DNA from: Longivirga aurantiaca
GTDB lineage: Bacteria > Actinomycetota > Actinomycetes > S36-B12 > CAIYMF01
Assembly (NCBI RefSeq): GCF_042660085.1
Contig: NZ_JBHSTI010000008.1
Span: 2,332,543 to 2,364,542, forward strand
Reading direction: 5' to 3'
DNA: 32,000 bases
In this document: positions 1 through 32,000 of the stretch, one piece after another
How the letters are laid out: every line of letters starts with the position of its first letter
How positions within the stretch are numbered: the first letter of the stretch is position 1
The notes under the pieces: generated by a model
Told to the model about the DNA's origin: nothing
What the model saw: only the letters and a program-made list of their open reading frames with translations
Database searches by the model: none
Translations under genes and position numbers: made by a program

Positions 1-195
1 TACGTCTGGCTCGCGCGGATGGCCTCGATCGGCGCGGCCTCGGCCCAGGTGATCATCCAGGCGCTCGCCGTCATCAACATCATCTTCGGCCTGTTCCGCC
101 TGCCCTACGGCTGGCTCGGCCTCGTGCTCAACATCCTGATCCTGGTCATCGCGAGCGGCGCCTCGGCCAAGGCCTGGTTCAGCCGCCCGATCTGA
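1..195 (+). CDS. 3' end of a gene for a hydrophobic membrane protein (start lies outside the window)
   Basis: Frame +1 is open from the window edge to TGA 193-195. The translation YVWLARMASIGAASAQVIIQALAVINIIFGLFRLPYGWLGLVLNILILVIASGASAKAWFSRPI is TM-like, and codon third positions are almost all G/C. Family not recognised. Confidence 0.45.
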   Translation, partial: YVWLARMASIGAASAQVIIQALAVINIIFGLFRLPYGWLGLVLNILILVIASGASAKAWFSRPI

Positions 196-226
196 TCGAC
201 GCCCCGCAAGGAACCCGACCCGTGCG

Positions 227-1454
<1,228 letters not shown>

Positions 1455-1615
1455 GGCGGGCTTTCTCCACTCGTCGTGCGTGCTGGGGTGCTGCCGGAGG
1501 GCAGCCGACCGCGTCCCCGCGGCCCGTGATCAACAAGGGTGAGCCTAGGGCCACCTATTCCCGTCGACGACTGGAAGCAGGGCCTCGTACGGCGTCGCCG
1601 CAGGTCAGAGGCCGC

Positions 1616-2032
1616 TCAGACGACGGTGACCGGTTCCTCGGTGACGACGCCGTCCACGATGCGGTACGACCGCAGCTCGTACGGCCCGTCCTCGCTGCCG
1701 GTCTCCCGCGTCGAGACCAGCACGTAGTGGGCCTCCGGCTCGGACGCGTAGCTGATGTCGGTGCGCGACGGGTAGGCCTCGGTCGCGGTGTGCGAGTGGT
1801 AGACGACCACCGGCACCTCGTCGTTGTCGTCCATGTCGCGGTAGAGCCGCAGCAGGTCGAGCGAGTCGAACTCGTAGAAGGTCGGAGACCGCGCGGCGTT
1901 GACCATCGGGATGAACCGCTCGGGGCGGTCGCTGCCGGCCGGGCCGGCGATCACCCCGCACGCCTCGTCGGGGTGGTCCTGGCGCGCGTGGGCCACCATC
2001 GAGTCGACCAGGTCCTGTCGGATCGTGAGCAC
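1616..2032 (-). CDS. mec: JAMM/MPN+ zinc metalloprotease Mec (releases cysteine from the CysO-cysteine adduct)
   Basis: It carries the JAMM motif HSHTATEAYPSRTD (HxH-x7-S-xx-D) and DHPDEACGV. The orthologue-like N-terminus (V)LTIRQDLVDSMVAHAR favours GTG 2032 as the start. The track ORF extends to ATG 2101, so the start is uncertain. Confidence 0.85.
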   Translation of the reverse strand: MLTIRQDLVDSMVAHARQDHPDEACGVIAGPAGSDRPERFIPMVNAARSPTFYEFDSLDLLRLYRDMDDNDEVPVVVYHSHTATEAYPSRTDISYASEPEAHYVLVSTRETGSEDGPYELRSYRIVDGVVTEEPVTVV

Positions 2033-2225
2033 GCGCCCAGAGTACGAGGCCTGCGTGCGGGGCCCGAGGTCGCGTGACGTGCGTCGCATAAACCGCGCCA
2101 TAGGTTGTTCAACTTGCGCGGTGTGCGTCCCGGGACCACCCTGGGCGAGGCCGCGACCCAGTGCGCGGCTCCGCCGTTCCGGGAGACGACGGCATTCCTC
2201 GGCTCATGCCTGTGGAGGCTTGTCC

Positions 2226-3053
2226 ATGTCGTCCGCCGTAGAGACGCTCTCGAACGGACAGTTCCAGACCGTCTACAACGTCTTCTCCTTCGCCCTCGCG
2301 TCGATGCTCTTCACCGCGCTGTTCCTGCTGGTGTCCCAGGGCCGCGTGCTCCCCCGCTACCGCCAGGCGCTCGTGGTCTCCGCGACCGTCTGCGGCATCG
2401 CGGCCTACCACTACTTCCGCATCATCAACTCGTTCAACGAGGGCTTCGCCCCGACGGCGATCGGCGGCGACTACACGCTGACGCCGTTCGGCTTCAACGA
2501 GGCCTACCGCTACGTCGACTGGCTCCTCACGGTGCCGCTCCTGCTGCTCGAGACCATCGCGGTCCTTGCGCTCCCCCGCGCCACCCGCGCGTCCCTGCTC
2601 ACCAAGCTGATCCCGGCGTCGGTCCTGATGATCGCGCTCGGATACCCGGGCGAGGTCGCCATCGACACCCTGCCCAAGATGCTGTGGGGCGCGGCCTCGA
2701 CGATCCCGTTCCTCTACATCCTCTACGTGCTGTTCGTCGAGCTCACCAAGTCGCTCGGCCGTCAGCCCGCCGAGGTGGCTGCCAGCGTGAAGCGCCTGCG
2801 CATCCTGCTGATCGCCACCTGGGGCGTCTACCCGATCTCCTACCTGTTCCCGGTCTTCGGGCTCGACGGCGCGGACGCGTTCGTCCTGCGCCAGGTCGGC
2901 TACTCGGTGGCCGACGTCCTGGCCAAGTGCCTCTACGGCCTCGTGATCTACAAGATCGCGCGCATGAAGAGCGCAGCCGACGACCCGGTCTTCGCCGAGC
3001 AGGAGTTCGAGGAGGCGCCGTCGTCCGAGGCTCGGGCCACGGCTGCTGCCTGA
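2226..3053 (+). CDS. Microbial (type-1) rhodopsin, DTE-motif proteorhodopsin/xanthorhodopsin-like light-driven proton pump
   Basis: The protein is 275 aa with 7 predicted TM helices. GGAGG lies 7 nt upstream of ATG 2226. Helix C RYVDWLLTVPLLLLE gives D98/T102/E109, AAYHY gives H62, and helix G YSVADVLAK gives D230 and the Schiff-base Lys234 (aag 2925-2927). Helix E WGAASTIPFLYILYVLF aligns with bacteriorhodopsin WWAISTAAMLYILYVLF. The track ORF start (1899) is an upstream artefact. Confidence 0.93.
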   Translation: MSSAVETLSNGQFQTVYNVFSFALASMLFTALFLLVSQGRVLPRYRQALVVSATVCGIAAYHYFRIINSFNEGFAPTAIGGDYTLTPFGFNEAYRYVDWLLTVPLLLLETIAVLALPRATRASLLTKLIPASVLMIALGYPGEVAIDTLPKMLWGAASTIPFLYILYVLFVELTKSLGRQPAEVAASVKRLRILLIATWGVYPISYLFPVFGLDGADAFVLRQVGYSVADVLAKCLYGLVIYKIARMKSAADDPVFAEQEFEEAPSSEARATAAA

Positions 3054-3106
3054 CCGGCACGACGCACCACTCTCCGCACCTGCGTCTCCCGGCACGGGTG
3101 CGGTCA

Positions 3107-3144
3107 GGGCGGGTCCGTCGGTCGACAGACCGACGGACCCGCCC
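3107..3144 (+). terminator. Strong stem-loop between the opsin and blh genes (17-bp perfect stem, 4-nt loop, no U-tract)
   Basis: GGGCGGGTCCGTCGGTC (3107-3123), loop gaca, GACCGACGGACCCGCCC (3128-3144); the arms are exact reverse complements. It begins 54 nt after the opsin stop and ends 48 nt before the blh ATG. Confidence 0.6.
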
Positions 3145-3191
3145 ACCCCTCCTTCCACGCCGCACCGGCCATCCCGCAGCGAGGAGCAGCC

Positions 3192-4187
3192 ATGGCCACG
3201 GTCGTGACGACCCGCCCGCGGGAACTGGCCGCACCGCCCCTCGTCGCCGTCGTGCTCGCCGCCGGACCGGTGGCGGTCGCCCTCGCCGTGGCGTCCTCGG
3301 GCGCGTTCGCGAGCTCGGACCCCGCGGTCCCCGGCTGGGCGCCGGTCGTCGCCCTCGCGGCCCTCGTGGCCGGGGTGCCGCACGGCGCCGTCGACCACCT
3401 CGCCCTCGTCCGGTCGCCGTCAGGACGGCGGCGCCTCGAGCTGGCCGCCGTCTAACTCGCCCTCGCCGCGACGGCTGCGGCTGCCGTCGTCCTCGCCCCG
3501 GCGCCGGCGTTCATCGTCGTGCTGGCGATGTCGGTGTGGCACTTCGGCACGGGTGACGTCGCTCTCGCGGACGAGCTGGCGGGCTCGCCCCGGCGCGGCC
3601 GCGGGACGCGACTGGTCCACGTGCTCGCCGCCGGGTCGGTGCCGGTGCTGCTGCCGCTGACCTCGCCCGCCGCGACCGCCACCCTGGTGGGGCTGGAGCC
3701 CCGGCTCTCGGCCGTCACGGCGCCGGGCCTGCTGCTCGGCGTACGCGTGGCCGTGCTCGTCCTGGCCGCCACCGCGGTCGCCGTACTGCTGCGGGGGCGC
3801 CGAGTCGCCCCGGCAGGCGAGGTAGCGCTGCTCGTGCTGCTGGCTCTCACCGTGACGCCGCTGCTCGCCTTCGCGGTCTACTTCTCGGCCTGGCACGCCG
3901 CCCGGCACACGCTGCGGCTGGCGCTGGACGACCGGTCGCGGATCGACAGGGTGCGCCTGCGCACCGTCCTCCGCGACGGCCTGCCATCGCTCGTGGGCAC
4001 GCTGGCGGTGGTCGGGGCCGCGGTCGGCTCCGGGGCGACGACGTCCACCCGGGTCCTGTGGTTCGCGCTCGCCGCGGTCTGGGGGCTCACCGTGCCGCAC
4101 ATGGTGGTGGTCGGCGCCTTCGACCGGCGACGACGCAGCGCAGGCGTCAGTCCTGCTCGTCCCAGCCCGGCGGAGGCTCGGACGTGA
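3192..4187 (+). pseudogene. blh: Brp/Blh-family beta-carotene 15,15'-dioxygenase (retinal synthesis) interrupted by one in-frame TAA at 3453-3455
   Basis: Track ORFs 3192-3455 and 3519-4187 are in the same frame and separated only by TAA 3453-3455 (..LELAAV*LALAATAAA..VLAMSVWHFG). Family signatures are present on both sides: PHGAVDH, WHFG and WHAARH. GAGGAG lies 5 nt upstream of ATG 3192. Confidence 0.8.
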
Positions 4188-4740
4188 GGCCCGTGACGGC
4201 CTGGACGAGCGTCTCCTGCAGGAACGTCAGCCAGTCGTAGACGTGCACGTGCACGAACCCGGGGTCGTCCTCGTCGAGGTCGTAGAAGCCCTCGTGGTTG
4301 TCCTCGGTGAGCCCGAGCCGTGCGCCGAGGGCGAGGCGCAGGTCGTTGAGCGCACCCATCCAGGACGCGATCTCGTCGTCCGGCACGACGACCTTGCGGT
4401 CGGCCTCGGCCAGAGCACGCAGCACCGTCGCGGCATGGTTCATCTTGGTCTCGCGCAGCGACCGCTCGGTGAAGCGTCGGAACTCCGAGCTGGCCTCGTC
4501 GTCGTCGGCGTAGGCGTCGGGCAGAAGCCGCGCGAGGGCGGGGTCGTCGGGGCGCTCGGCGTCGGGGTCGATGCCGACCATCCGGGCGAGCGGGTCGGCG
4601 TCGGCGCCCCAGGGGTCGTCCTCGGGCGAGACGAGCTCGAGGACCTGGCTGACGAGCGTGGCCAGGAGCCCGCGCTCGACGTCGTCGACCTTCAGGACCA
4701 GCTTGCCCGTGGCAGTACGCCGGAAGCCGTGCACGGCCAC
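4147..4740 (-). CDS. DUF2017 domain protein (conserved actinobacterial partner of clpS)
   Basis: The 197-aa acidic ORF (..FRRFTERSLRETK..LNDLRLALGARLG..YDWLTFLQETLV) starts at GTG 4740, 1 nt after the clpS stop. This is the same arrangement as the gene next to clpS in mycobacteria. Confidence 0.85.
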   Translation of the reverse strand: MAVHGFRRTATGKLVLKVDDVERGLLATLVSQVLELVSPEDDPWGADADPLARMVGIDPDAERPDDPALARLLPDAYADDDEASSEFRRFTERSLRETKMNHAATVLRALAEADRKVVVPDDEIASWMGALNDLRLALGARLGLTEDNHEGFYDLDEDDPGFVHVHVYDWLTFLQETLVQAVTGLTSEPPPGWDEQD

Positions 4741-4741
4741 G

Positions 4742-5080
4742 TCAGTCGTCCTTCTGCAGGGTGGCCCAGAGCCCGTAGGAGTGCATCGCCGCGACGTCGA
4801 TCTCCATCTCCTCGCGGGTGCCGTTCGAGACCACCGCGCGGCCCTCGTGGTGCACGTCCCACATGAGCTTCTGCGCCTTCTCCTTGGAGTAGCCGAAGTA
4901 CTCCATGAACACGTACGTCACGTACGACATGAGGTTGACCGGGTCGTTCCAGACGAGCGTGATCCACGGCCGGTCCGGAGCGGTGATGCTCTCGGACTCC
5001 GGCCGATCGAGCTCGACCGGTGCGACTCCCACGGCGTCATCGTCGCACGGGCACGCGGCGGCGGGTGTGCGCGGCACCAC
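4742..5080 (-). CDS. clpS: ATP-dependent Clp protease adaptor ClpS
   Basis: [56 protein letters not shown] closely resembles mycobacterial ClpS. The start is uncertain: GTG 5080/5077, or GTG 5032. Confidence 0.9.
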
Positions 5081-5097
5081 GCGCGTACGCTCGCCCC

Positions 5098-6822
5098 GTG
5101 ACCGGACAGCCGCTCCCCGTCCCCCCGCGGGACCCGTCCCTCCCCGAGCCGCCGCTCCTGGCGCGCATCCGCCAGGGCGTCATCGGCGACGACACCGTGA
5201 TGCAGGGGCCGTTCGGTCCGCGCCGTGTCACGTACGCCGACTACACGGCGTCCGGCCGCGCCCTGGACTTCCTCGAGGACTTCATCCGCTGCGAGGTGCT
5301 CCCCCGCTACGCCAACACGCACACCGAGAGCAGCGGCACGGGTCTGCAGACCACCCGGCTGCGCGAGGACGCCCGCGCGATCGTGCACGACGCGCTCGGC
5401 TGCGGCGACGACGCCGTCGTCATCTTCACGGGCTCGGGCACGACCGGGGCGATCGACAAGCTGGTCGGCATCCTCAACCTGCGCATCCCCGCCGACCTCG
5501 ACCGCGAGCACGGCTTCTCGGCGCAGATCCCGCGCGACGAGCGTCCGGTCGTGTTCATCGGCCCGTTCGAGCACCACAGCAACGAGCTCCCGTGGCGCGA
5601 GTCGATCGCCGACGTCGTCACGATCCCCGAGGACGCCGACGGCCACATCGACGTCGAGCGGCTGCGCGCCGAGCTCGCGGCGTACGCCGACCGCCCGCTG
5701 AAGATCGGCTCGTTCAGCGCGGCGTCGAACGTCACCGGGATCATGACCGACGTCGACGGCATCGCCCGACTGCTGCACGAGCACGGGGCGCTGTCGTTCT
5801 GGGACTACGCCGCCGCCGGGCCGTACCTCGACATCGACATGCAGGGCGACCACGTCGACCCGCTCACGCGCAAGGACGCCATCGTCCTGTCGCCGCACAA
5901 GTTCGTGGGCGGCCCCGGCACCCCCGGTGTCCTCGCGATCCGGCGCGACCTGCTCACCAACTCGGTCCCCGTAGTCGTCGGCGGCGGCACCGTGGCGTAC
6001 GTGAACCCGGCCGAGCACGTGTACCTGGCGGACGCCGTGCACCGGGAGGAGGCCGGAACGCCGGCGATCGTCGAGTCGATCCGTGCCGGCCTGGTCTTCG
6101 ACCTCAAGCGCAACGTGGGCACCGACATCATCCGGGCGCACGAGGACGACTTCCTGCGCCGCGCCGTGGCCGCATGGAGCGCGCACCCGACCATCGACAT
6201 CCTCGGCAACCTCGACGCAGAGCGGCTCTCGATCGTGTCGTTCACCGTGCGCCGCCCCGGCGGCCGCTACCTCCACCACAACTTCGTCGTGGCGCTGCTC
6301 AACGACCTGTTCGGCATCCAGAGCCGCGGCGGCTGCTCGTGCGCCGGGCCGTACGGCCACCGGCTGCTCGGGATCGACCTCGAGAAGAGCCACGAGTTCG
6401 AGCGCGAGATCACCCACGGGTGCGAGGGCATCAAGCCCGGCTGGGTGCGGGTGAACTTCAACTACTTCGTGAGCGACGAGGTGTTCCAGTACGTCGTGCA
6501 GGCGGTCGCGATGGTGGCCGACCACGGCTGGAAGCTCGTGCCGCAGTACCGCTTCGACGTCGCGTCCGGTCGCTGGCGGCACAAGGACGGCACCGTCGAG
6601 CCGCCGTTGCGCCTCTCGCAGCTCGCCTACGTCGACGGCGAGCTGACCTACCCGCGGCACGACGACCGCGCTCCCGAGTCGGACCTGCGCCGCTACCTCG
6701 CCGAGGCGCACGACCTCATGGAGTCGCTTCCCGAGCCGGGCGAGGACGTCGACGTCACGCGCGTGAGCCCGGACTTCGAGCACCTCCGCTGGTTCGAGCT
6801 CCCCGCCGAGTGCCTCACCTGA
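5098..6822 (+). CDS. Aminotransferase class-V fold PLP-dependent enzyme (long, ~570-aa cysteine-desulfurase-like family)
   Basis: Motifs: [24 protein letters not shown], and the PLP-lysine motif [16 protein letters not shown]. The conserved N-terminal [13 protein letters not shown] requires a start upstream of it. GTG 5098 avoids overlap with clpS; the track start 5020 would overlap it. Confidence 0.85.
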
Positions 6823-6840
6823 CCTGGCGGATCCCGGCGG

Positions 6841-8694
6841 TCAGCCGACCTTGATGGCGAAGTACGCGTAGGCGCCGCGCACCGATCCGCTGCCGACGGC
6901 GTAGATGCGGTACTGGTAGGTCTTGCCCTTCGTGGTCGGCGCCCAGCGGAACGTCGCCTTGCCGTAGCGGTCGGCCGCGGCGGTGGCGACCGTCGTCCAG
7001 GTCGAACCGACGAGCACCTGGCGCTTGACCGTCTGGCCCTTGATCCACGGCTTCAGCGCGACGTTCGCCGTCACGGTCTTCCCGGACTGCACCCCGAGCG
7101 CGCTGAGGTCGAGGGTGATGGCGGTGCGCACGCTCGTGGAGTCCGACGCCGTCCCCGTGTTGCGGTCCCAGGCGCCGGCGACGTTGACCTTGTACTGCGT
7201 GGACGCCGTCACCTTGTGCTGCAGCGCGACGCGGCCGTCGGACCCTGTGGTCGCGGACGTCACGAGGCTCCAGGTCGACGTGCCGGCCGTGCGGGCGTAG
7301 AGCACGGCCCGCGCGCCCTGCACGGCGACACCGTCAGAGGTCGCCCGCGCCGCGACCGTGGCCGTCGTGCCGTACGTCGTCGTGGACGGCACGTACACCC
7401 CGACCTTCGTGGCCGAAGGCGCGAGGGTGCGCGCGTAGTCCCGCAGCGACGACCACTGCGCGGGAGCGGCGCCGTCGAGGTTCCACTGCGCGATCCCGCG
7501 CAGGCGGTACTTCTCGACGAGCTTCGCGCGGGCGAGCGCGGACGCCGCGTTGTCGTACCACCCGGTGCGGTAGACCAGGCAGCTCGTGGCGGCGCCGCCG
7601 GAGGTCGTGCCCTTGTAGCGGACCTGGTAGGTGAACTGCCACTCGGCGTTGGTCTCGCTCCAGGTGCGCACGGCCGCGGACCGGTTGATCGTGTCCGAGA
7701 TGTAGTCCGCGCTCGGGATCGCGGTGCCGGCGGCTGCCGCGGTGAACGACAGCGTGTCCCGGTAGTTCGCCGGCGTGTTGGTCGGGCAGGTGCCCACGAC
7801 CTTCGAGACGCCGTTCACCTTCACCGTCGCGTTGCGCCCGTACGCCGGGACGCCGATCTGCACCTTGCCCGACGGCACGACGGAGACGGCATGCTGCACG
7901 ATCCGCTCGACCCACGGCAGCGGCGCGATCGGACCACCGGACACCGAGTAGTCGTACGCCATGATGCGCAGGCGGTCGACCTTGTCGGCGATGCCGGCCC
8001 AGTCGTAGACCCAGTAGCCGTCGTTCCATTTCGTGCCCGAGGTCTGGGTGCGGTTGTCGGTGTAGATCGGCGGCGTGGTGACCGAGAGCAGCTTGCCGCG
8101 CGCATGCAGCGCTGCGGAGAGCTGACCGATGAACGTGACCCAGTCGGGGCGCGTGGTGTCCCAGGTCGTCACCGCGTCGTAGAACGCGAAGCCCTCGAAG
8201 TCGAGGTCGATGCCGTCGTAGTCGTTGGCCTGGACGAGCGCCACGATGCTCGAGACGAGGGCGGCGCGGCGGGTGGGGTCGTCGAGCACCTGGGCCATCT
8301 GCAGGGGTGTGGTCTTCGTCGTCATGCCGTCGGTGATGCTGGGCAGCACCTTCACGCCGGCGTCGCGCAACGCCGTCAGGACAGCGGCCTTGTTGGCGGC
8401 GTACGGCGAGCAGGCCGGGCAGGGCCTGGCCTCGTTGACGGTGGGCGACACCAGGTCCTGCGCGACGTACCAGAACGGCGACACCTCGGGCATCAGGTCG
8501 GCGTTGGCGACGGCCGCGCGGGTGCTGGCGCTCGTGGCGGAGCCGAAGTAGCCCCAGCCGGTCACGATCGGGCGCGGCGGCGCATCGGCGGCGGTCGCGG
8601 TGGTGGCGGGCACGGCGAGGCCGAGGAGGCCCACCCCGAGGGCGGACGCGAGCAGGGTCGCGAGGCGGCGGGTGCCGGTGCTGCGACGGCGCAT
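6841..8694 (-). CDS. Secreted glycoside hydrolase family 18 protein with two C-terminal Ig-like beta-sandwich repeats
   Basis: It has the GH18 catalytic motif DGIDLDFE and MAYDY. The N-terminus MRRRSTGTRRLATLLASALGVGLLGLAVPATTATA is a signal peptide (possibly Tat-type), and GGGAGA lies upstream of ATG 8694. The C-terminal ~180 aa form two similar segments (..YKVNVAG.. / ..YQYRIYAVGS..). Confidence 0.85.
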   Translation of the reverse strand: MRRRSTGTRRLATLLASALGVGLLGLAVPATTATAADAPPRPIVTGWGYFGSATSASTRAAVANADLMPEVSPFWYVAQDLVSPTVNEARPCPACSPYAANKAAVLTALRDAGVKVLPSITDGMTTKTTPLQMAQVLDDPTRRAALVSSIVALVQANDYDGIDLDFEGFAFYDAVTTWDTTRPDWVTFIGQLSAALHARGKLLSVTTPPIYTDNRTQTSGTKWNDGYWVYDWAGIADKVDRLRIMAYDYSVSGGPIAPLPWVERIVQHAVSVVPSGKVQIGVPAYGRNATVKVNGVSKVVGTCPTNTPANYRDTLSFTAAAAGTAIPSADYISDTINRSAAVRTWSETNAEWQFTYQVRYKGTTSGGAATSCLVYRTGWYDNAASALARAKLVEKYRLRGIAQWNLDGAAPAQWSSLRDYARTLAPSATKVGVYVPSTTTYGTTATVAARATSDGVAVQGARAVLYARTAGTSTWSLVTSATTGSDGRVALQHKVTASTQYKVNVAGAWDRNTGTASDSTSVRTAITLDLSALGVQSGKTVTANVALKPWIKGQTVKRQVLVGSTWTTVATAAADRYGKATFRWAPTTKGKTYQYRIYAVGSGSVRGAYAYFAIKVG

Positions 8695-9000
8695 GTGGTG
8701 GTCTCCCTGGTCGTGGTGCGGCGAGGTCCGCGACGTGCTGCCTACTGAGTCCATCGTCGCCACCTGCTGGCGACTTGACGTCCTGGGCCGCTCAGGTGCC
8801 CGGAATGACCCTAAGAGTCCCGATTCTCAGGCGTCACGCACCCGTCCGCGTTCCGGCTCCACCCTCGCCGCCCCTGTCGTGCCGGCCCACCCGGGTGTCC
8901 GCTACCCGGAATCATCGGGCCGGCGCCGTCCGACGGTGCCCGGCGCGCTCCCCGGGTACGCGTGCGCCAGCGAGGGGCGGCGGCGACTAGCGTGCCGCGC

Positions 9001-9804
9001 ATGACGACGACTCCCGCCCTCGACCCGGGCCGTGCCGCGGCCCTCGTGGACGGCCTCGTGGCCGACCTCGCGGGCGCCGACGTGCCCGCCTCGGTCTCGG
9101 CGCATCGCACCCTGCACCGGTCGCGCCGCGCGGCCGCCCTCGGCCCGCTCGTGGTGCCGGTCAGCCGTATGGCGGGGCTGCTCGACGCCCTCGACGCCGA
9201 CCGCGCGTCCGAGCCGGTCGACCTCGTCCTGGTGGCCGATCGGGGCCTCGTCGAGGCGGCCGAGGCGCGCGCCGTTCTGCTCGACGACGACCGCGTCGCG
9301 CTCCTCGGTCTGCACCTCACGCTCCCCACCGACGGCCCGCTCGGCGACTCCGCCCGGCTCACCCTCGACTCGCTCGACTTCGCCCTGCCGGCCGCCGTCG
9401 GCGTGCCGGCCGCCCCCGGGTGGGAGCAGGCGCTCGACGTGCTCGCCGAGGACGGCGCCGAGCAGGCGCTGCTCGCCCTCACCTCGCGCGGTCCGAGCGC
9501 CGAGCACGTCGCGGAGTTCGTCGTGGCGTGCGTCCGCCGCGGGGTGTCGTTCGCCGTGGTGGGCGCGGCCGCCTCGGCGTTCCCCGGGCTGCTGGCAGCG
9601 ACCGCCGCAGCACTCGACGGGCGTGAGCCGGCGCATGTCGCCGCGGTGCTGCTCGCCGACGACCCCGCAGTCGCCCTGGCGGTGCTCGCGGACGCCGACC
9701 CCCGCGCGGTCCGACGTCGCCTCACGTCGATCGGCAGCAGCGACGCGGGCGGCACCCTCGCGCACCTCGTGTCGCTCGGGCTGCTCGCCGAGGCGGAGGC
9801 CTGA
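9001..9804 (+). CDS. Hypothetical protein (Ala/Leu/Asp-rich, no family recognised)
   Basis: A coding-like G/C third-position bias runs throughout. The stop TGA 9802-9804 lies 1 nt before the GNAT gene ATG, which suggests an operon. The start is uncertain: ATG 9001, or GTG 8962/8989. Confidence 0.55.
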   Translation: MTTTPALDPGRAAALVDGLVADLAGADVPASVSAHRTLHRSRRAAALGPLVVPVSRMAGLLDALDADRASEPVDLVLVADRGLVEAAEARAVLLDDDRVALLGLHLTLPTDGPLGDSARLTLDSLDFALPAAVGVPAAPGWEQALDVLAEDGAEQALLALTSRGPSAEHVAEFVVACVRRGVSFAVVGAAASAFPGLLAATAAALDGREPAHVAAVLLADDPAVALAVLADADPRAVRRRLTSIGSSDAGGTLAHLVSLGLLAEAEA

Positions 9805-9805
9805 G

Positions 9806-10393
9806 ATGACCGAGCCCGATCTCACCGACGCCGTCGCGCCGGTCCCCCTCCAGGTGGGGCCGTACCGCCTCGACGTGCCGGCGGCGTCCGACACCGCGGA
9901 CGTGGTCGCGGCGTTCCACGACCCCGACGTCGCCACCTGGAACCCGGCCGGCGGCGGCGAGATCACGGCCGAGGAGCGCGCGCCGCTGTGGATCGCGGAC
10001 CGCGCCACCTGGACGTCGCAGCACGCGTCCTGGGTCGTGCGCGACCACGACGGCACGGTGATCGGCCAGGTCTCGCTGCACCACCTCGACCACGAAAGCG
10101 GCACGGGCGAGGTCGGCTACTGGCTGACGCCGCGCGGACGCGGGCGCGGGATCGGCACGGCCGTCCTCGACGCGGCGACGACGTACGCCCTGGACACGCT
10201 CGGTCTCTTCCGCATCGAGCTCTTCCATGCTGTCGAGAACGAGGCGTCGTGCCGGATGGCGCTGCGCTGCGGCTACGCGCTCGAGGGCACGACGAGGCAG
10301 AGCTACCGGTACGGCGACGGCCTGCGGCACGACGAGCACCTGCACGCGATCCTCGCCACCGACCCGCGCCCCGAGGTGCGGCCGCCGGCCTGA
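9806..10393 (+). CDS. GNAT family N-acetyltransferase (RimJ/RimL-like)
   Basis: Motifs: WVVRDHDGTVIGQVSLHHLD..GEVGYWL.PRGRGRGIGTAVL (acetyl-CoA motif A, R-x-x-G-x-G/A) and ..FHAVENEASCRMALRCGYALEG. Confidence 0.85.
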   Translation: MTEPDLTDAVAPVPLQVGPYRLDVPAASDTADVVAAFHDPDVATWNPAGGGEITAEERAPLWIADRATWTSQHASWVVRDHDGTVIGQVSLHHLDHESGTGEVGYWLTPRGRGRGIGTAVLDAATTYALDTLGLFRIELFHAVENEASCRMALRCGYALEGTTRQSYRYGDGLRHDEHLHAILATDPRPEVRPPA

Positions 10394-10396
10394 CGC

Positions 10397-11650
10397 CTAC
10401 GGCACCGACTTGATGCGGGTGACGAGCACGGCCGAGAGCAGCGTGACGACGGCGGTGAGCACGTAGAGGCCGGTGTAGCCGAGCCCGCTCGTCACGATCG
10501 GCGCCGCGATCACGGGGGCCACGACCTGCGGTGCTGCGTTGGCGATGTTGATGACGCCGAGGTCGCGGCCGCGGTCGACGGCGGCCGGCAGCACCTGCGT
10601 GACGAGCGCCTGGTCGACCGCGAGGTACATGCCGTAGCCGAGGCCCAGGATCAGCGCCGCGACCATCGCGACGTTGAACACCGGGAAGAACGCGAGCAGC
10701 ACGGCGGAGACGGCCATCACCATCGTGGCGAGGATGACGTAGATCTTGCGCCTGCCGTCGCGGTCGCTGATCCGGCCGGCGATCACGGCGGTGACGATCG
10801 TCCCGAGCGCGTACAGCCCGATGAGGATGGTCTGGCTCGCGGCGGCGTCGTCGACCTTCACCTCGTCCTGCAGCCAGAACAGCAGGTAGAGCGTGGCCAT
10901 GGCGTTGCCGAGCATCATGAGGAAGCGGGTGATCCACGCCCAGGCGAAGTCGGGGTACTCGCGGGGGCTCACCCAGAAGCCGCGCAGGAACGGGCCGAGC
11001 TCGAACGGCGGACGCTCGTGCGGCTGCAGCGGGGTGTCCTTGATGCGCAGCACGAACGGCAGCACGAGGATCACGAGGAGACCGGCCGTCAGGAAGATCC
11101 CGGCGTCCAGTCCCGTCACGATGAACGACACGAGCGCGACGCCGAGGACGATGCCCACGGTCTGCGCCAGACCGACCCAGCCCGACACGAGCCCGCGCTG
11201 CCGCACCGGCACCTGGTCGGGGATCGTCGCGGTGAGCCCGGCGTAGGCCGAGTTGATCGTCGCCTGGCACACGCCCCACACGACGGCCAGCCCGATCACG
11301 GTCGACTGGAAGGCGAGCGCACAGATGGCGAGCGCGCCCAGCACCGAGCCCCAGAGCACCCAGGTCCTGCGCCGCCCGAAGCGCGACAGCGTGCGGTCCG
11401 AGAGCGCGCCCGCCGCCGGGTTGGCGACGATCGACATGAACGCGCCGACGCCGGCGATCCAGGCGAACGCGTTCTCCTTGCCACCCGATCCCGCCACCTC
11501 CTCCGCGAGACGGGGCAGCAGGTTCTGGATCGGCGTGTAGAACGCCAGCATGATGCCGAGGTTCGCGAGCACGACGGGCAGCACGTAGCGCGTGCCGATC
11601 TGCCGCGTCGGCTCCGCGAGCGCCGACGGCGCCTTGTCCTCCACGCTCAC
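10397..11650 (-). CDS. MFS transporter, probably a glycoside/sugar transporter co-transcribed with the beta-glucosidase
   Basis: It is a 417-aa polytopic ORF. GTG 11650 overlaps the bgl stop in a GTGA arrangement (11647-11650), which indicates translational coupling. LSDRTLSRFGRRR and ISDRDGRRK are MFS loop motifs. Confidence 0.85.
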   Translation of the reverse strand: MSVEDKAPSALAEPTRQIGTRYVLPVVLANLGIMLAFYTPIQNLLPRLAEEVAGSGGKENAFAWIAGVGAFMSIVANPAAGALSDRTLSRFGRRRTWVLWGSVLGALAICALAFQSTVIGLAVVWGVCQATINSAYAGLTATIPDQVPVRQRGLVSGWVGLAQTVGIVLGVALVSFIVTGLDAGIFLTAGLLVILVLPFVLRIKDTPLQPHERPPFELGPFLRGFWVSPREYPDFAWAWITRFLMMLGNAMATLYLLFWLQDEVKVDDAAASQTILIGLYALGTIVTAVIAGRISDRDGRRKIYVILATMVMAVSAVLLAFFPVFNVAMVAALILGLGYGMYLAVDQALVTQVLPAAVDRGRDLGVINIANAAPQVVAPVIAAPIVTSGLGYTGLYVLTAVVTLLSAVLVTRIKSVP

Positions 11651-13041
11651 GAACGACCTCCCAGGAACGACTGGAACCAGGTGTACGACGTCTTCGGCAC
11701 CCGCCGCTGCGTCGCGTAGTCGGTGTACACGAGACCGAACCTCGGGCGATAGCCCTCGGCCCACTCGAAGTTGTCGAGGAAGGACCACACGAAGTAGCCC
11801 TGCACGTCCACGCCCTCGTCGGCCGCCCGCCCGACCGCGGCGATGTGCTCGCGGAGGTACTGCACCCGGCGCGGGTCGTCCACCCGCGGGACGTCGCCGT
11901 CCTCGAGCGTGTCGGGGTAGGCGACGCCGTTCTCGGTCACCATCACCGGCGGCAGCGCGTCGCCGTACCGCTCCTGCTGCTGCACGAGCACCTCGCGCAG
12001 GCCGTCGGGGACGACCGGCCAGCCCATGTCGGTGACGTCCTCGGACGGGAACTGCTTGAGCTCGAACGGCAGCGGGTTGCCCTCGGCGGGTGCCGAGACG
12101 AGCGTGGGGTTGTAGTAGTTGATGCCGAGGACGTCGATCGGCTCGGCGATGACCGCGAGATCGCCGTGCGAGACGCACGAGCGGTCGACCGGGATGCCGA
12201 CGACCTCCGGATCGGGGTACTCCCCCAGCAGCACGGAGTCCATGTAGATCCGGTTCTGGATCGCGTCGAGCGACGCCGCAGCGGCGCGGTCGGCGTCCGA
12301 GTCGGTCTCAGGGTGGACCGGCGACAGGTTGTGCGTGATGCCGATGCGGAGATCGCCGTCTGCGGCAGCCCGCATCGCCTGCACGGCGAGGCCGTGACCG
12401 AGCAGCAGGTGGTGCGTGGCCGTGAACGAGTCGAACATCAGCACCTTGCCGGGCGCGTGGGTGCCGAACCCGTAGCCGAAGGTCGAGGCCACCACGGGCT
12501 CGTTCAGCGTGATCCACGTGTGCACGCGATCGCCGAGGTTCTCCACCATCCACTCCGCGTGGTCGGCGAAGCGCTGAGCGGTGTCGCGCTCGAGCCAGCC
12601 GCCGAGGTCCTCGGCCCACTGCGGCAGGTCCCAGTGGTACAGCGTCACGACGGGCGCGATGCCGTGCGCCAGCAGCTCGTCGACGAGCCGGTCGTAGAAC
12701 GCGACGCCGCGCATCTCGACCGCACCGTCCTCGGGCTCGATGCGCGGCCAGGAGATCGAGAAGCGGTACGCGTTGACGCCGAGACCGGCCATGAGCGCGA
12801 CGTCGTCGGGCATGCGCCGGTAGTGGTCGCAGGCGACGTCGCCGGTGCTGCCGTCGAGGATCTTGCCCGGCGTGTGCGCGAACGTGTCCCAGATCGACGG
12901 GCCCTTGCCGTCCGCGTCCGGTGACCCCTCGATCTGGTACGACGCCGTCGCCGTCCCCCAGAGGAAGCCGGCTCCGAAACGGTCGCGGGTCCGGCCGTCC
13001 GACAGCGTGCCGGGCTCGCCCGGCGACCACAGCGTCGTCAT
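11647..13041 (-). CDS. GH1 beta-glucosidase
   Basis: Motifs: FLWGTATASYQIEG, the acid/base TLNEP, the nucleophile VTENG, and ..FVWSFLDNFEWAEGY. Confidence 0.93.
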   Translation of the reverse strand: MTTLWSPGEPGTLSDGRTRDRFGAGFLWGTATASYQIEGSPDADGKGPSIWDTFAHTPGKILDGSTGDVACDHYRRMPDDVALMAGLGVNAYRFSISWPRIEPEDGAVEMRGVAFYDRLVDELLAHGIAPVVTLYHWDLPQWAEDLGGWLERDTAQRFADHAEWMVENLGDRVHTWITLNEPVVASTFGYGFGTHAPGKVLMFDSFTATHHLLLGHGLAVQAMRAAADGDLRIGITHNLSPVHPETDSDADRAAAASLDAIQNRIYMDSVLLGEYPDPEVVGIPVDRSCVSHGDLAVIAEPIDVLGINYYNPTLVSAPAEGNPLPFELKQFPSEDVTDMGWPVVPDGLREVLVQQQERYGDALPPVMVTENGVAYPDTLEDGDVPRVDDPRRVQYLREHIAAVGRAADEGVDVQGYFVWSFLDNFEWAEGYRPRFGLVYTDYATQRRVPKTSYTWFQSFLGGRS

Positions 13042-13106
13042 GGCGGCACCCTGCCACGCCGGCCGCGCGGATGCGGGCTCTACGGCGAGGTGTCAGCCGA
13101 TGCCGT

Positions 13107-13922
13107 TCACGGCTGCCGACGGTGCGGCACGACCGTGGTCCTGGCGGCCTTGTCGTGGATGGTCTGCCGCCACGGCTTGTCCCAGAGCGGCCACAGGTAG
13201 TCGATGATCGTGAAGAAGCCGCCGACGAGCGCCGCGCCGCCGCTCTCCACGGCCCAGCGGATGCTCGCCGTGCCCCAGGTGAGGCCGACGCTGTCGAGGT
13301 CGCGCGGGCGGACGCGGATGCCGAGCGCCCTCTTGCCGAGCGTCCGCCCCCAGCGCACGTTCTGCGGCACCTCGTAGACGAACGTCACGAGCAGGGTGAC
13401 CACGTTCAGGACCAGCGAGACCCCGGCGACGTCGGTGACCCACTGCTGCACGGCCTCGGCGGTGGGCATGCCGTCGGCGCCCACCGCATCGAGGTAGCGG
13501 GTGAGCGCCGGCCAGAGGAGCCAGAGCGCCACGGGCACGAGCACGATGCCCTCGATGAACGAGTCGATGATCTTCGCCATGACGCGCGAGCCGTACGACG
13601 CGATCTCGTACGGCGCCTCCGCGGGTGCGCCGTAGCGACCCGGTGCGGGAGCACCGTACGGCGGGGCGGGCGGAGGGGCCCAGCCCGCGGGCGGGGGCGG
13701 GTAGCCGCCCGGCGGCGGGACCGGTGCGGGGGGTGCCGCCTGCTGCCGCGGGGCGGCAGCCGGGGCCGAGCCCGGCGGCGGCAGCGCGACGGGCTGGCCC
13801 GGCACCGGCGGGGGCGTGCCCTCGGGCAGCAGCACCGAGGCGCCCCAGCGGGCGCCGTCCCACCAGCGCACGTAGCCGGCGCTCGAGAAGGGGTCGGGGT
13901 ACCAGCCCGGCGTCATCGCCAT
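13107..13922 (-). CDS. DUF2510 + RDD family membrane protein with a Pro-rich linker
   Basis: The N-terminal GWYPDPF..YVRWWDGARWG is the DUF2510 signature. It is followed by a Pro/Ala-rich linker and an RDD-type TM domain (..RVMAKIIDSFIEGIVLV..KRALGIRVRPRD..WDKPWRQTIHDKAA). The start is taken at ATG 13922; 13916 is also possible. Confidence 0.8.
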   Translation of the reverse strand: MAMTPGWYPDPFSSAGYVRWWDGARWGASVLLPEGTPPPVPGQPVALPPPGSAPAAAPRQQAAPPAPVPPPGGYPPPPAGWAPPPAPPYGAPAPGRYGAPAEAPYEIASYGSRVMAKIIDSFIEGIVLVPVALWLLWPALTRYLDAVGADGMPTAEAVQQWVTDVAGVSLVLNVVTLLVTFVYEVPQNVRWGRTLGKRALGIRVRPRDLDSVGLTWGTASIRWAVESGGAALVGGFFTIIDYLWPLWDKPWRQTIHDKAARTTVVPHRRQP

Positions 13923-14118
13923 GGCGTGAGCGTAGGCGCTGCCCGAGCACGGCCGGCGCACCGGACCGCCCGGCCGAGTTCGGTGAGCCTGGCCTTCCGT
14001 GACGGCGTTCACACCGGCAGCCTCGTCCAGCCGCGCGTCACAACCTGTTCTGCGCGGCTACCGTGAGCAGCGCTCCGGTGGTCAGATCGTCCAGCGCGCA
14101 CGGCAGGGGGTGGTCGCA

Positions 14119-14619
14119 ATGCCCGAGACCGCGGTCGACAGGATCGACGCCGCGATCCTCGCGCTCTTCGCCGCGGAGCCGCGGGTGGGGGTGCTCGAGG
14201 CCAGCAGGCGGCTGCGCATCGCCCGCGGCACGGTGCAGGCCCGGCTCGACAAGCTCGCCTCGCGGGGCGTCGTCACCGGCTGGGGGCCCGACCTCGACGC
14301 CGCCGCGCTCGGCTTCCCCGTCACCGCCTTCGTCACGCTCGAGATCGCCCAGACCGGCCACGACGAGATCGGCGCGCGTCTCGCCGCGATCCCCGAGGTG
14401 ATCGAGGTGCACACGATCACCGGCGGCGGCGACCTCCTCGCCCGGGTCGTCGCCCGGTCGAACGCCGACCTCCAGCGCGTGATCGACCAGGTCGTGGCCA
14501 CCGACGGGATCGGCCGCACGTCGACCGCCATCGCGCTCGCCACCCAGGTGCCGCACCGCGTCCTGCCCCTGCTGCTCGCAGCCGCGGGCGACGAGCACGC
14601 CGGAGCTGTCGACCGCTGA
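14119..14619 (+). CDS. Lrp/AsnC family transcriptional regulator
   Basis: The HTH region is RIDAAILALFAAEPRVGVLEASRRLRIARGTVQARLDKLASRGVV. The RAM/AsnC_trans_reg domain is AFVTLEIAQ..VIEVHTITGGGDLLARVVARSNADLQ. Confidence 0.88.
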   Translation: MPETAVDRIDAAILALFAAEPRVGVLEASRRLRIARGTVQARLDKLASRGVVTGWGPDLDAAALGFPVTAFVTLEIAQTGHDEIGARLAAIPEVIEVHTITGGGDLLARVVARSNADLQRVIDQVVATDGIGRTSTAIALATQVPHRVLPLLLAAAGDEHAGAVDR

Positions 14620-14768
14620 CCGCGTCCGGAACGGGGGGCGACCGCACCCCGTCTCCCGGCTGAGCGGACGACGATGGGCCGGTCGGGCCTGTCGTGCGCC
14701 GTCGGCGTGCTGCACCCTCGTACGGTGGTCGCCGTACCGCCGCCGTCCCGCACCGAGGAGCCCCGCCC

Positions 14769-16133
14769 GTGACCCGTCGACTCGTCGCCCCGGTCGCGGT
14801 GAGCGCTGCGGCACTCGCGGCCCTCCTCCTCGGAGCGCTCCCCGCCAACGCCGAGGTGCCGCCGGACTCCGGCGCCACGACCCCCCCGACGTCGTCGGTG
14901 CCGCTCGACGGGTACGACGCCTACGTCGCGGCGCAGACCCGCATGGCCGCCCTGCTCCCGGCCAGGGTCGCGGCGGCGCGGGCGCTCGGGCCCGCTCCCG
15001 GCATCCTCGTGAGCGACGCCGGCACCGGAGAGGTCGCGTACGCCGCGCACTCCACCACCCCGATGCGCGGCGCCTCCACCACCAAGCTGCTGACCGCCGT
15101 CACCTCGCTCGCGACCCTCGGCACGACCACCCGCTTCCCCACGACCGTGCTCGACGGACGACGCGCCACCGAGGTCGTGCTGCAGGGCGGCGGCGACCCG
15201 ATGCTCACCAGCGCGCAGGTGTCCGCCCTCGCCCGCAGCACGGCGAGGGCACTGGTGCCGCGCGCGCCGGCGGCCGGCTCGGCGACGACGTTCCGGGTCA
15301 CGGTCAAGGTCGACGACACGCTCTACCCCGTGCCCACCCCCGCGGTCGGCTGGCCCTCGCACTACCTCCCGTACGTCGTCGCCCCGGTGCGGCCGCTGAT
15401 CCGCGACCTGCGCAACAGCTGGGACTCGGCCAAGGACGTCGGCACGTACTTCGCCGCGCGGCTCGCGGTGGAGCTGAAGGCCGCGCTGGCCGCGCGCCCC
15501 GATCTCGCCGTGTCGGCGGCGTACTCGGGGAAGATGGCGGCGGCCGACGGCGCGCCCGTGATCGCCCGGTTCGCCGGCAACACCAGCGCCTCCGCGCTGA
15601 GGCTCATGCTGCTCGTGTCCGACAACGACGTCGCCGAGATGATGCTGCGCAACAGCGCCGTGGCGGCGACCGGAGCCGGCTCGTGGACGGCGGCCCGCTC
15701 GACCGCGCGCTCGACGCTGAACGGTCTCGGGATCGACACCACCGGCTGGGTGTTCGACGACGGCAGCGGGGTCTCCCGCACCGACCGGCTCACCGCGCGC
15801 GGCCTCGTGCAGCTGCTGCGGGTGGCGCAGTCCCCCGTGCACCCCGAGCTCGCCCCGCTGCGGGGCTGGCTGCCCGTCGGCGGCGTCAGCGGCACGCTCA
15901 AGGCGGCGAACGGCCGCTTCACGACGTCGCCGACGAGCTGCGCGCGCGGCGACGTGTTCGCCAAGACGGGGACGCTGTTCGACACGATCGGCCTCGCCGG
16001 CTACGCGCGGGGCAGCGACGGCAGGTTGAAGACGTTCGCCGTGCTGGTGCACCGTTCCGGGGAGACGTATCCCAAGCTCACCGTGCGGCAGAGCGTCGAC
16101 CGCGTCGCGGCGACCGCGACCGGCTGCTACTGA
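14769..16133 (+). CDS. dacB: D-alanyl-D-alanine carboxypeptidase/endopeptidase, PBP4 (peptidase S13) family
   Basis: It has SxxK (ASTTKLLTA), SxN (VSDNDVAE) and KTG (AKTGTL) motifs. The signal peptide is VTRRLVAPVAVSAAALAALLLGALPANA, and GAGGAG lies upstream of GTG 14769. Confidence 0.88.
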   Translation: MTRRLVAPVAVSAAALAALLLGALPANAEVPPDSGATTPPTSSVPLDGYDAYVAAQTRMAALLPARVAAARALGPAPGILVSDAGTGEVAYAAHSTTPMRGASTTKLLTAVTSLATLGTTTRFPTTVLDGRRATEVVLQGGGDPMLTSAQVSALARSTARALVPRAPAAGSATTFRVTVKVDDTLYPVPTPAVGWPSHYLPYVVAPVRPLIRDLRNSWDSAKDVGTYFAARLAVELKAALAARPDLAVSAAYSGKMAAADGAPVIARFAGNTSASALRLMLLVSDNDVAEMMLRNSAVAATGAGSWTAARSTARSTLNGLGIDTTGWVFDDGSGVSRTDRLTARGLVQLLRVAQSPVHPELAPLRGWLPVGGVSGTLKAANGRFTTSPTSCARGDVFAKTGTLFDTIGLAGYARGSDGRLKTFAVLVHRSGETYPKLTVRQSVDRVAATATGCY

Positions 16134-16142
16134 TCCCGGACT

Positions 16143-16182
16143 GGGTGCCGGAGAGGCACCTCGCGGTCCCTCTCCGGCACCC
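16143..16182. terminator. Hairpin between the convergent dacB and iclR-family genes
   Basis: GGGTGCCGGAGAGG (16143-16156), a 12-nt loop, then CCTCTCCGGCACCC (16169-16182): a 14-bp perfect stem. Confidence 0.5.
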
Positions 16183-16190
16183 CGAGCGGG

Positions 16191-16847
16191 TCAGCGCAGC
16201 GCGCGCGCGACCTCGCCGGCGGCGCGCAGCACCTTGGGGCCGACGTCGTCGAGCACGAGGTCTCCGAGCGCGAGCACGCCGACCGACGCCTCGATGCCGG
16301 CGACGCCGAGCAGCGGGGCCGCCACACCGACGGCGCCCGGCTGGAGCTCGCCGGTGGACACGACCCAGCCGGGCTCGAACGGGCGACCACCGGTCGCCCG
16401 TGCGGCGAGCACGGCCTTCCCGCCGGCACCGCGGTCGAGCGCATGGCGCGCACCGACGCGGTAGGCGACGTGGAAGTCCGAGCGGGTGGGCTCCACGACC
16501 GCCACGGCGAGCGCGTCGGACCCGTCGACCACCGTGAGGTGCGCGGTGGCACCCACGGAGTCCGACAGCCGGCGCAGCGCCGGGAGGGCGGCCTCCCGCA
16601 GGACGGGCTGCACCTGCCGCGCGAGCGCCAGCACGGCCATGCCGAGCCGGCAGCGGCCGTCGGTGCCGCGCCGCAGCAGCGCGTGCTGCTCGAGCGTGAC
16701 CACCAGGCGGTAGACGACGGTGCGCGAGACGCCGAGCCGTGCGGCGATCTCGGTGACGGTGAGGCCGTCCGACGCGTCGGACAGCAGTTCCAGGACTGAC
16801 AGCCCTCGATCGAGGGTCTGGCTGGTCTCTGCGACCACGCGATCCAC
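16191..16847 (-). CDS. IclR family transcriptional regulator
   Basis: The HTH region is LDRGLSVLELLSDASDGLTVTEIAARLGVSRTVVYRLVVTLE, followed by a C-terminal IclR effector domain. The start is taken at GTG 16847; the track start 17066 adds an implausible Arg-rich extension. Confidence 0.85.
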   Translation of the reverse strand: MDRVVAETSQTLDRGLSVLELLSDASDGLTVTEIAARLGVSRTVVYRLVVTLEQHALLRRGTDGRCRLGMAVLALARQVQPVLREAALPALRRLSDSVGATAHLTVVDGSDALAVAVVEPTRSDFHVAYRVGARHALDRGAGGKAVLAARATGGRPFEPGWVVSTGELQPGAVGVAAPLLGVAGIEASVGVLALGDLVLDDVGPKVLRAAGEVARALR

Positions 16848-17060
16848 CTCGGTCCCTCTGCTCGTGGTCCCTCGTGAGGACCCGTGTGCTCGGTGCCGGA
16901 AGGCGCGTGGCGCACCCTCCTCGGCAGTCCGGCCGGGCGACCGGTCTGTTGACCACTCTGCCCCAGGTCGGGCCGGTTCGGTCAATTCCCGGCGTCCGAT
17001 CTGCGACTCCTGCCACAACGAGGAGCGGTCGTGCGGGAGTTCCGCGGCGCACGTGGCGAA

Positions 17061-17094
17061 CCTCACGGACCCCGGCGTGGCGGGGGTCCGTGAG
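17061..17094 (-). terminator. Hairpin downstream of the hdeD-like gene
   Basis: CCTCACGGACCCC (17061-17073), an 8-nt loop, then GGGGTCCGTGAGG (17082-17094): a 13-bp perfect stem, 39 nt past the stop at 17133. Confidence 0.5.
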
Positions 17095-17132
17095 GCCCGG
17101 TGGTCGTGCTGAGAGCTGTGCTGCGGTGCAGG

Positions 17133-17693
17133 TCAGACGCCTGCGGCCTTCTTCACCTGGAAGGCGCCGACGATCTCGCTGACGCCGAGGACGATCAGCA
17201 TGATTCCGGTGATCCACACGATCACGCCGATCGTGGCCGGCCACACGAAGATGACGATCGCGCCGAGGATCCCGAGGATGCCGCCGGTGATCATCCAGCC
17301 GCGCCCCTCCATGCCCTTGCTCTGCAGACCGACGATCAGCTCGGTGATGCCGCGGAAGAGCCAGGCGATACCGATGAAGATCGCGAGCAGCGTCACCGAG
17401 TTGAGGAAGCTCTTGAACGCGAAGATCGCGAGGACGATCGACAGGATGCCGGAGATCGCGAGCAGCGCCCGGTGGTCCTTCTGCGAGAACGACTGCACGA
17501 TCTGGAAGATGCCGCTGATCAGCAGGTAGACGCCGAACAGCACGGCGAGGACGACGAGGCTCTGCTTGGTGAAGATCACCATGCCGAGCCCGAGCAGCAG
17601 CGTGAGGACGCCGAGGAACAGCAGGAGCCCCCAGCTCCGGCCGAGCGCGGCGAGGATGTCCTTGTCGTCGTAGGTCTCGGTGGTCGCGGACAT
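17133..17693 (-). CDS. HdeD/DUF308 family membrane protein
   Basis: The 186-aa ORF has 6 TM helices of the repeated DUF308 type (..GILSIVLAIFAF.., ..GILGILGAIVIFVWP..). A strong AAGGAGG lies upstream of ATG 17693. Confidence 0.8.
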   Translation of the reverse strand: MSATTETYDDKDILAALGRSWGLLLFLGVLTLLLGLGMVIFTKQSLVVLAVLFGVYLLISGIFQIVQSFSQKDHRALLAISGILSIVLAIFAFKSFLNSVTLLAIFIGIAWLFRGITELIVGLQSKGMEGRGWMITGGILGILGAIVIFVWPATIGVIVWITGIMLIVLGVSEIVGAFQVKKAAGV

Positions 17694-17854
17694 GCCGCCT
17701 CCTTGTGGTGCCCGGTGCTGTGCACGGTGGGTGCGCACGACCGGCGGGCCGTACGTCGCGTCCACAGTACGGGCGCGCGCCGGCCCGATCACGCACCCAC
17801 GGAGGTCCGTGGCCCACCGTGTCGTGCCTCGCCTCGGGCTGCGAGCCCCTGCGG

Positions 17855-18612
<758 letters not shown>

Positions 18613-18616
<4 letters not shown>

Positions 18617-19503
18617 GCCGTGCCGCTCGCGTTCTGCCGGGCGATCGACTTCTCCAGCACGCGGTCGGTGAGACGGGTGAGCGGGATCGTCACGAGCAGG
18701 AACAGGATCGAGGCCACGATGTAGGGCGTGTAGTTGAAGGTCGTCGACGTCTCGATCTGCGCGTTGCGGATCGCGTCGCGCGCTCCGAGGATCGAGACGA
18801 GGCCGATGTCCTTGAGCAGCGCGACGAGGTCGTTGAGCAGCGGCGGCACGACCCGGCGGATCGCCTGCGGCAGCACGACGTGGCGCATGGTCTGCGCCTG
18901 CGAGAGGCCGAGGCTGCGGGCGGCGGCGCGCTGGCTGGGATGCACCGAGAGGATGCCGGACCGGATCACCTCGGCGACGTACGCGGAGTAGGTGAGCACC
19001 ACCGCCGCGGTGCCGAGCACGTTGACGCTGGGCGGGGTGTCGGTGAGCTGCAGGGCCGGGACGCCGAAGCCGATGAGCAGCAGCACCAGCAGGAGCGGGA
19101 TGCCGCGGAACAGGTCGACGTAGACCGTGGCGAGGATGCGCAGCGGCGCCAGGGCCGGCGCGGTCGAGGTGCGCACCAGCGCGATGACCATGGACAGCAC
19201 CGCGATGCACACCACGGCGATCGCGGCGAGCCTCAGGTTGAGCAGGAAGCCGTCCCAGATGTCCGGGAGCACCTCGAGGCCGTAGGAGAGGTCGAAGAAC
19301 GTCTCCTGGACGACCGGCCACCCCTTGGAGGTGCCCACGACGACCATGAGCCCGCCGATGACGACGACGGAGGACAGGACCGCGACGAGCGTGCGGCGGC
19401 GGTCCTGCGCCCGGCGGACGGCCCGGCGCGCGAGCTCGTGCTCGCTGGGCGCCCAGACGGGCCCGGCCGTGCCGGCCGGGCCCGTCTGCTGGTCGTGCGT
19501 CAC
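18613..19503 (-). CDS. Polar amino-acid ABC transporter permease (HisM/GlnP family)
   Basis: The permease loop is AARSLGLSQAQTMRHVVLPQAIRRVVPPLLNDLVALLKDIGLVS. GTG 19503 overlaps the substrate-binding-protein stop in a GTGA arrangement (19500-19503). Only the C-terminal ~296 aa of the 1191-aa track ORF are real. Confidence 0.9.
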
Positions 19504-20399
19504 GGAGCCAGGACAGGGGCGCCCTGGTCGGCGAGCCACTCCTTCTCGAGCGCTGCCAGGGTGCCGTCCTCGCGCAGGGCGTCGACGGCGCCCGACACGC
19601 ACTGCGTGATCGGGCTGTCCTTGGCGAGCAGGAGACCGAGCTGCTCGTTCGCAGCGGCGGAGTCGGGCAGCTGACCGACGATGACGCCCTTGTCGATCTC
19701 GACGAAGGCCAGGTAGAAGGCCGTCGGGAGGTCGACGACGATGCCATCGATCTGCTTGTTCTTCAGCGCCGTGACCGCAGCCGCGTTGTCGTTGAAGACC
19801 TGCGCCTTCTCGGTCGGCTGGATCTGCTCCTCGATCGCCTTGAGCGACGTGGTGCCGATCGCCGCGCCGAGGCGGGCACCCTTGAGCTCGGCCACGGTCG
19901 TGGCCTTGGCGATCGGGCTCGACTCGTTGGAGATGACGACCTGCGAGAGGGCGTAGTAGCCGGACGAGAAGTCGACGACCTTCTTGCGCTCGTCGGTGAT
20001 GGAGTACTGCTGGATGTTGAAGTCGAACGTCTTCGGGCCGGGGGCGATGGCCGAGTCGAACGTGGTGCGCACCCACGTGACGTCGGCGTTGTCGTAGCCG
20101 AGCTGCTTGGCGACGGCGTAGGCAACGGCGGACTCGAAGCCCTTGCCGCTGGTGGGGTCGTCGTCGAGCATCCACGGCGGGAACACGGGCTCGCCCGTGG
20201 CGATCGTGAGCTTGCCGGCGTTCAGGGTCTCGAGCGACTCCGGTGAGCAGGTCGCAGACGGCGAGGCGGACTCGGAGGCGGACTCCGAGGCCGTGGCCGC
20301 TGCGGACGAGCTCGTGGTGCCGCCCGAGGACGAGCTGCCGCAGGCCGAGAGCAGCAGGGCTGCAGCGACCGGGACGAGCACGAGACGGGTACGACGCAC
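19500..20399 (-). CDS. ABC transporter substrate-binding lipoprotein (family-3 amino-acid binding)
   Basis: The lipobox is VRRTRLVLVPVAAALLLSAC, followed by a Ser/Thr/Ala linker and an SBP_bac_3-like body (..KLTIATGEPVFPPW..DFNIQQYSIT..). GGAGG lies upstream of GTG 20399. Confidence 0.88.
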   Translation of the reverse strand: MRRTRLVLVPVAAALLLSACGSSSSGGTTSSSAAATASESASESASPSATCSPESLETLNAGKLTIATGEPVFPPWMLDDDPTSGKGFESAVAYAVAKQLGYDNADVTWVRTTFDSAIAPGPKTFDFNIQQYSITDERKKVVDFSSGYYALSQVVISNESSPIAKATTVAELKGARLGAAIGTTSLKAIEEQIQPTEKAQVFNDNAAAVTALKNKQIDGIVVDLPTAFYLAFVEIDKGVIVGQLPDSAAANEQLGLLLAKDSPITQCVSGAVDALREDGTLAALEKEWLADQGAPVLAP

Positions 20400-20531
20400 G
20401 GTGAGACCTCCGCGGGGGTGCCGAAGGGCGGTCCCTCGGCCTGGCGGGCATTGTGCCAAACGGGGGAAGGGCTGCCGACCGCAGGACCTGCCTGGACGGC
20501 CCGCGACCGCAGACCGAGACAGAACCGATAC

Positions 20532-22262
20532 CTAGCGCCTGCCGACGGCCCAGGCCCGGATGCGGTCGAGCCGGGCCTGGAGCTCGGCCGCGCTCGCCCG
20601 GGGCACCTCGGGCCCGCCGCACATCCGGCGCAGGTCGGCGTGCACCGAGGCCTGCGAGGTGCCGGTCTGCCGGGCGTAGGCGCTCACGCAGGAGGCGAGC
20701 TCCTTCTTGAGCGCCTTGACGTCGACGGGGGCGGCCGCCTTCGGCTCGTCCTTGGCCGGCTTCTTCGTGCCGCGGGCGGAGCGGAGCAGGTCGTGCACCT
20801 GGTCGGCGTCGAGCAGGCCGGGGATCCCGAGGAACTCCTCCTCCTCGGCTGTGCCCGGCGTGACGCCGGTGCCGAACTCGCCGCCGTCGAACAGGACGCG
20901 GTCGAAAGTGGCCTCGCTCTCGAGGGCCTCGAAGCTCAGCTGGTCGTCGACGAGGAGGTCGGCGGTGCTCCGCTCGGCGAGGGCCTGGGCGACGAGGATG
21001 TCCTCCTCGCTCCAGGTGCCGTCGAGGCGCTTGCCGAGGGCGTGGTCGCGCTCCTCCTCGAGCTCTCCGGCGAGGCGCAGCAGCAGCGGCACGCTCGGCA
21101 GGAAGACGCTCGCGGTCTCCCCCCGCTTGCGGGCCCGCACGAACCGGCCGACCGCCTGCGCGAAGAACAGCGGAGTGGAGGTGGACGTCGCGTAGACGCC
21201 CACCATGAGGCGCGGGACGTCGACGCCCTCGCTGACCATGCGGACGGCGACCATCCACCGGTCGTTGCTCTCGCCGAAGGCCGTGATCTTCTCGCCGGCC
21301 TTCGGGTCGTCCGACAGCACGACGGTCGGCTTGTGACCGGTGATGCCGTGCAGCAGCTTGGAGTACGCGCGGGCCTTGGTCTGGTCGCTGGCGATCACGA
21401 GGCCGCCGGCGTCGGGCACGTGCTTGCGCACCTCGGTGAGGCGTCGGTCGGCGGCGCGCAGCACCTGCGGGATCCACTCGCCCTGCGGGTCGAGGGCGGT
21501 GCGCCAGGCCTGCTGGGTGACGTCCTTGGCCTGGTCTGCGCCGAGGACCGCGGCGACCTCGTCGCCAGCCTTCGTGCGCCAGCGCATGCGGCCGCTGTAC
21601 GCCAGGAACATGACCGGGCGCACGACGTGGTCGCGCAGCGCGTCGCCGTACCCGTAGGTGGTGTCGGCGAAGCTGCGCGAGATGCCGTCGCGGCCGGGGG
21701 CGTAGGTGACGAACGGGATCGGGTTGACGTCGCTGCGGAACGGCGTGCCCGTGAGCGCGAGGCGGCGTGCCGCCGGCTCGAACGCCTCGCGGACCGACTC
21801 GCCCCACGACATCGAGTCGCCGGCGTGGTGCACCTCGTCGAGGATCACGAGGGTCTTGCGGTCCTCGACGCGACGTCGGTAGAGCAGCGTGTTGGCCGCG
21901 ACGCCGGCGTACGTGACCGCGATCCCGAGGAAGTCGCTGCTCGTGGTGCCGCGCGCGCCGGAGAACTCGGGGTCGAGCGGGATGCCGACCTTCTTCGCCG
22001 CCTCCGCCCACTGCGTCTTCAGGTGCTCGGTGGGGGCGACCACGACGATGCGCTCGACCACGCGCCGGTCGAGCAGCTCCGAGGCGAGGCGCAGGGCGTA
22101 CGTCGTCTTCCCGGCACCGGGGGTCGCGACGGTGAGGAAGTCGCGCGGCTGGCGCGCGAGGTACTCGTCGACCGCGGCCTGCTGCCACGCGCGCAGCTTC
22201 TCGGCCGCGCCTCGCGGGGCACGCGCCGGGTAGGCCGGGGAGAGGTTCGACGCGAGGGGCAT
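20532..22262 (-). CDS. Superfamily-2 DEAH-box helicase (conserved actinobacterial, ResIII-type N-domain)
   Basis: It has Walker A TPGAGKT, a DEVHH box and motif VI QAVGRFVR. There is no SD; a TAGGCT -10-like hexamer lies 9 nt upstream of ATG 22262, which suggests a leaderless or near-leaderless mRNA. Confidence 0.88.
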   Translation of the reverse strand: MPLASNLSPAYPARAPRGAAEKLRAWQQAAVDEYLARQPRDFLTVATPGAGKTTYALRLASELLDRRVVERIVVVAPTEHLKTQWAEAAKKVGIPLDPEFSGARGTTSSDFLGIAVTYAGVAANTLLYRRRVEDRKTLVILDEVHHAGDSMSWGESVREAFEPAARRLALTGTPFRSDVNPIPFVTYAPGRDGISRSFADTTYGYGDALRDHVVRPVMFLAYSGRMRWRTKAGDEVAAVLGADQAKDVTQQAWRTALDPQGEWIPQVLRAADRRLTEVRKHVPDAGGLVIASDQTKARAYSKLLHGITGHKPTVVLSDDPKAGEKITAFGESNDRWMVAVRMVSEGVDVPRLMVGVYATSTSTPLFFAQAVGRFVRARKRGETASVFLPSVPLLLRLAGELEEERDHALGKRLDGTWSEEDILVAQALAERSTADLLVDDQLSFEALESEATFDRVLFDGGEFGTGVTPGTAEEEEFLGIPGLLDADQVHDLLRSARGTKKPAKDEPKAAAPVDVKALKKELASCVSAYARQTGTSQASVHADLRRMCGGPEVPRASAAELQARLDRIRAWAVGRR

Positions 22263-22362
22263 AGGGCGGTGAGCCTAGGCGAGTCCGGCGCCCGACATGC
22301 CGCCCCGGGTGGTGGGCGTGTCACCCCCGCGACGTGCTAACGGACCCCGCGCGAGTCGGCCG

Positions 22363-23673
22363 TCAGCCGCCCGCGGGCGCCAGCGTGGGGCGGCCGATCC
22401 GGGTCGCCAGGACCGCGCCGACCGCCGCGACGCCACCCATGAGCAGCCAGATCTCGGCGAAGGTCCACCCGGTGACCGCGTCGGCGGCCACGGCCGCGGC
22501 GTAGATGGCACCGGCCGCTCCGATGAGCATGACGGAGCCGACCGAGTCGCACACCTGCAGGGCCGCGGAGTTGACGCCCTGGTCCTGCGGCTCGGACAGC
22601 TCGAGGGTGAGGGTGGCGATCGCGCCGAAGCACAGGCCCATGCCCGAGGCGCCGACGAGCCAGGAGATGCCGCCCACCCACCACGGCACCGACTCCACCA
22701 TCGACAGCGGCATCGACAGCATGCAGAGCGCGACGAGCACCGCCCCGGCCTGCACGAGGGCCGAGCGCGGCACGCGGCCGTAGAGCCGGCCCTGCGCCTG
22801 CGAGCCGAGCGCCCAGCCGATCGCGCCGACCGTGAGCACGAGGCCGGCCTGGGCCGTCGAGACGCCGCGCACCGTCTGCAGCGCGAGCGGGACGAACGCC
22901 TCACCCGCGAAGAAGGTGCCGGCGAGCAGGCCGCGCATCATGACCACGGTCGGGAGACCGCGCGCGAACCGGAGGGCGCCGCGCGGCAGGAGGCGGTCGA
23001 GGGCGGGGAGCACCAGGGCGAGCCCGACCACGGCGAGCACCAGGCCGGCGACGCCGAGGCGGGTGCCGGCCTCCTGGAGCATCGCGAGGCCGGCGGCTGC
23101 GACGAGCGCGAGCCGCAGCCGTCCGCGGCGCGGCGGCGCACCGCTCTCACCGAGCGAGCCGCCCAGCCGGCCGAGCCGCGGGGCCATCACCAGCATGGGC
23201 GGCAGCACGAGCACCGGGACGACGAGGAACACCGCGCGCCACGACACCTGGTCGGTGAGGAAGCCGGCGATGACCGGCCCGATGATCGCCGGCAGCACCC
23301 AGGCGGCAGCGAGCAGCGCGAACGCCTTGGGGCGCAGGTCGTCCGGGTACTGGCGCCCGATGACGACGTACACCGCCACGATGGCCATGCCGCCGCCGAG
23401 GCCCTGCACGAGCCGTCCGGCCACGAGCACGGGCATCGCCCAGGCCAGGCCCGCGACGACCGCGCCGAGGCCGAAGAGGGAGACGCCGATCAGCAGCGCG
23501 GGGCGCGGGCCCGACCGGTCGCACCACTCCCCCGCCGCCACCATCGCGACGAGGCTGGCCACGACGTACCCGTTGAACGCCCACGAGTAGGCGCCGAGCC
23601 CGTCGAGCGCTCGCGCGACGACAGGCATGGCCGTGGCGACGCCGATGCCCTCGAACGCGAACATCGTCATCAC
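22363..23673 (-). CDS. MFS transporter (DHA-type); the true start is probably upstream of 23673
   Basis: It is a 14-TM-like ORF. GTG 23673 falls inside what looks like TM1 (..RAFTVGIVTV|MTMFAFEGIGVATAMPVVARAL). The frame stays open with coding-like GC3 up to 23904 but has no in-frame ATG, GTG or TTG (see findings). Confidence 0.8.
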   Translation of the reverse strand: MMTMFAFEGIGVATAMPVVARALDGLGAYSWAFNGYVVASLVAMVAAGEWCDRSGPRPALLIGVSLFGLGAVVAGLAWAMPVLVAGRLVQGLGGGMAIVAVYVVIGRQYPDDLRPKAFALLAAAWVLPAIIGPVIAGFLTDQVSWRAVFLVVPVLVLPPMLVMAPRLGRLGGSLGESGAPPRRGRLRLALVAAAGLAMLQEAGTRLGVAGLVLAVVGLALVLPALDRLLPRGALRFARGLPTVVMMRGLLAGTFFAGEAFVPLALQTVRGVSTAQAGLVLTVGAIGWALGSQAQGRLYGRVPRSALVQAGAVLVALCMLSMPLSMVESVPWWVGGISWLVGASGMGLCFGAIATLTLELSEPQDQGVNSAALQVCDSVGSVMLIGAAGAIYAAAVAADAVTGWTFAEIWLLMGGVAAVGAVLATRIGRPTLAPAGG

Positions 23674-23900
23674 GGTGACGATGCCGACGGTGAAGGCCCG
23701 GTGCTGGGCGCTGAACAGCCCGTCGCTCGCGGTCGCTGGGGCGTCTGCCGGCTGCTCCGGCTCAGGCAGGGGCGCGGCGTGGCTCGGACGAGGTGCGTGC
23801 GCAGGGGCGTGCGGCGGCTCGTACGGCGTCGAGGTGGCCGAGACGTCCTCGACGTACTCGCCCGGGGTGTCGCGGTCGGCGTCGTCCCCCCGGACGGAGG

Positions 23901-24221
23901 TCAGGACCCGTCCTTGCCGTCGCCCTTGTCCTTCTTCTTGTCAGGGATGCCCTCGTAGATGCGCTTGCAGTCGGGGCAGACGGGGAACTTGTTCGGGTCG
24001 CGGCCCGGCACCCAGACCTTGCCGCACAGTGCGATCACGGGTGCGCCGGTGACGGCGGACTCGACGATCTTGTCCTTCTTCACGTAGTGCGCGAAGCGCT
24101 CGTGGTCGCCGTCGCTGAACTGCGTGTCGGGCCGGTCCTCGACGAGCGTGCCGAGACCGGTGTCGGGCTCGGCGAGAGGCAGGGGCTCGAGGTCCGGAGG
24201 CATCGTCGACATGCCGGTCAT
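23901..24221 (-). CDS. DUF3039 domain protein
   Basis: The signature is DHERFAHYVKKDKIVESAVTGAPVIALCGKVWVPGRDPNKFPVCPDCKRIY. The start is ATG 24221; 24212 and 24203 are alternatives. Confidence 0.85.
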   Translation of the reverse strand: MTGMSTMPPDLEPLPLAEPDTGLGTLVEDRPDTQFSDGDHERFAHYVKKDKIVESAVTGAPVIALCGKVWVPGRDPNKFPVCPDCKRIYEGIPDKKKDKGDGKDGS

Positions 24222-24261
24222 CGTACGACCGCCGCACCGCGCCCGTCCCCGCCGATCCCCC

Positions 24262-24303
24262 GCCTGCATTCACCGGCCTGCATTCACCGGCCTGCATTCA
24301 CCC
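24262..24303. repeat. 14-bp tandem direct repeat, 3 copies (GCCTGCATTCACCG)
   Basis: Copies lie at 24262-24275, 24276-24289 and 24290-24303. The first two are identical and the third differs only at its last base. The repeat is intergenic, 41-82 nt upstream of the DUF3039 start. Confidence 0.9.
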
Positions 24304-24413
24304 GCAGAGGACAGGATCCGCCCTTCACGGGCGTGTTCTGTCCGTTCTCGCCGCATCTGGTCGGGCGCCGCTGACGCGCGGCGCGGTACGCCGGCGCGAT
24401 CGGCGTACGACGG

Positions 24414-25004
24414 TCAGTTCAGCGACGGGTCGACCGAGGGCGTGGCGAGGAAGGCGAGATCGCCGGGCTGGCGGCGCAGCACACGGTGCCAGAGGTCGGC
24501 AGTATCGCTGGCGAAGACGTCGTCCGAGCCGCCGTCCACGACGTACCAGTCGCCGCGCGCGATCTCGTCGGCGAGCTGGCCCTCGGCCCACCCGGCGTAC
24601 CCCGCGAAGATGCGGACGGCCGAGAGCGTGGACGCCGCGCCGTCCGGGTCGATGTCGAGGTCGACGAGCCCGTAGGGCCCCGCGACGCGGCGGAAGCCGT
24701 CCGGCTCCGGGCCGTCGACCGGGCCGGGCAGGAGCGCGAGGCCGAGGGCGCTGTCCTCGGCGACCGGTCCGCCGTCGAAGACGACGTCGGCCCCGGTGGT
24801 GCGTCCGTCCCAGCTCGGCAGCACCGCGCCGACGGGCACATGCGAGGGGCGGTTGAGCACGACGCCGAGGGTGCCGTCCTCGTCGTGGTCGAGCAGGAAC
24901 ACGACGGTGCGCGCGAAGTTGGGGTCGGTCATCGCCGGGGCGGCGACGAGCAGGCGGCCCGCGTGGGGCAGCGCCGGGGGCACGTCCAGGGGCTCGAGCG
25001 TCAC
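24414..25004 (-). CDS. YqgE/AlgH family protein (UPF0301)
   Basis: Motifs: LLVAAPAMTDPNFARTVVFLLDHDEDGTLGVVLNRPS and ..FAGYAGWAEGQLADEIARGDWYVV. The start is GTG 25004. Confidence 0.88.
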   Translation of the reverse strand: MTLEPLDVPPALPHAGRLLVAAPAMTDPNFARTVVFLLDHDEDGTLGVVLNRPSHVPVGAVLPSWDGRTTGADVVFDGGPVAEDSALGLALLPGPVDGPEPDGFRRVAGPYGLVDLDIDPDGAASTLSAVRIFAGYAGWAEGQLADEIARGDWYVVDGGSDDVFASDTADLWHRVLRRQPGDLAFLATPSVDPSLN

Positions 25005-25041
25005 CCGCCCAGCATGCCAAACGTCCCGCCTCCGGGTGACC

Positions 25042-25057
25042 GGTGATACACGTCACT
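25042..25057. promoter_or_regulatory. CRP/GlxR-type palindrome candidate (GGTGA-N6-TCACT) in the yqgE/whiB divergent region
   Basis: GGTGATACACGTCACT has a perfect GTGA-N6-TCAC core, matching 8 of the 10 specified positions of TGTGA-N6-TCACA. It is unusually AT-rich for this DNA and lies about 150 nt upstream of the whiB ATG. This is a pattern match only. Confidence 0.35.
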
Positions 25058-25201
25058 GTCTCAGTTCTCGAACGGAGGCTCGCGGCGCAGAGAGAGGCGT
25101 AGCCTGACTGTGCGTGAGGGATTTAGCACAAGTAGTGAGGGTGGTTCGGCCGCCCGGGTGAAGTGTTCATCCCGGTCGGTGAGTGCAAGGAGGCGGATCC
25201 C

Positions 25202-25537
25202 ATGCCCCAGCAGCCGCTGGCCCAGGTCCCTGTCGACGCCACGTGGGAGTGGCAGGAGCACGGCGCCTGCCGCGAGGCCGACACCGCGCTGTTCTTCCAT
25301 CCGCAGAACGAGCGAGGGCTGTCCCGCATCCGTCGCGACCGGGCCGCCAAGTCGGTCTGCGCCCGCTGCGAGGTGCGCCTCGAGTGCGCCGACTACGCGA
25401 TCCGCGCCCGGGAGCCGTACGGCGTCTGGGGCGGCCTGACCGAGGAGGAGCGCGAGCGCATCTACGTGAAGGCCGCGCTCACGACCTACGGCCGCGAGAA
25501 GGGCGCCGGCCTCCGCGCCGCCGTCGACCTCCTCTAG
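25202..25537 (+). CDS. whiB: WhiB family [4Fe-4S] redox-sensing transcription factor, WhiB3/WhiD-like
   Basis: WEWQEHGAC..FFHPQNERG..RRDRAAKSVCARCEVRLEC..EPYGVWGGLTEEER contains four Cys and the GVWGG turn. The FFHP..ERG and EPYGVWGGL pattern resembles M. tuberculosis WhiB3. AGGAGG lies upstream of ATG 25202. Confidence 0.9.
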   Translation: MPQQPLAQVPVDATWEWQEHGACREADTALFFHPQNERGLSRIRRDRAAKSVCARCEVRLECADYAIRAREPYGVWGGLTEEERERIYVKAALTTYGREKGAGLRAAVDLL

Positions 25538-25548
25538 CCCCACTTCTC

Positions 25549-25592
25549 GCCCTGAGGGTCGATCACGGCAGTTCGACTGCACCATCTGACCC
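25549..25592. repeat. Left arm of a terminal inverted repeat
   Basis: GCCCTGAGGGTCGATCACGGCAG (25549-25571) is the exact reverse complement of 26404-26426. The next 21 nt match the partner at 14/21 positions. Confidence 0.9.
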
Positions 25593-25629
25593 GTGCTCGT
25601 GCTCGTGTACGGCGATGTCGATGTGCGTC

Positions 25630-26253
25630 TCAGGCTGCAGCGCGCAGCGCAGCCCTGATCTCGGCCACGACATGCTGCGGCCGATGGACGACGTCGTCCC
25701 ACGTGAACCTCAGGGGGATGTACCCCGCCAGGATCAGGCGGTTCTGCCGGGTGCGGTCCCGCTGGAACGCGACGTCATCGGAACGGAACGCCCGGCCGTC
25801 GAACTCGACGACCACCCGGGACCCCTCGAGGAGCAGGTCGGCGACCGTGCGGACGAGATCCGTCGCAACCACTCCTCCCACGCGAACGAGCTCCCGGTCA
25901 CGCACCTCGATGCGATGCGCGCGCAGCCCGGGGATACGAACGCGACGGTTGCGCTCGACGATGACGTGCAGCCCCGGATCAGCGGGAACGCGCAGCTGGT
26001 GGAAGCTCCCCGCGGTCGTATGGCTGACGATCACACCGAGGCCTCCAGCAAGACGCGCCGCGTGGGCCAACGAGGTCGGCGTCAGCCTCGACGCTGTCTC
26101 GACGTACACGGATCCGAGCACGACGCTCCAGCGCCGCTGCGCGAGGAGATGGCGGATGCGGAAGTTCGTGTACCCGGCCTCGACCGCCCGCGCCCGGGTG
26201 AAGACCCCTGCTTGCTCAGCCGCGACGGCCGGCGACGTACTGATGCCTCGCAT
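25630..26253 (-). CDS. DUF559/AbiEi_4-like protein, internally shortened (probably degenerate)
   Basis: The N-terminus AEQAGVFTRARAVEAGYTNFRIRHLLAQRRW is the AbiEi-like wHTH typical of actinobacterial DUF559 proteins. The C-terminus VVVEFDGRAF..QRDRTRQNRLILAGYIPLRFTWDDV is the DUF559 tail. The usual segment between them seems to be missing. The start is taken at ATG 26253. Confidence 0.65.
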   Translation of the reverse strand: MRGISTSPAVAAEQAGVFTRARAVEAGYTNFRIRHLLAQRRWSVVLGSVYVETASRLTPTSLAHAARLAGGLGVIVSHTTAGSFHQLRVPADPGLHVIVERNRRVRIPGLRAHRIEVRDRELVRVGGVVATDLVRTVADLLLEGSRVVVEFDGRAFRSDDVAFQRDRTRQNRLILAGYIPLRFTWDDVVHRPQHVVAEIRAALRAAA

Positions 26254-26382
26254 GGTGGGACGGTGACCGGTCCGCCGACAGCACGGTGCGACACGGAAGC
26301 GGCACCTGTGGATGCCCGGGCCGCGACCGTTGCCTGTGGATCGCGACCAGCACGCGACGCTCGCGACCAAGATCACGAGTAG

Positions 26383-26426
26383 GGGTCAACTAGTTCAGTT
26401 CACCTGCCGTGATCGACCCTCAGGGC
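26383..26426. repeat. Right arm of a terminal inverted repeat
   Basis: CTGCCGTGATCGACCCTCAGGGC (26404-26426) is the reverse complement of 25549-25571. With the inner extension 26383-26403, the arms match at 37/44 positions overall. Confidence 0.9.
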
Positions 26427-26434
26427 ACACACAG

Positions 26435-26465
26435 CGAGCCCGCCCCGGGGTGCGGGGCGGGCTCG
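26435..26465. terminator. Hairpin downstream of pckG (potentially bidirectional)
   Basis: CGAGCCCGCCCCG (26435-26447), loop gggtg, CGGGGCGGGCTCG (26453-26465): a 13-bp perfect stem, 22 nt past the pckG stop codon at 26488-26490. Confidence 0.6.
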
Positions 26466-26487
26466 GCTGCTGGTGGAGCGGGTGGGA

Positions 26488-28302
<1,815 letters not shown>

Positions 28303-28551
28303 GACTTCGTTGTCCTATCGCAGAGGGGCGGATCGTCGTTCCATCTCAGGGTGCCCTAAGCGTGTACCGGTGCGAAGAGGAACCCCGTGTGAAGTACGCC
28401 GTACTCGCGGGTTGTGACCGGCGGCACAGGGTGCCGTGACCGTTCCGTGAACCGCGATTCCGTTGTGCCCCACGTAAGTAAGCGTTGTCATGAACGAACG
28501 CGAGCGCAGCCGAACGGGTGCGGTGTCACCGACCTCACACGTCGCGCAGGG

Positions 28552-30219
28552 CTACGACACGAGCGGGAACGTCGTCGTCACGAGGTACGCGAGCGGCACA
28601 CCCTGCACCACCGCGACGGACCACGGCAGACGCGCCCGACGCGTCACGGTCTGGCCGTACACGAGCAGCAGCCCGAGCACGATCGCCATGAGCGGCACGA
28701 GCAGCGTCAGGAACCCTGGCGCGCCGAGCACCACCACCGACGCGAGCAGGACGACGACGGCGACCACGCGCGTCACCAGGGCGAGCCACCACCGCGCACC
28801 CACGAGCCGGTCGTCGGCCCAGAACCACGCGATGAACGCGAGCTCGACCACGAGCAGCCACGACCGCCTGTCGCCCGCGAGGTCGAACGCCGACCACGTC
28901 ATGCGGCCGACGAGCCCGAGCGCCACCACGCCGTACGCCGTCAGCGCCATCACCGCGAGCACCTCGCGCAGCACGTACCCGGACGGCGCGACGACGTCGG
29001 CGTCGACCGCGCGCGCGGGAGGCAGCCAGGACGCACGACGGCGCACGAGCGTGGTCAGGAGCGCCACCACCGCGCCGGCGCAGACGAACCACACGATGAC
29101 GTAGCCGCCGACGGCGAGCGGCACGCGTGCGGCCACCCCGGCGAGCGCCGCCGCGGCGAGCGAGCCGACGGCCGAGGCCACCACCGCGACGCCGAGGGCG
29201 ACGAGCGCGCGCGGGCGGGGCGCCTCCGCCGGCCCGCCCTCTCCTGGGGTCCGCGCGGGGAGCAGCAGCCGCGCCAACGGCACGAACCCCACGGCCGCAC
29301 CGACCATGAGCAGCAGCAGCCACAGGATGCGCGAGCCTCCGGCGTCGTGACCGGACGACGGCGCGCCCACGGTGGTGTCGAGCCAGTCGAGCGTCTGCTG
29401 GCGCGTGTCCGCCGAGAACAGGATCGTGATGTGGTCCGCACGCGGCACGACGTCGGCCGCGCGCGCCGTGCCGTCGACCGGCGAGCCGTACCCCGGGCCG
29501 ACGACCCCGTCCGGGTACGCCGCCCGCAGCCCCTCGAGCGCAGCATCGACGAACCGCTGCTGCTCGTTGCCGCCGTACAGCAGCAGGAGGTTGCGCGGCA
29601 CCAGCGCGGAACCTGCAGGCAGGTCGTCGGCCGAGGGCAGCGACAGGGCCACCGTGGCGCCGAGCGGCACCTGGCCCTCGCCCTGCGACGCCGCGACGGC
29701 GTACCGCGTGACGGCCCCCGCACCCATGGAGTGGCCGACGAGCGCGATCGGTCGCGACGGCTCGGCGAACGGCTGCTGCGACGCCCACCGTGCGACGGCG
29801 GCAAGATCCGCGTCGATCGCGTCGGTCGCGACCACGCCGTCGCTCACGGGCAGCGGCACCGGGTTGCGTCCGTGCCCGGTGAGATCGGGCAGGACGACGG
29901 CGTACCCGGCCCGGGCGAGGGAGACACCGAGGTCGTCCATGAGCTGTGCCGAGCCGGCGAAGCCGTGCACCACGACGACCACCGGATGCGGCGCGTCGCC
30001 GTCCTCTACGAGCGTCGTCACCGGCACAGCGGTGTCCGGCACCCCGGCGTCGGCGAAGCCGGGGGCGACCGAGCGCTGCACGAGCGCGGTACCGCGCTCG
30101 AGCCCGGCGCTCTGGCCCGCGAGCACGAGAGTGGCGGGCAGCGTCAGCAGGAGGGCGACGAGCCCGAGCACCCACGAGGAGAGCCGCCGCGTTCCGGTCG
30201 CCGACCGAGGGGTGCTCAT
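28552..30219 (-). CDS. Alpha/beta hydrolase domain fused to a C-terminal polytopic membrane domain
   Basis: An N-terminal TM/signal segment (RRLSSWVLGLVALLLTLPATLVLAG) is followed by the hydrolase core VVVVHGFAGS..LVGHSMGAG (nucleophile elbow GxSxG) and then ~270 aa with about 7 hydrophobic helices. The start is ATG 30219; the track ORF start (31146) is an artefact. Confidence 0.8.
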   Translation of the reverse strand: MSTPRSATGTRRLSSWVLGLVALLLTLPATLVLAGQSAGLERGTALVQRSVAPGFADAGVPDTAVPVTTLVEDGDAPHPVVVVVHGFAGSAQLMDDLGVSLARAGYAVVLPDLTGHGRNPVPLPVSDGVVATDAIDADLAAVARWASQQPFAEPSRPIALVGHSMGAGAVTRYAVAASQGEGQVPLGATVALSLPSADDLPAGSALVPRNLLLLYGGNEQQRFVDAALEGLRAAYPDGVVGPGYGSPVDGTARAADVVPRADHITILFSADTRQQTLDWLDTTVGAPSSGHDAGGSRILWLLLLMVGAAVGFVPLARLLLPARTPGEGGPAEAPRPRALVALGVAVVASAVGSLAAAALAGVAARVPLAVGGYVIVWFVCAGAVVALLTTLVRRRASWLPPARAVDADVVAPSGYVLREVLAVMALTAYGVVALGLVGRMTWSAFDLAGDRRSWLLVVELAFIAWFWADDRLVGARWWLALVTRVVAVVVLLASVVVLGAPGFLTLLVPLMAIVLGLLLVYGQTVTRRARLPWSVAVVQGVPLAYLVTTTFPLVS

Positions 30220-30282
30220 GGCGTCGGACGCTACCGCCGACGACGCGATCGCGCGCCCGCGCGGGCACCGCACCGCGTCACG

Positions 30283-30867
30283 GTGAAGCCGCGTGAGGTG
30301 GACGCGTCCGGCCGGGCGACCTGCGACGCGCGCGACCGCGTCAAACCCGCGAGATGCGCGAACGGCGCGGCCAGCGTTCCCGCATGCTTCGGCGCGCTGC
30401 GCTGCGCGATCGACAACCTCAACGGCGACAACGTCGAGCGGATCGGCTTCCCGCAGGGCAGCCGGCACGTCTTCTGCTACTACAACGCAGTGACGCCGCC
30501 GCCGGACGCCGGCACGATCGTGGTGCGCAAGCAGCTGGCGGCCGGGTCCGCGGGGACGACGGCCCTGCCCGACACGGTGGCGCTGCGCGACCCGACCACC
30601 TGCACGGTGGCCGAGACCGCGAGCGGCGTACGCAGCGAGGCCCCCGCGGTGACCACCACGATGTCGGTGAACGATGCGGACGGCGTCCGCACGACCAGCG
30701 CGTCGGTCGCGGTCGGCAGCGGTGAGCTCTCGAGCGTCGACGTCCTCAACGCGTACGACGCCCTCGCGCCCAGCGGTGCCTCGTCGGCGACGCCGGCGTA
30801 CGCGCTGGCCGGCCTGGTCCTGCTGCTGCTCGGCGCCGCGGCGTACGCCGTGGGTTCGAGGGCCTGA
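30283..30867 (+). CDS. Cys-rich hypothetical protein with a C-terminal cell-surface sorting-signal-like tail; no signal peptide, so possibly a gene remnant
   Basis: Strong GC3 bias runs from ~30340 to TGA 30865-30867. The tail is ..VDVLNAYDALAPSGASSATPAYALAGLVLLLLGAAAYAVGSRA*, that is an LAxxG-like motif, a hydrophobic helix and a basic end. The start is unresolved (GTG 30283 or 30298). This is only the last ~190 aa of the 817-aa track ORF. Confidence 0.45.
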   Translation: MKPREVDASGRATCDARDRVKPARCANGAASVPACFGALRCAIDNLNGDNVERIGFPQGSRHVFCYYNAVTPPPDAGTIVVRKQLAAGSAGTTALPDTVALRDPTTCTVAETASGVRSEAPAVTTTMSVNDADGVRTTSASVAVGSGELSSVDVLNAYDALAPSGASSATPAYALAGLVLLLLGAAAYAVGSRA

Positions 30868-30887
30868 GCGCGTCGCACGCCTGAGCC

Positions 30888-30950
30888 CGTTCCCGGGCCC
30901 GGCCCGGGAACGACCGAGCCCCCCTCGCCCGAAGGCGAGGGGGGCTCGGT
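30888..30950. terminator. Two adjacent hairpins between the convergent genes (bidirectional terminator region; serves cspA)
   Basis: Hairpin 1: CGTTCCCGGGC/GCCCGGGAACG, an 11-bp stem at 30888-30912. Hairpin 2: ACCGAGCCCCCCTCGCC, loop cgaa, GGCGAGGGGGGCTCGGT, a 17-bp perfect stem at 30913-30950. Confidence 0.6.
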
Positions 30951-30962
30951 GCGAGCGTGGTC

Positions 30963-31166
30963 TCAGACCGCGCGGACGTTCTCGGCCTGCGGGCCCTTCT
31001 GGCCCGTACCGATCTCGAACTCCACGCGCTGGTTCTCCTCGAGGGAGCGGTAGCCGCTGCCCACGATCGCCGAGAAGTGAACGAACACGTCGGTGTCCGA
31101 GCCGTCCGGCGAGATGAAGCCGAAGCCCTTCTCCGCGTTGAACCACTTGACAGTGCCCTGCGCCAT
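30963..31166 (-). CDS. cspA: Cold-shock protein (CspA family)
   Basis: [34 protein letters not shown] carries RNP1 (KGFGFI) and RNP2 (VFVHF). GAGGAG lies upstream of ATG 31166. A long upstream untranslated region is typical of csp genes. Confidence 0.95.
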
Positions 31167-31530
31167 TACATGTCTCCTCATGGGGACGGTTCAGGCCGCA
31201 CCTTGTGCGCGGACCCGGGTTGCTTCCGCCGTTGTGTCAGACCTGCCCAAGGGGACGTGTCTTGCGAGGCACCGATTCCGGCGAGCCGGAGGGTTCCCAG
31301 GACGAACGAAGTGCTGCAACCGCCGGAAGCATACCCAGATCCCCGCGCACGACACCATGCCTGCGCCGCTCGGGGGATGTGTCGTGACCTCACGGTGACC
31401 GGGCGCCCTGAGCACGCTGGGCCCGGATTCGTGCTCAGCACGGCGCCCCGTGGGCCCCACGGGCCGCTCGGGCCCTGCGTTCCGACTAACGGACGCGGCG
31501 GGCACCGGGCCTGGCAGGTAGCGTCGCGGC

Positions 31531-31857
31531 ATGAGCGAGAGCCCCGAGAGCCTTCCCCGCCGCCACCAGATCGAGGTGCCGACCGAGCTCGTCGTGGGCG
31601 TGCCCGCGGACTTCGCCTCGGTGTGGCACACCCCCGAGTCGTTCGTCATCGACTTCCTGTCCGCGCGCGGCCCGGCGCAGATCGTCGACGACCAGGGCGG
31701 CCCGGTCCTGAGCCAGGACCTCGTGGTGAGCGCGCGCGTGCGCATGCCCCCGACCCATGTCATCGAGCTCATGAAGGCGCTCGAGCGCCAGCTCTCCACG
31801 TGGGAGACCCAGACCGGCCAGCGCAGCCCGGTCGAGCCCCCGCACCCCGACCTGTAG
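31531..31857 (+). CDS. DUF3467 domain protein
   Basis: The 108-aa ORF has ..VGVPADFASVWHTPESFVIDFLS.. and ..ARVRMPPTHVIELMKALERQL, matching the DUF3467 pattern as I remember it. Confidence 0.8.
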   Translation: MSESPESLPRRHQIEVPTELVVGVPADFASVWHTPESFVIDFLSARGPAQIVDDQGGPVLSQDLVVSARVRMPPTHVIELMKALERQLSTWETQTGQRSPVEPPHPDL

Positions 31858-31969
31858 GCGCGCCCAGGATTGAGCGGCACGGCAGCCGCGCTTGAGCGTG
31901 GTGAGAGCCCCGAGGCCGATGATCACTCCACAACTTCATGCGTGCGGCCCCACCCGGCAGCCTCGATCA

Positions 31970-31981
31970 CCCCCCCCCCCC
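31970..31981. repeat. Homopolymeric C12 (G12 on the minus strand) tract
   Basis: There are twelve consecutive C residues at 31970-31981, in non-coding-looking sequence downstream of the DUF3467 gene and 19 nt from the window end. Confidence 0.9.
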
Positions 31982-32000
31982 GGTCGAGCCTGCTACCCCC

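Follow-up and report, generated by a model that had tools for sequence, protein, structure and literature searches.

Does the type strain of Longivirga aurantiaca, which carries an intact rhodopsin gene, still encode a working Brp/Blh dioxygenase and with it the known route to retinal? We analyzed a 32-kb stretch of its genome (32,000 nucleotides, hereafter the window) in which the gene that follows the rhodopsin gene, blh, is interrupted by a single in-frame TAA. Three explanations had been put forward in the initial annotation of this DNA: a recent nonsense mutation, a base-call or assembly error, and read-through of the stop or a split two-piece enzyme. The first two both stand, and the third was rejected. 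The features of the rhodopsin-blh region are as follows.

2226-3053, plus strand: rhodopsin, intact, 275 aa, xanthorhodopsin/Gloeobacter-rhodopsin type (PF01036; exact match to MFC6239211.1)
3074-3103 and 3107-3123/3128-3144, plus strand: two stem-loops in the rhodopsin-blh spacer, the second a perfect 17-bp stem with loop GACA
3181-3186, plus strand: ribosome-binding site GAGGAG, read from the sequence, with a 5-nt spacer to the blh ATG at 3192
3192-4187, plus strand: blh, full frame, Brp/Blh beta-carotene 15,15'-dioxygenase, ATG 3192 to TGA 4185-4187
3192-3455, plus strand: N-terminal part of blh, 87 codons and the premature TAA, with two hydrophobic segments and PHGAVDH (His64)
3453-3455, plus strand: the lesion, TAA in place of the conspecific TAC (Tyr88), a C-to-A transversion at 3455
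3456-4187, plus strand: remainder of blh after the stop, 243 codons and TGA, with His117 (WHFG), His235/His239 (WHAARH) and His303 (VPHM)
4147-4740, minus strand: DUF2017 (PF09438; MFC6239213.1), convergent with blh and followed by ClpS

The blh frame is interrupted by a single stop codon

Translation bore out the initial reading of this locus as a blh gene with GAGGAG 5 nt upstream of its ATG and one TAA in its frame: the sole in-frame stop before the terminal TGA is that at 3453-3455 (..ELAAV-stop-LALAAT..). When the stop was bridged, the product matched PF15461 (BCD) with an E value of 8e-39 and 134.3 bits, where the cut-off is 28, with residues 56-311 aligned to profile positions 2-267 of 267 and thus spanning the stop. 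The same bridged product scored 136.4 bits with TIGR03753, for which the NCBI curated cut-off is 95.25; taken by part, the 87-aa N-terminal piece scored 20.3 bits and the post-stop piece alone 109.3 bits. Third-position G+C in the blh frame was 0.88-0.98 from 3240 to 3960, on both sides of the stop, which confirmed the earlier observation that the G/C bias continues unbroken over it.

We aligned 120 Blh homologues of 244-397 aa (median 330), the lone short one of which, P0008, was cut by a contig end. H64, H117, H235, H239 and H303 of the L. aurantiaca protein are all present and were invariant in 119-120 of the 120 homologues. The first four had already been picked out as the intact defining histidines of the family, and the alignment agreed; H303 is a fifth that is likewise invariant. 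A role for the Blh histidines as non-heme iron ligands has been proposed in the literature. The characterised member of the family, Blh of the uncultured marine bacterium 66A03 (Q4PNI0), is a multi-helix membrane protein whose gene also adjoins a rhodopsin gene, and its His-21, 78, 188, 192 and His-256 correspond to H64, H117, H235, H239 and H303 here. His-256 of the marine enzyme is a newly proposed fifth iron ligand (preprint 10.64898/2026.08.06.743266), for which H303 is the equivalent. Compared with Q4PNI0, the actinobacterial protein has a longer N-terminus with an additional hydrophobic segment and, unlike Q4PNI0, the L. aurantiaca frame is cut at codon 88.

A homologue search returned no match above 68% identity; the identity to the window protein was 68% for P0001 and 65% for P0003, both encoded at syntenic loci in related species. 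When the protein with its stop repaired was compared with one genome per species, the best among the matches listed was 49% identical, and no solved structure of a Blh relative came up when the PDB was searched by profile. The uninterrupted frame of about 300-400 codons that is looked for in a blh gene was not found here, the frame meeting TAA at codon 88. By descent the locus belongs to the Brp/Blh family; as sequenced, it is a pseudogene.

The TAA is present in the public assembly, because the exact 87-aa stump is deposited there as MFC6239212.1 (WP_386768085.1, Longivirga aurantiaca). This stump is named 'beta-carotene 15,15'-dioxygenase' at UniRef and 'hypothetical protein' at NCBI, a small annotation fault; its weak TIGR03753 score probably lies behind the uninformative NCBI name. 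By exact look-up, the 87-aa product turned up in NCBI and UniRef only, and no other contig on record carries it. We also looked in the protein collections for the products of seven downstream starts, including the 222-aa product from 3519 and the 219-aa product from 3528, and none was present. For the part of blh after the stop, 3456-4187, the public record thus appears to carry only the 87-aa stump as protein.

The TAA replaces a conserved tyrosine codon

Conspecific contigs were found in public sequencing runs by exact look-up of two proteins, DUF2017 and a cluster-mate of the 87-aa stump. They are short, and the three runs they come from belong to two accession series (SRR36426638 and SRR36426642; SRR22388094).

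L021: run SRR36426642, 99.88% DNA identity to the window, codon 3453-3455 TAC
L023: run SRR36426638, 99.83% DNA identity to the window, codon 3453-3455 TAC
L025: run SRR22388094, 99.33% DNA identity to the window, codon 3453-3455 TAC

Each of the three encodes an uninterrupted 331-aa Blh, and the genes next to blh are those of the window. Each of the 119 homologues that extend over the column of the stop has tyrosine there, and the genes of the window use TAC 192 times and TAT twice, so the ancestral codon was TAC. The initial annotation had predicted an ancestral Tyr encoded by TAC, one transversion from TAA, and the homologues and the three conspecific contigs gave exactly that. Because all three, at 99.3-99.9% identity, have TAC, the TAA is a derived C-to-A change, and it is known from one assembly only.

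Within blh, the window differs from L021 and L023 at 3455 and at a synonymous T/C site, 3554, only, so that the proteins are the same apart from residue 88. At 3554 the window has the base found in L017, a contig from a related species. Because this base is common to the window and L017, the window is a separate and genuine lineage. The comparison with L025 gave nine differing sites in blh: the nonsense site, 2 non-synonymous and 6 synonymous. The ratio of 6 synonymous to 2 non-synonymous changes indicates that blh is functional and under purifying selection in the species.

Two further searches added no allele at codon 88. JGI metagenome contigs scanned for the stop and its flanking codons, with codon degeneracy allowed, gave no match, which counts neither for nor against the TAA, and exact look-up of the ThiS protein found ten further contigs, none of which extends to codon 88.

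Recent nonsense mutation or sequencing error

We infer that the base is real and that the sequenced culture probably acquired the TAA by nonsense mutation very recently. The main alternative is an error of base calling, consensus or assembly, or the choice of a minority variant of the culture as consensus, in which case the organism has TAC and a working Blh. We consider this rather unlikely, although several observations are in keeping with it. The TAA allele comes from a single assembly, a point that counts for an error as much as against a real mutation, and every conspecific contig has TAC. But for one base, the encoded protein is that of the intact L021/L023 allele. Purifying selection on blh in the species also points toward an error, since a null allele would be unlikely to persist in nature. 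The lack of any further decay in blh must likewise be set against a real mutation, as it fits an error equally well as a mutation that is very recent.

The quality of the surrounding sequence argues the other way. All 13 of the other genes between 1 and 14 kb of the window could each be aligned with the orthologous gene as one continuous segment, free of stops and frameshifts, and the remaining window genes gave end-to-end or near end-to-end Pfam matches. We take this to mean that the assembly is not error-prone; across 32 kb there was no other sign of poor quality, neither a frameshift nor another internal stop. The window differs from the nearest contigs by strain differences at about 1 per 800 bp, and a polished consensus would be expected to carry substitution errors at a frequency lower than this by orders of magnitude, by general rates rather than rates taken from this assembly. 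Because the window is a distinct real lineage, a single-nucleotide polymorphism is far likelier a priori than a consensus error. We also counted in favor of a real mutation that loss of blh with retention of the opsin is recurrent in Actinobacteria (PMC5301498). Of the two surviving options, the indirect evidence favors a recent nonsense mutation over an error. Such a mutation may have arisen during isolation, dark laboratory culture or passage.

Read-through and a split enzyme

It is scarcely credible that blh works despite the stop, whether by read-through of UAA, for example by a near-cognate tRNA-Tyr, or as two separate pieces that form a two-chain enzyme. The catalytic histidines are intact on either side of the stop, which would suit both versions, and misreading by tRNA-Tyr would restore the native residue. 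A C following the stop is the weakest bacterial termination context, and the base after this TAA is a C, which we counted for read-through. However, the stop is absent even from the conspecifics, which have TAC, and every homologue covering the column has tyrosine; for this lack of conservation we rejected programmed read-through. The stop codons of 23 window genes counted were TGA in 19, TAG in 4 and TAA in none, so that TAA is otherwise unused as a stop and there is no hint that the organism treats it specially.

A naturally split gene was rejected on three grounds. None of the 120 homologues is split at this column, the result of the test that had been suggested along with this option. The first in-frame starts downstream, GTG 3519 (21 codons past the stop) and ATG 3528 (24 codons past it), have no Shine-Dalgarno sequence, and initiation at either would remove the invariant residues A92, P103 and F107. 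The initial annotation was correct that the first downstream start lacks a Shine-Dalgarno sequence, but the start at 3519 is a GTG and the ATG lies at 3528. P0008, which at 244 aa begins 6 residues after the stop column, was considered as a second split gene and rejected, as it starts only at base 11 of its contig (1,892 bp) and is cut by the contig end.

The rhodopsin gene and the rhodopsin-blh spacer

Inspected by eye, the rhodopsin has the motif RYVDWLLTVPLLLLE (the D-T-E proton-pump motif) and a Schiff-base lysine in SVADVLAK. Its best solved relatives are 9hfk (E 4.6e-90), followed by psXR, Gloeobacter rhodopsin and xanthorhodopsin. From the end of the rhodopsin gene to the start of blh is 138 nt on the same strand, and the linkage is kept in the related-species loci L017-L020 and in L024.

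For the spacer, the folding energy was -78.6 kcal/mol (z = -5.1 versus shuffles). The 17-bp stem is kept in L017 and L024, in the latter with two double (compensatory) changes, as read by eye from the alignment. A terminator scan of the spacer made no call, and the stem-loop has no T-tract. The stem-loops are probably a terminator, an attenuator or an RNA-stabilising hairpin by which expression of the opsin would be uncoupled from that of blh, and they may set the opsin-to-blh expression ratio. The short-read (Logan) assemblies L016, L021 and L023 all break at these stem-loops, their ends being poly-G or poly-C runs.

Neighboring genes and related loci

The gene order around blh is cysteine synthase, ThiS, JAB, rhodopsin, blh, convergent DUF2017 and ClpS, aminotransferase and GH18. 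Exact look-ups identified the cysteine synthase as MFC6239208.1 and ThiS as MFC6239209.1 (L. aurantiaca, Sporichthyaceae, taxid 1837743). The 3' ends of blh and DUF2017 overlap by 41 nt (4147-4187), as they do in every related locus (L017-L020, L021 and L024). Because the next gene is convergent, the blh stop has no polar effect downstream. No carotenoid-synthesis gene and no second blh was found within the 32-kb window.

The same gene order was found in L017-L020, from related species with about 80.6% DNA identity, and in L024, on a 2.76-Mb contig; in all of these blh is intact and encodes 331 aa. When the window was compared with L024 (blh at 10001-10996), Blh was the most divergent protein of the conserved block at 63% amino acid identity, versus 91% for the rhodopsin and 91-98% for cysteine synthase, ThiS, ClpS, the aminotransferase and an MFS transporter.

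Several observations concern other genes of the window. At the place of the window's JAB/Mec-type gene (1616-2101, minus strand; CysO-CysM cysteine pathway), only a 35-aa open reading frame was called in L024 (8410-8517), and the JAB gene may have been lost or broken there. The window carries an intact MFS transporter (10397-11650, minus strand, 417 aa); an 89-aa remnant of it occurs in L018 (14017-14286) and in L019, and the L018 and L019 alignments lack about 730 bp of window sequence at this gene. At 28393-31236 the window has overlapping open reading frames on opposite strands, of 825 aa (plus) and 895 aa (minus), with ambiguous codon-position G+C in both; only the minus-strand frame has a domain match, to alpha/beta hydrolase at residues 410-602. 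An antisense open reading frame at 3420-4100 (minus strand), within the blh region, was rejected as a gene, its G+C by codon position of 0.88, 0.60 and 0.80 being unlike that of a true gene of this genome.

Discussion

We propose that a C-to-A change at 3455 turned the conserved Tyr88 codon, TAC, into TAA in the sequenced culture. Translation would then end after 87 residues, which include two hydrophobic segments and a single histidine out of the four or five that bind iron. As predicted from its sequence, this 87-aa stump cannot form the iron site. The 243 codons after the stop, which have no ribosome-binding site, would go untranslated, and for that reason no active Blh would be made. That conspecific wild sequences lack the change, and that the gene shows no other decay, would mark it as very recent. 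Physiologically, the strain would be expected to make apo-opsin and to accumulate uncleaved carotenoid, unless an external supply or some other route provides it with retinal.

Actinobacteria that have a rhodopsin and lack blh are already well known. They include the acI strains A7 and C1, a Luna1-clade strain and Aurantimicrobium minutum KNC (PMC5301498, PMC7734400), and an opsin without blh is reported to be widespread in acI (PMC5301498). According to work cited in PMC5301498, the absence of blh impaired proton pumping in the Luna1-clade strain. In A. minutum, the rhodopsin pumps with endogenous retinal although no known retinal gene is present (PMC7734400). In the acI, Luna1 and A. minutum genomes blh is wholly absent, whereas in L. 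aurantiaca it is present, selected in the species, and disabled by one base in one strain.

The example of A. minutum bears on one further outcome, in which the TAA is real and holo-rhodopsin is still formed, either by low-level misreading of UAA-C by tRNA-Tyr or by a blh-independent retinal pathway of the kind that A. minutum has. We regard this as quite improbable. If it were true, the type strain and the wild conspecifics with TAC would be a natural near-isogenic pair for finding the pathway.

What the window shows is a pseudogene of the ordinary single-base kind, or else an error, within a family that is well known. Public annotation already reflects it in part, and it adds one more example to the known pattern of actinobacterial opsins without blh; it carries no mechanistic novelty. 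If the nonsense mutation is real, as we favor, the type strain has an intact proton-pump opsin and cannot make retinal by the known route, and predictions of rhodopsin phototrophy made from its genome would overstate its ability. The physiology of the type strain might then misrepresent the species, whose wild members retain an intact, selected blh.

What the first reader, a model, noticed from the sequence alone, without database searches (positions are those of the whole stretch)
25549..26426. 878-bp segment bounded by 23-bp perfect (37/44) terminal inverted repeats, carrying a DUF559-like gene, inserted between whiB and the pckG terminator
Seen:
- 25549-25571 (GCCCTGAGGGTCGATCACGGCAG) is the exact reverse complement of 26404-26426.
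- The match continues inward at 14/21 positions, giving 44-nt arms (25549-25592 and 26383-26426).
- The inner parts of the arms are conspicuously AT-richer than the surrounding DNA.
- The arms enclose a single minus-strand ORF (25630-26253) of the DUF559/AbiEi-like type.
- The left arm starts 11 nt after the whiB stop, and the right arm ends 8 nt before the 13-bp pckG terminator hairpin (26435-26465).
- Deleting 25549-26426 in silico leaves a short convergent whiB/pckG spacer with one shared hairpin, which looks like an intact empty site.

Established: DUF559 (Vsr-like endonuclease fold) genes occur in many copies in actinobacterial genomes, but I know of no described transposition mechanism or TIRs for them.

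Inference: this is a discrete, TIR-bounded cassette. It is either a non-autonomous MITE-like element mobilised in trans or an undescribed kind of selfish endonuclease element.

Caveat: I could not find a target-site duplication. The flanks are ..cacttctc| and |acacacag..
Basis: partly seen in the sequence, partly recalled or inferred. Interest (0 to 1): 0.7.

Follow-up and report, generated by a model that had tools for sequence, protein, structure and literature searches.

The report
Repeat-bracketed, decaying DUF559 nuclease cassette
A small gene for a DNA-binding nuclease, crippled here by an internal deletion, sits just behind pckG between two mirror-image copies of a hairpin repeat, and this bracketed layout recurs across much of the uncharacterised actinobacterial gene family, so it looks like a resident self-regulating or selfish cassette rather than an active transposon.

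Summary
The inverted repeat is real. The outer 23 nt are perfect, and the arms run to 59 nt at 81% (25549-25607 / 26368-26426). They enclose a 207-aa ORF identical to a Longivirga aurantiaca DUF559 protein.

The ORF is an in-frame deletion derivative, missing 92 codons and the nuclease core, of a 299-aa protein. That protein is a full AbiEi-like DNA-binding antitoxin fold fused to a Vsr-like nuclease.

The unit is not recently mobile. Intact orthologues with the same arms lie directly after pckG in every close relative examined. More distant relatives have an empty site with a single hairpin.

The arms evolve about four times slower than synonymous sites, and both arms change together.

The arms belong to a REP-like dispersed intergenic repeat family. 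The family also flanks housekeeping genes and forms REPIN-like doublets.

Flanking repeats are common in the gene family. 41% of 39 distant DUF559 paralogue loci have strong flanking inverted repeats, against 0 of 135 neighbouring genes. 42 of 56 carry a YYGTCCACAG box upstream, which looks like a DnaA box or an AbiEi operator.

Best reading: an autoregulated nuclease cassette that co-evolves with hairpin repeats, analogous to RAYT/REPIN. The window holds a decaying copy. The mechanism is inferred, not shown.

The parts
25202..25537 (+). whiB (111 aa; an alternative GTG start lies at 25163). It is the convergent right-hand neighbour, and its stop codon is 11 nt from the arm.
   Evidence: Pfam Whib, E 2e-24. 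The identical 111-aa protein is encoded on 22 contigs read (62 index blocks).
25549..25611 (+). Arm 1, on the whiB side and 3' of the DUF559 gene. It is a degenerate copy of the REP-like repeat, reading from the hairpin centre (CCCTGAGGG) through HP2 (GCAGTTCGACTGC) to the tail.
   Evidence: Inverted-repeat arm 25549-25607. nhmmer hit 25550-25611, E 9e-7, profile positions 9-71. Aligned with 74 other arms. It does not fold better than shuffles, z -0.9.
25630..26253 (-). Truncated AbiEi-like/DUF559 gene (207 aa). It keeps the N-terminal AbiEi-like region (about the first 142 residues) and the last ~65 residues of the nuclease domain.
   Evidence: 100% identical to the NCBI Longivirga aurantiaca DUF559 protein. 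Pfam DUF559 is partial. The alignment to 299-aa orthologues shows 92 residues missing. dN/dS is 0.11 against L001. GC3 is 0.83 for the 248-aa extended ORF, against 0.92-0.98 in the neighbouring called genes apart from the 28552-31146 ORF.
25835..25845 (-). Junction of the 276-bp in-frame deletion, lying between short direct repeats (…CCGACCTCCTGCTG… and …TCGACCTGCTG… in intact orthologues).
   Evidence: DNA alignment of the window against L001/L002. The microhomology was read from that alignment.
26305..26340 (-). Two direct TCCACAGG boxes (26305-26312 and 26333-26340 on the + strand as CCTGTGGA), 28 nt apart and 52-87 nt upstream of the ATG. They are candidate operators, either AbiEi-type or DnaA-box-like.
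   Evidence: Motif positions. They are conserved islands in an otherwise diverged spacer. The hexamer is enriched upstream of 42 of 56 paralogues.
26362..26426 (-). Arm 2, on the pckG side and 5' of the DUF559 gene. It is a degenerate copy of the same repeat in inverted orientation.
   Evidence: Inverted-repeat arm 26368-26426. nhmmer hit 26426-26362, E 3e-13, profile positions 8-73.
26435..26465 (-). pckG terminator-like hairpin (perfect 13-bp stem, 5-nt loop). It lies outside the unit.
   Evidence: Inverted repeat I6. It is conserved in L001 and L003. The empty site in L225 has one analogous hairpin.
26488..28302 (-). pckG (GTP-dependent PEP carboxykinase), the left-hand anchor gene. The cassette always follows it on the same strand.
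   Evidence: Pfam PEPCK_N and PEPCK_GTP. tblastn synteny.

Best explanation
The segment is one copy, here decaying, of a conserved chromosomal cassette.

**The cassette.** It encodes a single protein made of a complete AbiEi-type DNA-binding antitoxin fold fused to a Vsr-like (DUF559) nuclease. Upstream lie one or two YYGTCCACAG boxes. The whole is bracketed by two inverted copies of a ~60-75-nt hairpin-bearing repeat.

**Shown**
- The cassette has sat directly after pckG throughout this clade.
- It is absent, leaving a clean one-hairpin site, in more distant relatives.
- Its arms are under purifying selection and both arms change in concert.
- The arms belong to a REP-like intergenic repeat family that is dispersed elsewhere in related genomes.
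- Repeat brackets and the upstream box recur in distantly related paralogues with unrelated arm sequences.

**Inferred**
- The AbiEi-like domain binds the paired boxes and represses its own gene, as AbiEi and Rv2827c do at paired 23-bp repeats.
- The border hairpins are also recognised by the cassette's protein. Gene and repeats would then co-evolve in the way a RAYT co-evolves with its flanking REP/REPIN sequences.
- The nuclease is the effector. It could be a toxin or defence activity, or it could act on the repeats.

**In Longivirga.** A 276-bp deletion removed the nuclease core, and the arms have lost their outer hairpin. This copy can at most still bind DNA.
For: **Anatomy in the window:**

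**Same locus in relatives**
- Intact 299-309-aa orthologues with arms follow pckG in L001/2, L003, L005, L006, L011-L015, L093-98 and L221.
- PckG is 88-97% identical across these, while DUF559 is 51-88% identical.

**Selection on the arms**
- JC distance is 0.14-0.19, against 0.62 for the spacer, 1.8 for the stretch from stop to arm, and dS 0.69.
- Lineage-specific changes are shared by both arms: TGAGG/TTAGG, CACGG/CAAGG, AGGGTCGATC/AGGCTGATC/AGGGACGATC.

**Empty sites:**

**Dispersed repeat family**
About 60 of them carry true arms.
- nhmmer finds 135 hits in the DNA held.
- Doublets with 40-54-nt spacers occur in L220, L116 and L133.
- Arms of the window's type lie 3' of genes I read as smpB and purM.
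- Neighbouring genes are diverse housekeeping genes and no transposase recurs.
- The outer hairpin is supported by covariation: 10 of 12 pairs have compensatory changes, and 0 of 500 shuffles reach the observed value.

**Trait across paralogues**
- Flanking inverted-repeat score >=45 occurs in 41% of 39 DUF559 paralogue loci and in 0 of 135 neighbouring genes. Mann-Whitney P is 3e-9.
- TCCACA occurs upstream in 42 of 56 loci, at 4.3/kb against 0.15-0.19/kb. Copies are often paired 27-28 nt apart.

**Protein**
- PADLOC AbiEi, E 1e-21.
- AF2 model, pLDDT 85.
- Foldseek matches AbiEi 6Y8Q (E 4e-6), and the nuclease domains 3R3P and 3HRL at TM 0.75-0.80.

**Operator geometry:** known AbiEi operators have comparable spacing (PMC7319586).

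**Independent hint:** DUF559 proteins are enriched among predicted inversion targets (PMC9881135).
Against: - No binding or cleavage was tested. The link between the protein and the arms is purely associative.
- Orthologous pckG loci are not independent observations, because the arms were inherited together with the gene.
- The arms of the window type lack the TCCACA box. Only 23 of 75 arms carry it.
- In other lineages the flanking repeats were not seen elsewhere. Only ~8 kb per genome was available, so dispersal is shown for one clade only.
- Outside the cassette, no arm occurs in ~85 kb of DNA from DUF559-bearing loci. The apparent abundance in arm-selected contigs is therefore partly an ascertainment effect.
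- The box matches the actinobacterial DnaA box (TTGTCCACA; PMC4285127). The host's DnaA, rather than the cassette's own protein, may be what binds it.
- A nuclease alone gives no obvious way to copy repeats to new sites.
Confidence: 0.5

Rival explanations
1. Chance juxtaposition. The arms are ordinary REP-like 3'-intergenic elements belonging to whiB and pckG. The DUF559 gene merely lies between two convergent genes that each carry one, with no functional link.
For: - The same repeat sits directly after the stop codons of unrelated housekeeping genes, with the hairpin side facing a gene's 3' end in 58 of 82 cases.
- Each window arm does face the 3' end of a flanking gene.
- The downstream neighbour of DUF559 is convergent in 70% of loci.
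Against: - Strong flanking repeat pairs occur at 41-56% of DUF559 paralogues with unrelated arm sequences, against <1% of their neighbours.
- In ~85 kb around the pckG-linked orthologues, the only arms present are the two that bracket DUF559.
- pckG already has its own terminator hairpin.
- Empty sites lack arms altogether.
Confidence: 0.15
2. Free-standing homing-endonuclease-like selfish gene. The nuclease once cut a palindromic intergenic target, such as a tail-to-tail repeat doublet or a terminator. The gene was copied into the break, and the two arms are the split halves of that target.
For: - The nuclease domain resembles the homing endonuclease I-Bth0305I (3R3P, TM 0.75).
- The same site is occupied in some lineages and empty in others, and degenerate copies exist: the window deletion and the frameshifted L092.
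- The gene evolves faster than its flanks.
- The same site is occupied in opposite orientation in Actinotalea.
- Doublets with 40-54-nt spacers exist as potential targets.
- The gene shows a preference for convergent junctions.
Against: - Split target halves should decay neutrally, but the arms are conserved and change in concert.
- Empty sites show no arm doublet.
- Orthologues track pckG divergence without sporadic distribution within the clade.
- In mycobacterial paralogues each arm is a complete hairpin, not a half.
Confidence: 0.15
3. RNA-level device. The two arms pair in a read-through transcript to form a long 5'-3' stem enclosing the ORF, for RNase III processing or translational control of a toxic nuclease.
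For: - Arms of 59-84 nt are 81-98% complementary.
- Concerted changes keep the complementarity.
Against: - Mismatches in the outer hairpin show no G-U bias on the arm's HP1-to-tail strand: 30 G·T against 58 A·C.
- The same repeat occurs singly and next to unrelated genes.
- Arm 2 lies upstream of the conserved boxes and immediately after the pckG terminator, so it is probably not in the gene's own transcript.
- No Rfam family matches.
Confidence: 0.07
4. One reading: a terminal-inverted-repeat transposon or MITE-like element that is, or recently was, mobilised.
For: - There are terminal inverted repeats.
- Dispersed arms and short arm-arm doublets resemble MITEs derived from a longer element.
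- Internally deleted copies exist, such as the window.
Against: - There is no target-site duplication.
- The complete unit is found at one conserved locus only.
- Paralogues are syntenic between species.
- No transposase domain is present.
- No copies are on plasmids or viral contigs.
- dS of 0.7-1.6 between copies at the same locus indicates long residence.
Confidence: 0.05
5. Invertible switch. The arms are recombination sites that flip the gene.
For: - The arm-gene-arm segment is inverted relative to the same flanks in L020 and L026 compared with L019, L030, L039, L043 and L050.
- DUF559 proteins are enriched among predicted programmed-inversion targets (PMC9881135).
Against: - All pckG-linked orthologues have the same orientation.
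- There is no adjacent recombinase.
- Flipping a gene together with its own promoter region has no obvious effect.
- The inverted copies differ greatly in sequence (73% over only 200 nt). That fits an old event or a replacement, not switching.
Confidence: 0.05

Closest known systems
RAYT / REP-REPIN systems (REP-associated tyrosine transposases flanked by REP sequences; from my own knowledge of Nunvar 2010 and Bertels & Rainey 2011)
   Same: - The gene is single-copy, vertically inherited and syntenic, and is bracketed by two inverted copies of a short hairpin repeat.
- The repeat is otherwise dispersed in intergenic regions, often just after stop codons and often as inverted doublets.
- The repeat sequence type matches between the gene's flanks and the dispersed copies of the same lineage.
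- Each paralogue has its own repeat type.
   Different: - The encoded protein is not an HUH/Y1 transposase. It is an AbiEi-like winged-helix protein fused to a Vsr-like PD-(D/E)xK nuclease.
- The repeat unit is longer (60-75 nt, two to three hairpins plus a conserved linear tail).
- Dispersal is shown for one clade only.
- No activity on the repeats has been shown.
AbiE type IV toxin-antitoxin / abortive-infection system (the AbiEi antitoxin of S. agalactiae; Rv2827c of M. tuberculosis)
   Same: - The N-terminal ~195 residues have the complete two-domain AbiEi fold (6Y8Q).
- AbiEi and Rv2827c autoregulate by binding paired 23-bp repeats within ~130 nt upstream of the start. The spacing is comparable to the paired TCCACAG boxes here (27-28 nt).
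   Different: - There is no AbiEii (DUF1814 nucleotidyltransferase) partner. A nuclease domain is fused in cis instead.
- A further repeat copy lies downstream of the gene.
- Binding has not been tested.
Free-standing / Vsr-like homing endonucleases (I-Bth0305I, PDB 3R3P)
   Same: - The catalytic domain has a similar fold.
- The gene sits in an intergenic site beside a highly conserved gene.
- There is presence/absence polymorphism at that site, and degenerate copies exist.
   Different: - It is not in phage or intron contexts.
- The flanks are conserved hairpin repeats rather than decaying target halves.
- There is long stable vertical residence.
MITEs / terminal-inverted-repeat transposons
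   Same: - Terminal inverted repeats bound the unit.
- Short repeat-only doublets and internally deleted copies exist.
   Different: - There is no target-site duplication and no transposase.
- The full unit is at one conserved locus.
REP/BIME-type intergenic palindromic repeats in general
   Same: - The arms are intergenic and bear hairpins with compensatory changes.
- They lie close to stop codons.
- They are used as an insertion target by an IS (the IS1380-like element in L192).
   Different: - This is a new sequence family in Sporichthyales/Nanopelagicales-like actinobacteria, with no Rfam family.
- Part of the family carries a DnaA-box-like GTCCACAA.

Membership tests
Terminal-inverted-repeat transposon / MITE | Terminal inverted repeats | tested here: met
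   59-nt arms at 81% complementarity, with the outer 23 nt perfect.
Terminal-inverted-repeat transposon / MITE | Target-site duplication flanking the element | tested here: not met
   The flanks are cacttctc| and |acacacag. No duplication is present in L001 or L221 either.
Terminal-inverted-repeat transposon / MITE | Several copies of the unit at different loci with conserved ends | tested here: not met
   The complete unit is found only after pckG. Only the arms are dispersed. The Longivirga genome beyond the 32-kb window could not be searched.
Terminal-inverted-repeat transposon / MITE | Encodes a transposase, or is mobilised by one | tested here: not met
   The only domains found are AbiEi-like and DUF559. 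No transposase recurs next to the dispersed arms.
RAYT/REPIN system | Short hairpin repeats dispersed in intergenic regions, including inverted doublets | tested here: met
   Seen in related metagenome contigs. Doublets occur in L220, L116 and L133.
RAYT/REPIN system | A single-copy, vertically inherited gene flanked by the repeats in inverted orientation | tested here: met
RAYT/REPIN system | The flanked gene encodes an HUH/Y1 (IS200/IS605-like) transposase | tested here: not met
   The protein is AbiEi-like plus a Vsr-like nuclease.
RAYT/REPIN system | The protein binds or cleaves the repeats | not testable with these tools
   This needs biochemistry.
AbiE type IV toxin-antitoxin system | AbiEi two-domain antitoxin (winged helix-turn-helix plus C-terminal domain) | tested here: met
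   PADLOC AbiEi E 1e-21 over residues 10-178. Foldseek 6Y8Q E 4e-6 over 194 columns.
AbiE type IV toxin-antitoxin system | Adjacent AbiEii (DUF1814) nucleotidyltransferase toxin | tested here: not met
   The neighbours are pckG and whiB, OTCase or DUF2516.
AbiE type IV toxin-antitoxin system | Autoregulation through paired repeats in the promoter | tested here: inconclusive
   Conserved paired TCCACAG boxes lie 27-28 nt apart, 47-135 nt upstream. The geometry is comparable to published operators. There are no binding data.
DUF559 / Vsr-like PD-(D/E)xK nuclease | Complete nuclease domain with conserved core residues | tested here: not met
   For the window copy, Pfam covers only profile positions 41-108 of 109 and 92 residues are deleted. 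The feature is met in the orthologues P0002-P0005.
Free-standing homing endonuclease | Occupied and empty alleles of the same site | tested here: met
   Occupied in L006 and L221. Empty in L225-227, at the same pckG-OTCase junction.
Free-standing homing endonuclease | The enzyme cleaves the empty site | not testable with these tools
   This needs biochemistry.
Programmed inversion (inverton) | Both orientations observed, plus a dedicated recombinase | tested here: not met
   The pckG-linked copies all have one orientation. An inversion is seen only between species at the Actinotalea paralogue. No recombinase is nearby.
DnaA box | Match to the actinobacterial high-affinity box TTGTCCACA | tested here: inconclusive
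   The window boxes match 6 of 9 positions (CGATCCACA, GCATCCACA). Perfect TTGTCCACA or TTATCCACA occurs upstream of several paralogues. The consensus is taken from PMC4285127. The conserved trailing G is not part of the DnaA box.

The most novel reading that the evidence does not exclude
AbiEi-DUF559 proteins form a large actinobacterial family (about 4,600 cluster representatives at E<=1e-10). They would be a non-HUH counterpart of RAYTs: domesticated, autoregulated nucleases that recognise, maintain and spread their own lineage-specific hairpin repeats. Their expression, or their targets, would be tied to DnaA-box-like sequences and so to replication initiation.
Probability: 0.15. Interest if true: 0.85.

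Novelty: new variant of a known kind. Interest (0 to 1): 0.6.

Why it matters
DUF559/AbiEi_4 proteins are among the most multiplied uncharacterised genes in Actinobacteria, mycobacteria included, and nothing found in the paper library searched here explains them.

Three regularities appear here that I could not find described:
- Strong repeat brackets recur across the family.
- A conserved YYGTCCACAG box lies upstream. It coincides with the actinobacterial DnaA box and has AbiEi-operator-like spacing.
- In one clade the bracket repeats are identical with a REP-like dispersed repeat family.

Together these turn "function unknown" into testable hypotheses: autoregulation by the fused AbiEi domain, nuclease action on hairpin repeats, and a link to DnaA. 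They also suggest that REP-like repeats may have protein partners other than RAYTs.

The window copy on its own is an ordinary decaying gene.

Tried and rejected
- **Known RNA families.** Rfam gave nothing for the window region or for canonical arms. The only hit was a chance-level lysM-Actino match, 21 bits against a gathering score of 154.
- **Consensus RNA structure.** RNAalifold on 75 arms kept only 3 pairs, because many arms have a degenerate 5' half. The named-structure count was used instead.
- **Alternative pairing GGGNC/GNCCC within arms.** It looked promising by eye but is not consistently compensated. Dropped.
- **Strand test for an RNA hairpin.** There is no G·U excess on the arm's HP1-to-tail strand.
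- **Promoter and terminator consensus scans.** No hits.
- **Other copies of the arm in the window.** None, even for sub-motifs.
- **WhiB look-up with the 124-aa GTG start.** Nothing found. The 111-aa form worked.
- **Arms of other lineages elsewhere in the loci held.** Only the DUF559 flanks were found.
- **Phage and plasmid carriage.** None.
- **NCBIfam.** No family.
- **Literature.** No paper was found linking DUF559 with AbiEi or with flanking repeats.
- **PafBC/RecA-NDp and LexA boxes.** Considered for the upstream motif from memory and rejected as poor matches.
Full report
**1. The observation**

The 23-mer GCCCTGAGGGTCGATCACGGCAG occurs at 25549-25571 (+) and 26404-26426 (-). It occurs nowhere else in the window at up to three mismatches, and never in shuffles. 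The repeat finder extends the arms to 59 nt at 81% complementarity: 25549-25607 and 26368-26426.

The inner parts of the arms are AT-richer, at 0.61 and 0.47 GC against 0.72 for the window. The distances to the whiB stop (11 nt) and to the perfect 13-bp hairpin at 26435-26465 (8 nt) are as stated. There is no target-site duplication.

**2. The gene**

ORF 25630-26253 (-) is identical to a protein NCBI names 'DUF559 domain-containing protein [Longivirga aurantiaca]'. Pfam DUF559 covers only profile positions 41-108 of 109.

The closest relatives are 299 aa. The window copy lacks 92 residues in frame, or 276 bp, between short direct repeats. The deletion removes the linker and the first half of the nuclease domain.

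Full-length orthologues have two parts:
- **N-terminal ~195 residues.** These have the complete two-domain fold of the AbiEi antitoxin. PADLOC AbiEi gives E 1e-21. The AF2 model has pLDDT 85. Foldseek matches 6Y8Q at E 4e-6.
- **C-terminal ~100 residues.** These form a Vsr-like nuclease. The profile search matches PDB 3HRL at E 4e-6. By fold, 3HRL and the homing endonuclease I-Bth0305I (3R3P) match at TM 0.75-0.80.

The family is large: 4,580 representatives at E<=1e-10. The retained codons of the window copy have dN/dS 0.11 against L001, the same as between intact copies. So the deletion is either recent or the DNA-binding remnant is still useful.

**3. Not a recent insertion**

Intact orthologues lie directly downstream of pckG, on the same strand, in every close relative examined. 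This holds whatever follows them: whiB, or DUF2516, OTCase and an arginine deiminase operon. PckG is 88-97% identical across these loci. DUF559 is 51-88% identical.

More distant relatives have no DUF559:
- PckG 84%: pckG is followed by a 60-nt spacer holding one perfect 17-bp-stem hairpin, then the convergent OTCase gene.
- PckG 86%: an unrelated 169-aa ORF is in that place.
- PckG 82%: the locus is rearranged.

Synonymous divergence between occupied loci is 0.7-1.6. Two lineages show decay: the window deletion, and L092, which is frameshifted and has lost the pckG-side arm.

**4. The arms are conserved and change together**

All orthologues have the inverted pair, with arms of 46-84 nt.

Between the window and L001, distances are as follows:

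| Region | JC distance |
|---|---|
| Arms | 0.14-0.19 |
| Arm-to-ATG spacer | 0.62 |
| Stop-to-arm stretch | 1.8 |
| Synonymous sites (dS) | 0.69 |

Lineage-specific substitutions are shared by both arms of a locus.

**5. What the arms are**

About 60 of these are true family members. A profile finds 135 hits in the DNA held.

The canonical unit has three parts:
- an outer perfect hairpin, (CC)TTGATCGTCCC-TTA-GGGACGATCAA(GG);
- a variable second hairpin;
- a conserved tail, GTCCACAAnTCGTGATCTTGG.

It folds far better than shuffles, z -3.6 to -5.9. The outer hairpin has compensatory changes at 10 of 12 pairs, with 0 of 500 shuffles as high.

Units occur in several arrangements:
- singly;
- as tail-to-tail doublets with 40-54-nt spacers;
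- back-to-back, sharing the outer hairpin;
- on either side of housekeeping genes.

Housekeeping neighbours include photolyase, a PIG-L-like deacetylase, a GNAT-like acetyltransferase, phosphoglycerate mutase, ffh, gyrB, groES and others. No transposase recurs.

The units are intergenic, and the hairpin end faces a gene's 3' end in 58 of 82 cases. Arms of the window's sequence type also lie just after the stops of genes I read as smpB and purM from their C-termini.

This is REP-like behaviour, and no Rfam family matches. The window's two arms start at the hairpin centre, have lost the outer stem, and do not fold significantly. They are degenerate copies.

**6. The bracket is nevertheless specific to DUF559**

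In about 85 kb around the pckG-linked orthologues, including the whole 32-kb window, the only arms are the two that bracket the gene.

Independent evidence comes from paralogues. 39 analysable loci of distant DUF559 paralogues (30-40% identity) from Mycobacterium, Actinotalea/Cellulomonas, Kineosporiaceae and others were scored. Of these, 41% have a flanking inverted-repeat score >=45. Counting inverted or direct repeats, the figure is 56%. Their neighbouring genes give 0 of 135 and 1 of 135 respectively. Mann-Whitney P is 3e-9 and 2e-12.

The arm sequences are unrelated between subfamilies. The layout is constant: the left arm is ~75-150 nt before the start, and the right arm abuts the stop. 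Those paralogues are also syntenic between species.

They sit preferentially where the downstream neighbour is convergent, in 70% of loci against 29% expected, P 6e-10.

At one Actinotalea/Cellulomonas locus the arm-gene-arm segment is inverted between species, and flank homology ends at the arms. Milman et al. 2023 list DUF559 proteins as enriched among predicted inversion targets, without comment (PMC9881135).

**7. A conserved upstream box**

The spacer between arm 2 and the ATG is diverged except for two TCCACAGG boxes 28 nt apart.

The hexamer TCCACA occurs within 220 nt upstream of 42 of 56 paralogues. That is 4.3/kb against 0.15-0.19/kb elsewhere. The extended motif is YYGTCCACAG, often as two copies 27-28 nt apart, 47-135 nt before the start.

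This coincides with the high-affinity DnaA box of M. tuberculosis and S. coelicolor, TTGTCCACA (PMC4285127).

It also fits the geometry of AbiEi-type operators. AbiEi binds two 23-bp repeats 3 bp apart. Rv2827c binds four within -1 to -131 (PMC7319586).

In mycobacterial paralogues the left arm is itself an inverted pair of such boxes, 35 nt apart. 23 of 75 dispersed arms carry the box in their tail. The window-type arms do not.

**8. Interpretation**

*Shown.* This is a discrete, old, vertically inherited cassette. Its border repeats are under selection and belong to a REP-like family. The repeat brackets and the upstream box recur across the gene family. The window copy is decaying.

*Inferred.*
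- The fused AbiEi-like domain binds the boxes and autoregulates the gene.
- The same protein recognises the border hairpins, so that gene and repeats co-evolve as RAYTs do with REP/REPINs.
- The nuclease domain is the effector.

I put about 0.5 on this package. Most of the doubt lies in the protein-arm link.

*Rivals.*
- Chance juxtaposition of REP-like 3' elements: 0.15.
- A homing-endonuclease-like selfish gene in a palindromic target: 0.15.
- A long 5'-3' RNA stem: 0.07.
- An active terminal-inverted-repeat transposon or MITE: 0.05.
- An invertible switch: 0.05.

**9. Novelty**

The parts are known kinds: REP-like repeats, the AbiEi fold and a Vsr-like nuclease. The combination was not found described. 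That combination is an AbiEi-nuclease fusion gene that is often bracketed by inverted hairpin repeats and preceded by a DnaA-box-like operator.

I class it as a new variant of a known kind. The window instance itself is a degenerate copy.

Noticed in passing
L192:11008-12794 (also L158:50-132): A 464-aa ORF that reads like an IS1380-family transposase (judged by eye, not checked against Pfam) sits exactly in the centre of an outer hairpin of the repeat. The two flanking arms start at profile position 11, and their 5' halves are replaced by GGTGGATCGAGGC. An IS appears to target the hairpin loop.
   Followed up: partly
window 26305-26312 and 26333-26340; upstream of 42 of 56 DUF559 paralogues (L011-L090): The conserved upstream motif YYGTCCACAG equals the actinobacterial DnaA-box consensus TTGTCCACA, with perfect TTGTCCACA or TTATCCACA in several loci. 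It is unclear whether DnaA or the cassette's own AbiEi-like domain binds it.
   Followed up: partly
L039:3314-4430 versus L020:3096-4564 (also L026): The arm-DUF559-arm segment is inverted between Actinotalea species relative to the same flanking genes. The gene is far more diverged (73% over 200 nt) than the flanks (81-88%).
   Followed up: partly
L092:3864-5024: The pckG-linked DUF559 gene is a pseudogene here. Profile hits fall in two reading frames with a duplicated segment. The pckG-side arm is missing while the whiB-side arm is intact.
   Followed up: partly
window 25630-26376 versus neighbouring genes: Third-position GC of the DUF559 ORF is 0.83 (measured on the 248-aa extended ORF). 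whiB, DUF179, pckG and the other called genes are at 0.92-0.98. The exception is the 864-aa ORF at 28552-31146, which is also at 0.83.
   Followed up: no
L014:3361-3400 and 4525-4570: Short tandem repeats, (GGTGCG)n and (GGTGGTT)n, directly abut the inner side of one arm and the outer side of the other.
   Followed up: no
L222:4838-5347: In a lineage without DUF559, a 169-aa ORF with no Pfam match occupies the place between pckG and OTCase. Its sequence starts like a lipoprotein signal and is rich in Pro/Ser/Thr.
   Followed up: no
L221:2450-2735: There is a sub-threshold Rfam hit to the cspA thermoregulator (42 bits, gathering score 78, E 4e-8) over the cold-shock gene upstream of pckG. The same CSD gene precedes pckG in several related loci.
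   Followed up: no
L208:3446-4636: A distant DUF559 paralogue from the arm-rich community has its own, different bracket. GGGGCGGTAACGACGG appears upstream as a hairpin and again just after the stop. It also has a TTGTCCATA box.
   Followed up: partly
L015, L093, L096, L098 (for example L015:3345-3399 and 4393-4447): In one sub-lineage the arms are 55-nt complete hairpins with compensatory differences between the two copies. The left one doubles as the pckG terminator.
   Followed up: no
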